NCBI GenBank assembly: GCA_904063045.1
Contig: CAJFCJ010000024.1
Location: 739,777-803,776 of the forward strand
Direction of reading: 5' to 3'
Length of the DNA: 64,000 nucleotides
Origin: Dimorphilus gyrociliatus
Lineage: Eukaryota > Animalia > Annelida
Shown here: in pieces, positions 1-64,000 of the stretch
Layout: the number at the start of each line of letters is the position of its first letter
Position numbering within the stretch: position 1 is the stretch's first letter
Position numbers and translations under genes: made by a program
The notes under the pieces: generated by a model
What the model saw: the letters and a program-made list of their open reading frames with translations, nothing else
Databases searched by the model: none
What the model was told of the DNA's origin: nothing

Positions 1-645
1 TGCTTAAGCAAGTTCCTTATCAGTATTAAGAATAACAACTATAACAATCTAAAAATAGCTATCCTTGAACTTATCTTGTTAAATATTAAAAAAAATTGGA
101 TGCATTACCAGATGCTAAGAAAAATTTTTTCTCTTTATTTAAAAATAATCACATAATTGTCTTGTTTTTTTTTTCTCTTTCTCTCTCTTCCTTCCTGCTT
201 CACTTTTATTGAGGAGCAGATTATACGTAAAATGATAAAATTGACAATACTTGATACTTACTCAACAGATAGAACCGCTAGAGAGATAAGAATGAAAAAC
301 TTTAGCATAATTAATATATCTCTTGTATTATCTATCTCACAAAAGTACTCTAAGAGGAGAGACTAAAGTACCGTTCTTATATAGAAAAAATTTTATCATA
401 ACAAAAGCCACGGTTCACAGAAATCAGCATCTGGAACCTTGAAAAAAAAAGACTCGTTGTACTTAATTAAGGATATTAACGAAGATAACTCACAAAATAT
501 AGATATGTACTATATGCAAATGAATAGAATTATTCAAATATATACAGTAAACTCGCTATCTATATCAACTTATTAATGCGAAATAGCACACGTTTTTACC
601 AGAGAACAAAAACAAAAACATGACCTTAGTCATAAGGAAAATCTT

Positions 646-2697
646 TCAATTTCTTTTAAAATTCCGACGTCTTAACATCATTTCTCTATATTTCCTCTTC
701 CGATGATGTTTCTTTTCTCTTTTCTTCTTTCTCCGCCTCCTTTCTTTTCTCTTTTCAGATTTTCTTCTGGATTTTCTCCTCTTCTTATAATGATTCTTAT
801 AGCGGGGCTCTCTTGATAAATCTACATAAATCTTTCGCTTCTCTACATTACCGCTACTACTGGTAAGGCTATTTGATAAGTTATAAAAGAGTTATTTTTA
901 TTGAAAGAAAATATACGATGGGCATATTGATGCAAACTTACTGAAAGTGATAAATTCCCCCATCTGAGTTTGTGGCATTATAGATTACCAATCGAAATTC
1001 CAGCCAATAATTATAGTATTTTCTATTAGCATAGTGAGATCTTATTGTTTTTTTATGTCTTTTTGTATCAGTAATCTCCTTAGAATTATGATACCATTTT
1101 ATGGATTTAATTGATCCAATAGTTTCACAATACAAATCTATAAGCATATATATAATATATACATATATATATATATATATATATTTATTTATTTATTTAT
1201 AATTAATAATTGGTATTAATTATTATAATAAATATCGATAATTTCATTAATTATCTCACCGAAAAAGGGTAAATATTCCTTTCTACGAACTAACTTAATA
1301 GCATTTTTACATCGCCAGATTAGTGCTCCTTTGTTGAAGTACTTCAAATATCGATGAATTACCTTTTAAAACAACAAATTCAATAAGGAACCCTACTGAC
1401 ATGAAAAAGCAATTAAGTTAACCGGAAGTATCTTTGAATTTTATCCTTTTACCTCTTTTTCTCTCTCTCTCACTCTCTCTCTCACCTTTTCTCACTATTT
1501 CGTACAGATTTCTTAACACTTAATTATAATAATTTATTACTAAAGATTCAAACTTTTTTCACTCTTTCTAAATGTTATTCAATTCAATAAAAGAATAAGT
1601 TGAATAAACTTTTAAAAAGTTTATAAAAGACTTCATAGAATTATTGAGACAGATAGAAATAATTGTAATAGGGTATATTCTTTATATAAGAGTGGAGAAA
1701 ATGCTGGTAGTTTTATAAGTTTCGTTTATAAACCATATATTATAATATATAAATTTATAATTGAATGAAAAATCTATGAATGAAAAAGATTTCTCTCTCT
1801 CTCTCTCTCTTCTTTTTCTTCTTCTTTCTTTAATTTAAAAAGTGAAAAACGAAACTGCTTTCTATAGAAAATCTGATAAAATTAAATTTCTGACAAATTA
1901 TGACAGAATATTGTCAATACAAGTTTTAATTATCTAATTTTTGTTAGGTCAATAACAGAAAAACTACACGTAGAAAGAGTAGAGAGAGAAAGGAGAAGAA
2001 GTCAAGAAAAGAAACCTGATAGAGAGAAAGTAGAATAGAGGGATAAAATGGGAAAGAAAATTGAAAGATAGTTAGAAATGATAAAAGAAAAGAACGAGAA
2101 TTAACAATACTATATAAAGCATTAGATAGAAAGAAAAGTTAATAGTAATTAATAGAACTAAGAATTAAAAAAATAGAGTAAGAAATAGGTTACTGTTTTC
2201 TTTTTTAGCATTTTTAGCTAGAAATGAAATATTTCCTTTTATCAGATAAAACGAAGTGAAAATTGAATTCTCCAAATTCTGCTATCTCCGTTATTTTTAG
2301 TAATATAATAGAAATTACAAATTACATATTATTCTATTTTTTCTAATTATCTCTTTCCTCCCTTTCGCTCTCTCTATCTCGCTCGCTCTCCCATAATACA
2401 AGGCATAATAACTTTCTCTTTTACTAATATGCTCTCTTTTAATATTAGAAATCTTACATTTATTAATGAAAAAGGAAGCTTTTTTAGCTCAATTTTTTGT
2501 CTTTGATTTACCTGATCATTTTGAAAGTAGGAAGCTGTAGTTGGTCTTTTCACAACCTCATTTTCTTTCGGTCTACTACTCTTCCTTCTCCAATTCCTCT
2601 TTGGTGAAATAGACAAGCTGTAGCTATCTGGCCCAACATAAACGACTTTAACTAATCCGATAATCCAAAGGAATATTACAATCTTCAACTTCTTCAT
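646..2697 (-). CDS. Secreted, highly basic single Ig-like (I-set type) domain protein, about 235 aa, 4 coding exons (2697-2512, 1362-1260, 1137-942, 868-646)
   Basis: Signal-peptide-like N-terminus MKKLKIVIFLWIIGLVKVVYV. All three introns are GT-AG with matching phases (0,1,2). Ig motifs LYC..IKWY and DGGIYHF are present. Lys/Arg-rich tail. A probable non-coding first-exon donor (AG|GTAAGT) lies near 3817. Confidence 0.7.
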
Positions 2698-4833
2698 TTT
2701 TCAGTTCTAACCTAGTAAAAAATGCGGGCCAACTGACAAAAGCTCGAGTCAGAGCAATTGACTACGTCTAGATTTGAATAGGCACATTTTTTCGTATTCA
2801 AAATTTTTCCTTCTACTACTTTATACAAAATTCTTTTAGTGAAGGTCTCTTTAGACTGTGGAATATAGGATTAATGATTGAGCGATTAGCCGCTTCGACG
2901 CGTTCACTTGACGAAATAAGACAAGATTTTCTCTTCCCTCCCCTTCGAAAGAAACTCTATATTTTACGATCCCTTAAATCTAATATAATTGTCGTAAACT
3001 GGTAAATCATTCAAATTTTTTTAGCCCTTAGGCTACCCTGTCAAGTTTCTTATAGTATTTTTTGTTATTATTTTTCTCTCTTTCAAAGCCAATATCGACC
3101 TGTTCTTAGGTATAAACAAAAATATCCCCCCAAGCGTTATTTTTAGACTATATTTTACCATTTGACTTTTCTATATACATATAATATTAATATGTAGTGT
3201 ATCCACTATATTTAAATATATTAACCCCTATATTCCTTCCTTTCTTTTAAATATTCTAATAAGAATAGCAACAAAGTAAAAGTTGACTAACCTTAATTAA
3301 TTTCTTTTTCTTTTTTTTTTTAAAAAAAAAATATAACAAAAAACATAAATAATGTTTTACCTTTCCTTTATTACTGTTTCGCACAAAAAAAAATAAACGA
3401 TAAAAGTAAAATGGAAAGAAAAAAAAAACAACAGAAAAACAAATGAAAGTGGAAAAATAACATTAAAAATTTCAATGTCCTGAATAAAGAAATACAGTAC
3501 TTTGTGTAAATATATCCGTTTTGTAGGTTAAAATTTTAAAGATTGATTAATTCTAAACTTATTTTGCAAGTAAAATTCATTAATCTAATCTTATTTTAAT
3601 ATTCAACTGTGGAATCTTTGAATTACTTTTTACTATCAAATTTCAAATGACTATATACTCAATAAACAATATTTCTAAATATGTATATATACCCTAGCTA
3701 AACGGATACGTTTATATTTAATATATTTGCATATGACTTTCACTAAAATTTGCATATTTTTTCCAAAATTATATATAAATAGATAATAAAATAAATAAAA
3801 AAAAAGGTTAACTTACCTTGTTCTGTTTAAGTGAAAAACTAGGAACGAAATGACTAAGGAACTAAATTGAAAATGCAACTAATAAAAGTCAAAATAGTGT
3901 TTGTCTTTGAGCAGCAATAAAATCAATTGACTACGAAATATTATTTGTCCAATTGATTTAGTCTTTTTATTCTCTTTGATTAGTTCGTCGACGTAATAAC
4001 TTTAAAGGAGGAAACAACAAAGGGAAAAAGGAAGAGAAAACAATAAAATGGTATAATTCTTTCTTTTTCATAGAATTTTCCATTACCTAGAAAATTAATT
4101 AATAAAAATTGTTTTAATTATCTTAATTATCTATAAATTGATTTGCTTATGATGTTAATATTATTATTAAAGATAAATAGTTTTCTCACAACTCCAGTAA
4201 TTCAGAAAATTGTTATTTCAAATAGTACAGATGGGATTAATACTTTCTACATATACAGTATATAGTATACAGTATATTATATCATTTTTCTCGCTAATAA
4301 ATCTATATTTTATATAAAGGTTTAAATATTAAATAACATAGATGTTTTATTAACAGAAGCCGTTTTTTTTGTCTTTTTAATTGAATCTTTTATTGAATAA
4401 TTATTAAATATATTTTAAAAAAATATGTACAATAGTCTTTTATTTGTTGAATAAAAATAAAAAAAGAGGAGGGGAGGGGGCGGGAGATTAGGGTTGAAGG
4501 AAAATTTGATAAACATAATTGATATTTATTTTCCTAAGATTGAAGTTTTTCTATAAAGGAATTATCTATAGTGTGAATATACATGCAATATAAACACTCT
4601 ATATATAAATCCACACAATATATAAAATCAACTTCTCTTCGGACGTACATAATTAACTTACATGCAAAGGATACTGTATATGTTGCATATGTATACAGTA
4701 CAGTTGATATGTGAGAAAATAAAAGCATCTCGTTAAACTTTAATAAATATTTAATCTACTCCATTGGCATTTCTTAAAAAAAATCGGTCACAAAAACTAT
4801 GCACAACTATACAATTTTCAAAAACATTAAATA

Positions 4834-7800
4834 TCATGAACAACTCAAAAAAGGTGATGATGTAGGATCCCAGCTTTGAAACATTTCTTTAACACCACTT
4901 GAGGGATCCTCCGAATCTGCATTTAATGCGGATAGAGTTGGTGGAGGCTTATCAGCATCATCGTCTTGTATCGTAGTTTCTTCTAATGTTTCTTCAATTT
5001 TAGCGTCTGATTTTCTTGATTTCTTTTTAAATCGGGGATCTGATCTATATGATCTTAAATCGTCAACCTTTTTGCTCTCTTGCTCGTCAGAGCTCGCACT
5101 AAGGGTTCTTTTATGAATTGCGTTGGGAGGGTCATCAACGGAATCCTGAGAAGGCGGTCTCAAAAGTGCAGCAGGAATATTTACACCAGACGGGGCTGAT
5201 AGACTTTTTGATTTAGGAATTTCGTTTAAATCAGGCAGCTCGGGGAGTGTCGTGCTTTGATTGAATTTCGATTTGTCTTGTCGATTTTTTAAAGCTTTGA
5301 TAATTCTAGGATCATCTTTATAATGGCTCTCTGCGTTGATTTCGAATTTATCGGGCAAGGTTCCCGCTCTCTGATGCTCTTCGACCAATACTTCTATGAG
5401 GACATAATCCTTTATATCACCTTCTTCAGAGAATACTTGAAAATCTTCTACCGGTTTATATAATACTGGCTCAGGAACTGATACAGGGGGAGTTGAGGCA
5501 ACGGTAGATGATTGATTTATTCTAGGATCAGCAGATACTTGACATGCTTGAGCTGAATCAGATCTCTTTCTTGGATCAGCAGGAGCGTGATTCTCCATAT
5601 TACTTTCGTTTCTAGCCGAAGAAAGAGCTTCGTCTAAAATATTTCTTGCAGTACCAAGCGGAGCAGGAGAATTAGATAGCGGTACAACCCCACCACCAGG
5701 CCCCAATAGAGAATCAACAGGACCATAGTCGGGTCTTGGACCCTGACCCGGCCCTTGTCCTGAATTTTGTCTGTAGTACATATTCTGATTCATGTTATTT
5801 TGTTGAATAATACCTCCACCAGGCATACCAGGAGCGGTTCCGAGCAAGCCCGGTCTGCTAGGAAAGGACTCGAATCGAGGACGCCCATATCCCATAGGAC
5901 CATTTCGATTCATAAATGGAGGCTGATCAGGTTCTATTGGAAATTGCTGTTGATTTTGGTTTAGGTTTTGAGGTTGTATATGCTGGATATCTTCTGATCC
6001 AAAATCGGCATCTCCTGGAGGTGTTGCTGGACATTTTTCGAAATTTTGCAAATTTAAGGAAGCTGTTGGCCTAACATCGAGATCGAAGATAGAAGGTATT
6101 GCGCTCTGTTTTTTCTCACCTTCACCAAGATTATCTAAAATTAAAAATTACATATAGTCTATTATAAATTAAATATAGCATTTAAATTATATTTACTCTC
6201 TGCATTCTGGTTCATGTATGGCGGTGGGATAGATCCCTGACTAAATCTTTGACCAGGAGGATTCATATTATTATATTGCGGGTTAAATTGATTAGATTGA
6301 GGACCGTTAAATTGAGGAAATTGATTTTCAGGCATAGGATGATTAATTACATTTTGATCCATAGGATTGAAATTCAATCGCTCTTGATTTCTAAAAGGAT
6401 CGGGAGGTGATCCTAAAAGCGCTTTTTTCCTTGGAGGATCTTGACGAGGTGGTATTTCATCATCTTTTGTTTTTTGCACCTCGTCTAAATTAGCCATGCT
6501 AACACCGTTTCGTCTTTCGGATTTCATCTAGAATGATATGCAAAAATTATTTATTAAAGAAATTAAAATGAAAATGAAAATTACCCTCTCCACTATAATT
6601 TTTGTCTCTTCCGTCAGGGCTGAATGACTAAATTTACAGGATTCTCCAGAATAGCACGTCATTCCCATATGATGATATTTGCAGGGGTAGTCACCATGCA
6701 TAAAAATGCAGTCGCTTCCCTTTGTACAAATTTTATTGAGGAAAAATTTACACAATTCCAACTTTCTTCGCAGTGGCCTTGCTCTTTCGTGTCTGTACTT
6801 ACAGCTATCACCCTGTTTGTACGCAAACATAGCATTCAAAAGACAGGAAGAGGAAAATAGTCGTTAACTTTTGCTAGTTAAACTATTCAATAATTCAATT
6901 TAAAAGAGCCGGTACTATAAATTGTTTCATCCGTCCTATCCACTTGTATGCTTTTATCAGGATTAAATAGAATTATTCTAATCGACTTGATCATAAGATA
7001 AATGAGAGATCTTTAGATAAATGGGACAATCAGATATCACAAGTCTGCGGGGAATGTCTCCGTTCGAAGTATTCCTTACACAAGTATGCTCTGTATCTAT
7101 GTAGTATAACTTTTTTTTAATTTTTAACTTTAACAATGGGAAAATTTGTCTTAAAGCTAAGATATTTCGTCTCTTGGCCAATTTCACGACCATTGAACTT
7201 TGGAATCTAGAAAAAAAAGTTTCCAAGTTCTTATCATTTTACTATTTTAAAATAATCGCTTACTATCTCGGATTTACAATTTTCCTAATACAATTCAAAT
7301 ATTTCTCACTTTTTAGAATTTTGCTTAAATTTGATAAACTCTACGCAAATTTATGAAAGAATTTTTAATACAAACCCTGTGACATCGTCCCTCGTGAAAG
7401 TATTTACAAACTCTTTGACTATCCCTAACACTTCTTTCCCTACCAAGACGACTTTTCTCTCGCCCTGATCGACGACGACCTCTACCTGGAGCCCGATTAT
7501 CACCTTCGTCTTCTACGAGCTCTTCAGTGTCCTTTCTTGATAATTTTTTTCGTTCTCTTTCTTCGTCGTCTCTATCTTCGTTATCTTCTCGAAAATTCGT
7601 TGGAGAGTCAGAGAATTTCCTTCGTCGTCTGTCATTAGGAGAGCCAACAGGCCCATAAAAGCTATCCCATTCATCATCTGTGTAATCTTCTTCATTATTT
7701 TTTTGTCTTTTAACTTTCTGTAAAAAAAAACAAAACAAACTTCAAATAAGCCATAAAATAGAATGAGTCATTCATACATATCATTAATAAATATAATCAA

Positions 7801-8120
7801 TAGTAATAGCGATCTATGACAATGTATGTATATATAACTTTACTATTCAAGTACTTATAAATATATTTGAAAGCCAATACATAAGGAAATCAGAAGCTTA
7901 CTCTTTCCTCTTCTTCTTTGTCTCTTTTTCGTTTATGTTTCTTTTTTTTCTTTTTCTTTACTCGTCCTTGACCTTCTGAGCTATCTGTTCCTTCGTCTGG
8001 TTTGTCTGTTTTCTTTTCTTCTTCACAAACTTGTTCCGGTTCGAGTTCCTGTTCTTCTATTTGTTCATCTTCTACTTCCCCATCTTCCAGCTCACCATCC
8101 TCTAACTCCTCTTGAGACAT
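4834..8120 (-). CDS. ZC3H4: Zinc finger CCCH protein ZC3H4/ZC3H6 orthologue (Restrictor subunit, Su(s)-like); exons 8120-7902, 7717-7376, 6812-6585, 6527-6197, 6134-4834
   Basis: N-terminal ELEDGELEDGE motif; three tandem CCCH fingers (CKYFHEGRCHRGDSCKYRH, CKFFLNKICTKGSDCIFMH, CKYHHMGMTCYSGESCKFSH); IPSIFDLDVRPT motif; four DPR motifs; C-terminal MFQSWDPTSSPF. Splice phases are consistent. Confidence 0.9.
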
Positions 8121-8781
8121 AACTGCAAAGCATTATAGAGATTACTTACAATGTTTCTCAAAAAAGAAGGCAATATTTGAGAGTATGCAAATTTTAAAAC
8201 AAAGAGGTCATAGGTCACGAGACTCAATTTAGGACAAAATAATGACTAGGTTTCGTATGTAAGGATTATCATTCAAAAAAGCGTGAGATAAAATGTCCTA
8301 GTAAATTTGCTGTGATTAGCAATATTCCAAACCAAAGGTCAATCATAATCGTTGCATGAGGTCTATATATACATATTTATGAATAAGTGTACTTTCTAAG
8401 GCTTTCCCAGCTAAACGCCCGCGATATAATTCGATTGTTCATTTCAAAACATCCACCTACGTAACAAGTTTGAAGAAATTACATTAGCTATTTAATATTA
8501 TAAATTAAACATAAGTTTTATGCAAATTATAAATTCGTTATATAAGTATTCTCTATTTGACCTACTTAAAAGCTGTGATTCATTTTTCTCGATAACTTCA
8601 TAAACTATTACGTATTAGTATACAGTAAAATCAGTTTTAGCTTTAACAGTAAATGTTATTTTTGTGGTTAAAGAAAATCTTTTTCTTTAAAATATTTCCT
8701 TTTATCACGTAATGAATAAACATAACAGTTTTATACCAAAAATAAGGAAGTTATTAAAACGTGTTTTTTAGGGCAAGAGAA

Positions 8782-8997
8782 TTTCCCGCCATCCATCCAA
8801 AGTTAATCACGTGACCTCGAACTATTTTCTTAGTAACTAACTATTATTGCTGTTTCTTTTTCTGGAAAAGCTGAAGAATGGTTGTTATCAAAAATGTTCG
8901 TTATGATTGCAGCATTGTGTAAATCACTCTAAATTGGCCATTGTTCATATTAACCATTTAAGACAAAGTACATAGAACGCAGTCATTGTCACGTGAC
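8782..8997. promoter_or_regulatory. Probable promoter cluster upstream of ZC3H4: E2F-like TTTCCCGCC (8782-8790), E-box TCACGTGAC (8807-8815), palindromic E-box/CLEAR-like GTCACGTGAC (8988-8997)
   Basis: Motif matches in GC-poor intergenic DNA about 0.7-0.9 kb upstream of the ZC3H4 ATG. Confidence 0.5.
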
Positions 8998-9304
8998 ACA
9001 TCACAAAAAAAAACAAAGGAAGTTTTGTTAAAACTTTGGGGTTGTTTTAGAGGTAAGTTTGTAACTGCAAATACTACATTGGCTAATTAATTAAGAAACA
9101 ATGCGTCAACATTGAAAGGTGCTTACATAATATAAAAACGTAACATAAGATAGAATCCTACTACACATATTTCAGATCTAGTGATTTGAAGTACGTTAAT
9201 TTTCTGTTGGAGAACTTTCAAGTTTTTACATAAAAAAACAGTTGAAATTAGTTACATGCGCCATATTTGAGACCTCATTTGCATAATTTATGCACTAAAT
9301 GTAG

Positions 9305-9710
9305 TCCGCGATTTTCGGGCGATTTTTCATGTGTTTACCTTTGTTTGCACAATACAATCTTTATCCGGTCGTTAGCACGCTAAGTAGACGTGAAATTAGA
9401 CGCCGTCGACGCACAAGACGCCGATTATATAGTAGTACGACCGAATATAGGTCGGTCGTGAATTTTCGACGATTTTGGGCGGTTATTTAACCAATAGACT
9501 AAATACACGACGATTAGATGCTTAAGGATATTACTGTCTTTAATTTGGTCCAAGAATCCTTTTTGTTTTTGTCTGAATTCTGTCAAAATTTCAGGAAAAT
9601 CAAACCCATTTTTACTGTTACTCTCCACGGCTGGCGTATGAATAGTTGGCGTCGAGCCAGTCCTACTTTCTTATAGGCCTAAACCGCATTCTTCGGTACT
9701 TTTGCCATGG
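9305..9710. other. CpG-dense island with short ORFs on both strands and an 8-bp hairpin; candidate 5' UTR exon and/or antisense transcript
   Basis: Locally high CpG. Hairpin ACGACCGA-atatagg-TCGGTCGT at 9437-9459. Minus-strand donor AG|GTAAAC at 9338. Plus-strand donor AG|GTAAGT at 9053 and candidate acceptor at 9304. Confidence 0.35.
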
Positions 9711-10019
9711 TTTCTTTTTTACATAATATAAGGATTTTTTCATATTTCTTTACTAAATTATTTAACTAAAATTAGAATTAATAAAATTCGATATATATTT
9801 TTCGATTATAAATAAGAATATAAAACTTGAAAGGTTCGAGCGAAAATACGTGTAATTGATTATGTTACCTTTTATATCGTAATCATAGTTAAAGATATTC
9901 AAAAATTTTTTGTCTTACTAATAGAATCATTAATCAAAATTTTATTCAAAATTAACTTGTTAAATAAAATGCAATTGCATTTCGTTCAGTTTTTCTTAAA
10001 GAGGTTTCGAAAATAACTG

Positions 10020-13000
10020 GACTTCAGCAACACTTATGGATACCATTCGTTAGTTGGCGGGAAATTTCGAATTGATAAAAGGAAGAAGAATTAATTAGAG
10101 AGAATGAATCATACATTCTATTGAATCATTTTGTGCAATAGATAGAGTTTAATCAATATTTTCTACATTCGAAGAAAATATCGTAATACTAAAGTTATGT
10201 GAGATATTTGAAAATTGAGCTTTATTATTTATCCAATCACAAACTACTTGGTGATAAACCAATTGAAATGTCTGTTACATATCGTAAGGGATAGTGTTCT
10301 AATACAAGTTGATTACGTTATACTAGCCAATTTTTATCGTATTACACCGTATAATTTAACGTCTCATGTTTATTATTGTCACTTATTAAATAGCATTTCA
10401 CACAAACAAAATATAAAGAATAAGTTTATAAACGTTAGAATTGAATTAACGTTGCCTCAACATGGTTAGTGAAGGGTCGGCGTTATTATTTCTTCTTATT
10501 TCTTGAATGGAAATTTTCCGAAGAAAGCACTTCTCTGTTTCGTATTAAGACCTGTTGAAAAATGTACATATAGTATATATCATATAAAAAGAGAAAATCG
10601 TGTTAATTAATAAATTAACTGAAAAGATACGAAGGTTTACTGTAAAGTTAAACAATTAATGATAAATATTAGTAAACAAATGTAAAACCGATCAATTATA
10701 TAGGTTTTTTATCTTTTCATACGAAAAAAGTAGTACTGTGCTAGAGTGAATGTTTAATGGAAAACGAAACAAATTTACAATCCGCATACGTCTATAAACT
10801 ATTGTCATTCATAAACTTAACCTATAAGATTATGTTATTTAGAGATAAGTATGATAGATATAAATTAGATAGCTGTTTTTAAAAATTCCAGTCTATATTT
10901 GGATATTATTTTTGCTAAAGATCAAATAAAACCGGTAGTCATTTGAATTGTTGAACAAATTGTTAAGTTGAAGAGAGGAGAAGTAATATTTTTGCAACAA
11001 AATCAGAAAGATGAAAAGAACGACAATGTAAAACAATAGATAATAAAACTTAATACAACATAGATATACAGCAGGAAATGACAAACAGAAAGATAGAAAG
11101 ATATACAAATTATATAAATATATATTGCATATTTATATTATTTTGTATAAAATTAGTAATAATTTTCTTAGTAGTTCTACGTGACAAGATGCTTTCTATT
11201 CCTATCTTTCTCCCCCCTATTTTCTATCAATTACTTAGTTTACCTTCAAGATTATTCCTATTTCTAAAAGCGTCTATACTAAATTTGAATGTGAATTTGT
11301 TTTTGGAAAAGGTACTATTTTTAACCAGAAAAAAAATGTTACTTTCTTTGCATTTGATTACTAAAAGAGACAACTCCTTTTTTCAGATCTAATGAAAGAT
11401 TATCAAAAGCTTGCTTCATATCTTCCAAGGAATGATAATAATTGATAATTTTCTGTTTGAAAATATATCAATTTTTCCTTTTCAATTAACATCGTGGCAC
11501 TTTATCTTACTAATCACAATGTTCTCAATTACTGATCCTTCAATAAGGTTTTCACTTATCGACAGATGGCGGGTGAATAATAATAAAATATAATCTAAAG
11601 AGATAAAGAGAAAGTTACTAAAATCGAGGAAAAACAACTTCAAATAATTTCTATGTTAAAATTATCTGAGAATTGTATCAATTGAAGATTCCAGTCTATC
11701 AATAGCGAGTTAATGACGTTAGAGAAATCCAATTCCTTTTAGCAACAAACAAACAAACAAAAATGGTACCATTGAGATGACAAGAAAATTATCTCCTATC
11801 TAATAGAGACTATCTTCTTTATTGTTCTCAAATTAGTCTACTATTACTCATAGGAAGGAGATTATTAAATGACAAATAAACATTTCTTTTCTTTATTTTT
11901 GAGAGTTGATTATAAGAAGCTAGGGCTATGTAATTTTTATCTTTCCTGTTCTTTTGCTATTTCAACATTAGAAGTTAAAAACTTATAGATATAATTAAAA
12001 TGTATATAATTTTGCTGTTTGTTACATAAAGAAAGAGAAACAGAGTGTGTGTATGAGAGAGAGAGAGAAAGGGACGAGCACCTAATGTAAGTGTTAGAAT
12101 TTATCATTGGCATGTAATATACTATTTCATTGAGAAAATTGCAGAAATGAAATTATTTCAAAAATATGATAAGACTTTTTCTAAGCAAAATTCTTACTTT
12201 GCTAACAATTCATAAATTATCATCAAAATATAAGATTCAAGACTTTCATCCTAAGTAAAAGTTTTTTCTCTGTAAATTTTAACGTTAAAATTTCATTTTC
12301 CAACTAGTCGGAAATTATTAGATAAAACGTAAAGAGGATGCTTTATAAAGTAACATTTTTTACATTTTTTGCATATTTTTGCCTCTAATAAAAGTTTCAA
12401 TTTGTAACAGTTAAATATTGTAGAAAGTTTTTAACTAAGATTATATTAACCTACATATAAGTTTGAGAGTTATATATTAATATACTTTCTAATACGACAT
12501 CACGTCTAAGAGATTTAGTCTCCAAACGGAAAACACTCTTTTGAAATCAAATAGATTTTATGCAAAGAGAAGTTTTCGGTGACTGCCTTTCCCTTATATA
12601 GGACATAAACTCAATATACTACTGGTATATTTTTATCCATTTTTGGGTAAACTTTATAGCTTGGATATAAATATACTAAAGTTTCTATCTTAATAAATTG
12701 TAATTAGAAATATAATTGTGGGTTTGTATCTTTAAAATACAGATAAAATATTAATTAGAAGTAATAAGGTATAAAGAATGTATTAAAGACTTTTAAATTA
12801 TTACAAGTCATAGAATAATTAATTGTAAAGAGAAAGAGGATGTATTTTAATTTTAAATTACAGGCATTCGTTCTCTATCAACTGATTGTAGGAAATTTCA
12901 TTTAATCTCTTAACGTTGAAAAAATTGTATGCTTTTGAATCATACGAAAATGTCGGAATGGTAAATTGGTAAGAAAGTAACATCTTGTACTTGTATGTTT

Positions 13001-13400
13001 AAAATGAGTGGGGTCTTTCTGTTGTATAATTATATTCTTTCATGTTTCTTTTAGATCTGTAATTTAGCGACTATGTTGATATCTACTTTGTGTTTAAGCC
13101 TAAAAATACGTTTAAAATACGTCATCTGAACCTTCAAAGTGTTTATAAAGAGAGACAGAAGTTTTAGTCGATTAATCAGTAAATTAATATCTGCTTTGAG
13201 CAATCGGGAAATTTGGAGGAAATCTTTCAACACGGAGAATAAGGATGCGGATATTATTAAGTGTTTAAAATATATATATATATATATATATTAATATATG
13301 TATAAATAATTTAAATGAAGTCTGCGTCTTCTCATATCTATCCCGGATATAAATTCACAGTATCTATTAACCAAGCAGCCTCCACGCTGATGCGAAGCTA
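10020..13400. other. Unresolved exon-like segments (possible lineage-specific gene, lncRNA or decayed gene); strand not determined
   Basis: Alternating GC-richer blocks flanked by AG/GT sites and an E2F-like TTGGCGGGAAA at 10054-10064. No complete phase-consistent ORF or recognisable domain could be assembled. Confidence 0.2.
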
Positions 13401-13510
13401 TAATTCAAGTAATGCTCAGTAAATAATATGCTAATTGCTATTAAGTTACTCATATCTTGATTTTTTTTTAATAATGTATAAAGAACATGTATATATATAG
13501 ATATATACTG

Positions 13511-13545
<35 letters not shown>

Positions 13546-13785
13546 TTATACTGGTCTACTTACATTAAACTTAATCGTCTTTTAAAAGTTTTGTTTAAAC
13601 TGTCTCTATCTATGCTTTTAAAGCAATAATATAGAGAAGCCTGTTAGAAACAGCGCTTTTTTTTTCTAACAATTAGTCAATAGACAATTGTGGACAATAC
13701 AGAATAAAGAAGAAGTTAATGAATGTTTATATAAAAGCCATTAAAAATAGATATATTTTCCAACTTAAAAATACTCATCCTTTTT

Positions 13786-14097
13786 CTAACCTCTAACGCA
13801 AATACTTCTTTCCGTTGCGTACGAATTACTTCCCAAATTAGGTCTACACTCCAGACTTTTTTCACAAGGTGCTCTTAAACCGCAATATTCTCCTTCTTTT
13901 CTCCCACAAACTTTACAACAACTGCAGATATCTTGTGAAATCGGTTCGCAATCGTCCGGTAATTTTGGACAGCTCTCTGGCTGACATTTAGGTGCATCTG
14001 GACAAAAATATTGCCTGTACACGTCCTCATCCGACGAGTAAGCCGTAGCGGCGAAAAGAACGCCGAAATAGAAGAGAATAAGGATGCGCGGCGTCAT
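13786..14097 (-). CDS. Secreted IGFBP N-terminal domain protein (single-domain SIBD-like, or first exon of a larger gene)
   Basis: Signal peptide plus 12 Cys including ICSCCKVC (a GCGCCxxC variant) and GEYCG..PCEKSLEC. A possible phase-1 donor (AGAG|GTTAGA) sits just before the stop. Confidence 0.85.
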   Translation of the reverse strand: MTPRILILFYFGVLFAATAYSSDEDVYRQYFCPDAPKCQPESCPKLPDDCEPISQDICSCCKVCGRKEGEYCGLRAPCEKSLECRPNLGSNSYATERSICVRG

Positions 14098-14122
14098 TTC
14101 TCAGAATGATAGACGTTTCCTA

Positions 14123-14135
14123 ACTAGGGGGCGCT
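14123..14135 (+). promoter_or_regulatory. CTCF-like motif ACTAGGGGGCGCT immediately 5' of the IGFBP-domain gene
   Basis: Close match to the CTCF core consensus CCAC/GYAGRKGGCRS. Confidence 0.5.
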
Positions 14136-16227
14136 TGGAGCACTGAATTATATTTCGACCATTCTTATAGTATTAATTATGGAGATCATCTCCTAAACAT
14201 TCTAACTATTCTAAATATAGTTTTATATTAACTAATCGTCGAATATCGCTTTTCGTCTTTTTACTATTTTTTGCGTTCCATATAAAGCTTTTTATTCTCT
14301 TTTTACAACTTTTCCTTTTCCGTTAATGAAGCAATATGAAGATAAACGAAGCCTCTTTAAGTTTAAAATATAACGTATTTAATATAAACTAGACATCTAA
14401 TAAGAAAATATTCTTGATAGCATTCTATTTTTATTATCGAAGATATTATCAACTTTCCTTCAGTAGATTCAAATCAGCAATAAAACCATTTTAGACCCTT
14501 TCTTGTTCGCATCCTAGAATCTTTCTTCTTACTCATCACTTTCAACCTTTCTTCTAGCGTGTGCGCTCTCCCAGCTCTCTCCCCCCTCATCTCTCTCTCT
14601 CTCTCTCTCTCACTCTCTCTTTGTCTGTCTCTTTCTGTTTCTATCGCTCTCCCCCTCTTTCCGTACGCTCCCCTATTATTTTTTCTCTTTTTCAATTAGA
14701 CTTTTTATACCTTAAAATTGCCTTATTTTAATTGCCTTAGTCTCTGCCTCTTCCCCTCTCCCCTTTTTTTTTATCTTCATATTTCTTGTTACCTTAATAT
14801 AGAAATTTTTCCCCCTTTGAGCCAAACCTTATAGGAATTTTCTGGTTGTAAAAGATAATAAAGATAATATGATAAGTACTCCCTTATAGGATAACAATGT
14901 ATTATAAATTAGAGGGATAGGTTTATGTGTTGCTCTCCAAGTTATAATTAATTTTATTCTTAGTCAAAATACAAACTACGCAATTGACTAAAGCGCCACA
15001 AAGTGTGAGCGAGCAAAAGAAATACCATAGATTAATTAAGGTTAAAAGACTTTTTTTATTGTATCGTGTATTCATTGAGCATATAGATAATGACTTATTA
15101 AAATATAAGGTATATCTTGGCTCTGTGTCGCTTATATAAAAAGCATAATCATGCACGTTTTATAGTCAATTAAATAAGATAATAATTAAGATATAAATTT
15201 ATGGAATCTATCTATTTGTATTAAAACATTATACATATTAATATATACAGTATAAAGAACATATAGTTCATATAGTTATATATTGATGCTCGATGGAGTT
15301 TCGTTGAATTATAAAGAGGAATGGTTTTGTGCGGTATTACAAAAAAGAGCAGTTTTTCAAACAATGAAATATAAAACCAAAAGAAGTTGCTTGTTTATTT
15401 AAAGAAAAGAAGAAAAAAAGTTATTAACACTAATTTACATAGAAACAATAGCCTTGCTACAATTAAAAAGACTCTAAAATTTCGGCTTAAGATAATGCTA
15501 AAAGTGTGACATATAAAGAAAAGTTAGTATGAACTACTTCTTTTGTATCACATGAGGTTACACACGTTATGTGTGTACGTTAGAGGGCAATAAGTTCGTT
15601 TATTGAAAGGTCACGGAATTTATTAATTATTAATCAGTGGGAGGCAGAGTGAAAGGAGTTTTTTTCCCTTAGATACTATTCTATGAAACTGGGGAGTTAA
15701 TAGAGCTGACATAGCGTTGGCTAATTTCTAAATTATTTCTTTACAAAATTTATAACGTCATGTACTGACCAATAATCGTTATATTCTTCCAACTAAACTA
15801 ACTAGAAATGAACAAGCTTTTCATATCTATTTACAGCGCATTGTATTTGAAATATACCATTTATAGATATTAATTATTCTACTCTTACCATTTATTATAT
15901 AAGCAAACCAGAAAAAATTCTCTTTTTTCCCTTTTATAAAACATTATAAAATGATTTCATTTCTTTTAATATGAACTTTTCTGCTACAACTTTCCAATTT
16001 CTTAAGACTAATTTCTTAGGTTATTTTGACGAGAATTGATATAGAAATATATTGAGAGACCTTACAAATATTTCTCTTTTATAGCTCCAATACTTTGAGT
16101 TATTAATACGAACGAAAATATATTTATATCAAAGAAATCAGTGTCAAAAAAAAGAGTTTGTAATGATATTTAACTAAACATACGTCATATTTCTTTGTTC
16201 GTATAGAGAATATAGTTCTATAATATA

Positions 16228-16261
<34 letters not shown>

Positions 16262-17506
16262 CATGTTCATATGTAGTATATACTGTATAAAATTTATATA
16301 CATGTATATAATCATGTATAAAAAAGATACATCTAGTCTGGTAATTAACTAGTTAATTTTAAATATCTATACTTTTAAGGTACTTTGCGTTAACTATGCC
16401 ATTTTTCAAATTAAATTAAGTTAAATGAACGTTCTGGTTTCAACGTAATTTTTTTCTTCCTTGAAGGTTTTAAAGTATATTGATTGTTACGAAAAATATG
16501 GAAGAAGAAGTATATTTCAAAGAGTAACTCAATTAAGTTGCTGTATGTAAAAGGAGGAACATTAGTACCTGTTTCTTTTGATACAATCTTTTTTCTATAA
16601 ACTCATTGTTAATATATTTAATATTTAGAATCTTAAGTAAAAAATAATATTTTAAGTGACGGTTGAAAAGCCTAATATCCATTTTTTATAAAATCGGACA
16701 AACGATTTAGTTTATCATGAGAATAATATAAAAAATAGATGACTTTTTTCTCTCTTCGTGTCTTTCAACCAATCTTTCTCTCTCTCTCTCTCTCTCTAAT
16801 GTCACAATCTTTTCCTCTCTCATATAGATCGTAAATTATCTTTTTTCTACTTTAATCTTTAAACAATAGTGATTTTATTTAAAAAATTGCGCCTTCTGTT
16901 AAGTTCTCTCTCCAAAAACAGCACACTCCAATGATACACCCACACATGTGTATGACCGCTTTATCTTTTACAAAGAAGAACTTAAACAATACTATAATAC
17001 GCATGAATGTTAAATAAAAGAAACTGATATAACTGACTAATTTATTAAAATATTAAATGCATGACTACTTAATTCATTAAAATAATGAATTATGTCCAAC
17101 GTTTAGGTAAATTTTTATAAATAAATATATACAATCTTAGTAAATATTTTATAACAATTTTTATGGTTTAAAATAACAGGATGACGCATACAAACTCTAT
17201 TCGGTTCTTAAGATACGTAAGACAAATATTTTGTAAATATTTGACATCTCTCTACTCTGAATACAAATTAAAAAAGAAGCAAAACTTTTATTTCAATAGG
17301 AGAGGAAAGGTTTCTTTTTTAAGTTTTATTAATTTAATAGCAATGAGGAATATTTTAATATCAATTTTTAAAGAATTTAAGACAAGCTGGAAGAGATAGT
17401 AGAAAGTAGGTAATACTTTTATATGTTTACTCCATGTAGATTCCTTTTCAAAATAGTAGAAAAGAGTCTTTTCATGAGATTTATATTTATATATCTATAA
17501 ATATAT

Positions 17507-20500
17507 TCATTTAAAATATATGAAAAGGAAAAGTAACACTCCTATGAGAGCTATTGCTAATGTATTCAATAAATACTTTTCCCATTTCTTTTCTTTTAAG
17601 CGTTCCTTACGATCTTCTATTGTTTCTTTTTGAATTCTATTCGATGATTTAGGAAGTAAGCATAACTTGCTTAAAACAATTGCTGATGTTTTTCCTCTTT
17701 TCCCTCTAATGCTTTCCTCTTCTATCCCATTACCTTCATCCGAATTTTTCTCTGTAAATAATATCTCATCCTCTATCGGATCTTTATTTCTGTGGAAATA
17801 TGTTAATCCGTACAACTGCAAGATAGGTAAAAAGTATATTAGTTTTCTTATAGTTTTCTTGTTTTGGAGCCTTAATTTCTGTTATTAATTATTTAAAAAT
17901 TTCTTTCAACGAACGTGCTTCTTTTCTGGCTTTTCAGATAGTAATCCTATAATAGCGATAACAATTAGACCGAGTATTGTTTGAAATCCAGCAAAGTAGT
18001 AAGGATGGATTAGTCTAAGGAATCCTGGTCTAATATCAGCTTTTCCGCACCCAGGAGCATCGTAGATGGTGTCCAATGTAAATCTTATTAGTCCAAGGGT
18101 AGATGAGATGAAAATTGCCCAAAAGGCACCCTAAAGTAGAAAAAAAATAGAAATTGTACACTTAAGGTTAAGCCTGGAGTGAATATTAAACAAAAGTTAC
18201 CTGTTCGTTTGATCGTGTAAAGAACATAGCTCCAAGGAAGACAGCCGTCAATGGTGCGCCAAAATATCCAACAACTGTTAAAAGATACCTCACCATATGA
18301 CCTCCACTACTAAAGTTCATAATTGGTATCCATAAAGTTCCTATTATGGTTATAATGATCACAGATATTCTACCAGCAATAAGAAATTCCCTTTCGGATG
18401 CGTTTGATCGTATTCTCCCCCAAATATCTAAAGCTATCACTGTAGCTACGCTATTAAAAATAGATGTTACAGAACTAACGACAGCAGATAGCATTCCAGC
18501 CAGCATAAGACCACGAAGAAAACCTGAAGGGAGTATCGAAAATGCTATTTTCGGATAGGCGTAATTCGAACATCCCAGTGCCTGCCCACAAGCGTTTTTA
18601 CAAGCCTCAGGTGTTGAACATCCAATTATATCTTTAGAATGTAAAAGACGAATAATTATATTAAAAGTACATTTAATTATACTTACCAGGATATAATACT
18701 CTACTCATCATTCCCGGAATAATAATAAGAAGGAATGGTGAAAGTTTTAAAAAACCAGCCAGAATTGTTCCTCCCTTCGCATTACTAAGATTTTTAGCAG
18801 CCAACGCTCTTTGGACTATTATCTGATTCGAACACCAATAAAATAAACCACCAAATATAGTCCTAATCATTATAGCTCCAGCCGGAAATGGCGATTCTAG
18901 ATCTTTTCTATAAAGGCTTAACGAGTTTTTTGGAGGGATGGAACAAGAGTTAGTTAAATTGGAATAGCTTAAGTCAGTATATTTTCTATAAAGTTCTGAT
19001 ATACCACCAATCTTTCTTAAGCCAATAATAGCTGTAATAAAAGAGCCAGCAATCATAATTAGTACTTGAACGGTATCTGTGTAAATTACGCTTTTCAATC
19101 CACCTTTAAACACATAAAGATACATTCGTCAGTTTATGATATAAAACCATTGTATTAAATAAGTTACAACACCTATTACTGTATAAATCATCGAAACAAT
19201 CAAAATAAGAATTATCCAACCGTACATATTACCCCCCAAAGCAGATTGAAAGAATAAGCTTCCGCTAAGAAGATCAGCCTTTATGAGTAATACAAATATA
19301 TTGACACTAATAAGAAACATTTATTCTCCTAATATAATAAGAAACTGACTGGTAGGAATGCTACAGCACTGCTTATTAGGAAAATTAGACTTAACATTAA
19401 GCGTAACCGATTTCCTCCGTATCTCTTTGATAAGTATTCAGGTAGTGTAGACACCTATAAATAGTTAAATTAAGTAGTTGGATTAGAAATGAGATCACAA
19501 GTAGCTTTTATATATGATTTGATTTATGCTATTCTATTTATGTATTTTACCAACACTTGACATTATGTAAACTGGCATAAACACCCAGCCAAGAACCAGT
19601 AATAAAAGCGCTGCCTGTTTCAAATGTACATTACAGTGTGAATTGTCATGTGTTCAATCAATTCAATACAAACTATCCATTCAAATAATATTATTACTAT
19701 TCCTGTAGATGCTGCAGCTCCACCCATACCAATAAAATGTTCACTACTAATATTACTTCCAAAAAGTGAAAATGCCACCTATTATTTTTTAATTAATATT
19801 GATGATTAGTTTGCATTATTACCTATACAGTATATGAATTTCTATTGAACTTACCGCCCACCAAGGTAACTTTCGCCCCGCCAGAAAGTATCCTTGAACA
19901 TTTTTTTTATTTGATTTGAAGCTTGTCTGAAATAGAACACTATTAAATACGTTAAAAGTTCAAATATTATATTTTCCTATTCAAATACAATTTAACTGTT
20001 ATGTTTCGTAAGTTGAAGAAATTCTGCACCGTTCAATTCTATTTTTGAATTTATTACTATTTACATACATTATTACAGACATTCTAGATTAAACTATTCA
20101 ATTTTCCTTAAATTTCCAACTACAATTTACATATTTATCTCAATTTGTACCTTCTTTTTGTATAAATTAAATTTAAGTTATTAATATTTGTACTAATATT
20201 AATTAGAAATTAAAAACAATAAAGTTAAATAAATGAAAATACAAAGAAATGAAACAAACTATCGGTTATTTTCTTTTTCAAATATCTTCATTGTTTATAG
20301 TTAGTGTTATATTACATCTTTTTACTAGATACTTGTTTAGTATCATTGTTAAAATATACTGTTACTTATATATGCTATTATATATGTATTTATATATATA
20401 TATATATATTTAAGAATACTGTATACTATACCCATAAACAAACGCAAAATGTAATGATAAAATATCCAACAAGTGCTAAGTAATCCCCAATTAAAAATTC

Positions 20501-20512
20501 GGGTTTTTCCAT
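17507..20512 (-). CDS. Sodium/solute symporter, SLC5A (SGLT/SMIT-like) family, multi-exon
   Basis: Motifs GYFLAGRKLPWWA, SNISSEHFIG, FEW, LPEYLSKRYGG, GGLKSVIYTDTVQ, YWCSNQIIVQRALAAK and LRGLMLAGMLSAVVSS; C-terminal TM. ATG at 20512. Confidence 0.92.
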
Positions 20513-20988
20513 TGTGAATTTGAATAGGAAGGTGACAAATTTGTGTCTGAATAACCTACCTAATGGTGGCGCAACTGAGGTATTTTTTGTTTATTTTTAA
20601 ATGAATTAGTACTTAAGTTTCTCAATGAATGTATACATTTTCAAATAGATATATGCTGAATAAACAATCTTTTGTCCAATATAAATACTATTCTTTTATT
20701 GTTTATTAATTTCTTATCTTAAACTTCTATTGTAAAAGTTAAGAATCTTCGTATATTACTTTACTATTCCCATGCTGTATATTCATACTTTTTCAAGCTT
20801 TTCCATGAAAAACTGTTTATTTTGTTTGAAAAGTGCAAAATATCAATCTATTCCAAATATGAACTATTATTATTTTCATAGTATTTTCTATTGCTATTTA
20901 TTTTTAAGTCAGTTTCTAGATTAAGTGTGAAAAGGAAAAAAGATTCTATTCCCGCTAGTTTTCTACTAACGCCACCTTCTAAGTTATT

Positions 20989-20996
20989 ACTTCCGG
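20989..20996 (+). promoter_or_regulatory. ETS/GABP-like ACTTCCGG in the divergent SLC5A-AAAS promoter
   Basis: Motif match about 200 bp upstream of the AAAS ATG. The same motif occurs at 61348-61355 upstream of NDUFS1. Confidence 0.4.
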
Positions 20997-21198
20997 TCTA
21001 TTTTAACCGGTAATCTTTTGGAAAAAAACTTCTACTAATTATACTAGAATTTTGGTCGGCTTTAAAGAATTGACTGATTAAAGAACTTATTTATTATTAA
21101 GTGAAAATTTAGTATAAATTAGCAAATAAGTAAACTTTGTGATCTATTGTAAGACGTAAAGAAGTCTACTTTTCGTGCAGAACGCTTTAATCGTAATC

Positions 21199-23421
21199 AT
21201 GCAAGACCGTAAAACTGTTTCAATATGTTCACTTAAGCAATTTCCTCCTCCGGCCGGTGAAGACTATGTTACGATTTACGAAAAGGGTGGAAGTCTATTC
21301 CATGAGCCACTAGCAGAGGCAATTAATTATGGCAAAGTTAGTAAAAATAATCAATATTTACATCCAAAATTTCATATTCTCTCTTTGCAACAGAGTCTAC
21401 GTTTTCCTCAAGTTAATATCAGTCAAGAATTATCAAGACCATCAATGTCTAGAGAAAGTGCTAAAAGCGCCTTTCTAGACTGTGGAGGCAAACCTTCCCT
21501 GACGCAAATATGGTATTAGAAATTTGCATTTTAACACACGTACGATATGTTCTTTTTTTTTTTAGGCAAGAAGATGGCCTTCATGGAATCATTAGTTCAG
21601 TTCTTGAAGATCATCCGGAAAATTCCAGTAAAATAATATATTTTTCTATTGAATCAGTAAATTATTACCATTTTTCTGTTTTAGAATTGAAATCTTATAT
21701 TAAAAAATCTATAGAATGTCTTTTATCCTACATCTCAAATTCGCCGGTAAGACTTTAACATAAATGATATATTTTAACATTATGCATATTACTTTGTAGA
21801 TAGCAAATGATCGACTTTTGTCTAAAATATCTACAAATAACAATTGGAAAAGTGGCAGTGTTAGATGTTTAGATTGGCATACTTTCGCTGACAAACTTGC
21901 TATATGTTTTAAAGATGATACTATTAAAATATATTCCTGTCAGACAAAAGTTATATCTGTTACTCCTCTACTTAAACATAATAAGCAAGTAAATGTTTGT
22001 AAGATTGCTTGGCGTCCATACATCGCTTCCGTGCTTGCTGTTGGATGCGAAAATGGTATCCTTATTTGGAAAATAGATCCAACAAGTCTTGCCTCCAGAC
22101 CAACGAACATGGAACTCCTCGAAGGTCATAAACCCATTTGCGACATCGTTTGGCATCCATATGGAAATTTACTTGCTTCAGCGTCACCAATTGATAATTC
22201 TGTAATGGTATGGGACGTTGAATTAGGACGTCGAGAGCCTCTTAAAAGGTTTTTTAAATTAATATAATAGCTGAAAACTTTTTTCTATTTAACCTAATCT
22301 TTTCATTTAAAATCTAGATTTGGCGGTGGGGTATCGCTGTTAAGGTGGTCAGACGATGGATCAAGACTCCTATCATCTTATACTTCAAGCCTCTTCAGGT
22401 AAGATTCGATTGGACAAAAATAATTAATACCTTTAAATATTTGAAATGTAAAAAACAAATAGAATTAAAGATTTATCTTTAATCTACTGTATTTATATAG
22501 TAAAATGTTTGTCTATCTCACACTAATGATAGCCATTGTATAATGTATGTGTGTGTGTGTTGAATTATTATTGAAATCCCCATATAATAGGTTTTTTTTA
22601 TTTTTTTGTCCATCCAGAGTTTGGGATACGCAAACATGGCAATACGAAAAATGGAGTTTATCAGGAAGAGGAAGTATGACTGTAAGAAAATTTTAATGCT
22701 TTTTATATATACGTATATTAGAATGAACTGGAATAGTAATAGCTTGTTCTTTTTTTCAATATTAGGCAGCCTGCTGGAATAAAAATCGTTTAATTTTTGC
22801 TAATGATTCTCAACCGTATTTACATTGCATTGTGTTTCATAATGCTGAGAATTGTACTAGCGAAATAGGAAGTATGCAATGTATAGACGTTACTACTTGT
22901 ACAACAAATACAATGTCTGGTGAAGAAGTTCGAGTTGGTGGTATAGTTAGAGATATAAAATGGACAAGTGAAAGATTAGCAGTACTTTTTAGAGAGACTT
23001 CCTTTGTAGCCCTCTTTTCTACTTCAACTAGACCATCATTTAGTGTTCTTCCAATGTATGTATTATATTACTTTCATTTGAATGTTACGCCGTAGTATCT
23101 GATAAAATTAACATAATCATTAAATTACTCCTTTTTAGTGGTTTCGTTAGAGGACCAAATAATTCAATTCCTATGTTGATTGATTTAAAGTCAAATAGCG
23201 GAAAAGGAATTATTTTAACAATGGTATAAAAATATAAATACTTGTTTTTGAAGATTTTTGAATAACTTAGTTTATTCAAGTTTCTCTTTCTTTTTTTTTC
23301 ACAGATATGGAGTGAAGACACATTGACTTACATACCTCTTTGTACATCCACTGAAGAAAATACAATTTACGAATCGTTTACCGAATTTGAACCGTCTGCA
23401 ATTTATTCAACAGTTATGTAA
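21199..23421 (+). CDS. AAAS: Aladin (WD40 nucleoporin), multi-exon
   Basis: CSLKQFPPP..VTIYE N-terminus; VRCLDWH..KLAICFKDDTIKIY; WRPYIASVLAVGCENGILIW; FGGGVSLLRWS; VRVGGIVRDIKW. Phases are consistent to the TAA at 23419-23421. Confidence 0.92.
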
Positions 23422-23534
23422 AATAGTTATATGCCTAAGTTTTAGATAAAAATTTTACTACTCTAAAAGAAAGTTTCAGAAAGAGAAAAATAAAAGCTGC
23501 TGACGATGACAATTTATAATTTCATATCTTCAAA

Positions 23535-25422
23535 TTAGTTTCCTATTGTATGCTCAACTGATGCATAAGTATGTACACTGTTTGAATCATTGATTTCTCC
23601 TATCTTTTGACTTTCATTTTCATTACGCTTTCCCAAACGGATTTTTCTGACTTTCACCGGTTGTTCCAATTCTTGTTGAACTTCACACTCTATAGAATTT
23701 CTCTCCCAAACGTCATGATCCGAATCGGAGTCAAGGGGCTGGGGAACGAATGTTGGAGTAACCGCTCGTGGTGTCTTTTTTGCTTGATCTTCGAAAGTAA
23801 CCGATTTTTCAGGTTTTACAGTCCTATAAGTATTCATATAGTCTTTGAGGAAATATAAACTAGATAATCTAAACTCACGTCGTAGGTTGAAAAGGATTAT
23901 AATGTGGTAATGCTTTTTGTTCACGCTTTTTCCTTCGTATTTTCATGTTTTGCAACCTAACAGCAATACCCTTATCGGAACTATCTAATCCTTCATCCAA
24001 GTAATACTTTATATAGTATGAGCTGTTCAGTATAGAGCCAACGTGCTTTGTATAATTCTGAACTCTGCCATATTCCACATAATCCGGAATGCTAGATGAA
24101 AAGTAAATAATAATTTTGTTAATATTTAATTTAGATAAATTATAATATAGGCTTATTAAATACCTTCGATCCGGTCTGTACCTGTGAATTTTCTCGACTT
24201 TCTCTAGCGAAGTTGCCTCCTGCAAATATTTATACCTTCTTTAATTGTCTTGTTAAACAAATACTATTCAGTTGCATATAGGCTTAATAGTCATTGCCTC
24301 AAAATAAAAACACAGTGATAAGGGGTTATTTAACAAGCTATATTGAAAAATCTTAAGTAGGCGTGATAATTGACATTCGTATACTTAAAAAATGATCATA
24401 ATTAAAAAAAAAACAACAACAACAACAATAGAAGAATAAAAAATAGGCTTTTTGTTTTTTATTTCTTTTTTTCACCTCATTATTTTTTTACTAATGTTTC
24501 TTTTTCTCCAAAAATCAATTCTATTTAATTGTCTTTCTATGTTTCTAGAAATTATTTATTGACATTTATTTATTTATATTTTTATATTTTCATATAACAA
24601 TAGAAATATTCTAGTAGTTTTAAAATTTTTTATGAAAATATTCGTCTCTGGTCTACTATTAGAAATGGTTTGTATTAAACTCCGCCCCCTCAGTTTTAGT
24701 ACACCCACCTAAATAGATTTCTTTTTATTGTCTGTTAAAATCCGATTTTAAAAATTCTATGTATAATATCAATTATTTACTTACATATATTTTGTTAGCG
24801 GTTTCAATAAGTCTTCTCGCTTCTCCTCTACTCACGACTCTTCTTGAATTATCGATTAAAAGTGGATTGACAATTCTTGATCTCTTTGGTGATCTTTGTT
24901 TTTATTTTTTAATAAAAAAAAGGTGTGAAATTTTGTTATGTAAACGAATTATTCTCTTTCTTTATTACTTTGAACGACGAGATTTCGACCTAGGGAGTGT
25001 TACTCCTCCATCAACTAATTTTGTTTTAATAACTTTACAGGCCAATTCAAACGGTTCCTAGAAATTTACAAAAAGAATGATTCAATTATTGAATAGAACT
25101 TATTTATTTTATTATAAAAAGTAATATATAGAGAATTTCTATTGCATACCAATCTTGACTTTTGTCTGTATACTCCGTCCGGATCGAATTTCTTCTCTCT
25201 CCTTTCGCGATTCATATACGAATCTCTGTAGATAGACATAAATTGTAAAAGCAGGTTAATCTCTTGCTTCGTATAAGAGAATAATCCATTGTTAAAAACG
25301 TTAACATTAATCATCCCTTTGTTCTTATTCATAAATACGTTATTAAATATGATATTATTAAAGTCTTACAGTTTTTCATTTAAAAATTCGCTGACAGTTG
25401 GTATTCGTTCGTTAGGAAACAT
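23535..25422 (-). CDS. Uncharacterised 294-aa protein, 7 exons (25422-25370, 25225-25150, 25057-24969, 24893-24785, 24219-24164, 24091-23879, 23823-23535)
   Basis: All six introns are GT-AG and phase-consistent, giving a continuous ORF from MFPNERIPTVSEFLNEKL to SVEHTIGN. No recognised domain. Confidence 0.65.
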
Positions 25423-26397
25423 TTTGGAAAAATGATCGCATTCAAGTTACCAATGACGACGACACAGGCGCCGTCTACTAATAGTCTACCTGTGCTAGAT
25501 ATATTTTTTAAGAGAAATGTCCTATATATATATATATATATATGTAAATGAATTAACCGTTTTAATAATATCTGTAAAAAACAGTAGAAATAAAAGTTTA
25601 AACAGTAGCCTCTAAAGATGATACAATATGCAAATTTAGCATCGATTTTCATTGGAAAATTGGAATGAGCTTATATTAAAAATCGAAAGTATATCAATCG
25701 TAAAATTGATGGTTACCATGGAATTTTTTTTTACAAAATAACATATTGACGTATTATTACAATGAGTCTACATAGATATGCATGTGTATATGTGTTTACA
25801 AGATGCATTATGCATATACGTGTTTAGTACTCCTAAACAAAATAAATATTAAAAGTTTTTAATCTTCCTTATACTAAAAATAGTCTTAAACCAAGAAAAA
25901 TGAGACATTTTATCATCTAAATTCGTCTTTTATTTCTTTCCATTACTTTTTTTTAAAAAATAAAGAATAATTTCACATTTTGTTATATTACAAGAGTAAA
26001 GCAATATAAATATGATATTTTGCTTTATTAGATAATACAAATAAAATAGATATATTGTTATTATTATTTCTTAATCTTCAGCGGTTAGTTGTTTTTAAAT
26101 AATTAATGTATTTAAAAAAAATCCTTTCCTCACTTTAACTGCAATCTTTTTTTTCAATTAGTTTGCAGTATACTATAAATATATATATATATATATACTT
26201 TATATTTTTTAACAATGTATATATAATAATAATATTAAAGATTAATTAAGCATTTTTAAATGATGCTACTGTTATATTAGCATATTTTTCTTTTTCTATG
26301 AAATTCAAATGTGATGTTTTTTCTTCGGTTACGCAGAAAAAAAGGCTAAATAGTAGATGCATTTGTGAAAAAATTAGGCTATCCATAAAATATTCTA

Positions 26398-28113
26398 TTA
26401 GTTATATCCTGGCCCTCGAGGGTTGGGAAACTGTCCTTGTACTCTTGGATAACCACTTCCGACGAATGTAGAAGTTTTAGCATATGGATTTGTTCCACCT
26501 GGTCCTTGACTTGGTGCCCCCTGTGGTGGAAAAGGCGTAATTTGTTGTCCTGGATTTGATTGCGCCATTTGGGGATTTGGAGAAGGGTAAGGATGTTGTG
26601 GAGCCGATGGTTGAGAATAGTTACTTTGGTTTGTTGATGGAGAAGGCTGTGCTGAAGAGTGTACTTGCTGAATCTGCTGGGGGATAGCCTGCTTAATGAT
26701 CAGAATAAAATATTATATAGTATCGTTCTTTGAACAACATAAATAATATCATATCTACTTGTTGAGCATGTTGTGGCTGCTGTTGTTGTGGTAATTGCTG
26801 TTGATGTGGTTGTTGCTGTTGTTGTTGTTGTTGCTGCTGCTGCTGTTGATGATGATAATATTGCATATTTTGCTGGTACACTTGTTGAGGCTGGGTAGCT
26901 GAAGCATATGGTTGGTGCTGCTGTTGTTGAGATGCCGGAGGTTGGTAAGCTCCTATTGGCTGTGGGACATGCTGGGGTGTCGAATGAGTTGATCGCTGAA
27001 GGGAATTTTGGCTGGAGACGCTATCCGGTGTACCTGTTCTGGCTAAGAAATAAAAGCTTATATTTGTTCTTTAATCATTATTTAGAAAAATTTGATAAAA
27101 ACTCACCTGGACCTTGGGCTTGGGTAACAGTATCACCGTAACCGAACGAGGAACTAAGTTTTTCTTTTTGTTTCTGTTCTTCTGTTTTATTCAGTGGATC
27201 GAATTCAGTACTTGCAGCGTTATTTATCGGGTATTGACCTTGATTTTTAGGTTCCGAAGGTGCAGGAATAGAAGCCTTAGAATTTTCTGCGTTGGTAGCG
27301 ATTGTCGAAGTCTCGGCCTTGGCGGTCGATTTCGATTCGTCATCAGGGTTGGCTGGTTCAAATTCATCTAATAAGCTGTTCACCTTGTCCCGAATCCTCT
27401 TTAATTCACTTCTAATGTGTTTAACTTCGTTACTTTCCAATCTCTTTGGTTTGCCGTTGACTAAACAATTAAAAAAATGAAAAACAAACAAATGAAAACA
27501 ATAGATACTTTAGATAAGAGAATCGTGTCTTTTATGTTTTTCTTTAAAATTCCTCATTTTTTGAAGTCAATAATTGATTATAAAAAACTTGATATCATTT
27601 ATATTTAATGTCTCTTCGTATTTCTATATTTATCTATTAAGAATTGAATGCTTATACTTTACCAAAGAGAGTTAATTTTAACACCCGACTAGATTGAATA
27701 GCAAATGATAGATCTGCACTATCAGCAAGAGTTATCAAGTCGCCATCTATATAAAATAAATATATGTATATGTTTATTTTTAAAACTTTATCAATTAATT
27801 GTTTTAACTCGTCTATATACCTTCATCTGTATATTTCAATACTATTGTGTCATTACTCTTTAAATGGCCTCGAAAAACTCGCTCCATCATAAGTACTAAT
27901 TCATCGTATGTTATATCTTCGTTATAAATCGGGATACGTCTCACGTCATCCCCTAATCTTACCTAAAAATATTAATATTTGTTAAATGTAACAAGTTTAT
28001 TAAGTAGAAAAACATACTTTAATTACTAATGCCCCATTGTCCATTCGAGTTTTTGACGTATGATTTGCATTTTGCGGATTATATGAACCATCTTGATCTA
28101 TTTGTCTACTCAT
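26398..28113 (-). CDS. TFG: TRK-fused gene protein (PB1 domain, coiled coil, P/Q-rich tail; COPII/ER exit factor)
   Basis: [30 protein letters not shown] and [16 protein letters not shown]; [20 protein letters not shown] coiled coil; RTGTPDS; C-terminal NPY..GPGY. Confidence 0.95.
26812..26850 (-). repeat. CAA/CAG poly-glutamine tract within TFG
   Basis: [16 protein letters not shown] in the ORF track; (TGT/TGC)n on the plus strand. Boundaries approximate. Confidence 0.8.
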
Positions 28114-28463
28114 TATTAATTTTCTTGAATTTTTATTAATGCAATTCGTAAAAACCAAATCGAAATAGGGTTTTTTCAGAGAAATTTAAGTAGTCGGGGA
28201 AAAACGACAACTCACTAATTGAAAAGGATCCAAACATAAACTTACAGTGTCCACAATATGGCTGATATCGGACGATAAATTCGATATATTTATCAAAAAA
28301 TATTTGTAATAGACAGACAACAAAATCGATTAATGCATATCGAAAAAATCGCTTATAGCTGATAAATAAATATAAATATATATAGATGAATACATATATA
28401 TATATGTATCTTAGGCCTATCCAGTGACTAATAATCAAGAGAATATTTTGTTTATCTTTAGCT

Positions 28464-29797
28464 ATGAAGAAATTATGGAATACTTTATGTCTATTAATCA
28501 TAGTATCGACAATATATAAGGTAGAATCAAAAGATGCAACACCAATCGTTCTATGGCATGGAATGGGTAAATAAAAACTATACAATAAACCTGTTATATA
28601 CTTATTTAATTGAAAAGTTAAGGAGTGAGTATAAACTTTAAATTGGAAAACATGTAATTGAATAGGTGATAGCTGCTGTAATCCATTGAGTATGGGATCA
28701 ATAAAATCATTGCTAGAGAAACAAATAACCGGTGTTTACGTTAGATCGCTTGAAATTGGCAGCAATGTTATAGAGGTAAGATAATTTTTCCCCTTAATGA
28801 TTGATAATAAGGAAGAATAATATTTTTACTAAAAAGGATACAGAAAATGGATTTTTAATGAATGCAAATGATCAAGTTGATCTTGTTTGTAAAAAGTTGA
28901 AAAGTGATAAGAAATTAGAGAATGGCTACAATGCTATGGGTTTTTCTCAAGGAGGACAATTCTTGTAAGTATAATATTCAATATTCATAAATGATTTATA
29001 ACTATACTTTCTAACAATCTCTTTTTAGGAGAGCTATTGCTCAACGATGTCCAACTCCACCAATGAAGAATCTTATATCAATTGGTGGACAACACCAAGG
29101 CGTCTACGGTATTCCACACTGTCCAGGAAAAAGTTCTATTTGTAATTACGTAAGAAAAATGCTGAATTACGGTGCATATGTTAGTTTTATTCAAAATCAG
29201 TAAGTACATTTATACATACAGTATATGAACAATTACTTATTCTAATAAGATATTTTTGTCTAGTATTACACAAGCTGAATATTGGCATGATCCTTTAAAC
29301 GAAGATGAATATAAGAAATATAGTATCTTTCTAGCTGATATTAATCAAGAAAGGGTAAATATATTATATAATTCATTTATAATATTCAGATATAGATATA
29401 CTGTATATATAAACACAATACTTTCTCTTTTTATAGAAAATCAATGAGAGCTATAAAGAAAATTTACAAAAATTAAACAATTTTGTTATGGTTATGTTTA
29501 ATAAAGACACTATGGTCCAACCAAAAATATCTGAGGTTAGACGCTTTAATAAACATTCTTTTAAGAAAAAGTTCATTAAACTATCATGATGCTTTTCAGT
29601 GGTTTGGTTTTTATAAAAGAGGAAGTGTTAATGAAACATTCACTTTAAAAGAAAGCGATATATATATTCAGGACAAACTTGGTTTAAAAGAGATGGATAA
29701 TAAAGGACAATTGCATTTTTTATCTGTTGAAGACGACCATCTACGCATAAGTGATACTTGGCTAATTAATAACATCATTGATAAATTTTTAATCTAG
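28464..29797 (+). CDS. PPT1: Palmitoyl-protein thioesterase 1, head-to-head with TFG (350 bp between ATGs)
   Basis: Signal peptide; [19 protein letters not shown]; nucleophile motif GFSQGGQF; GGQHQGVYG; QAEYWHDP; C-terminal EDDHL. Confidence 0.95.
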
Positions 29798-31225
29798 ACC
29801 AATCTTTTATTTTTACTACCAAGCTTTTTATTTCTATCTAAGGGTCTTTTCTATTTGTACACGTGACAAACTAATACAAAAATAACTATGAAAAATACTC
29901 TTATTTTAAACTATAGATGTGTTGTTTGATAGTTAAACAAACATCTGCTTCCATCTTGAGGTTATCTTTGTAAGGAAAACTTCTTGCAAAGGCGGCGTGG
30001 TATGTAAGTTCTTAATAAGTTGTAAATTTAGCTCAATGATTTGGTTCATTAAATCTTTACGAACCTGCGGAAGTTAATTCTCATTAGGTGATCATTTGCA
30101 TATTATATACTTGTATAAAATTTACAAGTATATTTACGTTTTCGAATACAAGAAACAAGAAAAAAGCATATTTTTTTTACTAATAAGATTTCTTATAATC
30201 TTTGAAACTTAGTATACAAAATAAGTGTAAACAAAGTAATCTTAATAGGCTTATATTCTTTATTAAAAAGTTAATCATATTGAATTATTTAATAAGAAAT
30301 AGTAATTTTAAAGAAGCGCTCAGTAACATATATTATAATGATGACAATTTCATAAGAAACATAAATATATGAGTAGCAAAATAAATATTAAAATTATGTA
30401 TAAAGACGTTTTTCATACATTAACATCCACTCAATAATCGGTCCATATAATGTAAGGTCCATCTGAGTAATTTCCTGTTTAGTCTTACTCTATATTTTCT
30501 AATTATATTCCTTCCAATCTTTGGATTGAGAGAAAGAATAATTTTAAAGACGCTAGTTTCTGTTCTATAGAAAATCTGTCTTTCTTTTACTATTCATTTC
30601 CGCTTAGATTGTGCTTAATTGTCAAAATATATATAAATATATATAAATATATATATATATATATACATTTGTATTCAATTTGTAAGTGTTTATCTTCTTC
30701 TGTAGACCATTTTGTATTGAAGAATATAATACATACAGAATAGTAAAGGGGTTTGTTTTATTTGTTATCATTTGACATATTTCTTAAATATAACAAAGTG
30801 ACAATGGCATATCGTTGTAGCATTACTTTATTAAACATTAACAAAGACTACAGAGATAAACAATGATTCTTCGTATAAAAAGACGACAATATTAAAATAT
30901 GTATATGTATGTATGTGTATTTATGTATGTTTGTATGTTTGTTTGTTTGTTTGTATATATATATAAGCAGTCTGCGCTTTTACTTTCTTTTATAGTCAAT
31001 CTCTCATCTTTCCCTTTCTTTACAAAACATCTTACTTTCTGTACAATACGAAATATGAGTTCATTAACCTTATTAGAGTTACTAGGACGTATGTTCTTTT
31101 ACTCTTGTTAAAGACTATTTAAAGTAAATTTTTAATAGATGGAAAAAAACAGAATAGTTATCTTTTGATTCGAGATTAGCAGCGATTAATTTTGTAAAGA
31201 GATATTTTATACAAGTGTATTCATA

Positions 31226-31245
31226 TATACTGTATATACAGTATA
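31226..31245. mobile_element. Representative double Tc1/mariner-type excision footprint (TATACTGTATATACAGTATA, a perfect 20-bp palindrome)
   Basis: TA-CTG-TA and TA-CAG-TA in an AT-repeat context. The same 11-mer recurs 17 times in the window (see findings). The footprint interpretation is inferred. Confidence 0.45.
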
Positions 31246-31745
31246 TGTTTATATCTTTATATATATGAAATACCCAATCCTGTATTTCGTATTTAGTAAT
31301 ATATAATCTGTATTAATAGTAAGAATATATAAATATATCATAGTATATTATTCATATATTATCTGGAAAAGGTTTCTTTTGAAAGGTGTAAGTTTAATGA
31401 TACTAATTGATAAACAACTCTTATACTATAGAATTATCAAGTCATTTTACAAAGATCACGTTAATAAATAAATATATTTGAAAGAATGTCAACTTATCTT
31501 TGTTATTGTTTTAGTGATTTAATAAATTATAATAAACCTCTCTATTTCCAGCTTTTAGGGAGGAATAGAATGATGGTATAACTATTATTATGAAAGCTTG
31601 CCCTAGTGAATAACGATATACAGTATATTCAGTATGTGTATTTCGTAGTTTATTTTTTTAATTCATTGATTGTAACATTTTATTATTACCTGTATTAGCT
31701 ATTCTTAGAATAATTTTTTTATTGCTATGAATACTTTAAGTTTCT

Positions 31746-31759
31746 CAGCGCCCTCTGCT
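31746..31759 (-). promoter_or_regulatory. CTCF-like motif (plus strand CAGCGCCCTCTGCT) upstream of the SLC16 gene
   Basis: Reverse complement AGCAGAGGGCGCTG matches the CTCF core. Confidence 0.45.
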
Positions 31760-32026
31760 CTACAACTAAATAAAAAAACGTGTGTAACACTAAAGCAGGC
31801 CTATTTAAAGCTATTGATCTGATTTACAGCATTCCCACATGGACTACATATAATTTTATGTTATTATTTCTAGAATTAGGGTACATCGATTTGACCTGAA
31901 GTAATTTAACCTTTGGATAGTTGTCAATCTAATCATTCCTAGTACTGAAGAACCTTTAGCCTCTGGGACTGTTTATAGTCCGTTATCTGCAGATTTTCTT
32001 CATTTCTTGTTTCTTAATAACGAGTT

Positions 32027-33997
32027 ATGGACAAAGGATATGCTTGGGTAGTGATGATGGCAACATGCCTCTTGCAAATACTGTATTCGTGTTTATTGAC
32101 ATCATTCGGTATATTTCTAGTCGATATTACGGAAACAACGGCGTATTCAACCGGAAGGATAGCGTGGATTGGTGCTATCGGAGCGACGTTCTGCGGTGTT
32201 AGTGGAGCCTTTACTGGAAATTTTATAGACAGATATGGTTGTAGAAAAGTTGTAATTGTTGGATCATTAATGATTTCTACTGGTTATTTATTAAGTGCCT
32301 TCGTTAGGGTAGTGAGATTAAATAATTAGAATTATCTTTCTCAGTAAAAGAAATATCTATATATCTATAAAATATATTAATATAAGTAACATTTTGGGGC
32401 TTAAAGACGATTGAAAGTTGGTATAACCTATTTCCTATTGCCATTAAATGTTCAAAACCTAATTTATGGCCATTTTTAAAAAACTGACAGAAAGGAAACA
32501 TTTAGTTTATCACCGGTCTCTTCTTATGCTTTTAATTTTTACAATGAATATAAATCTTATTAAGAAATCTCACTACCTAAGAACGTAAACATTCAATACT
32601 TTAGCTTGGGTATATTGGCTGGTATTGGATTTAATTGTTATGCTGTTAGCTCTCACGTTGCAGCATCTCAATGGTTCAGCAAAAGAAAGTCGTTAGCGTT
32701 GTCTATTGTTATGTTTGGAATGAGTTTTGGTATATTTATTTGGGGACCAATTGCTAGATTCCTATCTTTTACTTTTGCGTGGAGAGGCGCCATGTTCGTT
32801 ATTGCTGGAATTCAATTGAATGGTTTAGTTATTGCCCTACTACTTCGACCCCCACCTAAAGAAAAAAAGCCCATTGAAGAACAGGTTAAAAAAGAATTAG
32901 AGGTTCTTATTTTATTTCATTTGTATCTAACCACACCGCCTTATCCCTATCATAAGCGTACCTTGGTTTCATTTGATGTTCTATTTTTAGTAACATTAAT
33001 ATCTGTATTTCCACTAAATAATCCTATACATTGTCTACATTGAACAAATTCTTTGAAAAGATCGTAAAGATACAATGTAATAGATATTTATTTATGTAAT
33101 TGCCTATAAAGAATTTTGCAATAACATTCAAAGGTTATTTTGTATATTAAATTCATAGTTTAGATAAGAAATTAAGAACAATCATTTTGAAAATGTAATA
33201 ATATTGAATAAACAAATATAATTTGTACTTTATTCTTTTACCTTTGTAACAGGTTCAAGAGAAAAAAAATATAACATTTAAACTTTGCGACTTTACATTA
33301 TGCAAAGATTGGCTTTTTATGGTTTACTGTGTTGCTAATTTTTGCCTACTCTTTGGTCACGTTCTACCACTTATTCTTCTACCTACTAAAGCCGAAACGC
33401 TAAAAATAAGTAAAACCAAAGGTGCAGCATTAGTATCCACTCTAGGGGCTTGTTCATGCATTGGTAGACCTATTGTTGGATATTGTGCCGATAAACCATG
33501 GTTCAACAGACGTCTACTGTTTGCTTCGTCGTCTCTTGTCGGTGGACTATTGTCCGCCTTTTCGACCTTGCTAAATACATTCGTCCTCTTAATGGTTTAT
33601 TCATCGCTAATAGGATTTTTTTCCGGTATATAGTTAAATATCTAAATGTATTGTTTATAGATATTACAAGATGTTTGTACTTTAAATATTTTTTCATCTT
33701 ATTAAAGCGTTCTTTATGGCCTTATTTGCTTCCGTTGGTGCTGACTTAGTTGGAATAAATAAAATGCCCAAAGCAGTTGGACTACTTACAACAGCTCACG
33801 GATTTTCTTTTCTATCCAGTATTGCCATATCAGGGCAATTATGCGATTTTACTGGAAATACTGACGCCAGTTTTTTACTTGCAGGAGTAATTCAAACATT
33901 TTCAGGAATTTTGGCTTTTACAGTCTATTTTATCCATAAGAGGAGACTAAGACATAAAGAAGTCAAGATAAATACACTTATAGATGGCAAAATATGA
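32027..33997 (+). CDS. Monocarboxylate transporter, SLC16/MCT family, 4 coding exons
   Basis: DKGYAWVVMMA (DGGWGW variant); FIDRYGCRKV; SQWFSKRKSLALSI; WRGAMFVIAGIQLNG; GRPIVGYCAD; GQLCDFTGN. Confidence 0.9.
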
Positions 33998-34473
33998 AAA
34001 TAAAGGTTTTAAAGAACTCAATTTCGCAAAGTGTATAGGAAATGAACTGACTAGAAATAAAAATGGATAAACTAAAATATACCAACGAATTGATGACATT
34101 TTTTTGTTGATAATGCTCTTTTTCTTTTCTTTTTTTTCATTATTCATTGTTCTTAAAGAGTATAGTAATAATAAAACCAAACCACAACTAATAACATATA
34201 TATACAGTACATATAGTATATATTTCTTATTGTTTTTATATTTATAAACATCATTTATCTTTTTTAAAAATTTCTCTAACAATCTTCTTTCTTCCGCTTT
34301 CTAAAGAATTAAAAATAAACTCTATATAGAGAAAATAAACACTCAAAGGGTTAGCATCTTTTTCCTATTTCTTCTTATTCTTCTTTTTTTTACTTCATTC
34401 TTGACATCTTTCTTTAATCTTTCTAACCTTCTGTACTTTACTCACGAAATGCTCTAATTTATGATAAGGTACA

Positions 34474-35009
34474 ATGTATTTAAAGGACAGGACTATTAGA
34501 TCAAAAAAAACTGATTGTCTCAGAAATTCTTTTAATAGACTTCGTAGTTTTATACGAAGTTGTTTTTATACGGAAAGTGATGATTTCTATTATAAACGAA
34601 AGGCGAATATTAATAGAAGAGATGAAAAATTTAATCTTTTATTAAGGAGAAAGAATAAAGAGTTTACATATAAAAATATGGGCGTGAAAGAAAACGACGA
34701 CCAAACTGAACACGGCATTTACGACGAAGACAACGATGATGACGACGATGACGTTGGAGATGATGGTGATACTGATATTGACGACGATAATAATAAGATT
34801 GATGAAAATATTGATAAGAACGAATATATTTTAAAAGAAGATAAAGGTAATTGGAAAGAACGAGAAAGAGGAAGAGACGGGAATAATTATGAAATGGATG
34901 TTAAAGAAGGAGCTTCAAATTCAATTCAACGAGAAAGTAATATAAATTAAATAATAAGTTATTAATTAATTCATAATTAACTTATCAAATATATCTATCT
35001 ATAAATAAT

Positions 35010-35041
<32 letters not shown>

Positions 35042-35743
35042 CTGTATATATATATATATTATATGTACATTCAAGTTGAAAATGTTGATAGTATGTCTGG
35101 TAGTCAAGTAACAGTCTCTGAAAAAAGTTTGAAGTTGCAGCCTACAAAACCAGATTACGTACCAAATACAGTTTGGAAAGATGAAGGAGAGAAGAATCTA
35201 CTTGAAAGTCTAAAGGAAAAGGATTTAAAAGGCAAAGAAAGATTGGATAGTACAGAATTTTACTACCTAAGGCTAAGAAAGATGTTTTTAAAGAATTATG
35301 AAAATATTGATCATCTTTTAACAGATGGAAAAGATTTAGATATTATGAAATTACTTAGTAGAATAATTATAAGAACGGCAAATAAACTTAAAGAAGCAGG
35401 GAAAAAGGGACATAAGAAAGATATGGAATCCGTTCAAAGTATTCTAGATAGACACTTTGAGAATAAAAAAACAAAATTACCTGCTATAAGCTTTGAGAAT
35501 TTATATGATCGTTATTTGACCAATTACGGCAAAAAGCAATATATTAAGAGACCTAATGCCTCTACTCAAACCGTCAAAGTTTCATCAAGACTTCTTGGAA
35601 TTAACGATGGCATCGATAGGCCTAAAAATAGCACAGAAGCGGAAGTTGAGAGAAAAGTTCAAAGCGCTATGGATGAAATTGAATCGGATATATTTACAGA
35701 AACAAATATGAAACATAGAAGAAAAAGAAAGAAGATTTATTAA
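34474..35743 (+). CDS. Uncharacterised 376-aa charged protein with an Asp-rich tract and basic C-terminus; exons 34474-34936 and 35076-35743
   Basis: Two long ORFs joined by a phase-1 GT-AG intron (139 nt) give 1131 nt in frame. Ends in KHRRKRKKIY. The start codon is uncertain. Confidence 0.55.
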
Positions 35744-36611
35744 AGTAAAAATAAAGTTTAATTGAATAATATTTATTTATTATATATATATATATATATA
35801 AAGTGTATATATACTATAAATATACAGTATATACACTGTCTATATATATAGTGTATCAAGTACTTTATAGTGACCTTATGTAAATTTATAGTTTTATCCT
35901 TCTCATTAATCAAAAACTAATTAATTGTATAAGAACAAAACAAAAATTAATTAATCATTTCTTTAATAAGTAAACAAAGAACTATTATTATTATTTCTTC
36001 TATTAGCCTAGTTATGGCTATTAAATCAAATTAATAGAGTGGAACGAAGATCATCCTGCTTTTAATAAAAAAATAAAAATATCTATTTTCCTAATTAACT
36101 TTATATCTTAATTGATTTTTTTCCTTCTTATAGATATTCAAATATCTCTATGTATATATATATATATCTATATACTCATATATTATTATAATATTAAAGA
36201 TGAATAAATAGGTTAGCGTCGCTTTTCTATTGTGCTTTGCTCTTTTATTATTATAAACCATAGTGTTTTTAGTATTTAATATCTTGTATAAAAAAATATT
36301 AACAAAATACTCGCGGAAAAGTTCCTTTCCTCCTTCTTTTAACAAATAGAGGGATAGAGAGATAGAGTAAGGGTTAGGAAGAAAAAAAATAACAATATAG
36401 AGATACTGCATATTTTCATATATAGATATAAATATACAATATATTATTATATATAGTTTTAATATTAATTATTGTTTATGTAGTAAGAGAGAAGAAAACG
36501 TTTAAATAATAATATAATCCTTCTTTTTTTTCCCATTTTTAATAAATTTCATTTTAAAACAAGGATAATATTTTCTTTATTGTTTGCCATCTTTTCTTCT
36601 CTTCTATGATG

Positions 36612-37264
36612 TTAAGAAAAACAGCAAAATATCTTCTTTTTTAAAGAAGACATTTTCTTTTCTTCATTTTCTTTAAAAGTCTTTTTGATATTTGTCTTAT
36701 CATTTTTCATACATCTAGTTAAAATATGTCTCTTTTCTTCTCTGCTGTTTCGTTGAATTGGAACAGGGTTTTGTACAACAGATGTTATAGTGGAAAATTG
36801 GCATTTCTCGTCGTTTTCAGATTGCATAGCCATTTGAATATAAGCCAACGGACATGGATTCTTCAAATGACTACCTAATCCAGTATTTCGAGCTAGGGTA
36901 AAAAGCATTTCATTGAAATATCATCTTTTTATCATTCCACTAAATTATATTTATACATTAGAACATCATTTTCCATCGATATTGTTACTACGTACGCCTA
37001 CGATATATGCAAATTGTCTAACAACTAAGCCTATTATCTTCAAATTGACTCTCCCACATTACGTATTTTTATCCACTTGAAATAATAAAATTTAGGCTAT
37101 AATTATGTTGCTATATAATATATCTCCAAATTAATCTTTATATATAATACATCGCTTATTATTTAGGGCAGTTTAACTATACATAAAAAAAGGAATGAAA
37201 AACATAAAGAATGAAATATAAAGCTATAATTAAAAACGTAATTTTTTAATTATTGTTAATGATG

Positions 37265-37295
<31 letters not shown>

Positions 37296-37941
37296 TTAAA
37301 AACTGATTGAAATCACTATTAATTGTTTTTTGCACGTGTTAACCTACTATAATTAATGGGAGATATATGAAATTAATGCATTCAAAATACAGTAAAACTT
37401 ACTTGAAAAATAGCATAGTAATGTTGGTAAACTTGAAAATTTTATCCAGAATATTTTAACTAAATAATACTTTTCGTCGTCACATTTTTCAATTTTATAA
37501 TTGTTTACACATAAGCTTTTTGAAATTTGGCTTATTTGTAGAACTGACAATACATAGCCACTTGATGTATGTGAACTTCCTCTTACAAGGAAAGTTCCAG
37601 GTTCTGCTGCAAGTTGTAAACTTTTTTCAGCTATTGTTCTATTCAGTTCTGGGTATAACCATCTATAGTGAAAGCAAAGTTATTCAATATACAGTATATG
37701 CATTATGTATAAAACATACAGTAATCGTGAACAATGTATAAAACATAACAATTACATTTATACAACTACAAAGAAATCAACAGGCTACTTTGAAAGGAAG
37801 CCCGGAAGTGTCCTTATATAGTATAAACTGTATATATAAAATATATATACTGTATATATATATATATACATATATATGAAATATACAGTACTGTACTTAA
37901 AAATTAGGATAACAACAGCCAAATAATAATAAACAAAACTG

Positions 37942-37981
<40 letters not shown>

Positions 37982-38217
37982 CTTTCTTTGAGAATTTTCT
38001 GCGTATCTCCAAAAAATTTTGTACTCGTAACGTATAATTCCCTGCCGACTGATTATTAGTTCTTCTTTAATTATATAATATCAAAACATAGAGTATAACT
38101 ATACTCTATATATATTAACACATATTTAATGGAATTTAATATAAACATACTTTTTTCCTCTTCATCTTCGCTCACAGTTGCTGGATTACAGTTTGCTTCT
38201 CGTAAAGTATTTGGCAT
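36612..38217 (-). CDS. SH2-domain-only protein, about 236 aa, ending KKKIFCCFS; exons 38217-38151, 38041-37982, 37812-37770, 37662-37403, 36892-36612
   Basis: Exon 37662-37403 reads WLYPELNRTIAEKSL..EPGTFLVRGSS..GYVLSV..NYKIEK..YYLV..FSSLPTLLCYF; the next exon gives GLGSHLKNPC. This is a complete SH2 signature with the FLVR Arg. The three 5' exons are less certain. Confidence 0.8.
37945..37978. repeat. (CT)n microsatellite; similar tracts near 1465, 1795, 14590, 16780 and 37265
   Basis: Direct dinucleotide repeat. Confidence 0.95.
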
Positions 38218-39155
38218 GACTTGTTTCCTCCTAATCTCATTCCCATTCCTATTTACGAATGTTGAAAATATAAACAATAGTATTGTTTTCTATTAAGATT
38301 TAACGTTGCAAAAGAAAGAATAAGAGTAAAAAAAACATACAGGTTTTTTTAAAAAAAGAAATCATCTAAAAGAGTATATAAATTGTTACAAAGTGCTTTC
38401 TATAAGTGATAGGAATGGATAATAGCAATATAACATTAATCATTGTGACTTTATATTATTTAAAACGACTTTTCAGTTTTTTTCATTCTTTAATGATACG
38501 AAACAAGTTGAGTAGATAAGTTATCAAAAACATTGTATTCCAGAGATACCTTGTGACGTAATTCGTTTATTTTTATTTTTAATTAGATAAGAAACAAATT
38601 TTTAAGTGTTCTTTTAACACCAAAATCTCATTTCCTCTTAAAAATTTTGACTATCGAAAAAATACAAGAGAAAATAGATAACTTTTATTATATTTGTTTC
38701 AAAAATCACCTTTCAATCTTCTTTAGAATATTCCATAGGAAAAAGTTGATGAGAAAAAAAAAGAAAAAGAGTACCAAAATGGATAGGGAGTAGGATACAA
38801 GTGGGAGGAGTGGGAGAAGGGAGAGGGGGAGGGAAATGAGAATAAATGGGGAATACATATAAAAGGAGAATAGAAAATAATTAATTAATTGATTTTTTTT
38901 TGTTAAATGAGGAACAATTAAAAAAAAATCCATTATTAATTAACAAAAATGGAATGTAAATTTTTCAAAATATAGACAAATTATACATACATTTATTAAA
39001 GATAATCATGACTTCGGTGCGATAGAGTTGTATAGTCTTATATGTTGAGATATAACACTTGCTCAGGCATTTGCATGAGAAACGATGTATTATAATTTCC
39101 TGTTAATCTTTTAAAGATACAGACACAGAGTGCAGAGAAGATTCTTTATCTGTAA

Positions 39156-39171
39156 TAGCGCCATCTACGGG
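39156..39171 (-). promoter_or_regulatory. CTCF-like motif (plus strand TAGCGCCATCTACGGG) between the SH2 gene and the collagen gene
   Basis: Reverse complement CCCGTAGATGGCGCTA matches the CTCF consensus. Confidence 0.5.
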
Positions 39172-39949
39172 AGAGATATAATAACCATATATGTTATTAC
39201 TTTTTAAGTAATTTTGTCACTTTATCTATTTTTTATTATTATCAAAGATAATATTAAAAGATTTATTATAATTCTATTCTTTGAGGGAGGTATTGTAATC
39301 GTTATGCCTTTCTTTTCTGAACTATTCAATTGTTATTCATTAAAGCGAAATTATGCACTAATAATATGCATATTTATGAGTAAGGCCTATATATTTAGAA
39401 CTAGAATATAATATAAAATTCTGAGATATGTAAAAAAGAGATACTAACATAAACGTATATGCCTAATTACTTGCATAACCCACTTCTTATTATTGAGATG
39501 TACTAAAATTCTTCAATAAAACTTTATAATTACCGGAATAAAAAGCGATAAAGTTTCATAATTTATTCATTGCTTTATTGTTAATCACTAATAAAAATTC
39601 TATCAAAACGATCCCGTTATCATAAGTAAAAAATGAGAATATGTATTATATTAGTATGTACAACATTACTGTATATACCTCTTACACTATATGTAAATTA
39701 CAATATACAATGTAATATACAGTATATTGTATAAATACTCTTCGAATCTAATGGAGATGGCTAGCAATAAACAATTTTTATTCTTTAAAAAAAATATGGT
39801 CTATTGTTATCGATAATGGCATAAATATAGAAAGAGAGAGAGAGAGACAGAGACAGAGAGAGACAGAAAAGTCCTATATTAGAAGACCTGGGAATTAAGC
39901 GTAGGAGTTTCTTTTTAAAATGAGTAAATATAAGTACAGTATAATTTTA

Positions 39950-39962
39950 TCACGTGACGTCA
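39950..39962. promoter_or_regulatory. Overlapping E-box plus CRE (TCACGTGACGTCA), 840 bp upstream of the membrane collagen ATG
   Basis: CACGTG and TGACGTCA overlap in a single 13-mer. Confidence 0.4.
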
Positions 39963-40799
39963 GCGAAGGAATAGTATTGTCAAATGTTTGTTCTTGAATG
40001 AATGGCTTAGCTTTATAGTTCAACGGATCAGTACTGTTTTAAACAGATGTCTCTACAATAGTTTTTTTTATTAAATCCTATATGTAAATTTAAAACAACG
40101 CTTTCTTCTTATCTTCTCTCATTCTTTTCATTGTTTATACAAAAATTGACTTAAATTAAGGAAAGAAAGAAGAAAACTTTATATCTCTTTTCTTTCAAGA
40201 TACTTAATTAATTAATTAATCTAGTAAACAAAGAAAGACATACTTAAACTACTCTTCAAAAGTGTGTCACTCCCTCCTAAATCCCTTAAACTCTTTTATC
40301 AGACACTTTTAAATAAGTCACTAACGTCAATAAGCAGGGGTAATAGGCCCTATTCAATAATGCCCTAGATGAATTTTAAACTAGCTTTGAATGACACAAA
40401 AAAAAGGAGAAAAGGGTTTAATTACTTTTTTAATCATTAATATTTTTCTTTTAAAAGCAAATAGCGAAAATACGAAACTATCGTAAAAAATTTGGTTAAA
40501 AGTAAATTGAAGACAGAGATAGTAATGCTATAAAGTGGGAGGTGTGATTCAATAAGATCGTGAAGAGGGTAAGGTCTAGGATATATATATATATGAGATG
40601 TTGACGGCCTATATCGAGTTGTAGTGAGTCTAGACTTACAAAAATTTTCTCTTTATACTAAAGTTTACCGTAAGAGGGTGAATGCAAAAGTGTATGAATG
40701 TGCCCTTTGAAAAACTACCTCAAGTAGACGTATGAAAGGCTTATAGATTTTTTAGACCTGTATTGAAATCTCTCAGCCTGAGGTAGTCCGCCGTGAAGC

Positions 40800-43700
40800 A
40801 TGTTACGACTGGCTGCTTTGGCTGCCGTTCTAATTTATGTTGCCGGTTAGATAAGAAGCATGATTAATTAATACAATTTTTAATTAAATTTTATACATCT
40901 TTGATTAATTATGTGTTTTTTTCAATTTTTAAAGACGGACAAGTCCTAATAAATTGCGACTTTGAGAATAATCAATTTTGCCAAGGGACATTTCTTTTCC
41001 AGTCATGGGCAGTAGGTCGCTTCGGCTCGGATATTGGAACAATTGATACGGGTCCGGTAAATGCACCAGCTGGACGTGGAGGTAAACTAAGCACTTTTCA
41101 AGAAAACACAAGAATTTCTTTTTCTTTTGACTTTTTTTTCAATATCATAAAAAAAGGGCGGATACTATAAATATATATTGTAGAGTTTTTAGGTCATAAT
41201 CTACAATCCTTTCTCTCTTTCCGTCTTTCTCTCTTTATCTCTTTCCCTTTTCTTCCGAATCACTATTTTATGTTTCTTGAATATTATGTTTTACATTTTT
41301 TGATAAATTAAGTAATTTCAATACGATAAAATTTTGAGAAATAGGCAATTAATTCGATTGAAAAAGAAGAAATAGAAATTTTCCCACGTGATATACAATT
41401 TATTTCTATCTTATTCAAGTTTCTTGAGCAATAAAAGAAATAATAAGAAAATAAATTAATAAAAAAAGATATTTCTTCTTCTTTCTCTTCTTCTTCCTTC
41501 TCTTCCTCTTCATTTCTCTTTTTAGATAAAAGATAATATTTACGAGAAATTAAATGCAAACTAATAGATTAATTGATAATTTGTTTTCTATAAAGGTAAT
41601 TATTATGCCTACGTTACGTCGACAATCCCTGGAAATGTGGCCCGAATGAGAATAAACATAAATTCTGGTGCTTCGGTAAACAATTTTTGTTTGTCATTCT
41701 CATATAATGTATGGGGTCAGGATATTGGAGAATTTCGTGTTAAGGATAGTTCTGGTAGAAATATTTATTCACGGTCTAAAAGTAAGTTTAACACTTATTG
41801 ATTCATAATTAAGACAACATCTATAAAAGACAGCATAGACTGTATAAGGGCACACTCTTCCTTAAAGGCCTCTTTAATAACTTTTGGATTACTATAATTC
41901 ATCAGCTATTACCCTATCGCAAACTATACTGCATATATAAAACTGTTTTAATAGGTTAACCTCGAATAAACTGTATACATTGACTAAAAAGAGTCAACAA
42001 ACATAAAATAGTCCTACAACGCCCAAGATAAATAAAATTTTGAGTACTGCTTATTATGAGAGAAGAAAATAGAATGGTAACTTTGTCTTTCGGATCTTTA
42101 TTAATTGACGCTCTTTTATAGACAACTATGGATTTAGAGGAAATGGTAGATGGTATGATGTTCGTCAGAATGGTCAAACTGCAACCTTTATTGAATTTGA
42201 AGTTGAGACTGATGGTCAATATGCCGAGTTAGCCATTGATGACATTAGGGTTGTGGGTGGTGCTTGCACTCAACCAGCCCTTTTGCCGGCAGGTCCAACT
42301 TCTTTGTTCTACAATCCAACTTCTCAATTCATAAGTGGTTGGAGATCGTTGATAAATGAAAATTTTAATAACCAGCAATACAATTTTGCCAATCCATGGA
42401 CATGGACCAATTCAAACTCTGATCTATTCGTTGTTGGTACAGGTCCTAATAATGGAAGATCTAAGTACAGTGTCAACAGTTAGTATAAATGCCTAACGAT
42501 TCTTTTCATGTTAATAAATACACAATAACCTATTTTCAGACTATTATTTGTATACCAATTTCCAAAATATTCCTCAAAGTACCCAGGCTGCTTTTTCATC
42601 TCCAAACCTTAATAGCGGATCTTCTGCTGGATTCTTCAACTTCTACTATTACATTTACGGAAGACAAATGGGAAGAATGGAAATTTGGGCAGTTTCCGAT
42701 AACCAAAGAACCACTACTATTTTCACCAGACCTGCTCACGGTATGTTTGAATACTATTTGAATATGCTAATACTATTTTCAAAGTTAATACAAGCTAATT
42801 GAATATTTATACTTTCTTAGTCAATAACTATGTGGGAGAGAGAAGGTGGCAAAATATCTGCGTTAATCTACCCAGTAATACTAGATACTTTGTTGTCGTT
42901 GTTTGGAAAGGTGGTGACTTTTCTGAGTTCGGTTTCGATGCATTTACCTATGGCACTGGTGATGTATGTGCAGGTAAGATAAAATAATATTCTATATAAA
43001 ATTTATCTCATAAAAATACTTACACTAGTTCAAAGTGATGTACAAAACCCTCCTCCAAGACCTACGACTCCTGTTCCTGTACCTGTACCAGTGCCAGTAC
43101 CTGTACCAGTGCCAGTACCTGTACCAGTGCCAGTACCTGTACCAGTGCCAGTACCTGTACCAGTGCCAGTACCTGTACCAGTGCCAGTACCTGTACCAGT
43201 GCCAGTACCTGTACCAGTGCCAGTACCTGTACCAGTTCCAGTACCTGTACCAGTTCCAGTACCTGTACCTGTACCAGTACCAGTACCAGTACCAGTCCCA
43301 GTACCAGTACCAGTACCTGTACCAGTCCCAGTTCCAGTACCAGTTCCAGTACCAGTTCCAGTACCAGTTCCAGTACCAGTACCTGTACCAGTCCCAGTCC
43401 CAGTACCAGTCCCAGTCCCAGTACCAGTACCCGTACCAGTTCCGGTCCCAGTACCAGTTCCAGTGCCTGTTCCCGTTCCAGTGCCTGTGCCTGTTCCAGT
43501 GCCGGTACCTGTTCCAGTGCCTGTGCCTGCTCCAGTTCCAGTACCAGCTCCAGTGCCAGCACCTGCCCCTTCGCCTGGATCGCCAGGACATTATACACTA
43601 TGTGTGACAAAGGGAATTAGATGCTTTCAAAAAGTTAACCCTGGAAACAAACTTGATGAGATCATTGGATCAACTGGCCCTAGAGGTCGACAAGGTTTAC

Positions 43701-46150
43701 CAGGTCCACAAGGCTTTACAGGGAATATAGGTCCTGCTGGACCTGATGGACTTCAGGGTCCCCGTGGACCCTACGGATTACCTGGTGCTATTGGACCAGC
43801 CGGACCTTTGGGTGCAACAGGACCTGTAGGTCCAGAGGGTATTGCTGGCCCTCCAGGTGGTAGGGGCCCATTCGGAGCTACCGGCTTAAGAGGACTTCCA
43901 GGCGCAAAAGGATTACCTGGGGTACAAGGAGGGACAGGAAATCCGGGAAATCAAGGTCCAGTTGGGAATTTTGGTCCTCAAGGCCCTCAAGGTTTTACTG
44001 GTCCTAGGGGTATTCAAGGAAATATTGGTAATGTTGGTTCACGAGGCGTTGATGGCCCAAGAGGTAGGCAAGGTATACAAGGCCCTGCTGGTAGATCTGG
44101 CCTTCAAGGATTAGCTGGTGCTACTGGTTCATCTGGACCTATTGGCCCTCAAGGGCCTCCTGGAATCAGGGGATCACAAGGTCTTCCAGGATTACAAGGT
44201 ATGATAGGAAGAAGAGGCGCTGGAGGACCAATTGGTGTGGAAGGTGATACTGGATCAACAGGCGCTCAAGGTATTCGAGGACCTCAAGGAGGCCCCGGAC
44301 AGCCTGGACCAGTTGGTGAGCAGGGTGTCAAAGGCGTAGGAGGCCCTCGTGGGCCTCAAGGTCCCTTAGGTGTCCAAGGAGACCGAGGGGCAGTTGGACC
44401 TGGAGGTCTTCCTGGGGCAACTGGTCCTGCCGGACCTAGAGGTCCAATTGGTATTGAAGGCAAAGGAGGAGATACTGGACTTCCAGGGCCTGAAGGAATA
44501 TATGGGGCAAGTGGACCACCAGGACCTGAAGGCCCAGTGGGTGCTCCCGGTCCAAGAGGCTTTCAAGGAGAACAAGGCGCAACTGGTCCAAAAGGCACAA
44601 AAGGTGGTCCTGGAGATGTCGGCAAGAAAGGTCCTGAAGGACTTCAAGGGCCTCCGGGAGCTACTGGTTCTACTGGTTCTCGTGGCATACAGGGTAAAAA
44701 CTTTTTCATAATTACTTTCATATTTATCAATTTTATCAAACATTTAGGTGTACAAGGAATTCAAGGTCCTGTTGGTCTAAAAGGATTTACAGGGCTAGTT
44801 GGTCTTCCTGGTCCCGTCGGTCGACGAGGAAATCCTGGAATTAGTGGATTACGCGGAGAACCAGGATTTACTGGTGCAGTTGGTGGAACTGGCCTTCCAG
44901 GTCAGCAAGGACCTGATGGTCCTGTTGGAGATACAGGCCCACGAGGACCTCAGGGAGCTCGTGGTTTGCCTGGCCCTGCTGGTATAGATGGACTGCAAGG
45001 AACTGGTGGTGAAGTAGGGCCTCCAGGTGAGAAAGGCGTACAAGGAATCCAGGGTTCTATGGGAGCTACTGGAGATACTGGTCCTGATGGTAATAGAGGT
45101 AACACTGGTCAAAGTGGTCCAAGAGGTGTGATGGGAATTACAGGTAATTAAAATGAATAAAGCTTAACATAAAATTATAAGTATATTAACTAACACCTTA
45201 ACATGCTAGGTCCCCAAGGTGGTAAAGGAGTAGATGGTCCAAATGGCTTACCAGGCAGCATTGGAGCTCTAGGACCAAAGGGGGCTACAGGATTCCAAGG
45301 TCCACGTGGTTTAGCTGGAGGTCCAGGAGGTATTTACTCTCTGGAAAATGAATGTGAAAGAAACAATGGAGGCTGCGATCAAGTCTGCCACGATACTTAT
45401 GATGGATATTGTTGTGGATGTAATGCTGGATATAAGCTTCGTCCTCTTCCATCTCAATGTAACAGAGATAATTTAGACTGCTTTGAAAGTTTAACAAACG
45501 GTTATAATTGTGAATGTCGTATCGGAAATGGCCAAACCATAAGACTAAATGGAACAACATGCGATGGTTTGTTTCTGAGCATGCTTTTCTCTTCAAGTGA
45601 TTATATATTATTCATTTAACTTATTATTTCTTAGATATTGACGAATGTGCAAGTAACAACGGTGGATGCACACAAAATTGCATTAATAACCGTGGCAGCT
45701 TTACTTGCTCCTGCAATAATGGCTACAGATTGTCCAACGACGGTTTCTCTTGCTTAGGTGAGCTTTACTTTCTTTTTCTGCTGAATATATATTTCTACAT
45801 AGCTTCTGATTTCGTTAATAGATATCAACGAATGTGAAACAACTGGTAGAATTGTTTGTGGCTCTGCCATATGTCATAATACTCCAGGTAGTTTTACATG
45901 TGGTGCAGCTAACGCAGCATCTGGAGCTCTGGTAGGACAAGAAGGAGCTCTATCAGCAGCTGGTATTGGACTAGGTGAAATTATTACAATTACACTCGCT
46001 TGTGTAGTTGTGGTTGTTTTCATAAACGTCGCTGCCTTCTATGGTATTAAGCGTTTCATTAGATCAAGAAATAATAAGAAGAATATTCGAAATTGTGAAA
46101 TTGAATCCGTTTCAACTATTGCAGCAACCAATTGGCGAACTGTTGAATAA
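40800..46150 (+). CDS. Type I transmembrane collagen, 1316 aa: signal peptide, 2 MAM-like domains, (PV)76 tract, 171 Gly-X-Y, EGF/cbEGF repeats, TM, short tail; 11 exons (40800-40845, 40935-41081, 41596-41781, 42122-42469, 42540-42740, 42821-42973, 43029-44693, 44748-45143, 45210-45566, 45635-45757, 45822-46150)
   Basis: [15 protein letters not shown]; [36 protein letters not shown]; second MAM-like unit TGP..YYLY..FYYYIYG; uninterrupted Gly-X-Y; [12 protein letters not shown] and DINEC; [25 protein letters not shown] followed by KR. All 10 introns are GT-AG and phase 1. Confidence 0.88.
43070..43567 (+). repeat. Coding tandem repeat: 76 Pro-Val dipeptides then PA/PV; includes 8 perfect copies of the 18-mer CCTGTACCAGTGCCAGTA (43082-43225) plus 2 single-base variants
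   Basis: Read directly from the sequence; it explains the periodic ORFs in the other frames. Confidence 0.95.
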
Positions 46151-46733
46151 GTTCGCTATTAAATTAAAACAAATTAAATTTCAATATTTTTGGATGAAGT
46201 CTTATGAAATCAACGTTAAATAGCTTTTTGTTTTATATTCTTGAGGAAACCTAGCATTATCACTGTATATTTAGAAAGGAGCTAGAAGAGATCTATAAAT
46301 TTGGCAAATTTTTCCCTCATCCATTTTTTTTAATAAACGGACTGTTTATATTCTTAATTTTTTGTTAGCGTCTTCTAATTAAGAAGCTAAAACAATAAAA
46401 CACGTTCGAGATCCTTTGAGAAATTCTATTTTTATTTTAAGTCGAAATTTTGGCAACTTCTTTTTTTCTTAAATTTAATCGCTAAAAATCTTTAAAATTT
46501 TCCAAATAGATATTAACGATTCTTTTATTAGAAGTTAATAAAATACATACTTTATTTATGAATTTGATTTTCGAAATTTAAAAAGAATGCGGGAATAATA
46601 TTTAAATCTGGATCCGTATTCCTCTCTACAAATTGAAAATATAAAAATAATATCGATAGCTTTCCCTCTTTTCTATCTGATCATTTATGGAAATCTTCAT
46701 CCTCGAAGTTAAGAACATAGTTTCCACAATAAC

Positions 46734-47969
46734 ATGGCAGCCAAATTACCACCCGTTCCTCCTACACTTCGGTCGGTTCAGCACTATCTAAAAACGGCAA
46801 CTGAACACGATGGTCGTGATGCGGCTGTTAGCTATTATTGTTAGTAAATCGTCGCTTCGGTTGAAAATTTGACTGTTAATTAATCGATTAATTTTATTTT
46901 CATTTCTATTCTTTAGGTCGACTATATGCAGTTCAAAAATCTCTTCAAATTGATAAAAAATCACCTGACGCCGTAAAATTCATCACAACACTTATGGATC
47001 ATCTTGAACAGGTAAATTTTTTGTTTAACTATTTTACAAAAATTGCCTTCATAAGATAGTTTCCATTTCGAAAACAGTTGTCTTTTTATATAGATAGAAT
47101 GACTCAATTTTACATCTGCAAGCTTAAGTTTATTATTTCAACTTTTTATTGATGACTAACTGCTCTTTTTTTTAAAGGCCAAAAAGCAAAATGCAGACAA
47201 TGAAGCAATACACACTGAAACCATTGGTCATGCACACATTGAGCAGTATGCCCTAAAATTATTTTTATACGCGGATAATGAAGATCGATCTTCGAGATTT
47301 GGAAAGTAATAAAAAACTTATCTTTCTTTTTTAAATTATTCGAATAATTTGATTCATTACAATCTTTACAGAAATGTTGTAAAATCTTTTTACACGGCCG
47401 GTATGCTATTTGATGTTCTCGAAACTTTTGGAGAGCTAAATGACGATGTACATTTTTCTAAATAATCACTATTACTATTTTATTAATGTTCTTTAAATTT
47501 TCAGATTGAAAAAAATAGGAAATATGCTAAATGGAAAGCCACATATATACATAAATGCATTAAAGAGGGACTTCAACCACAACCTGGTCCACTAGGTAAA
47601 ATTTTTATTTAATGAACAGTTAGCAAATTAATAATTGAAAGTTGTTTAGATGAGGAAGAGCAGGAATTACATGGAGCGCCATCAGCACCAACATCGTCGT
47701 ATATTCCTCCAGACGATAGATCATCTCAATCGGCCACAGCTGCTGCTCCAACTCCCACTCCTCGAACAGCTAATAGCGTTGCCCCAACACAACCGGTGGA
47801 GTATACCCAATGGGTACCACCATCTTCTGGATCACTAAAGCCTAGTGATTTCGAGAAAGCCACTAAACAATGTAAGCACGCTATTAGTGCTATGCAGTAT
47901 GAGGATAGTGCCACTGCCGTTGAATGTCTTAATAAGGCTTTGAGATTGTTAACTACAGGAAAAGAGTAA
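46734..47969 (+). CDS. VTA1: Vacuolar protein sorting-associated protein VTA1 (ESCRT/VPS4 cofactor)
   Basis: LPPVPPTLRSVQHYLKTATEHD..VSYYCRLYA; ALKLFLYADNEDR; KYAKWKATYIH; C-terminal VSL domain (KHAISAMQYEDSATAVECLNKALRLLT). Confidence 0.95.
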
Positions 47970-48365
47970 TTAAGAAATTGACAAAAAAGACGGAAAGATG
48001 GTCCTAGCTATAATATTGTCTTAATTTCCATACACATTCAAATCAAACTATACTTTTGATCTGTAAATTTAGTGTAATTGGTTAAATTTTACCAGAAAAA
48101 TACACCATAAGTTTAATTCATTTTTATGATAATCTCTCTTTAATTGATTCTTATTTTCAAGATTATTTAAAAATATATAGGTACGTCTGAGAAATAATAA
48201 TTTCCCGTTCAATAAAACAATTTATGCCTTAGCTATTAAAATACTATTTATACATTTTTCCTACTTAATTCAATTCAGCTTTTCAAAAAAAAGTCCTGGA
48301 AGCTTTCTGTATTCTGATAGGCAACATGTGTTTTCCAAATAACCAATCAGTACGCATAAATTAGT

Positions 48366-48380
48366 CAAGTAGGTGGCGTT
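48366..48380 (+). promoter_or_regulatory. CTCF-like motif CAAGTAGGTGGCGTT, with a CCAAT box (about 48342), in the CREB3L promoter
   Basis: Motif matches about 110-150 bp upstream of the CREB3L ATG. Confidence 0.4.
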
Positions 48381-48491
48381 TTTTGAATACTGACTTCCGA
48401 AAGTTCTTTAAATCAGTACTATGAATTGAATCGTAGGAGAAATTAAAAAGTTACTTTTCGGAAATTTATACTGAAATTAACGAAATACATT

Positions 48492-49453
48492 ATGGAAAAC
48501 AACGCATTTCCCTGTATCCTAGGAGACGAATGGCATTCAAGTAGTAAAAGCGTAAGTAGAACTAATCTTATAACTCGGTTTTTAAAGATATCTCTAATGT
48601 ATTTAATTTTTTTATATGTCTGGAATATTTAAAGCTATAAAAACGGGCATATATAATTATTATACATTTATTTTTATCCTTAATAATCAAGTAATGTACT
48701 TATTATATAAAACCATTTACCAACAATTGATAGTACAGATTAATATATATATATATACATATATTTGTGAGTTGAACAGATATGATAGATAGATATGTGC
48801 ACATATTAAATTAGCATATAATTAAAGCTGAGAGATACATATCCAAGAAATACGACAGAAGAGCACATTAAAATAAAAGATTCGATAAAAAATGCTTATG
48901 ATTAAATAATGATATATAATATAAAAACTACTGAACACTCAGGTCTATGTAATTGATAAAGATGAAAGAATTTATCCGTAAATTACATCTTCTAATTTGT
49001 TTAGTTTTTAATTTTACATATAGCTTTTTATGGGAATATCATAAGTATTCTTTGAAATGTCTCAATACATGTATTTCTGTAATTCCTTAGAAATCAAGAC
49101 TGAGGAAAATGGCTTCTTCATATTATTCTGTCCTTTTTTATATATATGTACATTATAAAACACATGACCTAGCTTCTAAAGAGTTGATTTGTTTTTACTC
49201 AAATTAGTCCTACCAGACTCATCGGATGAGTAAAGTTTAGTTTTTTTTTCTTCATTTTTTTTTTTAATAATCTTTCTTTTGCTTTTCATTTCATAAATAT
49301 TCAGTTTTGTCTATTCAAATTTCAATTATAAGAAACCTAAGTAAATTTTGAAAGTACATATCTTAATTCATAGGCTTACTGGTAAAATGAATAGTTGAGC
49401 AACTAGTGTACTTTTGACAGAAAAGGAAATGCAGCATAATTAATATGTTAGAA

Positions 49454-49497
<44 letters not shown>

Positions 49498-51237
49498 TAT
49501 CGTCTATTCGTCAGGCAATTAGTAGACTGTTTGGCAAAGGCCTATCACATTCGTATTGAGTATCGGTTTTAGAGTTTAATTATCTTATGATATGTGAGTA
49601 TATACATATATAATTATGTCTGTTATTAAATTTGAATAGGAAACGGAAGACAATTGGTTGGAAGATTTGCTAAATGATCCAATATTGAACCAACCAATGG
49701 AGGAGCCGATAGTAACGAATGAACATAGTTATAGTGCAACCAAAGAAAACGAGATCTTTGAGATTAAGAGAGAAACGTCTACGGATTCTGAAGAAGAACT
49801 GGACGTAACAAATTGCTATCACGAAAGTAAAGCATTTGGTTATTATTTAAAATACTTCTTAAAGTAAAATATATTAATTTCAAATTTATATACACATATA
49901 TATGTATAAATATATATAGCTGCTCAACTTCCCCCAACTCCTCCAAGTGATGATAGTTCAATAATAAATACGGTGGAAACCATTCCCAAGTATTACGGGA
50001 CGCCAGCTAAACTTACTCACCACAATAGTCATCACCAACCATACATTCAACCTGTATTCGTTAGTCCAGTAGGTATCCAGTTTCAATTTGAAAAAGATAA
50101 GAGAATGGTGTTAAACTAATAATAGTAATAATAATAAGCTAACAGGAAGAGAGAGAGAGGATGATTTATTTAAAAATATTTATATTTATATCAATATTAT
50201 GAAATAGTATAAAGTTCTAGCGTCTCAAATTAGTTTTGAATGAGTTAAAAAAAAGCGCAGATGTTATCGATTTAATAAGTTTAACTGAATCTACGTCAGA
50301 AATTAAAACAGCTGCAGCAAGTGGCACATGTTAAACTTAATTGATTTTTATAACTGTAAAAAGGAATTTCATCAGATTCCAACATCCGGAGTATTGATTC
50401 TTACTGACGAGGAGAAGAGAACTTTAATTCAAGAAGGATTTCCTATACCTACTAAATTACCATTGACTAAACAAGAAGAAAAAAATCTTAAGAAGATTAG
50501 AAGGAAGATAAAGAATAAAATATCAGCTCAAGAATCGAGAAGAAAAAAGAAAGAGTATGTGGATAATCTGGAAAAACGTATGGAGGATTTCGTTCAGGAG
50601 AATCACGACCTGAAGAGAAAAGTTGAAAGCTTAGAAAACCATAATAAGTCTTTACTCCAGCAACTGACAACGTTACAATCAGTTGTAACAAGCTCAGGTT
50701 GTTCTCAGACGGCCGGAACTTGCTTTATGGTAAATACATGTACAGCATATTGTATATATACAGCATATACAAATTTGATTTTTTAAGTAAATAGATGAAT
50801 TTATTAAATATTTTTAATATTTTTCACACCAGGTTATTGTCCTCTGTTTTGCTTTCTTTATCGGTGGATTCTCACCTTTGAAAGCGCCATGGAATATTGG
50901 ATATTCTATTAATCCTTCATTTAAAGAATCTAAACAACCATTTATGCCATCCCCAAATATTCGTATTGAAATGGGACCAAAGCTTGTTGATGCAAAGATT
51001 GATGCTTATTTAATTTTTCTGGGTAAAAACATTAGCGTATATTCATAGTCGTACGTATCTCTATAACGCCCTCTTCTTATGACAGGTCAAGGTAGGCTTC
51101 TCGAGGAAAGAGGACCGCTGCTACCATCACATGTTGCAAGAAACGTAAGAGATCAATGCCTAGCGCCATCTAGCTCTCCAAATGTTCCTAATACCACTTT
51201 TTCGTTATCATCAAATGTGACAATAGTTTTATCTTAA
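48492..51237 (+). CDS. CREB3L: ER membrane-bound bZIP transcription factor, CREB3-like (CREB3L1/2, CrebA family); the middle exon is not fully resolved
   Basis: EHSYS and LPPTPPS motifs; [53 protein letters not shown] bZIP; GTCFMVIVLCF TM; RLLE S1P-type site; luminal N-glycosylation sequons. Confidence 0.92.
49457..49494. repeat. (TA)n microsatellite; many others occur, e.g. near 1160, 13270, 13520, 16230 and 35020
   Basis: Direct dinucleotide repeat. Confidence 0.95.
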
Positions 51238-51754
51238 GATCTATATTTTTTTCCTATCAGATGTTTAAACTGTTTTTGAGCGATACGTTAAAATCGACCG
51301 GAAAACGTACTTTGTTTATCTTAATATTATTATTTAAGACTAGAAATATTCAATGAAATTGAACAAAATTACTCTCAAATTAATAAAGAGAAAATATAAG
51401 AGAAAAACTTCATATTTATACATATACGTATACATATATATACATATATATAGTATATACATATATATGTATACAGCATATACTTCAGTTCATAAGTTAT
51501 TATTCTGTAAGTGTTGACTGCAAAATATAGATATTAAAAAAAATATTTGAAGCACAAAAAAAGACACAAAAACTGAATATTTGCCAAAATATTTGTGAAT
51601 GCCAAAAAAAATGGGATAATATTGTTAATTTATATAAAATACAGTATTTTTAGTCCCTTTCTCATTATTTTATTCAATTATCAGTTGGCTGATAAATTAT
51701 CTTTTTGTTTATATAGTAATTTAATGTGTACGGGATTTAGTACACATGCATGCA

Positions 51755-51785
51755 TACATACATACATACATACATACATACATAC
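51755..51785. repeat. (CATA)n tetranucleotide repeat between the convergent 3' ends of CREB3L and VPS35
   Basis: catacatacatacatacatacatacatac. Confidence 0.9.
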
Positions 51786-51956
51786 TTGTAATTATTATTA
51801 ACCTATTATGCGTACTGTAAGCATGAGTGTAAATGGCTGCTGAACTGATATTCAAAATACATGCTTTCTTATACATAAAATAAAAAGTACTACATCAAAC
51901 ATTCTTTCAACAGTCAGCGATATACAAACATAAAATTAGAGAGTAATATTCCTATT

Positions 51957-54900
51957 CTAAAGAACAATACCAGTGTAACTCGGCTCATCTGTCTCTGGGT
52001 TTTCAATTCGATTCCTCAAATGTTCGATAGTATTTTCAAAGTGTGTACGAATGAGTTCAGTTTCATCAGTGGCATCCAAATTCGGTAAATCATCTTTTAT
52101 CTTGCCAATTAGTTGGTTCAAAACTTGTATGTTGATATGATCATTTCCTTTCTCGTAAAAGTATAAATATTGATTTAATATTTCAATAAACAACTGCAGT
52201 TGGGCAGCTTGGTCCATACATTGATTAGCTATCTTCAGAGCTTTTTTTAGGCATTCGCACACCCTCTTACCATCTTTCATTTCAACTTCTCTTCCGTCTT
52301 CTATGTACTTTCCATTCCAGAAGACATTAGCAACATTAACAATAGCTCTCGCTTGATCAGGCTTTTTCAAGAGTTTATTTGCCGCCTGAGCACAATGTGT
52401 CCTCAGTGTTTCATGATTATCAGTAGAGAAACAAGTCATTTTCTCCAAAGCGGCTGTAATAAGGGTAACCGCCGCAAATTGCTTTTTACTATCGCATATA
52501 TCATCTTCATAAATAGAAAAGGCCTGTGTTAGAAATTCATATGCGACAGTCTCATAACCATCAAATCTGACGTTTCCAGCTACAACTGCTCCCTGTTAAA
52601 AGAAAATAGTATTAACTTTTTGTTAAAATAGTATCTAGAGCCAAATCTACTCAGATGATATCTATAAAGATATCCGTACTACACTAAGCCTGTCAACTCT
52701 TAAACTAGTAATAGAATAACAATAGGACAAATAAAAAATCATTTAGCTGATTTTACTGACCTGTAAAAACAATCTAAGAGATAGTTCAGCTAATTCGACA
52801 GTTTCAGCTTTGATTAATACGCTAATAGTTTGATGACACATTTGAAAAATTTTAGAGCACTTTTTCTCCCATTTGTCATCGTCTTCCCTTACGCTTTTAT
52901 ACTTTTCCGCTAAGTCAAATAGGCGAAATACAATTGGTGGTAGTGTATATCTAATCCTCTTAACTCCTCCTGTACCAACATGCTTTCTGACAGTGTTTAG
53001 CATCAGATATTGGATATCTGCTTCATCGGCTTCTAGTAAATGAATAAATCTAGCGACAACACCTTGTTCTTCGGCAAAGTCATCTGGATCCTCATTTATC
53101 GACGGTTCGTCTGGTTGGTCAGTGATTAAAGTGGAAGCCATTGTCAAAATAGCGTCTGTTTGTTCGGCAGTTCCAATTTTAGTTTCATTGTCTATAGCAT
53201 TTGTCAGAATATAAAGCGATAAGGATTTTCTAGCCAAATAATCGAAAACATCAATTAAAGGGGCGAAATGTTTCAATTCCAAAAGTTTAAGAATATTTTT
53301 GTAATTATCAACGGGAAGTCTTAACAGTCGAGAAAGTTCTCGACAAACATGACTTTTACTTTCAATTCTGTAATAAAATAAAGAAAAGGGAAAATTATAT
53401 TTTGGAATCAAAAGATGATTATATTTGTATTACAATAACATAGATAAGCTTAAATTTAAAATGATCAAACGGTTACTTAAACATATCGAACTAATAAGAT
53501 AAAATTGCTAACGCCGAACATACAAAGTCCGAATAATTACATTTATGAGATAAAATAATTTTGGTATTCGTTTTTTTTTTTTTATTCCTAAAAGTCAGAA
53601 AATCTCAAAGGTTTTCAGCACGCGTTATGGACTTTTTAACTCAACTATAAAAAAGATATGCAAGGACTAATTTTTTTGGTGAGTATTTAATAATTACGTG
53701 CTTAAAGATAATAATTATTACATAACGAATGACTTATAAACATATAGATTAGGATTAATAGCTTATCTAATATTTCTCATAAAATAAGCTGTTTCTGGTT
53801 CTTTTTTAAAAAACAAAATTATTATCTAGATGTAATGATAGTCCTCTTTTTCGTTTACCTAAATCTAGTTCATGACAGCATTTAGAACAAAGAGATACTT
53901 TAGTCACGTCAACCAAAGGTGCTCTCAAATATATTCTAAAATTAATAAACTGTTCCTTACCGGTTTTTTTAATTTTAAATCGACTTAGTTATTTTAGTCA
54001 TATGTTAATGAGTAATAAATTATAGTTTGTTATACTTACAATTCTATATTCATCTTTTCAAATATTTCGCTAGTTGTACCCAAAACTTTATCAACATAAT
54101 CAATCCTATCGGGATAACAAGTTAAGGCTAACGTCACCAGTGACGCTTGAAGAGAAATAATATCTTCAGCAGGCATATCAGCCCTATTTTCTGTAATGTT
54201 AGCAATTTGAGAAGAAAATATATCAAATAATTCAATGTCATCGGGTATTCCACCGGAGTTTTCCTTCTGGGCGAAAACGGATAATCTGCAGAAAGATGAG
54301 AAAGATAAAAATACATGTTAAAAAGTATAGAATTAATTTATTAGTTTAGTATAATGAAACACTAAATAATCTTCTTATTTTAGTACCTGTTGATTAGGGA
54401 AATAATAATATTTTTCACATTAACACTAGGAGATAAATCGCTACATGCTCTAAGAAAGCCGTTCAGAGTTTGAAGGTGATACTCGTCAGGAAAAACCTAT
54501 TAGAAACATTTAAATTAACAAAATTTATCATTATTACAATAGTTTAAAATCTTATCTATTAAAAACTTACTTGAATAATACATTCCATTAAATATTCTTG
54601 GGCTATTGCGTCGCGACAACTCACAATTTGCTCCAAAATAAATGTTAGAATATCCTTATAAATTATAAGATTTTAGCCTATAGAAATATTATTTAGAATT
54701 TTTATATAGATTACTTGTTTATATTTTTCGACGTCTATGCCATCCAACTGCGATAGCCTAACAAGATTAGTTCCAACAAGAATTCTTAATTCCCTTCTTT
54801 CAATTTCCCTCCTTTCTTTATCTCTCGTATGCCCTTGATGCTGGACAGAATAAAATAAACGAATGCTTATTACACGATTATCTAAGCTTTGTAAACATCA

Positions 54901-55869
54901 CTATATACTATTTATGTACTCAACATAAGATAACAATCACCTGCATTCTAACCCATAATTTATTCATTTCCGAGAAATTTAAATGAATAAAATCTATGCT
55001 ATCGCTAACAGTACCAACTTCCATACCATCTTCGTCATTCTCGGAATTTTCCAATTCCAATTGCCTATCCGGAAGTATATTTTTCACGCATTGTAATAAG
55101 TAATTGCGTAGAAACAATCCCCGTAGTGGGTGTTGAACACCCCTGCACATTTCAACCAGATCTTTAAGAATATCACGTCTCGAGAGTTCTTTAGATTTAA
55201 TATAAACCACACCAACCGTTATCAGTAAATACCTGTTAATTATAGCAGAAACAAATTATAGATAGTCTAGATATATATATAATCTACTAATTAGACTTTG
55301 GATTATTAATACTAGTAATTAAAATCAAACGTACAATCTAGGCACAATATTGCCGGCGTATTGAACCAATTCATATAAATCATGAACTTTTCTTCCTTTT
55401 AAGAATTCATCTGTTAAGTATTCTTCCAAATATCTTAATTCATCAATGATTTTGATATCTATAAAAATCCCTCTTAATAACAAAATAATTGCAATTGTGA
55501 TGATACATACATAATTCATAATAACTTTTTGGTGATAATACAGATGTTCTTAACTCGTTAAGCATATTAGAAGCATGTTTCAAACCATCCATTAATTTGT
55601 TTTTGTCCTAGTATTAAGTTAAGTATATTATACGATTTGGAAAATAATTTTATACCAACTAAACATCTTTTCATCTGAAACGCCTGCTGTTTCACGATAT
55701 CGAAGGATTCTATGAGCAATTTTTCTTGCTCCTCGGTTGGTGACCCAAGCGGTGTTGTTGGCTACAAATAAAATATATTATAATAAAGCATTCCGCCAAG
55801 GTTAAATTGTTAAATTAAACATATTTAAGATATTATTTATATTTTACAGAAAATGAAAACACCCACCAT
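51957..55869 (-). CDS. VPS35: Retromer cargo-recognition subunit VPS35; the first coding exon is the ATG alone (55869-55867)
   Basis: [29 protein letters not shown]; [22 protein letters not shown]; [15 protein letters not shown]; [16 protein letters not shown]; [19 protein letters not shown]; [14 protein letters not shown]. Confidence 0.97.
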
Positions 55870-56778
55870 GTTTAATTATCACGTGATATAATACATGAAT
55901 CGAAATATGTCCAAGATGAATAAAGCATATAACGGTGTCCACAACCGTGGCGTGAGTTATTTTAAAAACTTATTGAAAAGATCAACGGTGTACTTAATGC
56001 ATTCCCAGTTGACTTTTTAACGTTTTATATTTCTAATATTACAATAAAAGATAAAAGATTAAACTATAACGTATATGAATTTGTATTTGTTATGATACGT
56101 GCAATTACTTATTTCAATGTAACGAGATTTGGCCATTACCAGCAGTAATCTACATTCAAATTGCATTATATTGCAAAAAAAGAATTTACATCAGATCGTA
56201 TGGATAAACATAACAGAATATTTAAATGATAAAATAATAACATTTGAAAATTAACAAGAACCTTATATATATAAGAAAAATAGATCAAAATAATATATAT
56301 TAAACATTCAAAATTCAATTTATATAAATTCGATCAAAACAGTGATTAATCAGCATATTTCCATACTTTTCAAAAATACCTTAACAAAGTAATTTTAGAA
56401 AGTATTACTCAATAGCAATCCGTCCTCAACTATAACAGTGATGTCCAATATCAAAGGTTTTTCAGCCGTTCTATATTAAAGTTCATTGAATTTCTTTATT
56501 ATCTACTATTTGCTGATAATGGAATATCAATGATGTTCTTAAAGTAGTAAACAGGCATTTTGTCATGAAATTTTTTACAATTTATGCATATATACAATGA
56601 GAATAAAATAAAAAATGATAAATTTTTTGCACCAGTTTGACAATATAAAAATTCATGTCGATACAAAATACAGCCCTCCTCAGACACAGCAGTTTTATGC
56701 CACTTAGAATCTATATTTAAGCATTATTGTTTTTTTTTTGTTTGTTTCAGAAAATATCTAACTTATTATTTGAGCACA

Positions 56779-57360
56779 TTAATCCTTATGTTCTTTTCCT
56801 GATAAAGCCAATTGCCTTCCTATGCTTCCCATCGTAACACCTCCAGAAAAAAATATGGACGGTATACAACTTCTCATGTATTCTAAGCGGGGCTCCGTAT
56901 AACTAAGTATACCGCTATATACCAACACTAATGCCATAACAGTTGCCACAATTGCTATCAGCAACGCCAAGACAAAGCCACTCCGTGATCTATCAAATAA
57001 CCACCAAAGACCTATTGACATTGCAGCTAATGTTAATGATAGTTGAATATTGTTATGAAATTCTAGTTTGGCGCTGGCATGATTAATTCCAACAAATATT
57101 GCTATACATCTCATTACACTTGACCAATCTGGTTGATGCTTATGGGTTTGACCCAAAAAATTGTCGATAAACGGATACAATAATCCTATAACTGTCGCTA
57201 GAAATCCACATGCTGGAGCAACCCACCACGCATCCGAATACTTTGTTAATAATTCTGGACTGAGCGCCACTTTACGTTCTAACTGGAGGAGATTTAATAC
57301 GATAAAGAAGACAGAACCAACTAAAAAGAGGCAGAAACCACGGGGGAGTAAAGAAAACAT
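56779..57360 (-). CDS. INSIG: Insulin-induced gene protein, intronless CDS
   Basis: RGFCLFLVG; WWVAPACG; IGLLYPFID; [21 protein letters not shown]; [22 protein letters not shown]; [17 protein letters not shown]. Confidence 0.97.
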
Positions 57361-58171
57361 TATCGGTATTTCCTATAAAAAGGATAAAAAATCATTATAT
57401 TTATCTGAACAAACATATTAAAGAAAATTAACATTTATCGTTATGATTCATAGTGTATTTATTAATAATATTATATAACTTTGTGGTATGGTGAGTAACA
57501 TTTACAGTTTAAATTTATATCAAGTAGATCAATTGCTGTAAGAGTGTCAACGGGTATACAGAATTAAACTGATCAGTTGTATTTTACCCATGAAATTATC
57601 GAATATTCTAATGTCCTTTACGTACACAGACGAAATCACATACGTTTGACGTAAGAGAAATTCTAATCTATTATTAGTCAAATCGCCTACAATTTCATAA
57701 TCGTATCATTATATTTTTCAAATTTTCTTATTAAAAACTATAGAGATATAATTTAGGTGTGGCTCTCTTCAACAACCTTTTCCCAAAATTTTCCCGCTTT
57801 AATACTAATTTAAATAGTTAGCATTCCTTAGTGGTTTTTAAATACAATCTATTACTATGATATTTGGTAATCAATGAAATTTGTTGGTTGTTGAAAATAT
57901 CTAATCTTACATTACAGAGATATTAACGAAACTATTGTAAGTACAGAATACACAAGTTCATTTTTCTGTCAATACCAACAAGCCCTTCTTATTAGAATAT
58001 TCAATAAAAACATAAGAAAAACATCAGTAAATTTCCTGTAGCAAGAATATTAGGAAAAACTAACTTACTATCATAAAGCCAAGTACTTAAACAAGTCGTT
58101 TGCTGCCGATCGGATTAGATAATGTCGCTACAACATACGATATTATGCTTTTGTATACACAAAATCGGCAT

Positions 58172-58237
58172 CTGGGGTGAGTAGGAATCAACCAATCAAC
58201 GTTTAGCAGTCTTGCCCACGTGATACAGGTGGTGTGA
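58172..58237 (-). promoter_or_regulatory. SREBP/NF-Y-like module in the INSIG-CPSF2 divergent promoter
   Basis: Minus-strand CTCACCCCAG (58172-58181), ATCACGTG (58217-58224) and TCACACCAC (58229-58237), plus CCAAT at 58192-58196. Confidence 0.55.
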
Positions 58238-58438
58238 GGACGGTCAGCTGTAGTTTAGACGGGCTCCCACTAAGAAACCGAATGAAATATTAATTTAATT
58301 TTGAAGTGGAGCATTTACAATATTTTACATAAATTAACAAATTTATTTCCACTCGGTACTTGACAAATTAAAATGCGCAATTAAAAATGATTTTTGTTTC
58401 AATCATAGAAAATATTAAAATACGAAAATGTAGGCATT

Positions 58439-58450
58439 GGCCGCCATTTT
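58439..58450 (+). promoter_or_regulatory. YY1-like GGCCGCCATTTT near the probable CPSF2 start site; CGCCATCTT at 61495-61503 precedes NDUFS1
   Basis: Match to the CGCCATNTT consensus upstream of 5' UTR splice donors. Confidence 0.45.
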
Positions 58451-58871
58451 CGGGAAAACTAGAAGAATCTTGTGTCCACGGTAAATTGTTTTTTTTATGA
58501 AAAATACTTTCTTAGTTGACCATCGTACGTGTTAATAAATTGCCCATCGAGAAGATCAATATATCTTACTCATTTTATCTTTGCTGGGACCTCTCCCTTT
58601 TATGTCAAATGTTGCAAGTTTTGGTTATTTTCAAAGAAAACTTTTTGCCGGTTTCTCTATTATAGGTATTAAACATATATTCACAGACGCTTTTGCCACT
58701 AGTTCCCCATTTATAGGTATATAAAGAATCTATCAAGATTTCTATAGTAAAATAATTTTGTCATATTTATTTAGAATAGTTTTCTGTTAACAGATCTATA
58801 CACTACTAAAATACATGATAAACTTCTCTTCTCAAATATACAATCCACCTCTACGATAAAAATAAGTCATC

Positions 58872-61097
58872 ATGACATCTATAATCAGATTGAAGCCTTT
58901 TTCGGGTGTAAAAAGTGAATCCCCACCATGCTATCTTCTTCAAATCGATGAATGTCATATCTTACTAGACTGTGGGTGGGATGAACATTTCAGTATGGAC
59001 TATTTGAAGAGATTGAAAGAAAATTTAGATATTATAGATGCAGTTCTTATTTCTCATCCTGATCCTCATCATCTTGGCGCCCTACCCTATTTGGTAGGAA
59101 GATGTGGCCTAAATTGCCCAATATATGCAACTGTCCCTGTTTATAAGATGGGTCAAATGTTTTTATACGATTTATATCAATCTCGACATAGCTGTGAACA
59201 TTTTGAAATATTCACTTTGGACGATGTCGACGCTGCTTTCGAAAAAATTAAACAGCTCAAATATTTGCAAACTGTTGGCTTGAAAGGTAAAGGGCATGGT
59301 CTACAAATCACTCCTATACCTGCTGGTCACATGATTGGAGGAACAATATGGAAAATTGTAAAAGATGGTGAAGAAGAAATTTACTATGCTATTGACTTTA
59401 ACCATAAAAAAGAACGGCACTTAAATGGTTGTATTCTTGATGGAATAGTCAGGCCACATCTGTTTATTACCGACGCATTTAATGCTAATTATCAACAAAC
59501 AAGACGAAAGTTGCGCGATGAACAGTTACTAACTAGCATTATTCAAACTTTGCGAAATGATGGAAATGTTCTTATTACAATAGATACAGCAGGAAGATGT
59601 TTAGAGCTGGCTCATTTGCTTGATCAAATGTGGAGATCTCAGGAATCTGGACTCATGTGTTTCTCTCTAGCTATCTGCAACAATGTATCCTTTAACGTTG
59701 TAGAATTTGCGAAGTCTCAAGTAGAGTGGATGGCGGATAAAATAACTAGGGCTTTCGAAGATAATCGGACTAATCCCTTTCAATTTAAGCACTTGATGCT
59801 TTGCCATTCTCTACATGAATTAAATAAAGTACCCTCACCAAAAGTTGTTCTTGCCTCATCCCCTGATCTGGAGTCTGGATTCGCCAAAGATTTATTTATC
59901 TCATGGTCTTCAGACCCCAGGAATGTCATCATACTCACTAATAGAACCTCTCCAGGAACTTTAGCGAGAACATTAATTGATAAGCCAACTTCAACAGAAA
60001 TTACTGTTGAAATTAAAAGAAGGGAAAAATTGGAAGGAAAAGAACTGGAAGAATATAGGAAAAAAGAGCGCGAGCGTATTGCAGAAGAACAGAGACAAAA
60101 AGCTCTCACTTCCCAAAAAGAAAAAGAAGAATCATCTGACAGTGAAGATGTCGAAAAGGAAACAGCCTTCGAAAACAAATACGATCTACTTTTACCAAAA
60201 ATTGATCAGGAACATATATCATATTCTGGTCTACTGAAAATCTCTAAGCGAAGCCTACCAATGTTTCCCACATCGGAGGAGCGTTTGAAATGTTTAAAAT
60301 GGGATGATTATGGTGAGTTTATTCGACCTGAAGATTTTCTTATTTTTGACGAAAAAGAAGCTGAAGAGCCTATGGAGACAGAGGATGAGAATGCCGAACA
60401 ATCGGTGAATGATTATTCCGATCATCCCACTAAATGCATAGTAACTGATCAAACAATTCAAATAAGAGCCAAAGTAATGTACATAGATTTTGAGGGCAGA
60501 ACTGATGGAGAGAGTATGAGAAAAATTTTGGCTCAAATTAAGCCTCGGCAATTAATTCTCGTACATGGTGATAAATCTGCTACCGAAAATTTAGCTAACT
60601 ATTGCTCAAGTCAAAATTTGGTAAATGGAAACATTTTAACTCCAGATCTCTATGAGATTGTAGATACAACGACTGAGTCTCATATTTTCCAAGTTCGCAT
60701 GAAAGATTCTCTCGTGAGTGCTCTACAATTTGAAAAGACAAAAGATGTCGAAGTATCTTGGATTGATGCTATACTGGACTCAACCGCAATGGCTGATGAA
60801 GGAAAAGGAGACGATTTAGTTCAAAGAGATTCTGTTCCAACTCTCATCCCTGCTTATTCGTCTGATTGTGTTCAACCACATGGTCCCGTTTTTATTAATG
60901 AACCGAAACTATCTGAATTGAAGGAGGTAATAATGAAACAAGGTATTACAGCAGAATTCACAGGCGGTGTGTTAGTATGTGGGGGTAGTGTTGCTATTAA
61001 GAAGAATGAAAGTGGAAAATTAACTATTGAGGGAACAATTAACAGTGAATATTATAAAATACGTAGAATTTTATATTCACAATTTGCTATTGTTTGA
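58872..61097 (+). CDS. CPSF2: Cleavage and polyadenylation specificity factor 100 kDa subunit, intronless CDS, 741 aa
   Basis: MTSIIRLKPFSG..CYLLQIDECHILLDCGWD; LSHPD..HLGALPY; AGHMIGGTIWKI; DFNHKKERHLNG; beta-CASP; YIDFEGRTDGES; YYKIRRILYSQFAIV. Confidence 0.98.
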   Translation: MTSIIRLKPFSGVKSESPPCYLLQIDECHILLDCGWDEHFSMDYLKRLKENLDIIDAVLISHPDPHHLGALPYLVGRCGLNCPIYATVPVYKMGQMFLYDLYQSRHSCEHFEIFTLDDVDAAFEKIKQLKYLQTVGLKGKGHGLQITPIPAGHMIGGTIWKIVKDGEEEIYYAIDFNHKKERHLNGCILDGIVRPHLFITDAFNANYQQTRRKLRDEQLLTSIIQTLRNDGNVLITIDTAGRCLELAHLLDQMWRSQESGLMCFSLAICNNVSFNVVEFAKSQVEWMADKITRAFEDNRTNPFQFKHLMLCHSLHELNKVPSPKVVLASSPDLESGFAKDLFISWSSDPRNVIILTNRTSPGTLARTLIDKPTSTEITVEIKRREKLEGKELEEYRKKERERIAEEQRQKALTSQKEKEESSDSEDVEKETAFENKYDLLLPKIDQEHISYSGLLKISKRSLPMFPTSEERLKCLKWDDYGEFIRPEDFLIFDEKEAEEPMETEDENAEQSVNDYSDHPTKCIVTDQTIQIRAKVMYIDFEGRTDGESMRKILAQIKPRQLILVHGDKSATENLANYCSSQNLVNGNILTPDLYEIVDTTTESHIFQVRMKDSLVSALQFEKTKDVEVSWIDAILDSTAMADEGKGDDLVQRDSVPTLIPAYSSDCVQPHGPVFINEPKLSELKEVIMKQGITAEFTGGVLVCGGSVAIKKNESGKLTIEGTINSEYYKIRRILYSQFAIV

Positions 61098-61653
61098 AAT
61101 TGTTTTACTTAAAAATCCGTTTAAATTTGTTAATATATTTCGATTTAATAAATCACCTTCAAAATGTCAATATCATTGTTATAGAATTAAAGGTAAATAT
61201 CAGAGAAAAAGTGCAACAAAGTCCAAGAAAATTTTGTACTATGATACATTTATGCAACTTTTATCAGCTTTAATAAAATGATAACATCAGCTTGGAATTT
61301 CATATCATTGTTACAACAAAACTTATATTCTTGTTAGTGTCCTTTTAACTTCCGGTCAAATTTGAATTCTGAAGATTTGTGAACAAGTTTCTTCTTGAAA
61401 ATTTTTATCATAGCTTTTTTATAGAAATAATAAAAATAAGTTACATCGGAATTAAATATATCCACTTAAAAAATACGAAAGTGCGTAAATTCGACGCCAT
61501 CTTGAAAAACAAGAAGGTTGTTGTGAAAACGGTAAATTTTATTATTTATTCGCTATATAAGAATGGTTGCTATTTAAAAACTCGTGATAACATAGATTAT
61601 GTAATTTTCCAATATATAACTTTTTCATGATCTGCTACCAAAATGTTTTAGGC

Positions 61654-64000
61654 ATGTTACGGTTGTTGCCAAACTCACGTATCCTTTCGAAAGCAATACC
61701 ACCGGTTAATATCTCTTATAAAGGTTTGTAATTTACACTTGTACTAAGTTTTACATTGATTTCGAATTCATAATATTTCAGCTCGAGAATGTGCTTCTAA
61801 GGCTGCAGAAACAGTAGAAGTGTTTGTGGATGACAAACCGGTGCAAGTTCAACCTGGAAGTACAGTACTTCAGGTAATATCTTGATTAATATCCATTTGA
61901 AGAATATAATTACAAGCATATACTAAACTTTATACTTGACCCGATGACTGTTATGTTTACCATCTTTCCTATAAAAAGAAAATGTATCCCTAAGGTCAAA
62001 ACCTCTCATTACATAATCTGTTCTTTCAGGCATGTGCTCAAGCAGGAGTAGAAATTCCACGTTTTTGCTATCATGAACGCCTGTCTATTGCTGGAAATTG
62101 CAGAATGTGTTTGGTTGAGGTTGAACGCTCTCCCAAGCCCGTTGCAAGCTGCGCTATGCCTGTTATGAAGGGAATGAAAATTAAGACAGACTCTCCAATA
62201 ACAAAAAAAGCAAGAGAAGGCGTTATGGAATTTCTACTAGTAAACCATCCTTTAGATTGTCCTATTTGTGATCAAGGAGGAGAATGTGATCTGCAAGTAA
62301 GTAAAATATTCACTCACATATATACTGTATAATATAAAAACTGTATAAATGTATACATATATATATTTTTTCAGGATCAATCGATGAATTTTGGATCGGA
62401 TAAAAGTAGATTTACTGATAACCAATTTCTGGGGAAACGAGCCGTTGAAGATAAAGATATTGGGCCATTAGTGAAAACTATTATGACGAGATGTATTCAA
62501 TGTACTAGATGTGTTAGATTCGCTAACGAAATAGCTGGAGTCAGCGACTTAGGTACAACAGGACGTGGTAATGATCTACAAGTAAATACATCTTCATTTA
62601 TTGTATCTCTTTTAGTAACAATATTAAATACTTATTAAGATCGGCACTTATGTTGAAAAAATGTTTAAATCCGAATTGTCTGGAAATGTCATCGATATCT
62701 GTCCAGTTGGAGCTCTTACATCTAAGCCTTATGCTTTTGTTGCCAGACCATGGGAGCTTAGGTATTTGATTTAATATACCTATAATACCATATATCAGCT
62801 CTTGTTAATTAATTCTTTCATTAGACGAGTCGACAGTATTGATACAATGGATGCTGTGGGCAGTAATATCGTAGTTTGTACAAGAGGGGGAGATATCATG
62901 AGAATTTTACCAAGGATTCATGAGGTACGCTAATTCGTTGAATTTTGAGAATTAACAATAACGTTCTTTTTCTATTCGTTTAGGGTATCAATGAAGAATG
63001 GTTGGCAGATAAGAGTCGATTCTCGTACGACGGCTTGAAAAGACAAAGACTAACATCTCCAATGATTAAAGACGAGTCGGGAAATTTAATAAGCGTTGAC
63101 TGGGAAACAGCATTACTTAGGGTGTGCGACGCAGTATGTTTCTTAAAATATAATATTAAACTAAGTTAACTGATTTCTTGCAATTAACTTTTAACAGATA
63201 ACATCTGTGAAAGGAGCAGAAATAGCAGCCATTGCAGGTGGTCAGGTAGATGCTGAGGCACTTATTGCCATGAAAGATTTGTTAAACAAATTGGGAAGCG
63301 AATCTTTAAACACTGAAGAAATATTCCCCATGGACGGTTCCGGAACTGATTTAAGATCCAACTATCTATTGAATTCTTCAATTGAAGGTATTGAAGAATC
63401 CGATGCTATCCTGTTGATTGGATGCAATCCTAGATATGAGGCTCCCTTATTAAATGCAAGAATACGTAAAGCGTATGTATAATTATTAAATTTTCTTTAT
63501 GGGACATTTTAAAAAAATGGTTTGTATTTGATAGCTTCATTCATAACGAAATTGAAGTAGGATATTTGGGACCGAAAATTGATTTAAGCTATAATTATCA
63601 ACACTTGGGAGACACAACAACCAGCTTAGAAAATATTAAATCATCACAATTTTATAAGGAACATTTGAGCAAGGCCAAAAAGCCTATGATAATCCTCGGT
63701 AGTTCTGCTCTCCAAAGAGCGGACGGTACTGCAGTTTTTGCTAAAACTCAGCAAATTAGCAATGAGTTAAAGGAAGCCGGTAGTTCCTGGCGGGTGTTGA
63801 ACGTTCTACAGCGTGTAGCAAGTCAAGTTGCTGCCCTAGATATTGGTTATAGACCAGGCGTGGAAAATGTAAGAAATAATAAACCGAAGGTATTATTCTT
63901 ACTACATGCCGATAACGAAACTGTTAGACGCGAAGATTTAGGCAAAGACTGTGTTGTTATTTATCAAGGTAGTATTTGTTTCATTGTTAAATTCATATGA
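61654..64000 (+). CDS. NDUFS1: NADH:ubiquinone oxidoreductase 75 kDa subunit, 3' end truncated by the window
   Basis: Mitochondrial presequence; [23 protein letters not shown]; [18 protein letters not shown]; [11 protein letters not shown]; [11 protein letters not shown]; multi-exon. Confidence 0.98.

Follow-up and report, generated by a model that had tools for sequence, protein, structure and literature searches.

The gene described here is best explained as an intact gene for a collagen predicted to be anchored in the membrane by its C-terminal end, with a type I topology and most likely a function as a long spacer or tether; from the sequence, we regard this reading as moderately probable. 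It was found in a stretch of 64,000 nucleotides from the annelid Dimorphilus gyrociliatus (contig CAJFCJ010000024.1 of assembly GCA_904063045.1, positions 739,777 to 803,776 of the forward strand), hereafter the window. The order of the domains is signal peptide, MAM, MAM, (PV)n, C-x6-C junction, 171 Gly-X-Y triplets, EGF, atypical EGF, calcium-binding EGF (cbEGF), truncated cbEGF, transmembrane segment (TM) and short tail. The signal peptide, the two MAM-like domains, the EGF and cbEGF modules and the single TM announced by the initial annotation are thus all recovered, as predictions, in the rebuilt gene (Table 1).

The model, which has 11 exons (E1 to E11) between positions 40800 and 46150 of the + strand, was rebuilt from genomic sequence alone; exons were searched separately and the spliced protein was never joined. 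All ten introns have GT..AG borders and, as had been claimed, all are in phase 1. The exons are hence symmetric 1-1, which fits the exon-shuffling origin previously proposed. The coding sequence of 3960 nt, free of stops and frameshifts, encodes 1319 amino acids. An in-frame stop is found 5′ of the ATG. On the 3′ side, AATAAA occurs at 46332-46337, and Vta1 follows as the next gene from 46734 on. Intron 7 (44694-44747) is only 54 nt long, in frame and stop-free.

Table 1. Features and exons of the window gene (positions are those of the window).
Feature	Position	Strand	Remarks
Signal peptide (putative)	40800..40845	+	exon 1; GTTAGA donor; upstream in-frame stop
MAM1	40935..42267	+	E2 + E3 + first 48 codons of E4 (42122-42267); 4 Cys
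Linker + MAM2	42268..42973	+	remainder of E4 (to 42478) + E5 + E6
Pro-Val, then Pro-Ala/Ser tract	43070..43573	+	168 aa; E7
Non-collagenous junction	43574..43666	+	motif Y-x-L-C-x-K-x-G-x-R-C-F-Q-K ... I-I-G-S/A-T (C-x6-C)
Collagen helix	43667..45328	+	E7 (to 44693), E8 (44748-45143), E9 (45210-45328)
FXa-type EGF + atypical 4-Cys module	45329..45566	+	NNGGC ... DTYDGYCC; atypical module ends NGTTC
cbEGF	45635..45757	+	exon 10; Pfam EGF_CA 35.5 bits, FXa_inhibition 46.2 bits
Truncated cbEGF + Ala/Gly-rich linker to membrane	45822..45979	+	DINEC...; 4 Cys
TM (predicted)	45980..46048	+	23 aa; hydropathy
Cytoplasmic tail (predicted) + stop codon	46049..46150	+	33 aa
E1	40800-40845	+	start codon + putative signal peptide
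E2	40935-41081	+	gene model exon
E3	41596-41781	+	gene model exon
E4	42122-42478	+	gene model exon
E5	42540-42740	+	gene model exon
E6	42821-42973	+	gene model exon
E7	43029-44693	+	gene model exon
E8	44748-45143	+	gene model exon
E9	45210-45566	+	gene model exon
E10	45635-45757	+	gene model exon
E11	45822-46150	+	gene model exon, stop included

Judged from genome comparisons, the window locus forms a single gene that is intact and subject to purifying selection. In the 78-Mb genome, E4 has matches at only two other loci, the L001- and L002-type paralogues. The best matches of the E9 EGF pair and of E11 fall at the same two loci, in the order and with the spacing of the window gene, and the genome holds three MAM-headed paralogues, the window gene included. 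At L001, a single open frame (3136-4911) carries the C-terminal part of MAM2, 130 aa of Pro-Val tract and 116 Gly-X-Y triplets; at L002, another one (6159-7100) runs from the end of the collagen through four EGF modules and the TM into the tail. In L006, an L001-type orthologue, the equivalents of E5, E6 and E7 are fused. Collinearity of the paralogues and exon fusions argue that the MAM and collagen parts belong to one gene, and the joint presence of MAM, collagen, EGF and TM in the initial annotation is therefore upheld. Orthologues of all three paralogues are present in related environmental DNA. That of the window gene, L010, comes from a Tara Pacific coral long-read metagenome (run ERR14224704) and was the single candidate when the E9 EGF pair was used for a word search. 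Its reading frames are intact, and Vta1 lies downstream in synteny. Over 605 codons, dN is 0.25 and dS 1.35 (dN/dS = 0.19); E11 alone gives a dN/dS of 0.17.

At the N-terminal end, the signal-peptide exon has equivalents in the paralogues. To describe the following region, a MAM HMM was built from 150 repeats and the window exons were scored on it one by one. MAM1 is covered by E2 (profile positions 1-9), E3 (46-97) and the N-terminal part of E4 (125-157), MAM2 by the C-terminal part of E4 (19-26), E5 (46-108) and E6 (113-134), the matches being weak for E2, for the C-terminal part of E4 (-2.5 bits domain score) and for E6. Since the exons tile two domains in order, both MAM domains are, by this profile evidence, real but divergent. 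With the Pfam MAM profile (PF00629, cut-off 26.4 bits), E5 alone scores 25.3 bits (E = 1.6e-5) and E3 alone 13.3 bits (E = 0.07), both below the cut-off, while the naturally fused E5+E6 of L006 exceeds it with 39.6 bits. A genome scan also gave a MAM match in the MAM2 region (C24:782306-782509). E4 can be aligned with a tandem-MAM protein (hhalign, E = 2.4e-5) and its profile matches multi-MAM proteins at the AIDDI motif; the C-terminal MAM motif (A/S)-I-D-D-I ... C is present in the window gene. MAM2 has lost its N-terminal Cys pair, two Cys being left. Between paralogues, the MAM heads share 45-63% identity.

The Pro-Val/Ala tract that follows is present as claimed, with 168 residues instead of 166. 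Its DNA is an array of an 18-bp unit (27.4 copies, 87% match). The corresponding tract of the paralogues measures 130 aa in L001 and about 36 aa in L002. The C-x6-C junction motif is kept in the window gene, L001, L002 and L003, and a C-x6-C is also observed directly N-terminal of the helix in a head-less gene of contig C8 (see below). Recounting of the helix gave the 171 uninterrupted triplets of the initial annotation (114+44+13, three exons), unbroken across two splice junctions. Pro occupies 31% of the X and 14% of the Y positions, and Pfam Collagen (PF01391) scores of 155 and 74.9 bits, for a cut-off of 27.2, place the protein by sequence in the collagen superfamily. Helix length is conserved between paralogues, with 171 triplets in the window gene and about 173 in L001. 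This conservation, together with the variable length of the Pro-Val spacer, suggests a molecular ruler setting the distance between cell and matrix. Stalk lengths in nm, as used here, are arithmetic from residue counts. No trimerisation domain (coiled coil, C1q, NC1) is recognisable in the window protein; that it trimerises, is hydroxylated and reaches the surface is an assumption based on what holds for collagens in general.

Between helix and membrane, the region of the FXa-type EGF and the atypical module contains 11 Cys in total and the sole N-glycosylation sequon of the whole protein. E9 reaches 32.6 bits with Pfam FXa_inhibition, just below the 33.4-bit cut-off, and the alignment of the EGF pair (A2) has 42 invariant columns. 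E10 passes the calcium-binding EGF profile (PF07645, cut-off 27 bits); E11 scores 24.1 bits for EGF_CA over profile positions 2-28, only the first four Cys being present. The only hydrophobic spans are the N-terminal signal-type exon and one span located 33 aa from the C-terminus, with a mean Kyte-Doolittle hydropathy of 2.78 in the best 19-residue window and directly followed by the basic stretch KRFIRSR. The combination of an N-terminal signal peptide with a C-terminal TM followed by basic residues predicts a type I topology with anchoring by the C-terminal end, in line with the initial annotation. The tail is short as expected (33 residues for an estimate of about 35), and TM and tail are kept in L010. 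Tails of the L001 and L002 types are longer and end in ...P-x-ET-x-P-(L/M/I). Inspection of the window protein's tail revealed no known motif, nor was any signalling or endocytosis motif noticed; such a short tail without known motif gives no sign of a cytoskeletal link. An AlphaFold2 model of the EGF pair from five sequences was too poor to be used (mean pLDDT 56). Sequence searches of the PDB returned generic EGF matches only (ADGRE5, LRP4, LDLR, thrombomodulin, fibrillin) and none for the MAM linker.

The gene does not stand alone. It is one of three MAM-headed paralogues inside a larger family, defined here by the end of a collagen, an NNGGC EGF, a 4-Cys module ending in NGTxC, one or several cbEGFs, a TM and a cytosolic tail, in this order. 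The full order is found in the window gene, L001, L002, L003, L010 and a protein of Owenia fusiformis, P0349. Over 272 aa, from collagen end to TM, the latter shares 35% identity with the L002-type C-terminal module (E = 2e-39); its identity with the window E9 is 32% (E = 2e-14). In D. gyrociliatus, a cluster on contig C8 comprises at least four collagen genes that lack MAM heads, are much longer and finish with this EGF module; in four genes the module is seen through the cbEGFs, and in two of them a TM was seen after it. In one of these genes, a signal-like N-terminus precedes uninterrupted runs that add up to at least 415 Gly-X-Y triplets. A word search with the L002 C-terminal module returned mostly fibulin-5, SCUBE and EFEMP1 and was informative only for Owenia P0278 and Watersipora P0266.

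In our sequence searches, the combination of MAM and collagen was found only in the Dimorphilus group. When the E4 profile was run with HMMER against 1.84 billion representatives, multi-MAM proteins dominated the result and only two fragments of the family appeared; none of the 107 matching proteins had six or more consecutive Gly-X-Y triplets. A word search with the PV+collagen frame was uninformative: its matches were generic collagen-like sequences with about 40% identity, largely from bacteria, and full-length relatives (about 1300 aa) fall outside its length range. We found no paper describing a MAM-collagen-EGF-TM architecture in the searchable literature, and the earlier statement that no such family is described stands to that extent.

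How could such a protein be assembled? Three chains would meet beside the membrane via their EGF modules and TMs. The helix would then zip from its C-terminal to its N-terminal end, as in fibrillar collagens, and the C-x6-C junction would staple the N-terminal end by interchain disulfides. This would yield a rod about 150 nm long, prolonged by three stiff Pro-Val arms, each with a pair of MAM domains, the latter being the binding or self-association end. Such a molecule would most likely serve as a long spacer or tether that links the cell surface, apical or basal, to extracellular matrix, either cuticle or basal lamina.

Other explanations have to be weighed against this one. The protein could be a precursor, bound to the membrane, from which a secreted collagen of matrix or cuticle is made, the EGF-TM end setting chain register like a C-propeptide before being cut off and the MAM-PV-collagen part joining the matrix. 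That the same C-terminal module ends the at least four much longer head-less C8 collagens speaks for this view, and these relatives suggest that the whole family may be matrix collagens that start out as precursors bound to the membrane. In Owenia P0349, most Y positions are occupied by Thr, a composition reportedly found in vent-worm cuticle collagen. Shedding is, moreover, known for type II membrane collagens. Collagens of very great length have been recorded in annelids (PMC12403961). However, no R-x-K/R-R furin site exists anywhere in the window protein, so that furin shedding as in type II collagens was rejected, and TM and short tail are kept in the orthologue, with the low dN/dS of E11. 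We know of no cleavage site or soluble form of the window protein. Overall, the precursor is possible but unlikely as an explanation of the gene; as regards role, our guess is that a tether or adhesion antenna and a membrane-bound precursor for collagen of the matrix or cuticle are about equally likely.

A pattern-recognition or scavenger-type receptor, in which a trimeric collagen stalk would show MAM heads to microbes or debris, with MAM replacing SRCR or C-type lectin domains, would share the general layout of anchor, collagen stalk and globular heads, and several paralogues with variable stalks and spacers would suit it. But no immune-type head domain was noticed, the tail lacks a recognisable signalling or endocytosis motif, and the heads are conserved between paralogues and not hypervariable, which makes this option improbable. 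An error of the gene model, in which a MAM gene and a collagen-EGF-TM gene were read as one, or a pseudogene, may also be considered, because the model derives from genomic DNA and because intron 6, between MAM2 and the PV exon, is placed in the window by splice signals alone. Yet the equivalent junction sits inside a single exon in L001 and L006. With the canonical phase 1 introns, the intact frame, the dN/dS of 0.19 and the three collinear paralogues, a merged-gene artefact was rejected, and any artefact of this kind appears very improbable. The C-terminally anchored collagen thus remains the preferred reading.

On a wider scale, it is tempting, though rather doubtful, to imagine that annelids, and perhaps other lophotrochozoans, possess a collagen family, so far undescribed, whose members are produced as type I membrane proteins and in which a membrane-proximal EGF-TM module would take over registration from the C-propeptide or coiled coil of other collagens. 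This family would include long cuticle or body-wall collagens, and its MAM/PV-headed members would tie the cell surface to that matrix. If true, a conserved C-terminally anchored family would represent an independent solution to placing a collagen rod on the cell surface and a natural system in which C-to-N folding of the fibrillar type begins at the membrane. Such a family would also occupy a place left empty by the membrane-associated collagens known as MACITs, which were not found in Annelida (PMC4678570). The link to long head-less collagens may bear on the assembly of annelid cuticle collagens.

Among the sequences compared, Owenia CAH1796782.1 ('unnamed protein product, partial') and the C8 genes have the same C-terminal module as the window gene. 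A MAM/PV head is not seen in the Owenia protein, whose model is truncated at the N-terminus, nor in the C8 genes, where a signal-like N-terminus and C-x6-C lead straight into a much longer helix. CCBE1, the nearest named ESM Atlas cluster for the C-terminal module (score 0.79, below evidence level and a lead only), likewise combines an FXa-type EGF, a cbEGF and collagen repeats. CCBE1 is, however, a small secreted protein with its EGFs N-terminal of two short collagen stretches, without TM or MAM. Identity with CCBE1 was rejected on these features, the window order being collagen, then EGFs, then TM. Extracellular MAM domains are shared with meprins, RPTP mu/kappa, neuropilins and nephronectin/EGFL6, where they bring about oligomerisation or homophilic adhesion. 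EGF modules accompany MAM in nephronectin and EGFL6 too, but none of the proteins in this list has a collagen helix, unlike the window protein. Class A scavenger receptors, MARCO and collectins follow the plan by which the window protein would work, with globular heads held at a distance from the anchor by a trimeric collagen stalk. In contrast to the window protein, they are type II or soluble, with a coiled-coil neck and SRCR or C-type lectin heads, and no sequence relationship was seen beyond the Gly-X-Y repeat. To our knowledge, textbook membrane collagens are all type II, and their folding is therefore thought to begin at the N-terminal, membrane-proximal end. The initial annotation agrees on this topology with the literature on well-known membrane collagens, in which MACITs are defined by interrupted collagenous domains (COL1-3 / NC1-4) (PMC4678570). 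The MACITs and type II collagens (XIII, XXIII, XXV, XVII; C. elegans COL-99) resemble the window protein in crossing the membrane once, with a cytosolic end that is short and an ectodomain that is long and collagenous and would project away from the cell. Nevertheless, on sequence features, its N-terminal signal exon, C-terminal TM and unbroken helix led us to reject membership in this group. With respect to MACITs, the window protein would have the opposite, predicted type I, topology and lacks a furin site; its helix is single and uninterrupted, with EGF modules between helix and membrane and MAM heads at the tip.

The gene studied here lies in AT-rich eukaryotic DNA within a 77.9 Mb assembly, with a GC content of 44-47% within the gene and about 27-33% outside it. 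Reading the region 40780-46200 in three frames led to a single coherent gene model with 11 exons (E1 to E11), whose ten introns, 54-514 nt long, are all of the GT..AG type and in phase 1. The coding sequence of 3960 nt specifies a protein of 1319 aa. A homologue of Vta1 (LIP5) starts about 580 bp past the collagen stop codon and, therefore, there is no space for another 3′ exon. Retention of intron 7, judging from its reading frame, would put 18 mostly hydrophobic residues inside the triple helix, a possible alternative isoform. The coordinates of these features, and of those found in related loci, are collected in the table.

Coordinates of the gene, its neighbours and related loci
Feature	Location	Strand	Remarks
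Window on contig C24	G000:C24:739777-803776		
Start codon	window 40800	+	Preceded by an in-frame stop
PV tandem array	window 43079-43565	+	Near-perfect
Intron 7	window 44694-44747	+	54 nt, in frame, stop-free
Stop codon	window 46148-46150	+	
AATAAA	window 46332-46337		
Vta1 (LIP5) homologue	window 46734-47969	+	Pfam Vta1_C, 51 bits
Intronless open frame	window 58872-61097	+	741 aa; presumably resembles cleavage and polyadenylation factor subunit 2 (CPSF100)
L001, single open frame	L001:3136-4911		MAM2 end, 130 aa of PV tract, 116 triplets
L001, conserved tail stretch	L001:6118-6552		
L002, single open frame	L002:6159-7100		Helix end, all four EGF-type modules, TM, tail; includes conserved tail stretch
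L003, conserved tail stretch	L003:4246-4896		
Head-less collagen cluster (L090-L093)	G000:C8:876000-915999	both	C8, 876-916 kb
L055 collagen gene	L055:481-12366		JGI metagenome contig Ga0056128_1000232

The counts made in the initial annotation held up on recounting. The protein has a [PVAS] tract of 168 aa, encoded by 27.4 copies of an 18-bp unit; 171 Gly-X-Y triplets (114+44+13), with Gly retained at both splice junctions; one predicted transmembrane (TM) segment of 23 residues, followed by an 11-residue stretch that includes basic residues; and a cytoplasmic tail of 33 aa. In paralogues and orthologues, the tract found at the same place measures 36-130 aa; polymorphism in the length of this spacer is probable, as are errors in its assembly. 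Domain searches were run on individual exons. At this level, Pfam Collagen matched with 155 and 74.9 bits, FXa_inhibition matched E9 with 32.6 bits, slightly below the cut-off of 33.4 bits, FXa_inhibition and EGF_CA were found in E10, and EGF_CA in E11. The ectodomain contains 29 Cys, an odd number, and the protein has just one N-glycosylation sequon, a conserved NGT located in the atypical EGF module. Modelling of the EGF pair with AlphaFold2 reached a pLDDT of 56, too low for use.

The Pfam MAM profile matched weakly exon by exon (E5, 25.3 bits versus a cut-off of 26.4; E3, E = 0.07). Taken together, three kinds of profile evidence indicate that the two MAM domains are real but divergent. 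With an HMM of our own, built from 150 repeats out of search matches, both domains were collinear with the profile: E2 (positions 1-9), E3 (46-97) and the N-terminal part of E4 (125-157) for MAM1, the C-terminal part of E4 (19-26), E5 (46-108) and E6 (113-134) for MAM2. The matches of E2, of E6 and of the C-terminal part of E4 were weak, the last one having a negative domain score. By hhalign, the E4 alignment matched a tandem-MAM protein (E = 2.4e-5) over a segment that runs from the end of one MAM across the linker into the following MAM. Finally, in L006, the 5′ half of a related gene, E5 and E6 are naturally fused and reach 39.6 bits with Pfam MAM over profile positions 41-157. The first Cys pair is lost in MAM2. 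Intron positions of MAM1 and MAM2 are equivalent on the profile, which suggests that a unit of three exons was duplicated within the gene.

Genome-wide, E4 matched only two other loci, L001 and L002, on contigs C1 and C5. The E9 EGF pair and E11 also match best at these two loci, in the same order and with the same spacing, and both loci display the full series of signal peptide, MAM, MAM, PV tract, C-x6-C, collagen, EGFs, TM and tail. Each has a single open frame that spans several of these parts. Such intron losses act as natural cDNAs, so that the possibility that the MAM and collagen parts belong to separate genes, envisaged in the initial annotation, is answered as far as DNA allows: judging from these fused frames and the two collinear loci, they are one gene. 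Orthologues of all three paralogues are present in public sequencing-run assemblies of relatives. L003 is a complete L002-type gene, L006 is of the L001 type, and L010, from a Tara Pacific coral long-read metagenome (run ERR14224704), corresponds to the 3′ half of the window gene and retains both the short tail and Vta1 as its downstream neighbour. Between the window gene and L010, the exon-by-exon sum gave dN 0.25, dS 1.35 and dN/dS 0.19, the lowest ratio being that of E9 (0.09). Identity between the window gene and L001 is 45-63% in every exon. Their helices are of almost the same length (171 triplets in the window gene, about 173 in L001), with identical triplet numbers in E8 and E9. We regard the gene and its architecture as very likely correct. 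The tails of the L001 and L002 types share a C-terminal stretch, F-D/N-S-x-M-L/F-K-x-G-x-x-R-x-D ... P-x-ET-x-P-L/M/I, in which no known motif was noticed; the window gene and its orthologue do not have it.

From this architecture, the following assembly may be envisaged. Guided by the signal peptide, the N-terminus would enter the ER lumen, and transfer would end at the C-terminal TM segment. Three chains would then join at the membrane via the EGF modules and the TM segment. The helix would spread from the C-terminal to the N-terminal side, and the conserved C-x6-C junction would lock its far end by disulfides. A rise of 0.29 nm per residue would make the helix about 150 nm long. The PV tract, with Pro at every second position, would be extended and could lengthen each arm by at most about 50 nm, every arm being tipped by two MAM domains. 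MAM domains elsewhere serve oligomerisation and homophilic adhesion. A type I trimeric rod is a likely outcome of such a scheme; its role as a tether or spacer is put forward tentatively.

The main rival explanation is that the protein is a membrane-bound precursor of a matrix or cuticle collagen, and it draws on long relatives devoid of a head. The E9 EGF pair also matches four places on contig C8, where at least four long collagen genes are clustered. Each ends in the module of the window gene (NNGGC EGF, atypical module ending in NGTxC, one or more cbEGFs), and a TM segment is seen past the module in two of these at least four genes. None of the C8 collagen genes has a MAM or PV head. The L090 gene starts with a signal-like segment and C-x6-C (STCYKDGAIC) and contains uninterrupted runs that amount to at least 415 triplets. 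It is possible that the C8 genes encode the long matrix or cuticle collagens of the worm, synthesised as type I membrane proteins. However, the window protein contains no furin site (no R-x-K/R-R), and its TM segment and tail are conserved. For the window protein, we consider a precursor role only slightly less probable than that of a tether or spacer, which remains our preferred reading.

Related sequences are also found outside this genome. In the Owenia fusiformis protein CAH1796782.1 ('unnamed protein product, partial'), about 60 triplets rich in Gly-X-Thr precede the same four modules, a TM segment and a tail. Its identity to the L002-type module is 35% (272 aa aligned, E = 2e-39), and that to the window's own E9 is 32% (E = 2e-14). 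In this protein and in CAH1796781.1, the collagen part, joined to the EGF-TM module, is nearly all Gly-X-Thr (GPT, GST, GAT, GQT). Gly-X-Thr-type composition has been reported for vent-worm cuticle collagen. In the bryozoan Watersipora subatra, XP_067937017.1 ('matrilin-2-like') has EGF modules and a TM segment after only three triplets. Two metagenome contigs carry collagen exons followed by EGF modules. In L055, at least 390 Gly-X-Y triplets precede EGF modules, a cbEGF and a TM segment followed by RRRRR; this gene, probably of a host animal, looks from its sequence like another C-terminally anchored collagen. In L011, the module is visible through the atypical EGF only.

A MAM head and collagen were found together only in the Dimorphilus group. 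Against 1.84 billion representatives, the E4 profile retrieved two exon-sized family fragments, and none of its 107 matches had six or more consecutive triplets; this is weak evidence for absence elsewhere, because the same library also lacks the window's own protein. A full-text literature search found no paper on a collagen with a C-terminal TM segment, nor on a MAM-collagen-EGF protein. The paper on the Alvinella genome records annelid collagens of very great length and does not mention EGF or TM ends. Sequence matches in the PDB correspond to generic EGFs (ADGRE5, LRP4, LDLR, thrombomodulin, fibrillin). The nearest named Atlas cluster to the C-terminal module is CCBE1 (0.79, a lead only), but domain order and topology differ. 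Type II topology, interrupted helices and a C-terminal motif are the defining features of the membrane collagens known as MACITs, which were not found in Annelida or Mollusca (PMC4678570). In contrast to MACITs, the window protein has a predicted topology other than type II, and its helix is uninterrupted.
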